Assembly (NCBI GenBank): GCA_964016885.1
Contig: OZ024742.1
Span: forward strand, 88,226,001 to 88,290,000
Reading direction: 5' to 3'
Length of the DNA stretch: 64,000 nt
DNA from: Eledone cirrhosa
Taxonomy: Eukaryota
Below are positions 1 through 64,000 of this stretch, piece by piece. The notes under the pieces were generated by a model that saw nothing but the letters and a program-made list of their open reading frames with translations, was not told where the DNA came from and searched no databases. Within the stretch, counting starts at the first letter, position 1; each line of letters begins with the position of its first letter. The translations under genes were made by a program, and so were the position numbers.

Positions 1-3000
1 TCAAGTGAAACTTGAAAAAGTTAATCAGGAATTCGCCGAAGAGGAAAGTGTTTGTCTTTAATCCTTTTAACCTTGTCCACCACACAATCTCTTTCGTCAT
101 GGCCACCAGGCAGATGAAAACCGCCTGCCCTGCCTCCTCAAAGGAACACGGCGAGGCCATCTGCACAATGGACTCAGTCGACAACCGGATCAGTCCCACA
201 CGTGACAGCAACTGTTCGACATAGCTCCACAAGTCAGCAATGCTCGGGCACTGAACGAGTGCGTGCACAACGGTTTCGTCGCTATGCGCGCATCTCGGGC
301 AGAGCTCGGCTGACGGCACTTCCGTGCCTGTAGAGCTTATCTCGAAACGGCAGTGCTCTCCGGTAGCACTGCCAGGCCAGGGATTTTTGGAAGTTATCCA
401 TAGGCCCCGGGCTGAAAGTTCTCCGGAAGAGAGCAAGTAGCTGATCTTCTTCGACGCCCAGGATCTCTCCGAGAACGTCGTCGCTCTTCCCCTCCACTAG
501 TCCTCTATAGAACGCCGAGATGGATGTTCCACCGATACTGGTGCCCAACTGGGAGAGGGCAGTGAGCGCCTGGCGACATTCCAGTTTCCAAGCGCTATCC
601 CTCGGTCTTTTTCTGACCCAGGACTGCAGCTCCGTCAAGGAGACGAGCTGTGCGAAAATGTGCCTGGCGAACGGCAACCACACCCGTTCACCAACAGGGA
701 AGCACCAGAGATATCGCAGCCTCAGCGCATGTTTGCGCATCATCAACCATGGCATGCCCAGTCCTCCACGCAACGGGTGTTGACAGCAGATGGACCGTCT
801 GACCATCGGAGCGCGTTCCTTCCACAAAAAGCGGAAGAGGAGGCGCTCCATTTTGGTGAGAGTTGGCCTGGAGCAAGGGACGACGGTGAGGCGGTAGCAG
901 ATGACAGATGCGATGTACGCATTCCCCACTTCCGCCCGGCCTTTCAGGGACAGCTTCCTCTCAGCCCATTTCTGGGTGAGGGAGGCCACCCTGCTCGTCA
1001 CCTCGTTCCCATTTTTCTCCATCTGGAGGTCCGGTCCGAACCAGACCACGAGCAATTTAACCGGTCCGTCCGTCCAACGCCCCACGACGCTGTCGGACGG
1101 CATGGACTTGCCTCTCCAGGTGCCTAGCTGCAAGCCCACCGACTTTTCCTGGTTTATCTTTGCTCCTGTCACCGTTTCGTATTCCTTGAGAGCGGTGCCG
1201 AGCATCTGGACGTGTCTGGTGCTCGACACCACCACGGTGTCGTCGTCAGCGTAAGCCGACTCGGATTTCCCGCATCCTAATTCGCATGGGACGCCCCTCA
1301 TCGCCCCCAGTTTGTGCAGTAACGGCTCGAGAGCCAATACGTACAAGAGGGACGAGAGGGGACAACCCTGGCGGACTGAGCGCATGATGCTGAATGGCTG
1401 CGACAGGTGACCGTTCACCCTCACAACTGGGCAGATGTCGTTGTACATCGCTGCGATGCAACGCCTGAAAACGGGCCCGAAACCGGCTGCCTCGAGGACC
1501 GCCGCCAGGTACCGATGGTCGACCTTATCGAATGCTTTGGATTGATCCAAGTTGATCAGGGCCCCACCATGGCCAGGTTCCTTAACCACCCTCTCTATGA
1601 TGTATCGCATGAGGTGGAGGTTGTCGTGTATGGATCTGTTTCGGGATGGCGCATATCTGCCCCTCTCCCACCAGACACTTGACGACAAGCGCCAACCTCG
1701 TTGGTAATACCATGGCCAAAATCTTGAACTCTGCGTTTAGCAGGGTTATGGGCCTGAAATTATCAATAACATCCCCCTTGTTCGGGTCTCTTCTCAGCAG
1801 CTGCACAGCTCCCCGGCTCACAAAACTGGGAATGCTCACGTTCTGCTGCCAGTTGCAGTAGACGTCTGCCAAGAGGTCACCGAACAAGTCTGGCATAAAT
1901 CCATAAAGCTCGTAGAGCAGACCATCTAAACCTGGCGATTTACCTCTTGTGCACAAGTTAGCCATCGCTTCCCGTATTTCACCGGCTGTTATTGGCTTTT
2001 CGCAACACTGTGCTGCAGTCGTCGAGGGCCGAGGCAGTCCGTCGAGGTATGCACCTAAGTCCATGTCCCGATCCGGGCCGCCGCCGCTCCGAACAGTTCA
2101 GCAAAGTGCTGCTGAAAAGCTTCTCACATCCGCTCAGGTTCGAGCATCACGCACCCGTTTTGGTCAGACAAAGACCCAATTGTGGCTTTATTGCCACGTC
2201 GCGCCTCTGCCACTCGGGCCCATTGGACGGCTTTTGTCCCCTCATGTTTCAGAGCACGCGATCTAGCTCTGACAACGCAGCCTTCGTGTTTTGCGTTGAA
2301 GAATTGGTCGAGTGCCAATCTCGCCGCAAGCACGTCGGTTGCGATGCCTGTCGTAAACGCCTCTTCTAGCTTTCTGACTAGCTCTCCCTCTACTGTATTT
2401 TCCTCTATCACTACTCCTTTGCTAAACCTAATCGACACTACTTTAATTGCTCTTTTCAGGGCGAACCACCACCTGTCGTTGACGACCGCTCCCGTCAGCG
2501 CCCGCTTAACTAATACGCTAATCCCGTCTCTGTAGGCCTTGCGCGCCGGGATAGACGCGTTCAGCTTCCAGTAACCAGGCCCTTGTCTATGAAGTCTGTC
2601 TATGTCGATCTCACAGATCACAAATTTGTGGTCTGTGTAGTCGACTATTTTAAATTGTGGACAACTTATACTAGCCTTATCTAGTTCCCTGCAGAATACC
2701 CTATCTAGATACGATCTGGATGACCCGATGCGGTTTTTCTATGTGCACATTGGCACATTCGGGTGATCCAGTCGATACCTGTCAGACAGTTCAAAACGTC
2801 TGAGCAGATTGGTGAGGCTCTTGAATCCTTCTCCCCTATCCACTAGCCCCACACGATCCCAGCGTGCATCCAAGATACCGTTCGAGTCGCCCACTAACAC
2901 TAAAGAGCGGGACGTTCCAAGAAAGGTCTCTAACGTCTGAAGAAATCTGAAAGTCCTGCCCTTGTTGGGGCATAGACGGCTACTAACCTGAAAGCATTGC

Positions 3001-3339
3001 CTTCGCTGCCGCTCACGTCCAGCACAACCGACTTACCTTCTGAGTCCAGAAAGATGGCCCGTATCGCGAGATCCAAGCCTCTCCGAAAAAGGACGGCAAA
3101 CCCCACGATCCTGGACGGCTGGGAGATGCGTATACATCGTAGCCGCCGAAGATCGGTGCGAAGGCCCGTGCCTCTGAGATTCTGGTTTCACTGATAGCCA
3201 CCACATCTATGTTTAGTGACCTGGGGTCATTGAGCAGGTGACCCTGCTTCCAAGATGAGCCCATGCCACGTGCATTTATACTGCCTATCCTGAGTACAGC
3301 CAGGTTGGATGAGGAACGGGGCAAATGAGAAAGGGTCAC
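1..3339 (-). pseudogene. ORF2 (APE endonuclease + reverse transcriptase), frameshifted
   Basis: IGSINARG..ISET (APE), GPGYWKLN, KSPGLDGL, NFRPITLLN, LDQSKAFD, VRQGCPLS, AYADD, spread over several frames. Confidence 0.93.
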
Positions 3340-5312
3340 TTACCTTGTTCGTGTGGTGAAGGGGCAGTAGAACCGTCCCTTTCGCTCGTCATGTGTTTCC
3401 AAGAGGATGTCAGTGTATATCCTCTTGGTAACCGTCCCTCTGAAGTCTCCAACTGCGTTGGGGAATTTTTGTTTTAAAGGTTTGTATTGTTCTAATGAGA
3501 TTTCGATGATGCTTATGTTTGGTCGGGAATGTTCTTGGTGTTGGCGGGGTGTAGTAGTTTTTTTTCCGTGATGTCTGTGTGCTGCTTTATATATTTTGTG
3601 AGTTCTTTTTTTGCTATGTTTATGGCTGTGTACTTTTTGGGGGGAGCGGTGATTTTGTTGCCGTTTTCTTCTTGTTGCTATTTGGTGGGTGTGTCTTGTT
3701 GTGTTTGCGTTGTTGGTGTTTGTGGTGGTGTTGCTGCAAGTTTCCTTGCTGCATTTACCCCTCTTTGTATACCTTCGCTTTTGGAGGGTGAATGTAAGGA
3801 TTTTTTTCTTTTATGTTTTTTTGTGGCAGACTGTTTGCCACGTCACTCCCGCCTCAAACACCATGTCGGATTCTGTGGGGTTTGGGAGGTGTATATGCGC
3901 CACGGCTGTTAGTGGTGGTAGTGGAGCCCTCTTCGGCAATTTTGTTGCTTGTGTAGCTATTTCAAATGTAGCTATTGGCGTTGCCGCTACTGATGATGCT
4001 GCTTTAGTTATCCGTGGCCTTGGTACGGGTGCTACGGACGTTGCCCTCCTACTCACCGTGGAAGGGGCTTCTTCGTTTGTTGCCTGTCCTGCCCTTGCTA
4101 GCAGCGGACCAGGTATTGGAAGGAGAGGGGCCTTCTTCGGTGTCTTCTGCGGGCAAAAGGCCCTGAGGTGACATTTTGACCCACAGAGATAACATTTTGG
4201 CCGTCTTGTTTCTACACTTATAGGGAGTTGGAGTCCTTCCTCGAAGTCTATGATATCGGGGATATCCTCGATACATTCCTGGTCAGTTTGTATAAGCATT
4301 TGTATGCCTATACCTGAGCAGTTCTCTCTCCCTATTTTTTCTACTTGCAGCATGGTCGCCCTCTTCTCAATTCCAGCATGGACAGACGCGGCCAGCCAAG
4401 GTATGGGCACGTCGGGTGGGACCTGGGTCACTTTGACCCTCACCATTTTCTGCCCGCAGTAGGAGGGCACCAAGAATAACTCCTCACTCTTTAGGGTTTC
4501 CAAAGAGTGAGACTTTGCTTCCTGGGGAGTGGCGAAAAGTACGTCTACTGTGGCGTACTTTATGCCTCGGGTGATGTGGGTTTTGCGTGCTCAGACGCAC
4601 CCCAAGGCCTTTTGGATGTGAGCTTCCGTGGCTCTCTCCACTCGATGTGAGATTTTGCTTACGGTGCGGTAAATCACCGTCCGTAGCTGCTGGTCCTTGA
4701 AAAAATCGGGTGGAGGTTTCAGGGAAACTCTATTTGCGCTTCTTGTCACCATGGCCCTTGCGACTGCCATCTCCTCCTCTGTGACTAACACTGTCTCGAT
4801 ATTTCGGGCGACACCTGCAAAAGAAGTGGTCCCTTCTTCTGCAGCACCACTATTGCTGTCGCTACTGGTCTTACTGGTGGTACTGAGGTCGCTATTACAG
4901 GTATCGGTGTCATTGTTGTTGTTTTCGCTGGTACAGTTGTTGGTGTTGTTGTTGTTGTTTTCGTTGATACTGTTGCTGCTGTTTCAGTTATTGTGGCTGT
5001 TGTTATTATTGTTGTTTTTGTTGATACTATTCCTACTATTATTGTTGTTCTGGCTGTTGTTACTGTCGTTCTCGACGTTACCGCTGTTATTTTTGTTATT
5101 GTCGTTCTCGACCTTAACGCTGTTATTTTTGTATTGTCGTTCTCGACTTTACCGCTGTTATTTTTGGTGTTGTTGTTGGTGATGTTGTTGGTGTTATTGT
5201 TGGTGTTGTTTGTGTTAGAAATATTTGTTAATTTTAAATCTGTAACAATCTGTTTTCCTTTGTAATATTTTCGTTTATATTTACCTCCGCTGGAAAGCTG
5301 TCTTGTTGACAT
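3340..5312 (-). pseudogene. ORF1 gag-like protein with Thr/Asn-rich N-terminus and CCHC zinc knuckle, disrupted
   Basis: CYLCGSKCHLRAFC in ORF 3811-4503. Segments 4591-4791 and 3811-4503 are homologous to the ORF1 at 60899-61799. Confidence 0.82.
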
Positions 5313-5591
5313 GCTGATAAAGTCTCCCTCTCTCAGTGTTGTCTGACAGCGCTCTCTCTCTTTTTTGTGTTATCCATGTTGAAATTTTTCAAAAAGTATT
5401 TTTACACAAATACGAATACGACACCCCGTAAAGGGGTGCCGTATTATTTACTAGTGAACTCCTGTATTAATTGGGTCACTTCTTCTAAACTTTTATCAAA
5501 TTTAAAACTTGAATAAAAGGTTTAGAACGGTTGAAAAAGAGGTAAAACGTTGAAAAAGACTGGAGGCTATAAGAAGCGTGGCTTCACCAGC

Positions 5592-5649
<58 letters not shown>
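5592..5649. repeat. (AAT)n microsatellite between Tx1 5' end and Dong 5' truncation
   Basis: Perfect trinucleotide run. Confidence 0.97.
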
Positions 5650-5650
<1 letters not shown>

Positions 5651-7857
5651 AGACTGATAACCTGCTTGACCACAATGTATAAAATTTTAACATCAGTCCT
5701 AACTGAATAACATATGACCACCTGATAACAAATGACTTATTTCCCATTGAGCAGAAAGGGTGTAAACGAGGCTCATATGGCTGTAAGGATCAGCTTCTGG
5801 TTAACAAAATGATACTGGAAGATTGTCATAATAGACACAAAAATCTATCGATTGTTTGGATAGATTATAAAAAAGCATTTGATAGTTTGCCACACAGTTG
5901 GATTGAAAAATGTTTAGAAATTTTCAAAATATCCCCCGTTGTCAGGAGGTTTTTGTCATTCAGTATGAGGACATGGAGAACGACACTCCTTTTGAATAGA
6001 GAAACAAAATCACTGGAAGCTGGAGAAGTTAACATTAATTGTGGAATTTTTCAGGGTGATTCTTTATCACCGCTTTTATTCTGCATCGCGCTTATACCAT
6101 TAAGTAAAATGCTCAATGAAACAAAACATGGATATAGAGTCTATGACAAAACCATTAATCACCTGTTCTACATGGATGACCTGAAACTATTTGCAAAAAA
6201 TGACGAACAATTGCAAGGGCTTTTATCCACTGTGAAGCAGTTCAGTGATGACATTAAAATGGAGTTTGGACTAGATAAATGCGCCAAAGCAACGTTCACC
6301 AGAGGAAAGCTGCTGAAGAGTTCAGACATTAATCTTGATCGGGGGAACGTGATAAGAGAGCTTGATCAAGAACAAACTTACAAATATCTAGGTGTTTGTG
6401 AAGGAGACGGAATCAAGCACTCGACAATGAGGGAAAGGATAAGGAAGGAATGTTACCGCAGAGTCAGAGCAATCTTAAGAACGGAATTGAATGCAAGGAA
6501 TAGGATCGATGCCATAAACACGCTTGCCATACCAGTAGTAACCTACAGTTACAATGTCATCAACTGGTCAAGCACAGAGATCCATAGGCTCGATACAAAA
6601 ATCCGAAAATTCTTAACCATGCACAGAATGCATCACCCTAAGGCAGACATAGATAGATTATATCTCCCTAGGAAAGAATGAGGACGTGGGTTAATCCAGT
6701 TAGACATTGCGTTGAAAACTGCAACAATTGGATTATCCACATATCTAAGGGAATCACATGATTGGATGATCAAACTCGTTTTGAAACACGAAAGCACCAA
6801 AAGATCATATTCCATTACAAAAGATGCACAAAGATACGGTAATGGACTACACATTTCAGAAGTCCCATTTACTGCTGAAATGGAAAACACAGAAAAAGCA
6901 AAGCAGGTAAAAGTAACTGCAAAGAAAGAACTGCTACAGAAACTGGCTAAGAAATGGCAAGAAAAGCCTCTGTATGGAAAATATCCAGAGCGAGCTAACA
7001 ATCCTGATGTTGACAAAACTTTAACCCATCAGTGGTTGGCATCCTCTGGACTGAAATCGGAGACTGAAGGACTGATTATATCCGCACAAGATCAGTGTAT
7101 GCCAACAAAAAATTACCAAGCCAACATAATAAAAAATGGGTGCAGCCCATTATGCCGTGTATGCAAAAAACAACCAGAGACCATTGACCATATAATTTCA
7201 ATGTGCAGTCCTATAGCTCCAACCGAATACCTAAACAGGCATGACAGAGCTGCACAATACATACATTGGAAAATGTGTAAGCATTTTGACCTGCCCCATC
7301 AAAAGAATTGGTGGGAGCATCAACCACCTCCCATACTTGAAAAAGATCACATCTCAATCTTGTGGAACTTTAGCATCCAAACAGACCGAAAAATAGATGC
7401 AAATAGACCTGATATAATATTGAAGGACTTTCAAAGGAGGGTATGCCTGCTAATTGATATGTCTGTTCCAATAGACAAGAATGTATCTATAAAAACATTT
7501 GAAAAATTGAGCAAGTATAAGGACCTGGAGATAGAAATTGGAAAAATGTGGAAATTGAGAACTAAAACAATACCAGTGGTTGTAGGCGCTCTGGGAATGG
7601 TACCTAAGGGGTCTAACGACTACTTATCGCAAATCCCAGGAAACCCGCGTATATGAGAAATACAAAAGATAGTACTAATGGGAACTGCCCATATACTAAG
7701 GAAGATCCTGTCAATATAAGTACATCACAAATCTAAACACTAAGGATGCATGTGTGAATATGTATGTTCTTTCTTGAACATGGCGGACCTTGTTGTCTCT
7801 TGAGGTCACTGGTTGTGACTTGGTGATAACTCGTATAAACATAAAGCAAGATAAATG
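5650..7857 (+). mobile_element. R4/Dong-clade non-LTR retrotransposon (RT + CCHC + restriction-like endonuclease), 5'-truncated
   Basis: QKGC..CKDQLL, IDYKKAFDS, QGDSLSPLLF, YMDD, CRVC..HIISMC, RHD, RPD..LID..K. In-frame stops at about 6679 and 7654; ORF ends at 7719. Flanked by (TAA)n on both sides. Confidence 0.92.
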
Positions 7858-7889
7858 ATGATAATAATAATAATAATAATAATAATAAT
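7858..7889. repeat. (AAT)n microsatellite joining Dong 3' end to Tx1 3' end
   Basis: Trinucleotide run. Confidence 0.95.
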
Positions 7890-10221
7890 GTTTTCTTTAT
7901 TAACCACAAGGGTTTACATAAAGTAGACATTAAGGACAGTACAGGACAATACAGGGCGGTACAAATGGGCATTTCTGCGTGTAAAAAACGTAGGTTGAAA
8001 TAAAATAACAAAGAAAAATTCCCCAATAGGGGGGAGACTTCCGAGGGACATTTGTGGAGAAGCCCATTAAAAGACCACAGTGGCCCTGACCACCAGGGCA
8101 AGTACCCTCTCCCAGTTTTCCACCTTTAATTTACAGACACATACTCAGAGAAGGCCCATTCATTCGGGCCATACTTGCTTCTCTCACCCATCTTTCAACA
8201 AAATGCTGGGAAGAGAGCACTTCCCTCTCTACCCTGATTTTCCTTTTCAAATGAAATTTGAAAAAGTTAATCAGGGCATCACCGAAGAGGTAAGTGCTCG
8301 TCTTCAGCCCTTTCAAACGTGTCCACCATACTATCTCTTTCGCCATGGCCACCAGACAGATAAAAACTGCCTGCCCTTCCCGGCTAAAGGAAGGGGGCGG
8401 GGCAATCCTCACGATGGACTCAGCTGATAGCTGGATCCGTCCTAGACGTGACAGCAGGTGTTCGACATAAACCCACAAGTCAGCAATGCTCGGACACTGG
8501 ACGAGTGCGTGCAGGACGGTTTCGTCGCCCTGCGCGCATCTCGGACATTCCCGGCTGACGGCACCTCAATGCCTGTAGAGTTTATACCGAACTGGCAAAG
8601 CTCCTCGGTAGCACTACCAGGCCAGGGATTTCTGGAAGTTGTCCATAGGCCCCGGCCCGAAAGTCCTTCCGAAGAGATTGGCTAGTTGATTTTCGTCGAC
8701 GCCTAGAGTTTCTCCAAGTATGTCGTCGCTCTTCCCCTCCAGTAATCCCCTATAGAACGCCAAGATGGAGTTTCCACCGATCACATTGCTTGATTGGTCG
8801 AGGGCTGTGAGCGCCTGAAGACATTCCAGTCTCCAAGCGCTCCCTCTCGGTCTTCGCTTGACCCAGGACTGCAGCTCCGTCAAGGAGACGAGCTGGGGGA
8901 AGACGTGTCTAGCAAACGGCGACCACACCTGATCACCGTCGAGGAAGAGGTGGAGATGTCGTAGCCTGAGCGCGTGTCTGCGCATCATCAGCCACGGCAT
9001 TCCCAGCCCTCCACGTAGCGGGTGTTGACAGCAGATGGACCGCCTGACCATCGGAGCGCGTCCCTTCCACAAGAAGCGAAACAGCAAACGCTCCAGCGCA
9101 GTCAGGCGGGGCTTGGACAAGGTACGACGGTCAGGCGGTAGTAGATGATGGATGCGATGTACGCATTCGCCACCTCCGCTCGACCTTTCAGGGATAGCTT
9201 CTTATCGGCCCATTTCTGGGTGAGAGAAGCCACCCTGCTGGTCACCTCGTCCCAGTTTTTGTCCGTCTGGAGGTCTGGACCGAACCAGACCCCTAGTAAT
9301 TTAACCGGTCCGTTCGTCCAGCGCCCGACGACGCTGTTGGACGGCATGGACCTGCCTCACCAGGTGCCGAGCTGCAGGCCCACTGACTTTTCCTGGTTGA
9401 TCATTGCTCCTGTCACCGCTTCTTATTCTCTTAGTGTAGTGCCGATCGCCTCGATGTGTTTGTCGTTCGACACCACTACGGTGACATCGTCGGCATATGC
9501 TGACACGGATCTTCCGCATCCTAGTTCGGGCGGGACCCCCCTCAACGTCTCCAGTTTGTGCAGTAATGGCTCGAGAGTCAATACGTACAATAGGGACGAG
9601 AGGGGACATCCTTGGCGGACCGAGCGCATAATGTTGAACGGTTCCGAACGGTGACCGTTCACTCTCACTACAGAGCAGATGTCGCTGTGCATGGCAGCGA
9701 TCCAGCCTCTGAAGACGGGCCCAAAGTCAGCCGCCCTCAGTACTGCCGCTAGGTAACGATGGTCGACCCTATCGAAGGCTTTCGATTGATCTAAATTGAT
9801 CAAAGACCCACCCTTGCCAGGTTCCCTAGCTACCCTCTCTACGATGTATCGCATGAGGTGGAGGTTGTCGTGGATGGATCTATCGGGAATGGCGCATGTC
9901 TGTGCCTCTCCCACCAGACCACCAACGACAAGCGATAACCTCTTTGCTAGCACCTTGGCCAAAATCTTGAACTCTGTGTTTAGCAGAGTTATGGGCCAAA
10001 AATTATCTATGTTATCCCCCTTGTTCGGATCCATTCTCAGCAGCGCCACCGCTCCTCGGCTCACAGAGCTGGGAATTCTCCCGTTCTGTTGCCAGTTGCA
10101 GTAGACGTCCGCCAAGAGGCCTCCGAACAAGTTTGGCATTTGTACGTAAAGTTCATAGGGCAGACCATCCAAACCAGGCGATTTACCCCTTGTGCAACTA
10201 GTCATTGCATCCCGTACTTCA
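7890..10221 (-). mobile_element. Tx1-clade LINE copy 2, 5'-truncated at start of RT
   Basis: RT motifs in ORF 9423-10328, C-terminal CPRC zinc finger, and 3' UTR ending GGTTAATAAAGAAAAC-(ATT)n. Confidence 0.93.
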
Positions 10222-10692
10222 ATTTGATTGGTCCACATGACCTCTACCGACCAATCAAAATTGTTTTGACCAAGAATTTTTGCTGGAGCAACTTTTTTAA
10301 CATAAAAACAGTCTTGGCACAAAATCAACTTTTTACATTCACATGACCTCTACCGACCAATCAAAATTGTTTTGACCACAAGCATTTTTGCAACACAAAA
10401 ATAAAGCTGGAGCCACTTTTTTAACATAAAAACAGGTAGAATTCCCAAAACTAATCAGATCAGAGCAAACAGCACGGAAACTCAATCTCAAAATTATTTT
10501 TGAAAAGCATTTAGAAATGCGCAACCGGTAAAATCTTAAAAACTTAAAACCACAACTGAATACTAACCCATACAATCACTAATACTCTTTTATTCCTAAT
10601 TAAACCATTTTTCAACTGTGAACAATTTGTCAGCATTTTCTATTCCGTTTACCAATATATATAACTTGTGTGTTACACCTCTATTCTTTTAA
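10222..10692. repeat. Non-coding segment with imperfect 106-124 bp tandem duplication; possible PLE terminal/promoter fragment
   Basis: CACATGACCTCTACCGACCAATC occurs at 10234 and 10340. Shares GATTGGTCCA and CTGGAGCCACTTTT with the pLTR at 39367. Confidence 0.5.
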
Positions 10693-10714
10693 CTATATAT
10701 ATATATATATATAT

Positions 10715-12921
10715 ACAATTAAGTTAAAAATGTACATCTACATATGCATACTGAAATACTAGTATGCATATGAATACACACACGTATACATATGTAGATG
10801 TACCAAGTCTTTCACTGGTTACTTTACTGTGAGTATCCAGCTATTCTGTATGTAAACACACAGACAAACCGGTTTTTAGAGTCATACTGGTTTTTGAGGA
10901 AACACCTTTCCTCTATTCTCCAGAAAGCCAGACAAGGAATATTGAACTAGTTTCGTTGTTGTTACAACTCATCAGCAATATTCACCTATCTACCGGCCTT
11001 TCTGGAGAATCGTAAAAGCACATATCGTTATATGCTTTTTCTATGAAAATTGGTAGTGGGCAGACTAATTTGCATAGAGTGTGAGTACGTACCAGTTCAA
11101 CGGAGACGATAAAAACAAATAACGAAACGAAATTAAATTTCGTTTCGTTTGTAACTCACTTTTGTATGACTGACGCTTAAACAATTAAGTTAAAAATGTA
11201 CATCTACATATGCATACTGAAATACTAGTATGCATATGAATACACACACGTATACATATGTAGATGTACCAAGTCTTTCACTTGTTACTTTACTGTGAGT
11301 ATCCAGCTATTCTGTATGTAAACACACAGACAAACCGGTTTTTAGAGTCATACTGGTTTTTGAGGAAACACCTTTCCTCTATTCTCCAGAAAGCCAGACA
11401 AGGAATATTGAACTAGTTTCGTTGTTGTTACAACTCATCAGCAATATTTATCTATCTACCGGCCAGTCATACAAAGTGAGTTACAAACGAAACGAAATTT
11501 AATTTCGTTTCGTTATTTGTTTTTATCGTCTCCGTTGAACCGGTACGTACTCACACTCTATGCAAATTAGTCTGCCCACTACTAATTTTCATAGAAAAAG
11601 CATATAACGATATGTACTTTTACGATTCTCCAGAAAGGCCTGTAGTTAGGTAAATATTGCTGATGAGTTGTAACAACAACGAAACTAGTTCAATATTCCT
11701 TGTCTGGCTTTTTGGAGAATAGAGGAAAGGTGTTTCCTCAAAAACCAGTATGACTCTAAAAACCAGTTTGTCTGTGTGTTTACATACAGAATAGCTGGAT
11801 ACTCACAGTAAAGTAACCAGTGAAAGACTTGGTACATCTACATATGTATACGTGTGTGTATTCATATGCATACTAGTATTTCAGTATGCATATGTAGATG
11901 TACATTTTTAACTTAATTGTTTAAGCGTTAGTCATACAAAAGTGAGTTACAAACGAAACGAAATTTAATTTCGTTTCGTTATTTGTTTTTATCGTCTCCG
12001 TTGAACCGGTACGTACCCACACTCTATGCAAATTAGTCTGCCCACTACTAATTTTCATAGAAAAAGCATATAACGATATGTGCTTTTACGATTCTCCAGA
12101 AAGGCCGGTAGATAGGTAAATATTGCTGATGAGTTGTAACAACAACGAAACTAGTTCAATATTCCTTGTCTGGCTTTCTGGTGAATAGAGGAAAGGTGTT
12201 TCCTCACAAACCAGTATGACTCTAAAAACCGGTTTGTCTGTGTGTTTACATACAGAATAGCTGGATACTCACAGTAAAGTAACCAGTGAAAGACTTGGTA
12301 CATCTACATATGTATACGTGTGTGTATTCATATGCATACTAGTATTTCAGTATGCATATGTAGATGTACATTTTTAAATTAATTGTTTAAGCGTCAGTCA
12401 TACAAAAGTGAGTTACAAACGAAACGAAATTTAATTTCGTTTCGTTATTTGTTTTTATCGTCTCCATTGAACCGGTACGTACTCACACTCAATGCAAATT
12501 AGTCTGCCCACTACTAATTTTCATAGAAAAAGCATATAACGATATGTGCTTTTACGATTCTCCAGAAAGGCCGGTAGATAGGTAAATATTGCTGATGAGT
12601 TGTAACAACAACGAAACTAGTTCAATATTTCTTGTCTGGCTTTCTGGAGAATAGAGGAAAGGTGTTTCCTCAAAAACCAGTATGACTCTAAAAACCGGTT
12701 TGTCTGTGTGTTTACATACAGAATAGCTGGATACTCACAGTAAAGTAACCAGTGAAAGACTTGGTACATCTACATATGTATACGTGTGTGTATTCATATG
12801 CATACTAGTATTTCAGTATGCATATGTAGATGTACATTTTTAACTTAATTGTTTAAGCGTCAGTCATACAAAAGTGAGTTACAAACGAAACGAAATTTAA
12901 TTTCGTTTCGTTATTTGTTTT
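10715..12921. mobile_element. HHR tandem array A (466-bp unit), fold-back: 10715-11464 minus sense, 11465-12921 plus sense
   Basis: Unit starts at 10715/11181 and 11465/11930/12396/12862. One HHR per full unit. (TA)n on both flanks. Confidence 0.92.
11653..11697 (+). ncRNA. Type I hammerhead ribozyme, family A (also + 12119-12163, 12585-12629; - 10938-10982, 11404-11448)
   Basis: AATATTG-CTGATGA-GTTGtaacaaCAAC-GAA-ACTAGT-T-CAATATT. Palindromic minimal stem III, GUU cleavage triplet. Confidence 0.88.
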
Positions 12922-13098
<177 letters not shown>

Positions 13099-13701
13099 GT
13101 TGAATGTGCATATATGTATTGCTGAACATGTTAATCTACAGTATCATTTTACGCTACGAATCCTGTTTTATCTGAAGCTGATGAATTCAAATCGAAAACT
13201 GCTTTGAAAATGATATTGAACATTTAACAGTAAGGTTCACAGAACATTATCATCAGTATAGCATTTAAATCTACTAAATAAATTGAAGCTATCCTGCTAG
13301 TGAGTAAATCCTTCAAAAGCCTATTTAAAAGTTATAATTGTAGTAAATACTTATCAACAAGATACTTTTTGGCATTAAAACAGAAATCGAAAATCTTATT
13401 GAAATTTTGCTGATTGCAAAATTCCCAAGAATATATAAAAAAAAATGAATTTAACGAATTAATGAAAAATAGTAACATAAAAAGAAACCTCAAAACGCTA
13501 TTTAATTTTTCGTTTCGAAATACGTTGCCTGAAACATGATTTCATCTATCATTGCTTTCAACACGAACTCAGTCTACAATATATTGAATATAAATTACAG
13601 ATTAACGTTCAAAATATCAAAATATAATCAATTGCCTGTCTTTCTAAGTCTGATCGACATTGATTGTTTCACTCGAATATTTTCGTAACTAAATGAGATT
13701 C

Positions 13702-13776
<75 letters not shown>

Positions 13777-14027
13777 CTTTATATTTTCAATCTAATTTTA
13801 TGTATCCACATGTTTTCATTTTTTATTTTATCTACTGCTAACTGTATATATGAAATGTGCAGGAAGTAAATGGCTTTGGATCGTTATTTTTTATTTATTT
13901 TGATTTTATGATTCGTTTGACATAGCCATCAATATCATTTTCGACGCATTTTTATTCGTACGAACATAATTAAATAATAAAATACTGCTGCGTACAATCT
14001 ATTCTCAGAATGAATCAAATATATTCT

Positions 14028-14115
14028 TTATTTGATTGCTGAAAGGTTTGGCATGTGCAGGTAGTCAGGGTAATAATAGTTGATGGTAGTACCAGAATTG
14101 ATAGCGATCTGCACT
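14028..14115 (-). CDS. Candidate terminal coding exon of an unidentified host gene (VQIAINSGTTINYYYPDYLHMPNLSAIK*)
   Basis: Acceptor ttttacag, open phase-shifted frame to TAA, GC-richer than its unique flanks. No homology recognised. Confidence 0.3.
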
Positions 14116-14345
14116 CTGTAAAATGACAAGTTGGTGATGGAAGCCAAACATATTCAATGAATGTACACTTAATTTTGATTAAATCTTACCAGCTGTACAA
14201 CAGTTAAAAACTCGTTTAATTGTTTGTGTGTGTTTTTTTCTTCTTTTTTTTTTCCTATATAAAGTTAATGGTTAGTGTTTCAAAAGCATGCTCTTATACA
14301 CAAGGAGATATTTTACAGACAGAAACGTAGTTTATCAACAAGCAA

Positions 14346-14417
<72 letters not shown>

Positions 14418-14477
14418 TAAAATAACAGATTAAAGTTTAACACAAAGAATCGCTGATTTCACCCTTAACGGGATCTT

Positions 14478-14570
<93 letters not shown>

Positions 14571-14607
14571 CATGTATATATATACATGTTTATATATATA
14601 TATTTAT

Positions 14608-16997
14608 ATATATTGTTATGCTTTGGGAGGGTCATATTGCCAATAAGAAACACATGCACCATTGCTTTCATTTCAATTTATTGTAATAAATTAATAAATT
14701 TAGGAATTTATAAATTTCCGGTTGGTTGGTTGGTTCCACAACCAGATGGTTGCTTATATATTGTCAAAGTTCTTTCGTCCACATTATGTGACCTCTTCAG
14801 TGACTGGGGATTATTTTCTTTGTTTTTGTCCCTCTCCTTTGTTCTGTCCTACGCCATCTTGTTTCTGTGTGTGTGCTGTGTGCTCAGTCTGCGCATGCGC
14901 CACATCCGGGTGTCTGTGTGTGTTTATATTCGTTTATTTATTTGTTTATTTACATGTTACAGGTTGGTTGTTTGTTCTATGTGCGTGTGTGTTTTCATTT
15001 TGTCCTTAATTGTAAGTTGTGATGTTGCTGTTCCACTCAAGTTTTCGATTTAATTTTGGTTGTAATTATTTTATGTTTATTGCCTCTGTGATTTGTCTAA
15101 ACATTGCGTCTTTTCTGTGTGTAGATTCTATTTTTATTTCTGTGTTCTCTAATTTACCCTTATGTTCTATTTTAGCATGTTGGTAGAGTACAGATGATTA
15201 TTTACTATCTTGAAGGTCTTGCCAGTGTTCATTTATCCGTTCCCCTACACTACGACCTGTCTCACCTATGTACACTATATTTTTGTCTCTACATTGTCCT
15301 TCAGTACATCTTATGCTATATACTACGTTTCTAGTTTTACCATTAATATGGGGGCTTAATTTACAGGTTATATATTTCTTATCTACACAGGGAGTCTTTG
15401 AAAAGGGTATGTCTTGCTAATAAGTGTTTTTACGGAGGTACCTGGTCTTTCTACTATCTTAATATTGAGTTTATGTTTATCTAGGTCCCTTCTAAATGTG
15501 TAAACTAATTCACCTCTAGGGGTTTTATCGATGAACATTACACTCTGGTATTTATTGCTATCATACCATGAGTTTATTCTATTAGCCTTATTCCTAGTTC
15601 TTTCTATTATATTCCAAAATGTGCTCCTATACAAGGGGCAGGTCCCATTTGCGTCATTATTTAACATTTTTTTCCCATTTGGTTCTGGCTCCTCTATACA
15701 CTCTGATTTTATCTCTCTGATTGTAACCAGAGAACTGCATACGGTGGATGAAGTGTTGTATGTGTCTCTATAGTTCTTCGTGGTTGCAGATGCGGGACAC
15801 GTTTCTCATCACCCGTACCAAATCCGCAATCAGTATGTTGATTTTGGTATGGTCTGAGTTTCGGTGGATCAGATATTTGGAAGTCATGGGTTTGGCATAA
15901 TGGGAATGGAGGATTTGTTTTTTGTTATTAATGGTATCTAACCAGAGATCTGTGTCTAGTAAAGTTAATCGATGGTTGGTGTGTTTACTTGGGTAGTCTA
16001 TAGTAACTGTAATACTCTGGTGGATGGAGTTAGCTATTTGCATGATGCTTTCCATTGTGTTTTTCTCTAATTCCTGACTGTTCTCTAGTGGGGGTGTTTT
16101 AACTACGATGTTTATATCATCAACGTAGCGGGAGTACATTATCAGGGTTAAGGGGTCTTCTAATTGTTTTTTAAGTTTAAGTTTATGTCTACTGTCCCAC
16201 CATGCCATGAATAAGTTATCTATGTCGCCTGCAATGCTAACACCAATGGCTGCTCCTTCCTCTTGGGCATATGTTTTCCATTAAATTTGAACAATAGTTC
16301 CTTAAGGGTTAATTTTACGCTGGCCCCCACCGCATGTGCAATCATTTTCTTTAGTGCATCGTGGTTTTCGGGTGTCCGCATGGCTCTGGTCCACCCGTTC
16401 CATCTATCTGTGTGGGTTTTCTTGGCCATTGAGGTAATGGTAGGAGGTCTGCCTCTTGCTGGTCTTGTAGGGCACAGGTTGCTAAGATCATTACAACCAA
16501 AATTAAATAGAAAACATGAGTGGAACAGCAACATCACAACTTACAATTAAGGACAAAATGAAAACACACACGCACATAGAACGAACAACCAACCTGTAAC
16601 ATGTAAATAAACAAATAAATAAACGAATATAAACACACACAGACACCCGGATGTGGGGCATGTGCAGACTGAGCACACAACACACACACAGAAACCAGAT
16701 GGCGTAGGACAGAACAAAGGAGAGGGACAAAAACAAAGAAAATAATCCTCAGTCACTGAAGAGGTCACATAATGTGTGACGAAAGAACTTTGACAATATA
16801 TGAGAACTTTGACAATATATAAACAACCAACCGGAAATTTATAAATTCCTAAATTTATAAATGTATTATAATAAATTGAAGTGAAAGCATGTGGTGCGTG
16901 TATTTCTTATTCGCAACATGACCCTCCCAAAGTATAACAATGTCGGTTTCAACAGACGTTTTCAGATAAAGAATCTTGCTAAACAAATTCAGAAACG

Positions 16998-17000
<3 letters not shown>
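14608..17000 (-). mobile_element. Penelope-like element (RT + C-terminal GIY-YIG, decayed) with inverted pLTR at 16491-16940 and tail
   Basis: YSRYVDD in ORF 15768-16208 and VYIGET..GERINEH near 15270. 14612-15066 is the inverted complement of 16491-16940. (TA)n flanks. Confidence 0.88.
16752..16794 (+). ncRNA. Hammerhead ribozyme in PLE pLTR (also - 14763-14804, - 51445-51489)
   Basis: GTCA-CTGAAGA-gGTCACAtaatgTGTGAC-GAA-AGAACT-T-TGAC. Confidence 0.78.
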
Positions 17001-17047
<47 letters not shown>

Positions 17048-17820
17048 TAATCTATAAAGCTCAGTGTATGGTCATGCTCCTTTGTTATAGAAATCTACGA
17101 TATAGAATTTCTTCAATTGAAATTTACAATTCAGTATTCAAAATAGCTTCGATTGGATCATGGCACATATATATTTTTCAATTTCACCCACAATTACGCT
17201 AAAAATAGATAAAACTCAATATTTTACGATTTGCCTCTCTCATTTAACTGCTTATACTTTCCATTACCATTCAAAATCTATACAACTATACAATTATACT
17301 TTCTGCTACTTTCTCTTTCCAAGCTGAAACAACACGTAAAATGAAACTAAATTATTCTTTTCATTTTACATTGTTCATGTTGATGGTGATACAGTTCGTT
17401 TTACTCTCTCATATCATCTGCTACCTCTATCTACAACCCACACATGTTGCTACTTTCTCTTTTATTATCTAATCTATAAAAGGCAGATTGTTGTTGCGTG
17501 TGTGTGTGCACATGTTCCATGTTTATACATTTGCACAATTTCAAACCGATTCGACTCACGTTATGTAGGATTATTGTAAATGGTCTAACTTAGGTCAACG
17601 ACTATTTATTCCCTTCGAACTCACTCACAATTATGGAAATAATCGATAAAAATAAATACATGACGCTTTAATCCTCTAATATAATCTGCTTACCTTTCTC
17701 TACTCCCCTTCAAATTCGATAAAACTACATACATGCTTACAAACTTCCTTTAGGAACGCCGAAGAGAGAGAGAGAGAAGAGAGTGAGAGGGAGAGAGAGA
17801 GAGAGAACGTTTATTATTAC

Positions 17821-17884
17821 ATAAAGTACCAGTAATGTATTGGGTAATTGCTGGCTTTGTGCCAAAAAAGTAGAAACAATTATT
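17821..17884 (+). mobile_element. SINE 3' fragment
   Basis: ATAAAGTACCAGTAATG..GCTGGCTTTGTGCCAAAA..AGAAACAATTATT matches the full copies. Confidence 0.7.
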
Positions 17885-18096
17885 ACATTTCATACGAAAC
17901 GACAATTATTCAAAAGCCACAGATACATTTATTCAACAACAAGCGATAAATCTTTTTTAAAACCTCTCAGTGAACGTGGATTCTTACAGACTTTGAGTCG
18001 AATCGGTTTGAAATTGTGCAAATGTATAAACATGGAACATGTCCACACACACAACAACAACAACAATCTGCCTTTTATAGATAATGATAAATGATA

Positions 18097-18467
18097 ATAT
18101 CCTCTATGCGGTCACTAAACCTGCTAGAAACAGCTGCTAACTCTCCCCCATACCACACCCCTCCCTCCTGTTTTAAATTCAGAAAACACATATCCTCTAT
18201 GAGGTTACTAAACCTGCTAGAAACAGCAGCTAACTCTCCCCCATATCACACAAATCCCTACTGTCTTAAATTTAGAAAACATATCGTCTATGAGGTCACT
18301 AAACCTGCTAGAAACAGCAGCTAACTCTCCCCCATATCACACCACTCCCTACTGTCTTAAATTTAGAAAACACATATCCTCTATGAGGTCACTAAACCTG
18401 CTAAAAACAACAGCTAACTATCCTTCATATCACAAACCTCCCTACTGTCTTAAATTTACAAAACACA
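18097..18467 (+). repeat. Minisatellite, 4 copies of about 92 bp
   Basis: ATATCCTCTATG.GGTCACTAAACCTGCTAGAAACAGC at 18097, 18190, 18281 and 18374. Confidence 0.9.
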
Positions 18468-18753
18468 GACAACCATGCAGAAAAACTCCATCGCAGCTCT
18501 GTTGTTCGGCTGGCATCGTCTACACGCGTGTTGCGCAAGTACTGTGAAACAATAAATTTCAACACTTTTTGGCACAGAGATAATATCCATAGGCGAAACT
18601 ACAATAGTCACTGCTTGCGCAGCTCCTGCTTCCAGGTCTGCAATACATTCACCCAGTGCCTGGCAGACAAAAATATGGTGCCATAAAATGGGTGGTGCAA
18701 CCTAACTTTGGTAACTTAATGACCCCGAGCAACGCCGGGCTTTAATGCTAGTA

Positions 18754-18819
<66 letters not shown>

Positions 18820-18834
18820 TAGAGAGAGAGGGAT

Positions 18835-18898
<64 letters not shown>

Positions 18899-18899
<1 letters not shown>

Positions 18900-19030
18900 T
18901 AATTGTTTCTACTTTTTGGCACAAGGCCAGCAAATACCCAGTGCATTACTGGTACTTTATTTTATTTTATCGACCCCGTAACGATGAAAGGCAAAGTAAA
19001 CCTCAGCGGGATCTGAACTCAGAATGGCAA
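18899..19030 (-). mobile_element. tRNA-derived Nin-domain SINE
   Basis: Reverse of GAGTTCAGATCCCGC..GCCTTTCATC..GGGGTCGATAAAATAAAGTACC. Confidence 0.82.
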
Positions 19031-19291
19031 GGCCGTATATTTATATATATATATATGTATAATAAAGGTAATCTGAGTTTTGCAAATATTAATAATAATC
19101 GATTCATTTGCAATTATACAAATAGCCTCTTTAAAGCCATGACAGGAGAACGACTTCGTCATTCTTGCTCTTTTGTTGCCATGTAGACAGAACTGCAGAC
19201 ACTAATGTTTCAGGGAGGAACAGTACACTATACTGTTTAATTGCCAACTGTCAGAGCTAGAGAAAATATATATTTTCAAAAATATAGTGAC

Positions 19292-19390
19292 TGATCGGCC
19301 TGATTTGCATATTAGCAGATTGCTTGATTAGACCGATCTGTATATTAGCAGACCCACTGATCAGCCAGATGTGCATATCAGCAGATAGGC
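19292..19390. repeat. 3 x 33-bp degenerate tandem repeat
   Basis: TGAT..G.C.GAT.TG.ATAT.AGCAGA at 19292, 19325 and 19358. Confidence 0.7.
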
Positions 19391-19421
19391 CAGTCAGTCT
19401 CATGTATACGAGCGTGATAAA

Positions 19422-20030
19422 CTATTTGTTAGTTATTTGAATATGGCAAAACCCGCCATTAATCGCTAGTTGGCAGGTAAAAAGATACGTGACATTCCAT
19501 TCACATATAGAGTGCACTGTGCAGGCTTCATTTGGAGAAGGAGTGTCTGGATTCGCAGCAATGATTTTCGTACCAAGCATGCAGCACTTTGCATCAAACC
19601 TATCAAGTGCATTTCGGAGATTACCTTCGATCGAGTTAAGGAACACCAGTCGTCAGTAAATTCCAGTCGACTGATTTTTTCCCCTGCCAATCGTGATACC
19701 ACTTCCAACTCGGCTGCGCTTGTCAATCCTGTTCCTGAAAACAATTAACAAGTGAGGTGTCAGTAGGCACGCACTCTTTGCTGAGTCCAACTACTCCACT
19801 GAATGGTTTCGATTTAGCACCATTTATCCGAACAAAAATACTCAATCGTTCATATAGAGACATCAATGCAACAAGAAGGTGACCATCGATCGTATAGAAC
19901 TGCTGCACAACCTTCCACAGCAGGTTGTGAGAAACGTGCTCATATGCCTTTTCTAGGTCTACAAAACATGAATATACCTCTTTGCAATGTCTGCATGTGT
20001 GATCGTATAATACATTGTACATTCCCTATA
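19422..20030 (-). pseudogene. RTE-like LINE reverse transcriptase relic
   Basis: CFVDLEKAYEHV..LLW, VRING.KS.PF..VGL.KEC, LEFTDD. Confidence 0.78.
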
Positions 20031-20091
20031 AGTTGATTCTTACTATCGATTGCAATTAAGCAAACGACGATTATATATTGGGATGTATATA

Positions 20092-20132
<41 letters not shown>

Positions 20133-20134
20133 TT

Positions 20135-20183
<49 letters not shown>

Positions 20184-20552
20184 TTCTCTCTCTCACTCTC
20201 TCTCTCTCTCTGATATTGTTGATGCATCATTCTGTATCTCATATACCTAATTTTGTATTTATTATTATCTTCCGCTTGTGATGTTGTATTCGCCGATGTA
20301 CAATATTTAAATGAGTGTGAATGAGAATAAAATTGTCCGAAAGAATTATTGCTCGTATGTATGTCAATGTATTATGTTTCGTAATTAGTTTCAACTGGTA
20401 AACTATACTACTAATTAACCAATTTTTAGATTGGTTGGCTGACCGGAGGAATCCAAGATACTGTCGGTTTTACATTGATGTTTCTATTTCTAGGTGCTTC
20501 TAGGGTGGGTATCGGTTATATTATTATGAGTATAACCTACTTTGAGGACGGG

Positions 20553-20944
20553 GGATTGTCAGTACCGATGGAGCATCGGACGCCATGCTTTGCAGCATTG
20601 AGTTATGGCCCTTTATGATATGAGTTCATATCCCGCCGAGGTTAACATTGCCTTTTATCCTTACGGGGTCGACAAAATAAAATAACCAGTCACTCACTGT
20701 TGTCGATTTAATCGACTTTTCACTCCCCCCAAATGACTGGCTTTGTGCCTATATAAGAAACCTTAGCAGTATCGGTAGGGGGTTGGACGTCATGCTTTGT
20801 AGCACAGTTACGTACCTTTACGGACTCAGTTCAAATCCCGTCGAGGTTAACTTTGCCTTTCATCCTTACGGGGTCGATAAAATAAAGTACCAGTAATGTA
20901 CTGGGTATGTGCTGGCCTTGCGCCAAAAGTAGAAACAATTATTA
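20553..20944 (+). mobile_element. Two adjacent tRNA/Nin-domain SINEs (20553-20762, 20763-20944)
   Basis: B-box-like AGTTCAAATCC and conserved GTTAACTTTGCCTTTCATCCTTACGGGGTCGATAAAATAAAGTACC. Confidence 0.85.
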
Positions 20945-21281
20945 TCTACTTTATTGAGGACATCGTGTGTAACTATAAAAGTATTAGTTGATTCATTAAG
21001 CCGCACTGTATCAACCCTAGTTTCACTGACATAAGAATTAATGTTGCTTATCGCGTTTAGCGAATTTTCTGTATTAATAAGATTTAACGTAGTCTCTGTG
21101 CTTAGTATTGAGATATGATCTTGTGCTAAATCACTTCTAAGTTTTGAAATATTTGATACATTTATTATCTGCTTATGTTCATTGTTCAATACACACACGC
21201 ACGCACACGCACACACACATGCACACACACATACATACACACACAGACACACGCACACACACCCATACACACCCTCACACA

Positions 21282-21352
<71 letters not shown>

Positions 21353-21372
21353 ATATATTTATATATATATAT

Positions 21373-24218
21373 AGAAAGGATGAATATAAAATGAAAGTGC
21401 TTTTGTTAAAAAAGGAATTTATTAGGTGTTGACATATGTTTCTGTAACAGACCGAATACCTATGTATCGCTGCTTGCGTAATCATATAATGTTAGCAAGT
21501 ATTCGATAGCAAATGTATAATCAGTTGTCACTTCTTCAGAGATTTTGGATAAACTGGATAAAATCAGAAAAATTGAAGTATTTATATTAGTAAAAGAGAA
21601 AGGAACAGAGGGGATAGTATATGACAGATGGTAAAATAATTTACTGCTAAACAAGTATATAATGGGTTTTTAATGAGAATACCATGAGTAAATCTAAATA
21701 AGAATTTTGGGAGTGCTAATTTTAATCTCTACTTGACCAACTGGACAGTGGACAGGGCTGGTCATTTGGTGCAGTAGTATTAATTATAAAGTGTCAATTG
21801 GGGAAGGGGGAGATTTCGATTGCTACTAAATAACATCAATGCTAGTAGCCAGCTGGTATATGCATTAGGGAATTGAATCAAGAAATCAGAAATCTCATTT
21901 TATCTATAGCAGTTTGTATTAAAAGGTAAATAATAGAAGAGTTGATAGAATTAAGACTAATAAAGAATGTTCATATCTATTTTGACAATCAAACGGGGAT
22001 AGAGACAGGCATTCAATCCTGGTAGTATTTATAATATGAAAATGTAGATTTTAAGCGATGGTTACAGTATAACGATCGCTCTATTCTGTTATTTAATAAA
22101 ATGTTTTTGGATTTCATAATACAAAATAACTTACATTACATAATTTACAGAATTCCTGTCCATGGGACTAGGGGGGGGGGGCAGCCGCTATTATATCCCA
22201 TTTTAGGTGAAATTGTTGGTTATTTTCACGCAGCTGCCAAGCCTTGTCTGCGAGTGTTGTTACATAACGCTGGTTTTCATGTTTTATCGAATAACGATGT
22301 CTATAAAGGCGTGATTTGAAGGAGGTGGCTGTAGATCCCACATAGTACCACTTCTGTCTATCCGATTTGATAGTACATCTGTATACGATGTTGCGTTCAA
22401 GACACTGATTGTTCAACGGACACATTCCTGGTTGGACACAGTTGCAATTATAATTTTGATTGTCAAAATAGCTATGAACATTCTTTATTAGTCTTAATTC
22501 TATCAACTCTTCTATTATTTACCTTTTAATACAAACTGCTATAGATAAAATGAGATTTCTGATTTCTTGATTCAATTCCCTAATGCATATACCAGCTGGC
22601 TACGAGCATTGATGTTATTTAGTAGCAATCGAAATCTCCCCCTTCCCCAATTGACACTTTATAATTAATACTACTGCACCAAATGACCAGCCCTGTCCAC
22701 TGTCCAGTTGGTCAAGTAGAGATTAAAATTGGCACTCCCAAAATTCTTATTTAGATTTACTCATGGTATTCTCATTAAAAACCCATTATATACTTGTTTA
22801 GCAGTAAATTATTTTACCATCTGTCATATACTATCCCCTCTGTTCCTTCCTCTTTTACTAATATAAATACTTCAATTTTTCTGATTTTATCCAGTTTATC
22901 CAAAATCTCTGAAGAAGTGACAACTGATTATACATTTGCTCTCGAATACTTGCTAACATTATATGATTACGCAAGCAGCGATACATAGGTATTCGGTATG
23001 TTACAGAAACATATGTCAACACCTAATAAATTCCTTTTTTAACAAAAGCACTTTCATTTTATATTCATCCTTTCTACATTTCTCCGGAATATAATTTATA
23101 CTCGTTGAGCAAACATGCACGTACGCTGTTCATCTCTAACGTAACGATATATTATCACTACATTATTGATAACCTGAAATTTTATATATATAAATTCATA
23201 CAGTGAATTATAGCATTACTCAGTTTCCATAAGAGTAATCAATTAATTTGATTATGTAACAAGAATAAGAGGCCGCTTGCAGTAATGTTTTACTCAACTA
23301 TCGAATTGTTTACATGCAGTTACAAGTTCGAACTTGTAACTGCATGTAATGTCCGATTGCGTAGGATTTACCTCGCTCTCAAACCCCCTCATGACCCGGA
23401 TGGGTACAAAATGGCTGCAACATCCTTCTTTTCCCCACTTGCCGAACAAGATATGGGAAAACCCAGCTTACATAGGTAGATGTACTTCTTTTCTGTTTCC
23501 CTTTAACTCTACGTTTCACTTCCTTCCACTCCCTCTCCCCTTTCTTTTCCTTTTAACTCTTTCGCCTACCCTGAGGCAGCCAATCGGACTTGTGTAACCT
23601 CAGTACCCCCACCCCAGTAAATCCTATATAGCATTGGCCCAAAACGCAATACCAGCTAAAAAGAGAGCAGCTGCTTTTGACTCTAAAGATTTTTGTATTA
23701 TTTGTTACTAATTCATTTTTTTGTTCTTTTTTTATTTTAATATAATTTAATCTCAATCTATTAACCATTTAATTTTATAACGTCCCACTCTCAAATTCCC
23801 GCAGAATTCTTTTTGGCCTGCTTTCTACCTAGCCTAATATCATACACGGTCCTTAGAATTTGCTGTATAGAATTCACTTTCAACGCTTGACTGGCACCCC
23901 TCACTCCCTCATTGTTTTTAGGCAAGTTTAGCCACCCCCACACCCCACCTACCACCATGAAAAAATTAATTGTGTTTAAAAGAAATTTCGACCAATCCTT
24001 TTGACAACCACAATCTTCCCATATTACGAATTACTCCTTGAAAAGTTCGGCTATGTATTACCACGCTAAAAAATATAATTTAGTCCAGAAATAGCCGTCG
24101 AATAGGCTTGAGCTCTGCCGTCGGGGTTAAAGATTTTCCTATTACCCACTCCACTACCCGAAGTATTGAGGAATCTTGTGCGTTATGGTCCATCTAGTCC
24201 CTTACCACACTACCCTCG

Positions 24219-24219
<1 letters not shown>
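21373..24219 (-). mobile_element. Penelope-like fragment: GIY-YIG (22454 to about 22010) with 3' UTR, and inverted 3' UTR arm 22455-23076 extended to 24219
   Basis: CNC..CPLNNQC..IVYRC..YYVGST..FKSRL.RH. About 620-bp inverted repeat 21373-21993 / 22455-23076. (TA)n flanks. Confidence 0.8.
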
Positions 24220-24249
<30 letters not shown>

Positions 24250-24255
<6 letters not shown>

Positions 24256-25593
24256 TTGGAGCTCTGAAATAGCAATATATATATGGATGTATATATAATG
24301 TATTTTGCAATACACTTTATGCTTAAATAATAGCATTTTGAAGACCGTATGCTATTGTTTTAGAGCAGTGACAAATTCACTTACTTTAATCTCAGCTAAC
24401 AGGGGAGATAAGCCGACAACACATTGTTTCGCATTTATTGGTGCTTATCAAGACTAACTACTCCCTCCTGTCTGCGGAGATCACTGATGTTATATTCTTA
24501 TAGAATTCTAGTAAATAATCAGGAACTGATTATACAGAGCGGTTGTTGGTCAGGCAGAAATTAAAAATTAGAATTGGAGCTCTGAAATAGCAATATATAT
24601 ATGGATGTATATATAATGTATTTTGCAATACACTTTATGCTTAAATAATAGCATTTTGAAGACCGTATGCTATTGTTTTAGAGTAGTAACAAATTCACTT
24701 ACTTTAATCTCAGCTAACAGGGGAGATAAGCCGATAAGACCTTGTTTCGCATTTATTGATGCTTATCAAGGCTAACTACTCCCTCCTGTCTGCCGAGATC
24801 ACTGATGTTATATTATGTTTGCTGAGATTAAAGTAAGTGAATTTGTCACTACTCTAAAACAATAGCATACGGTCTTCAAAATGCTTTTAATTAAGCATAA
24901 AGTGTATTGCAAAATACATTATATATACTTCCATATATATATTGCTATTTCAGAGCTCCAATTCTAATTTTTAATTTCTGCCTGACCAACAACCGCTCTG
25001 TATAATCAGTTCCTGATTATTTACTAAAATTCTATAAGAATATAACATCAGTGATCTCAGCAGACAGGAGGGAGTAGTTAGCCTTGATAAGCATCAATAA
25101 ATGCGAAACAAGGTCTTGTCGGCTTATCTCCCCTGTTTGCTGAGATTAAAGTAAATGAATTTGTCACTACTCTAAAACAATAGCATACGGTCTTCAAAAT
25201 GCTTTTAATTAAGCATAAAGTGTATTGCAAAATACATTATATATACATCCATATATATATTGCTATTTCAGAGCTCCAATTCTAATTTTTAATTTCTGCC
25301 TGTATAATCAGTTCCTGATTATTTCAGCTCTGTATAATCAGTTCCTGATTATTTACTAGAATTCTATAAGAATATAACATCAGTGATCTCGGCAGACAGG
25401 AGGAAGTAGTTAGCCTTGATAAGCATCAGTAAATGCGAAAAAAAGGTCTTGTCGGCTTATCTCCCCTGGTTGCTGAGATTAAAGTAAGTGAATTTGTCAC
25501 TACTCTAAAACAATAGCATACGGTCTTCAAAATGCTTTTAATTAAGCATAAAGTGTATTGCAAAATACATTATATATACATCCATATATATAT
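24250..25593. mobile_element. HHR tandem array B (318-bp unit), fold-back junction at about 24815
   Basis: Unit repeats at 24250/24568, inverted from 24816. One HHR per unit. (TA)n flanks. Confidence 0.9.
25080..25124 (+). ncRNA. Hammerhead ribozyme family B, U3-A8 core variant (also + 25412-25457; - 24411-24455, 24729-24773)
   Basis: AGCC-TTGATAA-GCATcaataaATGC-GAA-ACAAGgtCTTGT-C-GGCT, GUC triplet. Confidence 0.82.
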
Positions 25594-26182
25594 AAATTGA
25601 AACAAAATGAAAACGAAATTTCATTTCTCACTCTTAGTATGGCACTTACTTAAATGTAAGTATGCATGTATACGTACATACATATATGTATACAGACGTA
25701 CAGTAGCATGCACATATATATATATATATACACATATATATACATATGCATACAGGTACACATACATATATGCACGTATGAGTTTAGCGGCGCTTATTAT
25801 AACGTCGCTTTGTTCGTTTGTAAACAAACTGAACAGCCTGAATTTATGCCATACGGTGTTAAGGCAACCACGTCACCTTTTTGTTCAACACTGACACAGG
25901 AACGATGTACTAGTTTCAAGCTTGTTAGCTATCATCACCACCGTTTACCCATCTGCCAGATAGTTGAACGTTCGAAAGTATATACTTTCCTTATGAAAAT
26001 TAACGGCTGAGCAGCCTAATTTGCATATTGAGTGAGTTAAATCGGTCAGGCATACCGAAAACGATAAATTGAAACAAAATGAAAACGAAATTTCATTTCT
26101 CACTCTTAGTATGGCACTTACTTAAATGTAAGTATGCATGTATACGTACATACATATATGTATACAGACGTACAGTAGCATT

Positions 26183-26248
<66 letters not shown>

Positions 26249-27391
26249 TATACATATGCATACAGGTACACATACATATATGCACGTATCAGTTTAGCGG
26301 CGCTTATTATAACGTCGCTTTGTTCGTTTGTAAACAAACTGAACAGCCTGAATTTATGCCATACGGTGTTAAGGCAACCACGTCACCTTTTTGTTCAACA
26401 CTGACACAGGAACGATGTACTAGTTTCAAGCTTGTTAGCTATCATCAGCACCGTTTACCCATCTGCCAGATAGTTAAACGTTCGAAAGTATATACTTTCC
26501 TTATGAAAATTAACGGCTGAGCAGCCTAATTTGCATATTGAGTGAGTTAAATCGGTCAGGCATACTGAAAACGATAAATTGAAACAAAATGAAAACGAAA
26601 TTTCATTTCTCACTCTTAGTATGGCACTTACTTAAATGTAAGTATGCATGTATACGTACATACATATATGTATACAGACGTACAGTAGCATGCACATATA
26701 TATATATATATATATACACATATATATACATATGCATACAGGTACACATATATGCACGTATCAGTTTAGCGGCGCTTATTATAACGTCGCTTTGTTCGTT
26801 TGTAAACAAACTGAGTAGCCTGAATTTATGCCATACGGTGTTAAGGCAACCACGTCACCTTTTTGTTCAACACTGACACAGGAACGATGTACTAGTTTCA
26901 AGCTTGTTAGCTATCATCAGCACCGTTTACCCATCTGCCAGATAGTTGAACGTTAGAAAGTATATACTTTCCTTAAACTAGTACATCGTTCCTGTGTCAG
27001 TGTTGAACAAAACGTGACGTGGTTGCCTTAACACCGTATGGCATAAATTCAGGCTGTTCAGTTTGTTTACAAACGAACAAAGCGACGTTATAATAAGCGC
27101 CGCTAAACTCATACGTGCATATATGTATGTGTACCTGTATACATATGTATATATATATATATGTGAATGCTACTGTACGTCTGTATACATATATGTATGT
27201 ACGTATACATGCATACTTACATTTAAGTAAGTGCCATACTAAGAGTGAGAAATGAAATTTCGTTTTCATTTTGTTTCAATTTATCGTTTTCGGTATGCCT
27301 GACCGATTTAACTCACTCAATATGCAAATTAGGCTGCTCAGCCGTTAATTTTCATAAGGAAAGTATATACTTTCGAACGTTCAACTATCTG
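25594..27391. mobile_element. HHR tandem array C (about 470-510 bp unit), fold-back junction at 26975
   Basis: Units start at about 25594, 26066 and 26576. Inverted arm 26975-27391. Unit length varies through an internal (TA)n. Confidence 0.9.
26411..26455 (-). ncRNA. Hammerhead ribozyme family C (also 26883-26927; the 25901-25945 copy has C3G)
   Basis: AACGGTG-CTGATGA-tAGCTaacaAGCTt-GAA-ACTAGT-A-CATCGTT. Confidence 0.82.
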
Positions 27392-30300
27392 TGATTAGTT
27401 ATGACAAAACTCGATATATATATATACCTTATGTTGAAACATGAAAAAGTACATATAATACAGAGGGTGCCTATGAGAATGTGTATAAAGATATATAAAT
27501 GACTAATAATATATAATACATAAACTTATATAAAGTGTTAAACATTTAAATAATAGTAATATATTCATACCTCATTATTGTAGATAGTGGAAGTGAGAGA
27601 TTGAGATAGCAAATCACGAGGAAAGAGAGAAAAAGATGGAGATTTGATCGTAGGAACAAGAGAAGGGAGAAATGATCAAATGATAGAGAGAGGAAAATAA
27701 GTTAAATCGTATAAACGAAGGGAGGAAGATATGCATTGTAACATATACATAGCGTATAATTAGATGGGGGGGGGGGGGGATATTTAGGCACATGATGCGT
27801 GACCGTTTATTTTCAAATCTTAAGTTAATTAGAAATAGTAAATTAATCAAATAACATAACCTTTTAGACTATAACATTTTAAAGGATTTACATCAGAGTT
27901 CAAGCAAATGTTACGTGAAAGAGATAAATTTATGTTTATCATAACTCCAAAGGTATTCACAAGTATATTTAAAAGTATATTAAAATTAAAATATAAGCAA
28001 TATATTAGTAAAAAACATTAAAATTAAGATGTTATTAATAAGTCATAAAGCATTATAAATGTATTTAATAAGATATTTTAAAATCAGATTTATCTAGATA
28101 TACTCATTTGTATAATTTATATATAGACTATAAATTTTAAGGTTTAGGATGATATTAGTCACTTATATATAGTCTAATTACTATTAAGAGTGTTATAAAT
28201 TTGATTCAACTAGGTTTTACTGTATTTTAAATGTTACATCAATTTAAGTACACAATAATAGAATTCTTTAAATATTATGACTTCAAATTAGAAGCTGAAA
28301 GTAGCACTAAAGTAGTTAACTTCCTTGATGTCACCCTTAATTTAAATTCAGGACTATATTACCCCTTCCATAAGCCCAATGACAACCTAAATTATGTTAA
28401 CTCTTACTCAAATCACCCTAAATCCGTGGAAAATGCAATAGTCAATAGTTTTCAAAAACGCTTAACTAGATTATCCGCTAACAAATCCATTTTTGATGAA
28501 AAAGCTGGATATTATAATGAGGCATTACATAAGGCAGGATATCAAAATAATATTGAATATCTAGATAATACTAATTCGAATTATAAATTAGGTAAAAATA
28601 CGAATAACATAAATAAAGCGAACTCTAAAAATTATTTAAATATAATAAAAATAATAATGTCGTGAATAAATCTCGGAAAAAAATCAAAACGAAAGCAGTG
28701 ATTTGGTATGCACCTCCCGCGTCTTTAGCTATCAAAACACCCCTGGCAAATTTATTCTTTAAGGCTTTAGATAAATGCTTTCCCAGTACACAAAAATACC
28801 ATTCTATATTCAATAGACACACAATTAAGCTATCTTACTCTACAACTATGAATATGGCTCAGAACATTGCAAAAATAAATAGTAGAATACTTGTAGAGCT
28901 TTTATTATTTAACTATTATTATTGGCAGTATCGGTAGAGGGTCGGACGCCATGCTTTCCAGCATAGTTACGTCCCTTTACGATCTGAGTTCAAATCCCGC
29001 CGAGGTTGACTTTGGCCTTTCATCCTTACGGGGTCGATAAAATAAAGTACCAGTAATGCACTGGTTAATTGCTGGCCTTGTGCCTAAAGTAGAAACAATT
29101 ATTTAACTATTATTAATATTACTTTATGGGTTTCTACCTTAACATTGAAAGTGTTAACCTGATGTCTTGTTGAGTACGTATGACCTTTAGATTGTTTAAA
29201 TACATTCAATTTTGCTTTTTTGTATTTCTAAATCTTATATCTTATATATTTGATACCTTTTAATGTATTCAGATTTGTCAATTGTTTAATTACTTCGAAT
29301 GGTTGTTTACGATTCACGAGGATATGATTATACATTTATAGTATAAAAGTCTCCTTAGATCGTAGTTGATACATGTTGTTTGTACATAAACTAATGTAAA
29401 ATGTTAAATACAATAAAATCTAGTTGAATCAAATTTATAACAAGCTTAACAGTGATTATACTATATATAAGTGACTAATATCATCTTAAACCTTAACATT
29501 TATAGTCTATATATAAATTATACAAATGTGTATATCTAGATAAATCTGGTTTAATAATATCTTATTAAATACATTTATAATGCTTTATGACTTATTAATA
29601 ACATCTTAATTTTAATATTCTTTGACTAATATATTGATTATAATTTTATTTTAATATACTTTTAAATATACTTGTGATTACCTTTGGAGTAATGATAAAC
29701 AAAAAGTTATCTCTTTCACGTTACATTTGCTTGAACTCTGATATAATACAATAATATAAATCCTTTAAAATGATATAGTCTAAAATGTTATGTCATTTGA
29801 TTAATTTACTATTTCTAATTAACTTAAGGTTTGAAAATAAACGGTCACGCATCATGTGCCTAAATATTCTTTCCCCCCTATCTAATTATACGCTATGTAT
29901 ATGTTACAATGCATACCTTCCTCCCTTCGTTTATACGATTTAACTTGTTTTCCTCTCTCTATCATTTGATCATTTCTACCTTCTCTTGTTCCTACGATCA
30001 AGTCTCCTTTTTGTTCTCTCTTTCCTCGTGATTTGCTATCTCAATCTCTCACTTCCACTATCTACAATAATGAGGTATGAATATATTACTATTATTTAAA
30101 TGTTTAACAGTTATATAAGTTTATATATTATATATTATTAGTCATTTATATATCTTTATACACATTTCCATACGCACCCTCTGTATTATATGTAATTTTT
30201 CATGTTTCAACTTAAGGGAAATAAATATCGAGTGGTGTCATAACTAATCACTGCGATGACTAAATTATAACCATCAACATAGTCAAGGTATGTCAGGCAT

Positions 30301-30415
30301 CAATTTATTTTATCCGATGAGGACGTACTATTGAAATAGCTCAGTACCTCAAATATGTATAATAAAATATATTTGATCACATGAATGTCTATATTTATTA
30401 ATATTTTGAAGTAAT
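27391..30415 (+). mobile_element. Penelope-like fragment (RT thumb 28231-28900) with about 820-bp inverted 3' UTR arm
   Basis: VNFLDVTLNL..YPFHKP..YVN..SNHP. 27391-28213 is the inverted complement of about 29420-30251. Degenerate HHR at about 30307-30368. Confidence 0.8.
28921..29103 (+). mobile_element. tRNA/Nin-domain SINE
   Basis: Full-length match to the other SINE copies. Confidence 0.88.
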
Positions 30416-30468
30416 ATATATATATATATATATATATATGAATGTCTATATTTATTAATACTTTGAAG

Positions 30469-30503
<35 letters not shown>

Positions 30504-30599
30504 TATATATATGTAGAAGTTCTATTTAAATTGTTGGGATACAACAGGCAAATATTTTTATAACTGATATAAAGCAGTCAACAAATTGTTGTAGTAAAA

Positions 30600-30795
30600 A
30601 TAATTGTTTCTACTTTTGGCACAAGGCCATCAATTATCCAGTACATTACTGGTACTTTATTTTATCGACCCCGTAAGGATGAAAGGTAAAGTTAACCACG
30701 GCGGGATTTGAACTCAGACCGCAAAGGGACGTAACTATGCTGGAAAGCATGGTGTCCGACCCTCTACCGATACTGCTAATCCACTGCCCCTATTG
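30600..30795 (-). mobile_element. tRNA/Nin-domain SINE
   Basis: Reverse-complement match to the other copies. Confidence 0.88.
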
Positions 30796-30829
30796 TAGTA
30801 AAAACAATAATTGTAAATAATATCGAAAA

Positions 30830-32972
30830 TAATAACTGTGATTTAAATAGAAAAAGAAAAGTAATTATACCATTTTTTAATTACCTTTATCTAAAAGTAT
30901 AAATAGAAAATAAGCATAAAATAGTTAATTTTCTAGATGTAACCTTAACCCGTAACACATGTCTTCATTATCCATTTCACAAACTAAACGAGAACTTAAA
31001 CTACGTTAATTTTAACTCTAATCACCCCAGATCCGTTAAAAATTCTATAATGAATTCTGTACAGCAACGCATTTCTAGAATTTCAGCTAATAGGAATATA
31101 TTTGATGATAAAGCACATTATTACAACGAAGCATTAGGTCGAGCTGGATATAGAAATAAAATTAAATACATTGATATTAATAATATAACAACTAACCATA
31201 ATCTTAACAATTTTAACAACTATAATAGAAAACCTTACAATAATTCGGAAAACAAAAAAGAAATAGAACTAGGAATATATTATGGTTCGCTCCTCCTTTC
31301 TCATTAAATATTAAAACTCCTATTGCTAAACTATTCTTTAAAGCTTCCCTAGAACACATAGATATTACTCAATATTTAATAGACATACTATAAAATTAAC
31401 TTATTCATCCACCAAAAATTTAGCGCAGAATATTAATAGAATTAATAATGGAAAATTAAAATCTAACCAAAATACCACTAATAACCCCAGCAATATCCAA
31501 TTTAGTAATACAGCTCAATTTAATAATACAGCTACTACTGACTTAAATTTTGATAAATGTAACTGTAGAAATAAATCTAACTGTCCGTTAAATAACAATT
31601 GTTTAGCTCAAAATATACTATATAAATGAAATGTAAAAACTAATTTGAATTCATTTAATTATGTAGGATTTACTTCCACAGATTTTAAATCTCGTTTTAA
31701 TAATCATAAATGCTCTTTTACGCATTTAAACAAAAAATCTTCAACTTCTCTATCTAGCTTATTATGGGACCTTAAATTAAAGAACGTTAAATATTCGTTA
31801 CTTTGGAATGTTATTTCAAAAGCTACTCCATTTAACTCCTCTTCCGAAAATTGCCATATTTGTATAGAAGAAATATTCTTTATATTAAAAAGCAAACATT
31901 CCATGAACGTAAGAAGCAATATTTTCAGTTGCTTCAAACATAGATTGAATTCAACGTTTAAATATAAATTTAAAATATAATATATAACTCATACTATTAA
32001 ATATATTGAACCTATCGATAAATCATTAGATTCATTCATTTGACTGCTTAAAACTCTCGTTACATAAAAAAAAATTTCCTAGAATATTTTCTAGATAAAC
32101 ATACTGAAAGCTCTTAAAAGGGGAACATATTTTCTTTGAAAGTTTCTCCTATTTTTGAAAGTTTCTCTTTTTGAAAGTTTCTCTTTCTTTTTCTTTGAAA
32201 ATTTCTCATATGGTTATAACAATTAAGTTAAACATACTGAGAGATAAATATTATATATAAAAAATTTAAATTCATTTTTATACTGAATTTTTAGACATAT
32301 TCTTATTTTAAAATTATATCTTAAAATATATATTAATATTTAAAAAAAAAAAATATTGCTTTAAAGTTATATTGCTTGAAATTGTATGAATATATTTCCA
32401 AATCGTAATTCCTTTTAAAACTATAATTCATTTTTATTTTTATTTTATTTCATATATTATGTATTTTAATTATATTATGTACTTTATTTTATCTCTCTCT
32501 CTATATATATATATATATGTATGATGCATGTCTACCGGTATGTGTATATATATATGTGTGTGTATCTATGTAGGGGTTGTGTATATGTATATATACATAA
32601 AATTCGAATGCACTCTGTTATAAAGGATTTCTTACGGTTTATGCTAAACAAACTTATATAATAACAGTCACGTCTACATAACAGGTGAATTTATTAGATA
32701 TAACATTTATAAAAGTTATAAAATTATAATTTACTATTGAATAATATAAGGTTTGTATAATCTTAAATTTCCTTTATTATCTTAACATTTATAACATTTA
32801 ATATAAGTAAATAACTTAATTTCCTTCACGCTGATTTGCTATTACATACAAATGATTTTTCTCCGATTTTTTCTCCGATTTCTCCGAAAAATCTATAAGT
32901 TTCGAAAACTTCCTATATCTTAAACATAAAAAATCTGTTATTGTATGTATAGATATGTATGTGTATGTATAT

Positions 32973-33006
<34 letters not shown>

Positions 33007-33722
33007 GTGCGTATGTATATATATGAATATATTCTTTTAATAATATATAGATTTTTTTAATAATATATAGTTTTAATAATATATAGATTTTAAAAATATA
33101 TAGATCTCAATTTTAATGTATAGATCTCAATAATTTAATTGATAATTTAATTGATAAACTAAACATTTAATCATATATAAACACTGGATAAAATTCTCCA
33201 GTTATTATTATTTATATATTTTCTAATCACGCTTATTTACTCTTCCTAACTCATCCATTAAATATTTATTTGTTCACTTCATCTTAGAAGTTACGCTAAT
33301 ACTACTACCTATCACTTAGGGCTTTCTCTTTCTCTTTCTCTGTCTTCTTCTCTTTCTCTTTCTCTTTCTCTTGTTTTCTTATTTTCCTCTTAGGGTTTGC
33401 TCTTTTTCTCTTTTTTTCTCTTTTTCTCTTTTCTCCCTTTTCTTTTCTTTCCCTTTTTTTCCATACTTCAACGGCTTATTTTAAATCTACTGTGATTTAA
33501 ACAAATCCGACACTAATTTGCATAATAGACTAAATAAATTTAATAACCCCACTATCAGGTAGCTTCCAACAGAAATGGTCACATTCTTTAAGGGTATGTC
33601 AATATGTATTTATAAAACTAATCTATATTATATTTTACCTGATGAAAGCACACCATAATTTAACTTGGTGTCCTTGAAATATATATAATGAAATAAATAT
33701 GGTTTTATAAATATAGTTTCCA
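30830..33722 (+). mobile_element. Penelope-like element 3' part (RT thumb + GIY-YIG 30900-31980, long 3' UTR)
   Basis: VNFLDVTL, SNHP, CNC..CPLNNNC, NYVGFT..FKSRF.NH. HHR near the 3' end. Confidence 0.82.
33631..33694 (+). ncRNA. Hammerhead ribozyme (one stem I mismatch) at PLE 3' end
   Basis: TATTTTAC-CTGATGA-AAGCACACCA..TGGTGTCCTT-GAA-ATATATAT-A-ATGAAATA. Confidence 0.65.
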
Positions 33723-33881
33723 TTTGTTAATATATCGTATATATATATATATATATTTTGTTGTCCCTATTATTAATAGAGCAACAACGGTTAAGGTTGG
33801 CACCACACAAATTCAGGGATATATGTGGGTATATGCACGTATATGTATGTATTCACATGTGTCTCTGTATTTCTTTGTATT

Positions 33882-33924
<43 letters not shown>

Positions 33925-33926
<2 letters not shown>

Positions 33927-35683
33927 AATCACATGAATCAATGTTCTGTTCAAACCACTTGTTAGCTTACAATTGTTTCGTCCAAACCGAGGTTTGGTGT
34001 CTTCGGAGCATTGTTTCAATGATTGTTTACATACATGACCTCCTTTCCAACACAAGAGACATCCAGAAACATATGTATATATCGATGCACAGTGGGGTGA
34101 CATCCATTATAATATTTTAGCATGGCAATTTACATTCAAAAATTAAAATCATATTAAAAGAAAATTAAAACAATTAAAGTTAAAATACAACATCGGAAGT
34201 TTACGAAGATAATGCAAGAGGATAGTTTAAAGTAGTTAGTGTATGCTATAGTTACATGTGGGGCATGCACGTGTGTCTTATTTATATAAGATTAATGTAC
34301 GGCAAGGTGTTATATGCAAAAGAAGCATTCTAAGCGGGTAATCAAGAGTAGTATGGGGGTTGTATTGGTAAAGTATTTTTTATGTATGATAAAGAAACTT
34401 GTGTGCAGAGAAATATTAAAAATGAGAAGCAAAATAATGTTATAGTTTTTGAATACATCACCATTTTCACAATCCAGGAACGTAATATATAAATTATATG
34501 TCCTTCACATAATTCACGATGATTCAGTATTGGAAGCGGGATGTATTAGGTTAGATTATTACAGCATGTTGTTCTTTAATCCAATTTTATAGAGCAGGTT
34601 GTTTTTGTTGCGAGAATTTACATCGTTTTATTTTCCGGAAGTATGTGTGTGATTAAGGGGAGTTAATGCGTGAGGGGAAGTAACTAGCTGATTTCTATAA
34701 CTAAATTTATTATTCCAATGTACATTAAACGGTGTCCCAATGGAGTCCCTTACATATATGGTTATAAACAGTTTCTAAATTTAAGTATCCTATCTTTAAA
34801 TTACAGTCTACTCTATCAAAAAGTAAATTCTCGCAACAAAAACAACCTGCTCTATAAAACTGGATTAAAGAACAACATGCTGTAATAATCTAACCTAATA
34901 CATCAAGCTTCCAATACTGAATCATCGTTAATTATGTGAAGGACATATAATCTATATATTACGTTTCCTGGATTGTGAAAGTGGTGGTGTATACAAAAAC
35001 TATAACATTATTTTGCTTCTCATTTTTAATATTTCTCTGCACAAAAGTTTCTTTATCATACATAAAAAATACTTTACCAATACAACCCCCATAATACTCT
35101 TGATTACCCGCTTAAAGTGCTTGTATTGCATATAACACCTTGCCGCACATTAATCTTATATAAATAAGACACACATGCATGCCTCACGTGTAACTATTGC
35201 ATACACTAACTACTTCAAACTATCCTCTTGCATTATCTTCGTAAACTTCCGATGTTGTATTTTAACTTTAATTTTGTTTTAATTTTCTTTTAATATGATT
35301 AAAATTTTTGAATGTAAATTGCCATGCTAAAATATTATAATGGATGTCACCCCACTGTGCATCGATATATACATATGTTTCTGGATGTCTCTTGTGATGG
35401 AAAGGAGGTCATGTATGTAAACAATCATTGAAAAATTGCTCCGAAGACGCCAAACCTCGGTTTGGACGAAACAATTGTAAGCTAATAAATGGTTTGAACA
35501 AAACTTTGATTCATGTGATTTCTATATAACTGGTCAGTAGAACAACTGATGTTATTACATTGAGCTATTTATCTTACTGGTAATAAGGTAGTAATAAATT
35601 ACTGTCTTTCACTGTTTTGGGTTTAAAATATATATAACTATAAAAGGTTTTAGTATATACTTAACCATAAATAGTATCCTTAA

Positions 35684-35687
<4 letters not shown>
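33925..35687. mobile_element. Non-coding fold-back PLE-type remnant with about 700-bp inverted arms
   Basis: 33925-34621 is the inverted complement of 34823-35521. One HHR in each arm. (TA)n flanks. Confidence 0.8.
35438..35482 (+). ncRNA. Hammerhead ribozyme, U4C core variant (also - 33965-34009)
   Basis: GCT-CCGAAGA-cgCCAAACCtcGGTTTGGac-GAA-ACAATTGT-A-AGC. Confidence 0.62.
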
Positions 35688-35722
<35 letters not shown>

Positions 35723-35726
<4 letters not shown>

Positions 35727-38400
35727 GGTTTGAGGTTCACCACTGTATAGAGCTGGTCTATTCCGTATGGTCAATCGTAATGCATTAATATAGAGAGTAC
35801 TCAACGTAAGGCAGTTCAACCGTCATTGTTTTTGTAGTTGGTGGTGCTATTACGGAGTTAAATATTATAATGAAATGACAGGAGGCTGGAATTGTGTAAA
35901 TCCTTGAAAGGTTTATTATACTATGATCATTTCAATGACCGGGTTCCGTATGAATCCGGTGATAATATCAGGTATTCGAAATATAATACGCGAATGTAAT
36001 AGATAAAATCCATGGGGCTGGAAATCGAGGACCCGAGGGCGACCGCTATTCTGTTCCTTCAACCTCAGCCGGTCGCCCTGGAGTGACGTAGCTAAAGTTT
36101 ATAGTATGCTACTACCGGTCAGATGAACGAAAACAGAAAGGGATGGGAACATAAGTTAACATCAATCTCATGACACAAGGTAAAAGAAAGAAAGAAAGAA
36201 AGGAGAGAGAAGAAGGGGGAAGAAAGAAGAGAAGCCAGGGTTAATGTCAGCTAAAAGAAGAAAGGCAGCTACTACAGGTCAGATATAGGCAAGCAAGAGG
36301 AGGAAGGAAGATAAGTCTGCGGGAGGAAGACAAGAAGAGGGGAGAAGAGAAGGAAGAGAAGAGAGAAGTAGAAAAGTAAGGGTTGATGGCTACAAGAAGG
36401 AAGATAGAAAGAAAGATGAAGAAAGGTCGATATTAATGTCAGAACACAGTCAGGCCAGGAGTGGCGCGAGAAAATGTTCACAGGGACCCGCATCTTAGCA
36501 GAGGTGAATATATTGGGAGTCAGTGTGTTACAGTGATTAGACTTCTAGGATGAAGTTAAAAATTAAAAATTCTATATTTAATATTAAAGAGGTTAGAAAA
36601 TTTAAAGTTCAACAGTTTAACATTCTTTTATATAATAGTTCCGATTTGTTCTGTTTTTAAAGGTACTATGTGGCAGTTAAAACACCGGCCGCGCCCCGGG
36701 CCCCATGACGAATTAAGCTACGCCGAGTAATTTCATTTACCGAAAGAAGGGGAAATTTATTTATCCAAGCACTCCAGGTGAGCTCGTTCGCCAGGGAGCT
36801 GGTCGCGCCGCCATTAAAACCCACCTAACAGTCCGACAGGTAGTTGGAACTTTAAAATTTAGCTTAGAGAAGTAAAAAAGAAATTGTTGATGGCTACAAG
36901 AAGGAAGATAGAAAGAGAGAGGACCCGCATCTTAGCAGAGGTGAATATATTGGGAGTCAGTGTGTTACAATGTCTATACCCATAGGATGAAGTTAAAAAA
37001 TTAATAATCAATATTGAATATTAAAGAGGTTAGAAAATTTAAAGTTCAACAGTTTAACATTTTCAGGTTGATATATCTAATAGTTCCGATTTGTTCTGTA
37101 ATGTAAAGGTACTATGTGGCTGTCACAAGACCGGCCGCGCCCCGGGCCCCATGGCGAATTAAGCTACGCCGAGTATTTTAATTTACCGAAAGAAGGGGAA
37201 ATTTATTTTTGAAAGCATTCTAGGTGAGCTCATTCGCCAGGGAGCTGGTCGCGCCGCCGCTAAAACCCACCCAACAGTCCGACAGAAAGTTGGAACTTTA
37301 GAATTTTGCTTAACTCCATCGGATGAAGTTGAAAGAATTCAGAATAACATTATAAAACTAAGGAGTAAGAAGATTGAGAATTGATCAAACAGAATATTGA
37401 AGATTAAACATTCAAATAACTTCTATGAGGTTTGGGGTTGCGGGGTTTAATTAAATAGAGTCTTTTATGAAGAAACGCTAATTGTATTATGTAGATCTGT
37501 AATTTATCCTAGTGGGATGTAGAGTACGGGATATAGTCGTGTAATGTTTAATTTTTGTTCTCAGGAGGAGACATTCTAGTGTTGTGTGCTAATAGGTACA
37601 GGTCCCAATGTGAGGAGTAGAAATACATGGATACATAGAAGTGGAATACGTGGAAGAGCACATTGGTACAGCAGAGGTATAAATATATAAACATATCAAT
37701 ATATAGGTATAAACATGTAAATAAACCAACAAGAGTGGTGTTGGAGTAAGATGGAGAAATCAGGACATAGGAGAATTACGATATAGTTCAGGTTGCAGTA
37801 TTTATGTTCCCGGGAGGGGGGTGGAGGCAATCCTGTGTCGTGTGCTAAGGGTGCACGCGAGTAAAAGTCCGAATAGGGGAAGTAAAAAGTACATGGCAAA
37901 CAAAGATGTGAAGATATAGATAAACAAACAATAGTCGTTGTCTAGTAAATGTAGAGTTCAAGACACAGGAGAAATACAATATAGTTCAGGTTGCGGTATG
38001 TATGTTCCCAGGGGGAGATATTCCAGTGTCGTGTGCTAAGGGTACATGTTGAAGTTTTGTCAGATATTATCTGTTTCGATTGGTATTGTAATATTGTCAA
38101 TTAAGTAAAAGGTTTCTTTTCCTATTCTGTTGGCAGTGAAATGTGAATATATCAGAATATTCTCTTTATAAATATATATTTTTTCTAAAGGTGGAGTGGT
38201 CATTATGGAGGTGGTGTCCAACAGATAGTTTTACTAGAATATTTGCTTGATTTAAATCGATATTTTAAACAAGCATTTTAAATATTTGATAAGATGGATA
38301 TACCAAGAGAAAGTGGTTGTATGTAAGAAATATAAAAAAAATATATCTATTCTGCCGGATTAAACAAATATAATCATTAAATATACCAATGTCCTTTTTT
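35723..38400 (-). mobile_element. Unclassified, probably PLE-derived non-coding element with internal 440-500 bp direct repeat
   Basis: Direct repeat 36382-36860 / 36886-37310. Degenerate HHR at 35918-35975 (GAA-ATGATCAT-A). Right boundary uncertain. Confidence 0.45.
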
Positions 38401-38639
38401 AAGTTTCCCTACATAAGTGCGTGTGGGTGGGTGTATGTGTTTGTGCGTTTGTAAGTATATTCATATAAAATATATATGTAATAAAATGCAGTATAATGAA
38501 ATGTAAAATAAATTGTAATGTGAACTATACATTGTGATATATGTGATATATCTAATATATTTCATATTAGATACATATGTATGCGCGTATCAGCCTCTGA
38601 ATTGTATCATCTATTTCAAGATATAAGATGCTATGTCAC

Positions 38640-38822
38640 TTGGCAGTATCGGTAGAGGGTTGGACGCCATGCTTTGACGCATAGAGTTACGGCCCTTGCC
38701 ATTCTGAGTTCAAATCCCGCCGAATTTAACTTTGCCTTTCATCCTTACGGGGTTGATAAAATAAAGTACCAGTAATGTACTGGATAATTTCTGGCCTTGT
38801 GCCAATAGTAGAATCAATTATA
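38640..38822 (+). mobile_element. tRNA/Nin-domain SINE
   Basis: Match to the other copies. Confidence 0.87.
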
Positions 38823-39366
38823 CACATGCGTTTCTACTTCCCAGAAATTATTACACTGGTAGAAAATATCCGTTTTCGTTCCGAAATAACGCCGGATCTC
38901 AAATATATTTTGCAAAATATACATTAATTATAATTTGGTTTTATTTTAGTATTCCTATTCCCACATATCTTAATGCAAATCATTTCCAGTTGCAAATTAG
39001 CTTAGCATGTATTGGTTTGAATGTTTTACAGCTATAACAATTTTTCTGGTTTGTTTTCGGAAATCCCTGTTAATATACATTTTTAGTTCATATTCTGGAT
39101 TCATACAATATTTATATTTTCCCATCTATATTGATTTACGAGACGTGCATTAACATTCTGATTTTTCTCGTTGTTTTTTTGCTTTTTTTTTCATCTTAAA
39201 ATTGAATACATTTTCTTTTGGAAGGGACGTTTAAGTTTTGCTTGTTTGAAAGACGACATGCAGGTATTACAAATGGTGTGTTTATATGTAATTATCCGTT
39301 TTGCTAAATCACTAACTTTCTGTAGCAAACAAAAGAAAATAATATGTATGTGTGCATATATATATA

Positions 39367-42300
39367 TGGTGATGATTACTACGAAATACTATTTTCATCA
39401 TTTCTAAAAATAGCAAAACAATTGATGCTTTGGATAGGATCAATTAGTAGTCGTTAGACATGCTCAACCAACCGTGATGCCTAAACCAATCAGCTTTAGT
39501 AATCCAGTGAAACTACACACCGATTGGTCCAAATATAGTTTGCAAACTTAGCATTCTGGAGCCACTTTTCACTGTATATAAGGCACAAAATTTACCCATC
39601 TCATTACAGTTGAAAATTGCTAACTTGACTGTCACCACACCTTATGAACCTTAAGATTGCGAAAGCATGAAAGTACTTGTTTTATTAACACTTAACATTT
39701 AATATTCTGCCATACTATTTCATTCTAATACCATTATACATTTTAAAGGATTGTAAATAAAACGAGTAAATCAGACAAGGTTGGAATTCCTTTTATTAAT
39801 ATAATCTTCTATAAACAATCATACACGCCTGTGTATATTTATCTATATATATATATTCATATTGTGTAGATGCCAACATGTCTGGAAAGCAACAAATGAA
39901 ATCAACAGAATCAGAAAGAATTCTAAAGGAGATATCATCGAAATTATCAACACTTATCACAATCTTCTATTTTAAAGGAAATAGAAAAACAATCTAAAGA
40001 TGGAAAACTTATAACTGAACATATAAACTCTGAAATTAAGAATTTAGCTGAAATTATACCAACAGTTATCAAAGATACAAGAGAAAGCTTACCACAACGC
40101 CCGTGGATGTCAGAACTAAACTAAAGAAATTTGGAAAACAAAACACATCGAATAAGAAAAGAAATGTGGAAGACATGGAAAACATTTCTTAACATAAGAA
40201 AACAAAATTTCTGGAAAGCATACAAATGCGAAAAATATGTCGAAACACATTCGAAATGGCTCTCTCTAACGGCACCCATACTCCCTCGTAAATACCTAAT
40301 TACAGAAATTGCAGGAGAACCAGAAGAAGAAACAAAACTACGATGGGAACTTACATTGACAAACTTCAGGACCGAGATCTCCATTTCTCCATGTAAACAA
40401 TCCCGCTACAAATCCAAATATGAAGCTATCGATGACCAAATTGAAGTTGAAATTTCAAAGCTAACGACTGGTATTATAGCTCAAAAACTACGAGAACAAT
40501 GGATCAGAAATATCTCAAAAGAAGAAAACAAATCAAGAAAGGTATAGCAGCAGAAACAATTATTTCTCGACGAATATGCTGCAAATTACGGTAAAGAGTC
40601 TGGAACCCTGAGAAAAAGCATTAAACGTGGACAATTTCTCCAACACAACATACGCCAGACACGTGCCAACACAAACACTCACCTTAACATGAAAGAAGGA
40701 CTACGGTAATAACTCTTCGCTTTTTCTACAAAAACACCCTATCGCACACAACATGAACAAACAGCACAAACACGTTAGATATTCCTTTGACCAGACCATG
40801 AGAAGTAGTAAAACCAGGAGATCATTCTCAAGATCTCAACAGAGACTACTCACAAGGAACGGGGAAACAAAACGTAGAATAACCAGAACACTCTCAAGAT
40901 TTCAACAGAGATTACCCACAAGAAACTGGGCGAAAAAACGATCTAAACCTGAAAGCAAACCTAGATCATTTCCCCAGATTGTTAAAAATAATGCTAACAA
41001 GAAATGGGAATATAATATACATAATACCAAATATAGGACAAAATACATAACGAAACCAAATAAAATATCACGACCAAAAGTTCATCAAACAAACACCAAC
41101 AGGAATATAAATCCTGAACAGAGAAAAATCCATTTTTTAACGTCAGGACAACAAAAACCGGAAAAAGAAAAACTCCAGGAGGAAACATACCCAAAATAAC
41201 TGTACACGTAGATCCTAAAATAATTAATTTATCTAAAAGAGATCTTGACAATGATGAAATGCAAATTCTGTCAAAAGGACTGAAATTCACACAGACTCGA
41301 ACAATCAACCACCAAGAACTGAAGGAGGATACCCAAGAATTCTGTCGAAAATTACGTCTTGTAGAATTATTAGCTGATAAAAGTAATGAGAGTGAGGAAT
41401 CACTAGTAAAACATAAATCAAATTTCACTCCGCCAAAAGGATGAAATATCTATCTCGACCAATACATTGGCATCCTGTCAAATTTCCTCTCAGACGTAAT
41501 GCTAATGTTAGGCCAAACATTAGCAAATCAGAAACGTCTGCACTAAAACGTATACAAAATGATAAAACAATAATAATTAAACAAGCAGATAAAGGGGGTG
41601 CAGTTGTTATAATGGATGCTTAATACTACAAGGATTTGGTTGAGGAACAACTGAGAGACACAACATTCTATCATGAAATACCGTCAAATATCGACCACAA
41701 CATCATGAAGAAGGTCAACAACCTGGCTTCAAAATACCAGAACTCACTTACTGATAAGGAAAGAGACTACATCACCAATTTTGAGTCAAAACCCAGCAAC
41801 TTCTATGGCCTACCGAAAGTTCATAAGTCAAAAGAAATAGAACTGGCAGTAAGAGAACAAAACAGTGAGTACATTAAATTACTACACCCAAAAGACTTCA
41901 AACTTAGAACTATTATAGCTGGTCCAACATGCCCCACCCATCCTCTAAGCAATTCTGTTGACATTATTTTGAAACCACTATTTATTCACATACCCAGTTT
42001 CATCCGGGATGATATCGACTTCCTGTCCCATCTTCCAAAACCAAGGAAACGAATTCACTTCTAGTTAGTGTTGATGTGGTAAGCCTTTAAACCAACATTA
42101 CACACGATTTAGGAATAAAGGCGGTTAAATACTGGGTGGAAAAACATAGAAAAGTGATTCCCATCAGATTCACAGCGCCATTTATATTAGACGCAGTTAA
42201 ACTTATTCTAGAAAACAACACTTTCTTCTCCAATTGAAATAATTACATCCAAATTAGAGGCACAGCGATGGTAACGAAGTTTGCTCCCGTTTACGCGAAC

Positions 42301-43911
42301 TCTGTAATGGGATACTTAGAACAACAACTCTACTAAGAAATATAGGACAAATATAGTACTGACTTTAGAAAGTACATTGAAAAATCTTTTGAAGAGATAT
42401 CTTGACGACTTTTTCATCATCTAGACAGAATCTCTAGATACTCTGAATGAGTTCATATCCTCCTGAATAACCTACACCCATCTCTCCAATTCACAAAAGA
42501 GATGAGTAGGAACAAATTACCATTCCTAGATATAATGATAATCAAAAACGACACCACCATTACCACGGATATATATTATAAACACACAGACACCCATCAA
42601 TATCTGAATTTTAAGTCGTGCCATCCACCTCATACAAAAAGCCTAGCCAATAGAATTTGTACCATTGTATAATATACGAATACCAGGTACAAACGCCTAA
42701 CAGAACTAAGAGAATGTTTGCTCATACAAAAATACCCATCTCTACTTATAGAAAATGGCATACAGCGGGCTATAAAAATACCTATACAACAACATAGGAC
42801 AACCCAAGGAAGAAGAAACCAAGAACTGGCCATGCCATTTATAATGACACACAACCCATGTCACCAGAATATCTTCAACACTGCCAAAGCAAACCTACCG
42901 ATCATTGCTCAAAGTAATGAATTAAACGGCTTAATCACAGATCGATCTTTGATCTTAGTAAAAGACAGCCGAAACATTCGAAGCACTTATTAACAAAAGC
43001 AAAGTTTGACCTTAACAACAAAGACCAATCATTTACTGTATCGAAATGCAATGATAGTCGATGTGGCACATGTCAATCCATACACGCCGGTCAATATATG
43101 AAAACAAAAACTAGAAAAATATTCCAAAATGCATATATGAACTGCAAAATCAGAAATCTAATTTACTGCATTAAATGCCCGAATTGTGAAGATCTATATG
43201 TCGGTCGAACTGGAAATGCACTATCGGAACGTGCACGGGTACACCGACAGCAAATCAGAGACCCAAATGTCCGTCAGATACACCTAAGTAACCATCTAGC
43301 AACATGTGGTCAGGGAATATTTATAATATTACAATTCTACAAATTATACAGCCCAAGTGAAATCAAGAGAAAAATCAAAGAAAAGAATGTTATTGATAAA
43401 TTCAAACCCAAGCTAAATGAACAATAATAATGGAACATTACTCCTACTATGACTATGACTACGACCATGTCGACTACGACCACTAACAACAACAACAACA
43501 ATAATAATAAATGATGTTGATGGTGATGATTACTAGAAAATGCTATTTTCATCATTTCTAAAAATAGCAAAACAATTGATGCTTTGGATTAGATCAATTA
43601 GTAGTTGTTAGACATGCTCAACCAACCGTGATTCCTAAACCAATCAGCGTTAGTAATCCGGTGAAACTACACACCGATTGGTCGAAATACAGTTTGCAAG
43701 ATTTAGCATTCTGGAGCCACTTTTCACTGTATATAAGGCATAACATTTACCCATCTCATTACAGTTGAACATTCTGCCATACTATTTCATTCTAATAGCA
43801 TTATACATTTTAAAGGATTGTAAATAAAACGAGTAAATCAGACAAAGTTGGAATTCCTTTTATTACTATAATCTTCTATACACAATCATACACACCGTGT
43901 ATATTTTTATC
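39367..43911 (+). mobile_element. Near full-length Penelope-like element with direct pLTRs (39367-39843, 43521-43911)
   Basis: Direct terminal repeats flanking a decayed RT + GIY-YIG ORF. Confidence 0.92.
39896..43427 (+). pseudogene. PLE polyprotein (RT, Cys linker, GIY-YIG endonuclease), multiple stops and frameshifts
   Basis: LSKGLKF, KQADKGGAVVIMD, FYGLPKVHK, GTAM, RYLDD, CNDSRCGTC linker (Neptune-like, tentative), LIYCIKC..LYVGRT. Confidence 0.9.
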
Positions 43912-43941
43912 TCTCTCTCTCTCTCCATCTCTCTCTCTCCA

Positions 43942-44015
<74 letters not shown>

Positions 44016-44217
44016 TGTGTGTATGTATATATTTAATATATAAACTAAAACTTCGATATCCTTAGCACCTTTTTAATTAGAAAGTAAATTTTGCCAATAT
44101 GCACATTAGTACTGAATACTCATTCGATTATTGTTGTGTCTTTTAAATACTATATTATTTTAAACACACACACATACACGCGCACACACACATACACATA
44201 CAAGTATATATATATAC

Positions 44218-45774
44218 AAAATTATGATAAATTAAATGAATTTAATCCAAATCAAAATTGTGGGTGTCATGTCATAACGGCATGCGCCATATCGCCTGGA
44301 AAATAAGCTCAAAGATAAATCCGAGCATTTTATAATAACTAGAAATTGATTAACATATAAATATACATGAATAATCACAGGAGATAATTTTTACACGCGT
44401 GTACCCACACATAGCTAGTTTAGGTAATAATTAAATTCATACCTTTAAGTATGATTAACCTTCCTTGTATATATCCCATTAAAGAAATATATTTCACGAA
44501 TTAATCAGATGGTAAGTCACGGAAAGTGGATATTATTGGATTGTCAACAAGGAAGAATAATAATGTCCAACTATCCATCCTTACACAACGAGTTTAAATC
44601 CTCATCTGGCCGCTACCACGTGTTGTGTCTACACATGATAGCAGCTTCGTTTCAGTGGCGTGAATAGGTATTCGACAACTAGAAATAGCAGTCAAATTCT
44701 CTTCAACAGAAATAGCTCTACAATTAAGGAGCCGTATATATATATATATATATCAAAAATTAAGATAAATTAAATGAATTTAATCTAAATCGAAACTGTG
44801 GGTGTCATGTCATAACGGCATGCGCCATATCGCCTGGAATATCAGCTCAAAGATAAATCCGAGCATTTTATAATAACTAGAAATTGATTAACATATAAAT
44901 ATACATGAATAATCACAGGAGATCATTTTTACACGCGTGTAACCACGCATAGCTAGTTTGGGTAATAATTAAATTTATACCTTTAAGTATGATTAACCTT
45001 CCTTGTATATATCCCATTAAAGAAATATATTTCACCAATTAATCAGATGGTAAGTCACGGAAAGTGGATATTATTGGATTGTCAACAAGGAATAATGGGA
45101 TATATACAAGGAAGGTTAATCATACTTAAAGGTATAAATTTAATTATTACCCAAACTAGCTATGCGAGGTTACACGTGTGTAAAAATTATCTCCTGGGAT
45201 TATTCATGTATATTTATAGGTTAATCAATTTCTAGTTATTATAAAATGCTCGGATTTATCTTTGAGCTTATTTTCCAGGCGATATGCCGCATGTCGTTAT
45301 GGCATGACACCCACAATTTCGATTTGGATTAAATTCATTTAATTTATCTTAATTTTGGATATAGATATATATACGGCTCCTTAATTGTAGAGCTATTTCT
45401 GTTGAAGAGAATTTGACTGCTATTTCTAGTTGTCGAATACCTATTCACGCCACTGAAACGAAGCTGCTGTCATGTGTAGACACAACACGTGGTAGCGGCC
45501 AGATAAGGATTTAAACTCGTTGTGTAAGGATGGATAGCTGGACATTATTCTTCTTCCTTGTTGACAATCAAATAATATCCACTTTCTGTGACTTACCATC
45601 TGATTAATTGGTGAAATATATTTCTTTAATGGGATATATACAAGGAAGGTTAATCATACTTAAAGGTATAAACTAATTTAATTATTACCCAAACTAGCTA
45701 TGCGTGGTTACACGCGTGTAAAAATTATCTCCTGTGATTATTCATGTATATTTATATGTTAGTCAATTTCTAGT

Positions 45775-45778
<4 letters not shown>
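44218..45778. mobile_element. HHR tandem array E (538-bp unit), fold-back junction at 45092/45093
   Basis: Unit repeats at 44226/44764, inverted from 45093. TA-rich flanks. Confidence 0.88.
45553..45648 (+). ncRNA. Hammerhead ribozyme family E, U3-A8 variant with long stems II and III (also - 44460-44555, 44998-45092)
   Basis: CTTCCTTG-TTGACAA-tC(C/A)AAT..ATTGGt-GAA-ATATATTTCtttaatGGGATATAT-A-CAAGGAAG. Confidence 0.75.
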
Positions 45779-45842
<64 letters not shown>

Positions 45843-46263
45843 GTGTATGTATATATATGGGTGTGTGCAAGTTAATCGAGAGACCGAGTGGACGAATTTC
45901 GATATGGATTCGCTGAACATTGAACATTCGCATGTTAACTTAAGGTACTAAAAATGAGATTCATCAAAGCAAGAATATTTTTTGGGAATTCAGGCTAAAC
46001 TTATTCTTCCCAGGTATGTATACTAAAGGGAACAGAAATATATTATTTTTTTCTATGCATCGCAATGATGAGAAAATCACAATATCTAGAATAAGAGTAA
46101 TGGAAAAACAGAAATGTCAGAAAGATCGAGGGGAAAAGACCATCAAAATGTGCACAATGAAATGGGAAATGACTCGTGCGACTCTAAACTGATTTGACGT
46201 ATTCTACTGACTATCCCCAAGAAATATCTCCCACCGTGATGCTCTTGCAGAAAGCTGGAATTA

Positions 46264-46500
46264 TGTCCTCATCAACAAGCGTGCAACACACCCACAGTCG
46301 TTTATGAAGCTGAGGTTACAAGCTTTTGGCCTAATCGACAGCAGGAGGTGAAATCATATGTAAGTATGTCAGAGAACCGATTTAAAGAAAACTTCCTTAA
46401 TCTTTAGACAACCTTTAGACACACTGATAAGCGATTGGTTATATTATTATCCTCACGGAGTGGACATCCTAACCTGTCCTTGCACATGGAAATTAATTTC
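46264..46500 (+). pseudogene. PLE GIY-YIG relic
   Basis: Hand translation: CPHQQACNTPTVVYEAEVTS..KSYVSMSENRFKE. Confidence 0.6.
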
Positions 46501-47384
46501 ATGTTGCTTCAATGAACTCTGCTCAAAATATGAGTATCTTCACAAGCGGATTTATACTTGCGAAGAACTAGCATCTCTTCAAGAAAGAAATAAGTTTATA
46601 CTATAATGAAACCGGAATAATCATCTTCAATCACTGTTCAACCTCTACGTTTGAGAGTCTTCAAATTTAATATTCACAGCTATACCTGTTTATATGAAAT
46701 ATTGTATATGGCTTATCATTTTATATTGATTTAACTGCCATACTTGAAAGATATAAATACTTGAACTTAAATAGAAATACAATTTATAAATATGAATGTA
46801 CTCAATGCACATCGTCAAGATGATTGAACTAAGAGTTTTAAAAAAATACATATAAATAAACCTAAATTTGCTTTACTCGTCTATGTATTTGTAATAGTAA
46901 TTCTCTTATTAATATAGTTCAATGTTTCCGCTTTGAAGCATTAAAGAAAAAAGATTCATCTCGTTTAAGATATTTTTCCGACGATCCTGTGCAACAAAGG
47001 ATTGCTTGACGTCATCACTTTTATTATATTCGATGTAATTCAATATTATTTGTTGTGCTCTGAATAGTAGTAAATATCGTATTGGGTACCGTGCAGCTGT
47101 TTTTCTTTGGTTTTGGTTTTCTTTTAGTATATTTGTGTTAATTTATTCTTTTTGATGTATCGGATGTATTTCGATCGTATTCGTTATGATTTCTATTTGT
47201 ATTTTAAGAATAAGCTACTTTAGTTCGGTACGTTTTTGTGCATCGTAGTATACATATTTTAGGAGTCGCACTGAAATCAGCGTCGTTAAGATATACGTTA
47301 AATGGTTTAGGGCAAATAAAATAGTGTTACTAATTCACTTCTTGGTAATATGTTTGATTTATTACCAATAATATTATTTTAGCC

Positions 47385-47576
47385 TTTGGTGGATTGGCAG
47401 TATCGGCAGAAGGTCGGCCACCGTGCTTTCTAACAGAGAGTTACATCCATTTACAGTCTGAATTCAAATACCACTCAGGTTAACTTTCCCTTTCATCCTT
47501 ACTTGGTCGATAATATAAAGTACCAGTAATGCACTGGGATAATTGCTGACATTGTGCCAAAGTATAAGCAATATCA
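47385..47576 (+). mobile_element. Diverged tRNA/Nin-domain SINE
   Basis: GGCAGTATCGG..CTTTCATCCTTAC..GTCGATAA..AAGTACCAGT. Confidence 0.8.
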
Positions 47577-48584
47577 TTTTAGCATTTGATATACCCCGTG
47601 TAAAATGGAGTATACAATGTTAATTTCCTGCGATTGCTGTGATTGTTTTATTGATTAGCTTCAGGTCTACCTTAACTGAGCAGGCGTAGGATGAAACACA
47701 TTGCAGCCCTGGTTATTTCCTTATTAAAACAGGCAATGCCTATTTAAAATAATTTTTATATTTCATTTTCGCTTTTGAAGATGAGTAATAATTTCAGCGT
47801 AATAACATTAGTTCCAGGGAGTAATTAAATATAGAGATAAATGGAAATAGAAACATGTGGAGGGGGATCATCTAGAACCCATTGACACCGAGTTACTAAC
47901 CATATAATTTGAGGAAAGTTATCATCTTTAAGTGTAGACAAGCACCAAAGATGTCTGCCTTTCTGTTACTTATTTGCCTTCCTCCTCTGAGTGTATTAAG
48001 TGTCTCACTGAAACAGGTTACAAATGCCGTGGCCCATCCGTCTAGCCGTACCTCCAGATGCTTAGACCAAACCAAAGATTAGGTAGTCTTATTTAACTTA
48101 AGCTTATAGATCAGACTGTTCATTTATCCTAATAAATGTGTGGCGATGATTATGCCATTTGTCCTTGTAGCTTGTTGACAAAGCCCCTATTTTGCATGTA
48201 CGTCGAGTTTGGTGTAGTTACCTCGTACAGGTAAACTCGAATGGTTAGCTAATAATACTAGGAATGCCCATTCTTCTCCCCGCGGGAACATTTATACATT
48301 TTTAGCATATATTAAATCTCTGTCTGACAATCGATTTTGAGATATATATTAGGCGTAGGTAATTTTAGCATGCCATAGCCAATTTTGGGGTTTCTGCTTC
48401 TGTTTCTGTACCATTTACCTTTACTTTTTCTCTCGTGTTCTACTCTTTATTTATTTAAAGGTCATCAAACTATATTCAAACTTAAATTTATTTTATATTA
48501 TAATATTTCTATATATCAATCTTGATTTTCACTTAACATATATTGCACTACATAGTGGCTAGCCTGTTTATATCACATTATCAC

Positions 48585-48770
48585 TCGGTGAATTGGCAGT
48601 ATTGTTAGAGGGTCAGACACACTTTTCAGCGTGGTTACGTTCCTTTACGATCTGAGTTCAAATCCCGCCGAGGTTAACTGTGCATTTCATCCATAGGGGG
48701 TCGATAACATTAAGTACCAGTAATACACTGGTGTATTGCTGGCCTTGTACCAAAAGTAAAAACAATTATC
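48585..48770 (+). mobile_element. tRNA/Nin-domain SINE
   Basis: GAGTTCAAATCCCGCCGAGGTTAAC..GGGGTCGATAA. Confidence 0.83.
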
Positions 48771-49406
48771 ACGACTACACTACAACTGTTGTCACCGATA
48801 CCGAACAACACAATTCCCTCCCATTTAACTGAGGTGGCGACAATACATTCTTGACTGTTATTGTTGTTGCTGTTGACAAATTCGCCTCCCACCACATTCT
48901 AAGGTTGACTATTATATAATCACCTACTGCTAAAGCATCTGAAATTGAGCAGATTCCTGTAAAACTGGACGGGCTATCTCAGACCATGGTGCCAGGATTT
49001 CAGAATGGCTCGGAGGATATGGTGGTGATCTATCTTTGACTAGTAGCTAGGGGTATTTTATAACCGTAAGTTGCTTATTCTAAGCCATGGCACTGGCGTT
49101 TTGAGAAAGTACCACCAAGAATCAGCCCACGAAATAGTAATGAATTGAAACAGCACGTGTAATTAATTTTGTCGTTCGTGTCATCCTATTTTTATTCATG
49201 TAACTGTTCAATTAATACCTCTCGTAACTGTTGCGAAACGTTTAGCATCGAAATATAGTGTAACGAAGAAATGAGGTAAAATCTAACTTTTGACTTATAC
49301 TTCGAGGGTACGCGGACATACATGTACAATTCGTTGAATGTTCTATCCCACATACACTTGTGTCGGTGATTTACATAGCCATATGGTACCAATACACACC
49401 CACACA

Positions 49407-49494
<88 letters not shown>

Positions 49495-49530
49495 CATATA
49501 ATATTAATAAATGGAATACGGTAACTCATT

Positions 49531-49566
<36 letters not shown>

Positions 49567-49570
<4 letters not shown>

Positions 49571-49862
49571 GGAAAAGAATGAAACAAAATTTCATTTCCC
49601 ACTCTTAGTACGGCTGGTACTTAAATGTAAGTATGTATTTATACGTACATACATATATATGTATACACCCGCACAGTAGTATGTATATATATACATACAT
49701 GCACACATATATATATGTACGTATGTGTTTACCGAACATTTATTATAATGCTCGGTTTGTTTGTAAACAACAAACAGCCCGATTTACGCCGTACATTGTT
49801 CAGGCAACAATCGTCACCTTTTTGTTCAACAAATATGCATATATCTATACATACATACTTAC

Positions 49863-49866
<4 letters not shown>
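49567..49866 (-). repeat. Truncated unit of array family C/D lacking the HHR
   Basis: GAAACAAAATTTCATTTCCCACTCTTAGTACGG...CACCTTTTTGTTCAAC, between (TA)n tracts. Confidence 0.8.
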
Positions 49867-49946
<80 letters not shown>

Positions 49947-50038
49947 GTGTGTGTATTTAAAAGGTAAAGAGAAATAACACAATCGGTACAGTGTGTGAAT
50001 GGGATTTATTAGATTAACGCTTGAAATAGCAGGAACGG

Positions 50039-50074
50039 TCTTAACGTTTTGGATGCTAGTCCTTCACCAGAAGA
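50039..50074 (-). ncRNA. Decayed hammerhead motif in PLE pLTR remnant
   Basis: TCTT-CTGgTGA-aGGActagcaTCC-aAA-ACGT-T-AAGA, with two core substitutions. Confidence 0.5.
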
Positions 50075-50180
50075 AAGAATGAGAAATTAGAAAGATTGAA
50101 GGGACGGGAAGGGCGGAATCGGAAAAAATATTTCTAGAGTACAATTACAGGACCATTCATGTTGTTATCTCTTGGAAAAA

Positions 50181-50219
<39 letters not shown>

Positions 50220-50339
50220 TAAGTAATTCTGTAAATTACTGGTGGGGGTACCAAAACAAGCACGCATATATATAAGAACGATAAAGTTTCGTTTACTTGC
50301 ATTTAGAAGTTTATAGTGTATCGGCCTATTACGATCGTT

Positions 50340-50790
50340 TTGAGGAGGATTTGCTTTTGGTCACCAAAAGCTGTCGTGGACCCGACTCCATTATCGATCT
50401 ATAGAAGATGCCAGATTGAACAATCCTTTCGAGACTAAGTAGTAACTTAACCACTACAATGCTCGTCTATTCATCAATCTCCACCGTTCAATCGACCCAG
50501 TGAAATGATCGTAAAACAATGAACTATGTACCTACACTTGTCTAGTGCATTTTATTGTTCTATGAGCAAACACATCTGAAGCCTAGTGTCATGAACAAAT
50601 TATTTCAAGTCCAAACAGGGTTTCCTCTTCAAGTTCAACTCCTTTGAGTCTAATGCACTTATCCATCCTTCTCTCCACATTGTCTCATCACTGTACATTT
50701 GCTGCAGTGCATCTGAGGTTGTTTTCCCTAGAAACATGATGGTTTCATGTTCTATACTCATTACTTGATGCCGAAAATTTGAGTAGCATG
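50340..50790 (-). pseudogene. Mariner transposase relic
   Basis: FLGKTTSDALQQMYSDETM (HTH-like) and a frameshifted WVPRQL-like motif near 50375. Confidence 0.55.
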
Positions 50791-50986
50791 CAAAAAAATA
50801 TACAATGGCTGCAGAGTCCTGCGATCGCAATCATATAGTCGCCGGATATTATATCACACTTTGACGCAACCTGCTAATCCCTACTTAACTCATAGCTCAC
50901 ACAGAACACTAAGTCCTGTAACTTTTCTGACACACCTTGCTTGTAGATACAAATATATATATGTGTGTGTATGTGTGTGTCTCTGC

Positions 50987-51103
<117 letters not shown>

Positions 51104-51219
51104 TGTGTGTGCGTGTCTCTGTGCTTGTACAGAAACCAGGGTAGTGATGGGGGTGACAGAAGGCTGAGTAGCTGTGTTTGGATTCAATACAAGGAAAATG
51201 GTTATTCAGAGTGTGTGAG

Positions 51220-51286
<67 letters not shown>

Positions 51287-51290
<4 letters not shown>

Positions 51291-52071
51291 TGTTATACTT
51301 TGGGATGGTCATGTTGCCAATAAGAAACACACGCACCAGTTGCTTTCACTTCAATTTATTATATACTTATATATTTACAAATTCATAAATTTATAAATTT
51401 CTGGTTGGTTGGTTGGTTCCACAACCAGATAGTTGTTTATATATAGTCATAGTCCTTTCGTCACACACTCCGTGACCTCTTCAGTGACTGAGGATTCCTT
51501 TCTTTGTTTCTGTGCCTTTCCTATGTTCTGTCCTACGCCATTTTGTTTCTGTGTGTGTGTTGTGTGCTCAGTTTGCGCATGCGCCACATCCGGGTGTCTG
51601 TGTGTGTTTATGTTCATTTATCTATTTGTTTATTTATTTATATATTTACATGTTATAGGTTGGTTGTTTGTTCGATGTGTGTGTGTGTTTTCATTTTGTC
51701 CTTAATTGTAAGTTGTGATGTTGCTGTTCCACTCATATTTTCTATTTAATTTTGGTTGTAATTCTTTCATGTTTATTGCCTCTGTAATTTGTCTAGACAT
51801 TGCATCTTTTCTGTGTGTAGATTCTATTTTTATTTCTATGTTCTCTAATTTACCCTTGTGTTCTATCTTAGCATGTTGGTAGAGTACAGATGATTCTTTA
51901 TTATCTTGAAGGTCTCGCCAGTGTTCATTTATCCGTTCCCCTATACTACGAGCTGTCTCACCTATGTACACTATATTTTTGTTTCTACATTGTCCTTCAG
52001 TACATCTTATGCAATATCGGTTTCAACACACGATTTCAGATAAAGAATCTTGCTAAACAAATTCAGAAACG

Positions 52072-52074
<3 letters not shown>
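51287..52074 (-). mobile_element. 5'-truncated PLE (same family as 14608-17000): GIY-YIG C-terminus, pLTR, inverted tail of about 60 nt
   Basis: YIGETARSIGERINEH..RQITEAI. Highly similar to 14612-15318. Confidence 0.88.
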
Positions 52075-52109
<35 letters not shown>

Positions 52110-53323
52110 CAAGAAAGAAGAACGTCATGGTTCGCTATACAATAAGGGCTTTATTCACATTGTTGACAATTGTTTCTTTGATCTGGCAGGTCTAGAGGTT
52201 CGTTACACGCCTGATTTTGTGCCAATCGATTTCCAATACTTTGTTTATAACCAGTCTGTTTCATCGGAGTTGGTGAAATGAAGAAAATACATAAGGCATC
52301 GTTTTTATATAAGTGTGGTATTAAACGAGAACAATAATATCAATAATAAAATAAAATAACTAGATAGCATACACTTAAAATAATAACATCAATGTAAGAG
52401 ATAGAGTATAATGGAGAATCTAGCATGTTAAACAGACTGATATGATACAGATGTATGGAATTAACGTGTGAACACTGCTATAGGGTACATTAGATATAGT
52501 GATAGGGTAGAAACTAAATAACAGTAGCCACTAAGATGTACTTGGAGACAGAATTTATGAGGTATCCACTGTTCTGTACGTATTCTATCAATAAACCGGA
52601 GATTTACTTTTTATTTTTTTATTATTTGACAGATAAACATTTTCGTTTGATTAATTTAGTGATGATTTTAGTTTTTATGTGGTGCTAAATAGAGTTGTAG
52701 ATTCGTTATTTAAGTGGCCTATACTAAAGGTAGAGATTGTTAGTTCGAATCGTGGGGGTTTAGCTTTCACAGCATCAATAACAAATCGTGTATAAATAAC
52801 AGAAGGTAGTAAAGTAGTGAAATGTGCATGGTCGGTATATAGACCATGATGAATAAGATTAGGGCTATATTGAGATTTTCATAATAATAATAAGAATAAT
52901 AAGAGGAAAGTGAGATTTCAAGGGGTGTATGAGTAATAAAATAATGCACTTAGAATTAGATTCATCTGTTAGAAATCGTGAGTGCTAATGAGAGATATAA
53001 ATCCTTGGTCCGAAGTAGTGGGTAACAGCGAAGGTAGTGTTGATTTATGGGCTGATAAGATAGTTGTAGACATCTTCCAGTGGGATAGAATTAGGGAGGC
53101 TATAAGTTATTTCCAGAAGATTATAGTTCCGTATTGTGCTGTGTGAGAAGGTGGATTTCATATGTTATAAGCTAAGTTGTATTGGTTCGAATCACGGTGG
53201 TTTAAATCTCGCGAATTTTGTAGCAATCCTATGTCTGCACAAAATTGACCTTTCTATTTGAGTAGCATGTTATCGTTCCTTAAAATATGCAGCAATTCAA
53301 GGTTGCAGAGCCCGCAGTAGGAC

Positions 53324-53447
<124 letters not shown>

Positions 53448-54409
53448 GATTTCTTTATTAACCACAAGGGTTTACATAAAGTAGACATTAAGGACAGTGC
53501 AGGACAATGCAGGACGGTACAAATGGGCATTTCTGCGTGTAAAAAAACAAAAACAGAGGATGTAACAAAAATAACAATGAAAATAACAATGAAAAATTCC
53601 CCAATAGGGGGGGAGACTTCGGAGGGACATTTGTGGAGAAAGCCCAGTAAAAAGCCACAATGACCCTGACCACCAAGGCAAGTGCCCTCTCCCAGTTTTC
53701 CACCTTTAGTTTACAGATATATACTCAGAGTCGGCCCATTCACTCGGGCCATTCTTGCTTCTCTCACCCATCTTTCAACAAAATGCTGGGAAGAGAGCAC
53801 TTCCTTCTCTACTCTGATTTTCCTTTTCAAATGAAATTTGAAAAAGTCAATCAGAGCATCACCGAAGAGGTAAGTGCTCGTCTTCAGCCCTTTCAAACGT
53901 GTCCACCATACTATCTCTTTCGCCATGGCCACCAGACAGATAAAAACTGCCTGCCCTTCCCGGCTAAAGGAGGAGGGCGGGGCAATCCTCACGATAGACT
54001 CAGATGATAGCTGGATCCGTCCTAAACGCGACAGCAGGTGTTCGACATAAACCCACAAGTCAGCAATTTTCGGACACTGGACGAGTGCGTGCAGGACGGT
54101 TTCGTCGCCCTGCGCGCATCTCGGACATGCCCGGCTGACGGCACCTCCATGCCTGTAGAGTTTATCCCGAACTGGCAAGGCTCCTCGGTAGCACTGCCAG
54201 GCCAGAGATTTCTGGAAGTTGTCCATAGGCCCTGGCCCGAAAGTTCTTCCGAAGAGATTGGCTAGTTGATTTTCGTCGACGCTTAGAGTTTCCCCAAGTA
54301 CGTCGTCGCTCTTCCCCTCCACTAATCCTCTATAGAACGCCGAGGTGGAGTTTCCACCGATCACATTGCCCGATTGGTCGAGGGCTGTGAGCGCCTGAAG
54401 ACATTCCAG
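53448..54409 (-). mobile_element. Tx1-clade LINE copy 3, 5'-truncated
   Basis: ORF2 C-terminus with CPRC..HALVQC and 3' UTR. (AAT)n on both sides. Confidence 0.92.
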
Positions 54410-54420
54410 TAATAATAATA

Positions 54421-55182
54421 ACAATGTTGAAAAGGCTACAGAAGGAATGCTAATGGCTGCGCAAGAGCAGTCCCTGAAACACGAAGTGGGTGAAACACCA
54501 TATTGACATGGAGGAGGCTAGCCACTGTGTGGAGAGAGAGAGGAGACTGTGAGAGAGGAGACTGTGGCTCACATTGTATCCGAGTGTAAACACATAGTCC
54601 AGACTCACTATAAAGCTGGAGACATGATGTGATGGGCAGGGTGATCCACTGGCACCTATGCAAAGTAAACAATTTACCACATTCTGAGAAGTCGTATGAG
54701 CATAAGCCAGAGTCGGTGAAAGAAAACGATCAGGTGAAGGTGCTGTGGGATTTTAGTATACAGACGGACAAGAAACTGGAACACAATAGACCTGACCTGG
54801 TGGTTTTGGACAAGGAAAAAAGATCGTGCCTGCTTGTAGTTGTAGCCTGCCCATTCGACACGAGAGTGCAAGAGAAGGAGAGGGAGGAAATTAACCGATA
54901 CCAGGACTTAAATTGAGAGGTAAAAAGGATTTGGAACTGCCATGGAGTCAAAGTGGTCCCGATGGTCATAGGCGCAATAGGTACTATCTCAAAGAGTTTC
55001 CAAGGATGGTTAAAGAAACTTAGTCCAGCACCGCTTTTTGGAAGACTTCAAAAGGCATCCTTGCTGGGAACGGCAAGAACCCTCCGATACGTCATGAATA
55101 TATGAGACTGCAGGTATTGGCTTGATATTCATTTCAACAAATTTTCCAGTTAACTAACATCAAAGACTGAGACTCAAAGAAC
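54421..55182 (+). mobile_element. R4/Dong-clade LINE 3' fragment (second subfamily)
   Basis: AAQEQSL, RHD, LWDFSIQTD..NRPDLVV, KV.P.VIGA.G. Ends in (TAA)n. Confidence 0.85.
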
Positions 55183-55245
<63 letters not shown>

Positions 55246-55246
<1 letters not shown>

Positions 55247-55370
55247 TTTTCTTTATTAACCACAAGGGTTTACATAAAGTAGACATTAAGGACAGTACAG
55301 GACAATACAGGACGGTATAAATGGGCATTTCTGCGTGTAAAACAGAGGATGAAATAAAATAACAAAGAAA

Positions 55371-55371
<1 letters not shown>
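55246..55371 (-). mobile_element. Tx1-clade LINE copy 4, 3' UTR only
   Basis: Same 3' UTR as the other copies. (AAT)n on both sides. Confidence 0.88.
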
Positions 55372-55401
<30 letters not shown>

Positions 55402-55413
55402 TATATATATATA

Positions 55414-56479
55414 TAAACGGAAACGAAATTTCATTTCCCACTCTTAGTACGGCTATTAGTTAAATATAAGTATCTACACGTACATACATATATGTATACA
55501 AACGTACAGTAGTATGTATATATATATACATACATGCACACACATATATATATGTACGTATGGATCCACCGAACATTTATTATAATGCTCAGTGTATTTG
55601 TAAACAAACATCCCGTATTAAGCCGTAGTGTCTAGCAACCATCGTTGCTCGTTTGTTCAACACTGACAAAGGAACGCTGTACTAGTTTCAAGCTTATTCG
55701 CTATCGTCAGCAACGTACACTTTCCTGCCACTTTCCTTATGCATATTAACGGCTGAGTAGCCCAATTTGCATATCGAGTGGGTTAATCGGCCGGGTGCAC
55801 CGAAAACGATAAATGGAAAAAAAATGAAACGAAATTTCATTTCCAATTCTTAGTACGGCTGTTACTTAAATATAAGTATGTACACGTACATACATATATG
55901 TATACAGACGTACAGTCGTATGTATATATATATACATACATACACACATATATATATATATATGTATGTATGGATTCACCGAACATTTATTATAATGCTC
56001 AGTCTGTTTGTAAACAAACAGCCCGTATTATGCCGTAGTGTCTAGAAACCATCGTTGCTCGTTTGTTCAACACTGACAAAGGAACGCTGTACTCGTTTCA
56101 AGCTTATTAGCTATCGTCAGCAACGTACACCTTCCTGCCAGATTGTTGAACGTATATACTTACCTTGTGCATATTAACGGCTGAGTAGCCCAATTTGCAT
56201 AACGAGTGGGTTAATCGGCCGGGTGCACCAAAAACGATAAACGTTGTTGACGATAGCTAATAAGCTTGAAACTAGTACGGCGTTCCTTTGTCAGTGTTGA
56301 ACAAACGAGCAACGATGGTTGCTATACACTACGGCTTAATACGGGATGTTTGTTTACAAACACACTGAGCATTATAATAAATGTTCGGTGAATCCATACG
56401 TACATATATCCATGTGTGCATGTATGTATATATATATACATACTACTGTACGTCTGTATACATATATGTATGTACGTGT

Positions 56480-56485
<6 letters not shown>
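55414..56485. mobile_element. HHR tandem array D (410-430 bp unit, related to C), fold-back junction at about 56240
   Basis: HHRs at - 55674-55716, - 56084-56126 and + 56241-56283 (ACGTTG-CTGACGA..GAA-ACTAGT-A-CAGCGT; the + copy has C3U). (TA)n flanks. Confidence 0.88.
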
Positions 56486-56559
<74 letters not shown>

Positions 56560-57739
56560 ACAAAGAGACAGGTGGTGAGAGGAAGACACGGGCATGAATG
56601 AATAAAAAGAGAAAGTGTTCCTTAATATTCATATTTTTTATAGCTCTGGTCGCTCTGGTAGGATTTTTAGAAAACGCGATCACGTGCGGTGCGCTACTTT
56701 TTTTCGGGTTTGTGAGCCCTGAATTCACGTTAAAAAAGACTCAAACGTACTGATTAAAATGTTGAGATCCATAATTCACATTTCACGACCTCAAGCCTTC
56801 CCTTCCTTTATGATAAGCTCGATCAACTTTGTGAGACAAGATTGTTTCAATATTTCTTTGCAATTGCACGGCTACCTGTAACTATTAAATGAAAATTGAC
56901 AGACGGCCGAGGAATATATTCATTAAGAGTTAACCTGTATATGTGTGAATGTACACGTACATGTGGATGTTGGTTGGCGGATAAATTTAACGTGATTCGC
57001 TTTGTTGCATTTCTTTAGCTCAAATTCACCATACTAGAAAACTCTTTAACAAGATTTTTGAAGGCAAATGATTAGAAACAATTGCACACTTTCAGCAGTT
57101 CGATTGACAAGCAATTTGCTAGTGATTTAAGGCAGTTTCTAAATGCAATACTGAGAATAAAAAGAAATTGAATTCGTTAACAGTCAGACATTACACCATT
57201 GCCTAACAGTCTGTCAAACTACATGTTTGTATAAGTAATTGTTTGCCCTGTCTGTAATATTATTTTGTGTCTGCTCTTTCGTCACTGGCCATGGGGTTTA
57301 ATACGAATTAATCTTTGAGAAACTAACCAAACATCATTCGAAAGATATACAAATTATTACGCACAATAGTGACCTCACAGGTTAAGTATTAGGTGTACCA
57401 CCATGTACCATATTGTTTTATATGTAACTGGTAACCATTATTGTGCGTTAATCTAATTATCCACTATTATCTGAATCCTATCCAACTCGCCATTTCACCT
57501 TACAGAAGAGTTAATATTGCAACGCGTTTCAACTGCAAGGTAAATCCTTTTCTGTGTTAAACTTCTGATATAACTGTTTGTACTGTCGGTACAAATCCAG
57601 CAGTTTAAATGAAATAGCACACTATGCGTTACTGCTACTTTACTTAATCAACCCCGCAAGGATGCAAGGCAAATATCGTGAGAGATTTCAGTTTTAGTTT
57701 CATAAATTTTGAGAAAAACGGAATGGTTGTGTATGCATT

Positions 57740-57829
<90 letters not shown>

Positions 57830-57834
<5 letters not shown>

Positions 57835-58943
57835 CAAAATATTAACAAATGAAAAATATTCTCATAATCAAAACATACTTTATTATATATATTTCAAAGG
57901 TACTGTGTTGTTTTTTCAGTACGTCCTCATTAAACAAAATATATTATTTGATATATGACATACCGCTAGGGTCTTGATTATTCAATTCCAGTATTGGCAT
58001 TGATTTTATTTCATCAAATCTCAACGTTTATATACCACAAATAATATGATAAACTTAAAGAAGAAAAGGATGTAGAGCAAATTAGAGATATAAGAGAGGG
58101 TGTAATGAAGAGGAAAGGCAAGAAGAAAAAAATAAATACATACATAAATAGATAAATGAATAACAAATAAATAAATGAATCAATGAATAAAAGAAATATA
58201 TAAAAAAAGAAAAGAGGAATAGCGACAAAAGCGAGAGAAGTTATAGGGAAAGTAAAAGGAACGAATGGAGGGGGGGGTAAAGAAAAATAAGGGAACATCA
58301 AATAGAGGGGGATAGTGAAAAAAACCGTTGTTTTCAATTGTTAGATCAAATAGGACATCTAATCAATTCACATAAACAATTGAATATCTCTTGCATTTGA
58401 TTATCCTTTAGCTAATTATACTTAGATATTATAAAAAAATTAATCTGTATAGATTAATTTATATAGCAATCACATATTTAGTTTAATTAAGAATTTATAT
58501 AATTTTATTTAACTCATTATAGATTATTATTTTTAATTTTAAGGTAAGATATTCTATAAATATTTTGTTACAAACTTTAAAAGTTTAAAACTACACTATT
58601 GAGTGCTTCTAAGCTATTGTAAAATTGTATTCATTGAATAATCACCGAACCATACTAATCTTTGGTCATATATATATATATATATTTAACCAAATGTTAA
58701 ACAAGGTTCATTGATTAAAGCCTCAACAGTGAAGTTTTCTGGACATATTAATATTATTCAAAATATTAATAAATGCAAAGGCTGGAATTGAACCACCAGC
58801 ACAGTTGAGGTATGTCATACTTCAATTTATGTATTTTATCTGATGAGGAGGTACTGAAAAAACAGCACAGAACCTCCGAAATATATATAATAAAACATAT
58901 ATTTTGATTATGTGAATGTATCCATTTATTAATATTTTGAATA

Positions 58944-58945
<2 letters not shown>
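57830..58945. mobile_element. Non-coding PLE terminal remnant with inverted HHR-bearing ends
   Basis: 57830-57965 is a diverged inverted copy of about 58808-58945. Related to 30280-30415. Confidence 0.65.
58828..58899 (+). ncRNA. Hammerhead ribozyme
   Basis: TTTTAT-CTGATGA-GGAGGTACTG..CAGAACCTCC-GAA-ATATATAT-A-ATAAAA. Confidence 0.78.
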
Positions 58946-58980
<35 letters not shown>

Positions 58981-59005
58981 TAATAATAATAATAATAATA
59001 ATAAT

Positions 59006-61978
59006 GATTTCTTTATTAACCACAAGGGTCTACATAAAGTAGACATTAAGGACAGTACAGGACAATACAGGATGGTATAAATGGGCATTTCTGCCTGTAA
59101 AAAACAAAAACAGAGTATGTATAAAAAAAATAATAATGAAAAATTCCCCAATACGGGGGATACTTCCGAGGGACATTCGTGGAGAAAGCCCATTAACATT
59201 CCACAGTGACGCCCTTTAATTTACAGACCCATATTCAGAGTACTCGGGCCATTCTTGCCTCTCTCACCCATCTTTCAACAAAATGCTGGGAAGAGAGCAC
59301 TTCCCTCTCTACCCTGATTTTCCTTTTCAAATGAAATTTGAAAAAGTTAATCAGGGCATCACCGAAGAGGTAAGTGCTCGTCTTCAGCCCTTTCAAACAT
59401 GTCCACCATACTATCTCTTTCGTCATGGCCACCAGACAGATAAAAACTGCCTGCCCTTCCCGGCTAAATGAAGAGGGCGGGGCAATCCTCACGATGGACT
59501 CAGCTGATAGCTGGATCCGTCCTACACGTGACAGCAGGTGTTCGACATAAACCCGTAAGTCAGCAATGCTCGGACACTGGACGAGTACGTGAAGGCCGGT
59601 TTCGTCGCCCTGCGCGCATCTCGGACATGCCCCGCTGACGGCACCTCTATGCCTGTAGAGTTTATCCCGAACTGGCAAAGCTCCTCGGTAGCACTGCCAG
59701 ACCAGGGATTTCTGGAAGTTGACCCTAGGCCCCGGCCCGAAAGTTCTTCCGAAGAGATTGGCTAGTTGATTTTCGTCGACGCCTAGAGTTTCCCCAAGTA
59801 CGTCGTCGCTCTTCCCCTCCACTAATCATCTATAGAACGCCAAGGTGGAGTTTCCACCGATCACATTACCCGATTGGTCGAGGGCTGTGAGCGCCTGGAG
59901 ACATTCCTGTCTCCAAACTCTCCCTCTCCGTCTTCTCTTGACCCGGGACTGCAGCTCCGTCAAGGAGCAAACGGCGACAACACCTGATCACCGTCGAGGA
60001 AGAGGTGGAGATGCCGTAGCCTGAACGCGTGTCTGCGCATCGTCAGCCACGGCATGCCCAACCCTCCATGTAGCGGGTGTTGACAGCAGATGAACCGCCC
60101 GACCATCGGAGCGCGTCCCTTCCACAAAAAGCGAAAGAGCAAACGGTCCAGCGCAGTCAGGCGGGGCTTAGGACAAGGTACGACGGTCAGGTGGTAGTAG
60201 ATGACGGACGCGTTGTACACGTTAACTACCTCCGCTCGACCTTTCAGTGATAGCTTCCTCTCCGCCCATTTCTGGGTGAGAGAAGTCACCCTGCTCGTCA
60301 CCTCGTCCCAGTTTTTGTCCGTTTGGAGGTCCGGACCGAACCAGACCCCTAGCAATTTAACCGGCCCGTCCGTCCAGCACCCGACGACGCTGTTGGACGG
60401 TATGTACCTGCCTCTCCAGGTGCCGAGCTGTAGGCCCACTGACATTTCCTGGTTGATCATTGTTCCTGTCACCGCTTCGTATTCTCTTAGTGTAGTGCCG
60501 ATCGCCTCGATGTGTTTGGCTTTCGACACCACTACGGTGACATCGTCCGCATATGCTGACACGGATCTTTTGCATCCTAGTTCGCGCGGGACCCCCCTCA
60601 ACGTTTCCAATTTGTGCACTAATGGCTCGAGAGTCAATACGTACAAGAGGGACGAGAGGGGACATTCTTGGCGGACCGAGCGCATGATGTTGAACGGTTC
60701 CGAAAGGTGACAGTTCACTCTCATGACAGAGCACATGTCGCTGTGCATGGCATCGATCCAACCTCTGAAGACGGGCCCAAAGCCAGCCGCCCTCAGGACT
60801 GCCGCTAGGTAACGATGGTCGACCATATCGAAAGCTTTCGACTGATCAATTTAGATCAACTTCTTTGCTAGCAACTTGGCCAAAATCTTGAACTCTGCTA
60901 TTTCGATTATCTTGGTGTTGTCTTCGATGCCGGCGAGGACGGCAGCTATTAGCCAGGGAATTTCGATGGCCGGTGGAACGTGGGTCACCCTGGTCTTTAC
61001 GAGTGTCTGGCCACAATAGCTTGGGACGAGTGTGAAGTCGTCACTTCTTAATGGGGCCATGGAGTGTTCTCTAGCCTCACCTGGTGTTTCAAAGAACACG
61101 TCCACGTTTCCATACTTCTGCCCATGTCTGATGTGGGTTTTTCTTGCCCACAGATGTCCCAAAGCTTTTTTTGGATTTGGGACTCGTATGCCCGTTTACA
61201 TTAATTGTTCGATAAGACACGGTGCATAGGCGCCGATGCTCCATTTGATTAGGTGTGTGTGGGGGGAGGGGAGAGGGGGGAGTTGGGAGGGGGAGGGGGC
61301 TGACCCCGTACCCATCTTTCTTTACCATTTTTTTGGCATCTTCTAATTCCTCCTGAGTTACCTGAAATGCATCGCACTCTTTTGCTACTCTGGTAAAACT
61401 CAGGGTGGTTTTCTTAATGTCATTGTTGCTGTTGTTGTTATCGTTATTTTTGTTATTATTAATTTTAGTTTCAGTTGTGGTGGTGGTGGCGTCAGTGGTG
61501 TTCGGTGTGGAAGAGTTCATTTTGGTTGAATTCATTTCGACATCACGAGTTAATTTATTTTTTCTTTTGTTTCTGTTATCGCGGTGGTGGTGGTGGTGGG
61601 TTGTCGCGGGGGTGGTGGTGGTGGCGGCTTTAACACCTGCAGTCATTGGTAATGGCGGGAAATGAATGTCTGCCTGAGACAAATTTAAAATATTGCTACT
61701 GCTTATATTTTTAGTGTTGGCAAACGTAGTAATATTTACAGCTGCTTGGTGCAGAGGTGTATCAGCCTTGATTTTTTCAAAAAAATGTTTGATAATCATA
61801 AAAGTTTAAATTTTGGGCACAATGCCCCTATCTTTTTGGGTGTTTTTTTCGGAAAACAATGTATCTGCGCTTATATACAGTTAACAATAAAAATTTTACA
61901 TAAATGGCAATTTTTAACAAACGGAAACAACAAACCTTTGCGGAGCTCAAGATAATACGATTTACTACGTAGATCACC
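59006..61978 (-). mobile_element. Tx1-clade LINE copy 5, both ends present, internally deleted (ORF1 fused to RT)
   Basis: ORF1 61799-60899 joins AEFKILAK and then DQSKAFD. The 5' end GGTGATC abuts (ATT)n. Confidence 0.9.
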
Positions 61979-62005
61979 AATAATAATAATAATTATAATA
62001 ATAAT

Positions 62006-64000
62006 GATTTCTTTATTAACCACAAAGGTATACACAAAGTAGACATTAAGGTAGTACAGGACAATATAGGACGGTACAAATGGGCATTTCTGCGTGTAAA
62101 GAAAATCAAGAAACAGAGGATGTAATAATAGAACAATGAAATAATTCCCCAATAGGGGGAAGACTTCCGAGGGTCATTCGTGGAGAAAGCCCATTAAAAA
62201 GACACAGTGACCCTGACCACCAGGGCAAGTGCCCTGTCTCAGTTTTCCACCTTTAATTTACACACACATACTCAGAGTAGGCCCATTCACTCGGGCCATT
62301 CTTGCCTCTCTCACCCATCTTTCAACAAAATGCTGAGAAGAGAGCACCTCCCTCTCTACCGTGATTTTCCTTTTCAAATGAAATTTGAAAAAGTTAATCA
62401 GGGCATCACCAAAGAGGTAAGTGCTCGTCTTCAGCCCTTTCCTACGTGACCAACTTACTATATCTTTCGCCATGGCCACCAGACAGATAAAAACTTCCTG
62501 CCCTTCCCGGCTAAAGGAAGAGGGCGGGGAAATCCTCAAAATGGACCCAGCTGTTAGCTGGATCCGTCCTACAGTAGGTGTTCGACATAAACGCACAATT
62601 TAGCAAAGCTCGGACACTGGACTAGTGCGTGCAGGACGGTTTTGTCGCCATGCGCGCATCTCGGACATGCCCGGCTGACGGCACCTCCATGCCTGCAGAG
62701 TTTATCCCGAACTGGCATAGCTCCTCGGTAGCACTGCCAGGCCAGAGATTTCTGGAAGTTGTATTTAGGCCCCGGCCCGAAAGTTCTCCGTAGAGATTGG
62801 CTAGTTGATTTTCATCGACGCCTAGAGTTTCCCCAAGTACGTCGTCGCTCTTCCCCTCCACTAATCCTCTATAGAATGCCAAGGTGGAGTGTCCACCGAT
62901 CACATTGCCCGATTGGTCGAGGGCTGTGAGCGCCTGAAGACATTGCAGTCTCCAAGCGCTCCCTCTCGGTCTTCGCTTGACGCAGGACTGCAGCTCCGTC
63001 AAGGAGACGAGCTGGGGAAAGACGCGTCTACCAAACTGCGACCACACCTGATCACCGTCGAGGAAGAGGTGGAAATGTTGTAGCCTGAGTGCGTATCTGC
63101 GCATCATCAGCCACGGCATTCCCAGCCCTCCACGTAGCGGGTGTTTACAGCAGATGGACAACCTGACCTTTGTAGCGCGTCACCCCCACAAAAAGCGAAA
63201 GAGCAAACGCTCCACCGCAGTCAGGCGGGGCTTAGGACAAGGTACGACTGTCAGGCGGTAGTAGATAACGGACGCGATATACGCGTTAGCCACCTCCGCT
63301 CGATCTTTCAGGGATAGCTTCCTCTCCGCCCATTTCTGGGTTGAGAGAAGCCACCCTGCTCGTCACTCGTCCCAGTTTTTGTCTGTCTGGAGGTCGGGAC
63401 CGAACAAGACCCCTAGCAATTTAACCGGTCCGTCCGTCCAGCGCCCGACGACGCTGTTGGACGGCATGGACCTGCCTCTCCAGGTGCCGAGCTGCAGGCC
63501 CACTGACTTTTCCTGGTTGATCATTGCTCTTGTCACCACTTCGTATTCTCTTAGTCTAGTGCCGATCGCCTCGATGTGTTTGGCGTTCGAGACCACTACT
63601 GTGACATCGTCCGCATATGCTGACACGGATCTTCCGCATCCTAGTTCGCGCGGGAAACCCCTCATCTTCTCCAGTTTGTGCAGTAATGGCTCGAGAGTCA
63701 ATACGTACAAGTGGGACGAGAGGGGACATCCTTGTCGGACCGATCGCATGATGTTGAACGGTTCCGAAATGTGACCGTTCACTCACACCACAGAGCAGAT
63801 GTTGCTGTGCATGGCAGCGATCCATCCTCTGAAGAGCCCAAAGCCAGCGGCCCTCAGGACTGCCGCTAGGTAATGATGGTCGACGCTATCGAAAGCTTTC
63901 GACTGATCTAAATTGATCATGGACCCACCCGTGCCAGGTTCCCTAGTTACCCGCCCCACTATGTATCGCATAAGGTGGGGGTTGTCGTGGATTAATCTGT
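62006..64000 (-). mobile_element. Tx1-clade LINE copy 6 (continues beyond window)
   Basis: LDQSKAFD, VRQGCPLS, AYADD, and the same 3' UTR next to (AAT)n. Confidence 0.92.

What the first reader, a model, noticed from the sequence alone, without database searches (positions are those of the whole stretch)
11995..12375. Conserved octamer-containing module upstream of the ribozyme and a T4-free body: possible internal snRNA/Pol III type-3 promoter
Seen: A has ATGCAAATTAGTCTGCCCACTACTAATTTTCATAGAAAAAGCATATA and C (27321-27369) has ATGCAAATTAGGCTGCTCAGCCGTTAATTTTCATAAGGAAAGTATATA. D keeps ATGCAAAT..CTCAGCCGTTAAT. Downstream, about 290-330 nt of AT-rich sense strand lacks TTTT until a T5 (A, after a hairpin) or T4 run (C). 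Known: octamer, PSE and TATA define compact U6/H1-type promoters, and T4 or longer terminates Pol III. Inference: each unit is a self-contained transcription unit. Caveat: the TATA also lies in a small palindrome and could be RNA structure instead.
Basis: inference. Interest (0 to 1): 0.75.

Follow-up and report, generated by a model that had tools for sequence, protein, structure and literature searches.

The report
Retrozyme carrying its own snRNA promoter
This is one unit of a high-copy jumping repeat with a hammerhead (self-cutting RNA) motif; each unit carries DNA boxes like those in front of the host's own small-nuclear-RNA genes, which likely let it switch itself on, probably through RNA polymerase II rather than III, but no transcript has been shown.

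Summary
The module is real. It lies in a 466-bp type I hammerhead repeat (family A, a non-LTR retrozyme) with Penelope-type fixed ends. Its 12-bp box TATGCAAATTAG matches the box at -76..-79 of 7 host Pol III promoters (U6 x3, U6atac, MRP, tRNA-Sec x2). In sister families, a profile built from host U1/U2/U4/U5 promoters ranks octamer+16 first or second of 160 positions in 14 of 15 copies; A is the exception (rank 29). The TATA lies 25-27 bp from that site, as in host Pol II genes (23-29) and unlike Pol III genes (30-33). No 3' box was found. A self-contained Pol III unit ending at T5 12371 is not supported: 40 of 47 mapped ends fall on two fixed sites beyond that T5, and the promoter is copied with the element. 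A modest T4 depletion (4 vs 9.3, P=0.02) keeps Pol III or dual use open. Both boxes also sit in RNA hairpins. No RNA data were available. The closest precedent is newt satellite 2. This scan already reported the idea on other DNA of this genome.

The parts
10712..12924 (.). Family A insertion: two diverging arms of a 466-bp unit (minus arm 11464 to 10712, plus arm 11464 to 12924, 3.1 units), flanked by (TA)n; outer ends at unit offsets 363 and ~431
12025..12036 (+). Extended octamer box TATGCAAATTAG, like the box at -76..-79 of host U6, U6atac, MRP and tRNA-Sec promoters; also the 5' arm of hairpin 12023-12061
12040..12053 (+). PSE position (octamer+14..27). In A it matches neither host profile (p 0.22 Pol II class, 0.10 U6 class); in sister families it carries YCA(G/C), often followed four bases later by TGTA, like host U1/U2/U4/U5
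12067..12074 (+). TATA-like CATATAAC at octamer+41 (C, D +42; E, F +43; host U6 class +46..48), inside hairpin 12062-12087
12097..12099 (+). Predicted start (A12098 in CAG), from host TATA -31 and PSE -56/-57; U6 octamer geometry would give 12103. Inferred, not observed
12119..12163 (+). Type I hammerhead: stem I AATATTG/CAATATT, core CTGATGA..GAAAC, very short stem III with palindromic ACTAGT; predicted cut 12156/12157
   Evidence: Rfam HH9, E 2.6e-8, 38.6 bits, below the 52-bit cut-off
12088..12370 (+). T4-free stretch of the sense strand
12371..12375 (+).
12384..12389 (+). Register of the short fixed 3' end (offsets 358-363; 17 ends)
12418..12457 (+). Tail: hairpin 12418-12446, second T5 12452-12456, long fixed 3' end at ~12457 (offsets 431-433; 23 ends)
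25592..27391 (.). Family C insertion with the homologous module at 26536(-), 26026(-) and 27322(+, cut after 69 nt)
55415..56442 (-). D, a C-related insertion; modules at 56200(-) and 55772(-, TATA deleted)
19040..19310 (-). Decayed family F copy with the same module and a broken ribozyme core (lower limit approximate)

Best explanation
The stretch is one unit of a high-copy non-coding repeat with a type I hammerhead motif and Penelope-type fixed ends, and it carries an octamer box and a TATA-like box that likely act as an internal snRNA-type promoter read mainly by RNA polymerase II. Shown in sequence: the boxes, their match to host promoters, Pol II-class spacing, no 3' box, ends beyond the T-runs. 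Inferred: an Oct/POU factor, SNAPc and TBP would start transcription near 12098, about 59 nt before the cut site. With no 3' box the RNA would run through the next units. Hammerheads would cut it to 466-nt monomers that contain the promoter sequence and could circularise. A Penelope-type RT would copy this RNA from two fixed sites into (TA)n, so the promoter travels with every copy. The hairpins around the octamer and TATA would be RNA-level packing around DNA-level motifs.
For: YTATG(C/G)(A/T)AAT(T/G)AG at -76..-79 in 7 distinct host Pol III promoters; the two tRNA-Sec genes were found later as hold-outs. A, C, D, E and F score 15-19 bits on the 5-gene profile (host leave-one-out 14-18). A profile from 15 host U1/U2/U4/U5 promoters ranks octamer+16 first of 160 positions in 10 of 15 element copies and first or second in 14 of 15. 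PSE-to-TATA distance: host Pol II genes 23-29 (11 of 15 had a match; U3, U11, U12 25-28), host Pol III genes 30-33 (7 octamer-class by octamer+16, plus 7SK 33 and RNase P 32), main element families 25-27. In a pattern search with no TATA term (3,071 hits vs 1 control), the first TATA lay at +43 in 19 of 30 loci, +40 in 5, +50 in 1, absent in 5, and never at +46..48; 20 of 30 had a hammerhead core. No 3' box in 6 of 6 units (best 3.5 bits; host 11-24 in 11 of 13). In 27 A loci, 40 of 47 printed ends lie at two fixed sites past T5 12371; 13 of 13 two-armed insertions have one long and one short end. This fits the two RT start sites in PMC11167929. C long ends pass T7-T8 in 5 of 9 loci. The octamer is constant while its pairing partner and register change between families. 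Precedent: newt satellite 2 (as cited in PMC2220036 and PMC6765202).
Against: No transcript data. A's own PSE position fits neither host class, and its TATA is CATATAAC. Part of the PSE match (TGTA, AG) also pairs with the octamer arm in RNA. The families are related and many of the 30 loci are family F, so the counts are not independent. Families E, F and L193-L198 were found with an octamer pattern, and I saw TCAG/TGTA by eye before fixing the profile window. T4 runs are modestly depleted, and the host Pol III RNAs tested lack them. No host gene tested combines octamer, TCAG and short spacing. In human, small spacing differences do not decide the polymerase (PMC11696126). Family H has U6-type spacing and is also copied past T5-T8, so read-through alone does not identify the polymerase. 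The predicted start lies inside the extended helix I.
Confidence: 0.5

Rival explanations
1. The module is a Pol III type-3 promoter, or a dual Pol II/III promoter like human H1. It makes a ~275-nt RNA ending at the T5, and multimers come from leak-through or from host read-through.
For: The octamer box is seen only in the host's Pol III class. T4 depletion 4 vs 9.3 (P=0.021), and T4 4 vs A4 17. A has CC at +15/16 like most U6-class genes (weak, p 0.10). A's long end coincides with the second T5. Human RPPH1, with DSE next to PSE, directs both polymerases (PMC9652321). Family H has U6 spacing.
Against: Octamer-to-TATA is 41-43 against 46-48 in 7 of 7 host genes. E2 and two older families carry T4 in the body. 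The A4 excess equals its dinucleotide expectation (17 vs 17.6). No insertion ends at T5 12371, and an RNA from start to T5 lacks the promoter and both RT sites.
Confidence: 0.22
2. The module is not a working promoter. It is conserved as RNA structure or as a binding site for the Penelope protein or a host RNA-binding protein, and the RNA comes from read-through of host transcription.
For: The octamer and TATA both fold into hairpins (A z -5.3), and the whole monomer is highly paired (z -10.2). Helix I starts upstream of the predicted start. A lacks a recognisable PSE. No RNA data.
Against: The motifs match, in sequence and spacing, host DNA promoter elements that show no common hairpin. 7 of 11 module folds are no more stable than shuffles (z above -2) and the register shifts, while the octamer stays fixed, including an unpaired C.
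Confidence: 0.2
3. The promoter was functional in the ancestor and still is in F- and C-like families, but it is weakened or vestigial in A, which relies mostly on neighbouring transcription.
For: A scores -13.8 bits at the PSE site and has C for the first T of TATA.
Against: A keeps the 12-bp box and the spacing, and it is young and abundant (99% identical copies on many contigs).
Confidence: 0.08

Closest known systems
Newt satellite 2 (Coats, Zhang and Epstein 1994; Cremisi 1992; neither held; known from citing passages in PMC2220036 and PMC6765202)
   Same: Tandem hammerhead repeat with an internal snRNA-type promoter read by Pol II.
   Different: Here an invertebrate-type genome and many families. 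The octamer sits directly before the PSE with a TATA-like box, and the promoter is inferred, not tested. The newt layout could not be compared in detail.
Metazoan non-LTR retrozymes (PMC7229834; 10.64898/2026.07.22.740005)
   Same: Short non-coding tandem units, type I hammerhead in each unit, highly paired monomer, Penelope-like elements as the proposed mobiliser.
   Different: Word searches of the main texts found no internal promoter described; supplements were not seen. RNA circles are not shown here.
Penelope-like element 'tail' and two RT start sites (PAc; PMC11167929)
   Same: Two fixed 3' ends bounding a tail, insertion in AT-rich DNA.
   Different: No ORF in the unit, the tail is ~70 nt, and the partner element was not identified.
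Pol III type-3 promoters (U6, 7SK, H1/RPPH1)
   Same: Octamer box and TATA in a compact layout; octamer next to the PSE as in RPPH1 (PMC9652321).
   Different: Spacing 4-6 bp shorter than every host Pol III gene tested; Pol II-class PSE in sister families; promoter lies inside the copied unit.
Schistosome SM-alpha repeats (as described in PMC6765202; primary paper not held)
   Same: Hammerhead repeat with an internal promoter; the upstream unit transcribes the next one.
   Different: Described as Pol III and SINE-like; here the boxes are of snRNA upstream type.

Membership tests
Metazoan non-LTR retrozyme | Type I hammerhead in each unit | tested here: met
   Core and stems in all 5 A units; Rfam HH9 E 2.6e-8 but below the cut-off
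Metazoan non-LTR retrozyme | Short non-coding tandem units, many dispersed copies | tested here: met
   466 bp x 3.1; no ORF of 150 aa; 156 matches from 40 of 536 candidates scored
Metazoan non-LTR retrozyme | Self-cleavage and circular RNA | not testable with these tools
   No RNA run listed
Penelope-mobilised element | Two fixed 3' ends with a tail, inverted arms, AT-rich target | tested here: met
   40 of 47 ends; 13 of 13 two-armed insertions long plus short; C similar
Penelope-mobilised element | Identified autonomous partner sharing the ends | not tested
   Only decayed RT- and GIY-YIG-like pieces seen in the window
Pol III type-3 promoter (host class) | Host U6-class octamer box | tested here: met
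Pol III type-3 promoter (host class) | TATA 46-48 after the octamer, 30-33 after the PSE site | tested here: not met
   41-43 and 25-27
Pol III type-3 promoter (host class) | T4-free body ending at oligo(T) | tested here: inconclusive
   Pooled P 0.021-0.077, single families not significant; copies pass the T-runs
Pol II snRNA promoter (host class) | PSE TCAG-N4-TGTA | tested here: inconclusive
   Rank 1-2 in 14 of 15 copies, but not met in A
Pol II snRNA promoter (host class) | PSE-to-TATA 23-29 bp | tested here: met
   25-27
Pol II snRNA promoter (host class) | Upstream AATTAA box and no octamer | tested here: not met
   Host consensus has AATTAA about 33 bp before the PSE; elements have the octamer instead
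Pol II snRNA gene | 3' box | tested here: not met
Any snRNA-type promoter | SNAPc binding and a start at a fixed distance | not testable with these tools
   Needs ChIP, RACE or a reporter

The most novel reading that the evidence does not exclude
A whole clade of retrozymes carries a chimeric snRNA promoter (U6-class octamer box, U1/U2-class PSE and spacing, no 3' box) inside the RNA that it copies. Sister families switch polymerase class by a 4-6 bp spacing change (A/C/E/F at 41-43, family H at 47). Tens of thousands of mobile Oct/SNAPc/TBP sites would then spread through their own circular RNA.
Probability: 0.3. Interest if true: 0.72.

Novelty: new variant of a known kind. Interest (0 to 1): 0.5.

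Why it matters
How animal retrozymes come to be transcribed at high levels is not addressed in the retrozyme papers read here, and the newt case is the only snRNA-promoter precedent found. A promoter that can be read against the host's own snRNA genes gives an exact predicted start, a polymerase prediction, and mutations that separate DNA function from RNA structure. [quoted passage not shown] That is useful for U6-driven tools.

Tried and rejected
No RNA holder was listed. Four of the 6 runs, kind unknown and held as contigs, were laid. They cover the unit, and X1 shows (TA)n loose ends at both fixed sites, but they say nothing on expression. L159 was first read as a host Pol III gene; it is a hammerhead family. 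One family among the 14,360 octamer..CTGAYGA hits is LINE coding sequence, so that count is not a copy number. An apparent pile-up of C 5' ends at +60 was set aside: the query carries a private T at +59, and the search favours rare words. The minus arm starts at +77, the U6-type start, but only 2 of about 36 A 5' ends lie at +70..78 (read by hand). Whole-window Rfam at gathering threshold: 0 hits. U4atac and U3 did not fit the PSE profile at the usual place. U6 copies without the proximal box (2 of 20 loci, 6 array copies with an insertion, 4 extra loci) and 5 of 6 U6atac loci were left out of the profiles as probable retrocopies or interrupted copies. Coats 1994, Cremisi 1992, Ferbeyre 1998 and Lescure 1991 are not held. 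The supplement of PMC7229834 could not be read and may hold mussel or coral sequences that bear on generality and novelty. 8 paper searches found no report of this module in this group.

Full report
What it is. 11995-12375 is most of one unit of a 466-bp repeat: 3.1 tandem units plus an inverted arm, 10712-12924. Each unit has a type I hammerhead at 12119-12163 (Rfam HH9, E 2.6e-8, below cut-off), with a very short palindromic stem III. No ORF of 150 aa overlaps it. Copies are about 99% identical on many contigs of a 3-Gb genome. The cut-to-cut monomer folds at z -10.2. This fits metazoan non-LTR retrozymes (PMC7229834, passages and Discussion read; 10.64898/2026.07.22.740005, abstract and passages read). 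Earlier scan notes call the host an octopus; I did not test this.

Observation. The quoted strings are present in A, C and D. The A/C module is the best-aligned of three non-ribozyme parts compared (z 13.6 vs 7.4 and 5.3).

Host promoters. I fetched host U1, U2, U3, U4, U5, U11, U12, U4atac, U6, U6atac, 7SK, RNase P, MRP and tRNA-Sec loci. Polymerase classes are assigned from general knowledge, not from a call. Octamer class: three U6 types, U6atac, MRP and two tRNA-Sec genes carry TATG(C/G)(A/T)AAT(T/G)AG at -76..-79, with the first TATA 46-48 bp after it. TCAG class: U1, U2, U4 and U5 have AATTAA near -90, TCAG-N4-TGTA at -55..-58 and a TATA-like box near -31. Only 1 of 50 U1/U2 loci had an octamer within 400 bp, reversed at -399. 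7SK and RNase P have TCAGT with 33 and 32 bp to TATA and end in long T-runs. So PSE-to-TATA is 23-29 in Pol II genes and 30-33 in Pol III genes, taking octamer+16 as the PSE site of the octamer class.

The module. A, C, D, E and F score 15-19 bits on the octamer-class profile. A profile from 15 non-redundant U1/U2/U4/U5 promoters ranks octamer+16 first of 160 positions in 10 of 15 element copies and first or second in 14 of 15. Scores run from -2.3 (E) to 14.3 (F); host leave-one-out scores are 0.6-20.3. A ranks 29 (p 0.22). Four copies of two other hammerhead families (G, H) and the five U6-class genes do not match there. A does not match the U6-class profile either (p 0.10). TATA lies at +41 (A), +42 (C, D) and +43 (E, F). 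In 30 loci picked by an octamer+PSE pattern with no TATA term (3,071 hits, 1 control hit), the first TATA was at +43 in 19, +40 in 5, +50 in 1, absent in 5 and never at +46..48. TATA and PSE both predict a start at +72/73 (12098), where A, C, E and F have CAG. Limits: the families are related, most were found through the octamer, and I had seen TCAG/TGTA by eye before fixing the profile window.

RNA structure. The TATA and the octamer both sit in hairpins. In 11 modules the fold recurs, but only 4 beat shuffles by z below -2. The pairing register differs between A/C/D/E and F-like families, and the octamer is constant even at an unpaired C. This favours a sequence constraint with structure built around it. 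TGTA and AG of the PSE also pair with the octamer arm, so part of that match may be structural.

T-runs and ends. One family at a time, the T4-free stretch is within chance. Pooled over 11 fixed 170-nt windows, there are 4 T4 runs against 9.3 (P 0.021, dinucleotide) or 8.1 (P 0.077, mononucleotide); four host Pol III RNAs have none inside. That is a modest point for Pol III. I mapped ends in 27 distinct A loci (the 20 and 7 of the A-type loci, overlapping neighbours left out). Of 47 printed ends, 17 lie at offsets 358-363 and 23 at 431-433. The other 7 are 4 internal matches or junctions, 1 deletion and 2 ends elsewhere. All 13 insertions with two fixed ends have one long and one short. The query register favours long ends among top hits, but the 7 pattern-picked loci show the same two sites. 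C has ends at ~413 and ~472; 17 of 43 C units have T6-T9 just before the long end. This matches the two RT start sites bounding the Penelope tail (PMC11167929, parts 1-2 of 4 read). The T5 at 12371 is therefore not the end of the copied RNA, and an RNA from start to T5 could not carry the promoter. No 3' box was found in 6 of 6 units.

Mechanism (steps inferred). An snRNA-type complex starts Pol II near 12098. The RNA reads through because there is no 3' box. Hammerheads cut it to monomers, which may circularise. A Penelope-type RT copies it from two sites into (TA)n. Confidence 0.5. Pol III or dual use 0.22: RPPH1 with DSE next to PSE directs both polymerases (PMC9652321, passages); human spacing differences of about 3 nt do not decide the polymerase, and U6 tolerates -2/+3 (PMC11696126, passages), whereas the deficit here is 4-6. 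No promoter, structure only, 0.2. Vestigial in A 0.08. Family H, with U6 spacing, is also copied past T5-T8, so read-through alone does not fix the polymerase.

Known and new. Newt satellite 2 is reported to use an internal snRNA promoter and Pol II (passages in PMC2220036 and PMC6765202; primary papers not held). Spacing-based specificity in plants and Xenopus was seen only as titles in reference lists. PMC1761439, PMC6309819 and PMC13652810 (passages) added nothing specific. Eight searches found no report of this module in this group; unread supplements may bear on this. The scan noted the same idea on other DNA of this genome.

Noticed in passing
   Followed up: partly
host loci L021-L098, L163-L192, L203-L219: Host Pol II snRNA genes have TATA-like boxes near -31. 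Pol III genes split into an octamer class (U6, U6atac, MRP, tRNA-Sec) and a TCAGT class (7SK, RNase P).
   Followed up: yes
L027, L028, L030-L033: 6 of 16 fetched copies of a tandem U6 array have an insertion of about 190 bp between the promoter and the gene (octamer box moved to -270).
   Followed up: no
window 28231-28934 and 30903-31977: Decayed Penelope-like RT and GIY-YIG pieces (Pfam GIY-YIG E 0.004, below cut-off; RT motif read by eye) next to family C, with another hammerhead-like core at 33639.
   Followed up: partly
L114, L156-L158; window 19310(-): Family F carries short tandem repeats of octamer-like units upstream of its module; L193 and L234 show duplicated modules.
   Followed up: no
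window 56200(-) and 55772(-): D has lost 8 nt of the TATA palindrome arm in one unit and the whole TATA in the other, probably deletions at the palindrome.
   Followed up: no
window 24995-25593: A 333-bp repeat (1.8 copies) with inverted arms at 24244-25302, of similar layout but with no canonical hammerhead core found.
   Followed up: no
L102, L016: Two A insertions on different contigs share the same short arm (offsets 148-358).
   Followed up: no
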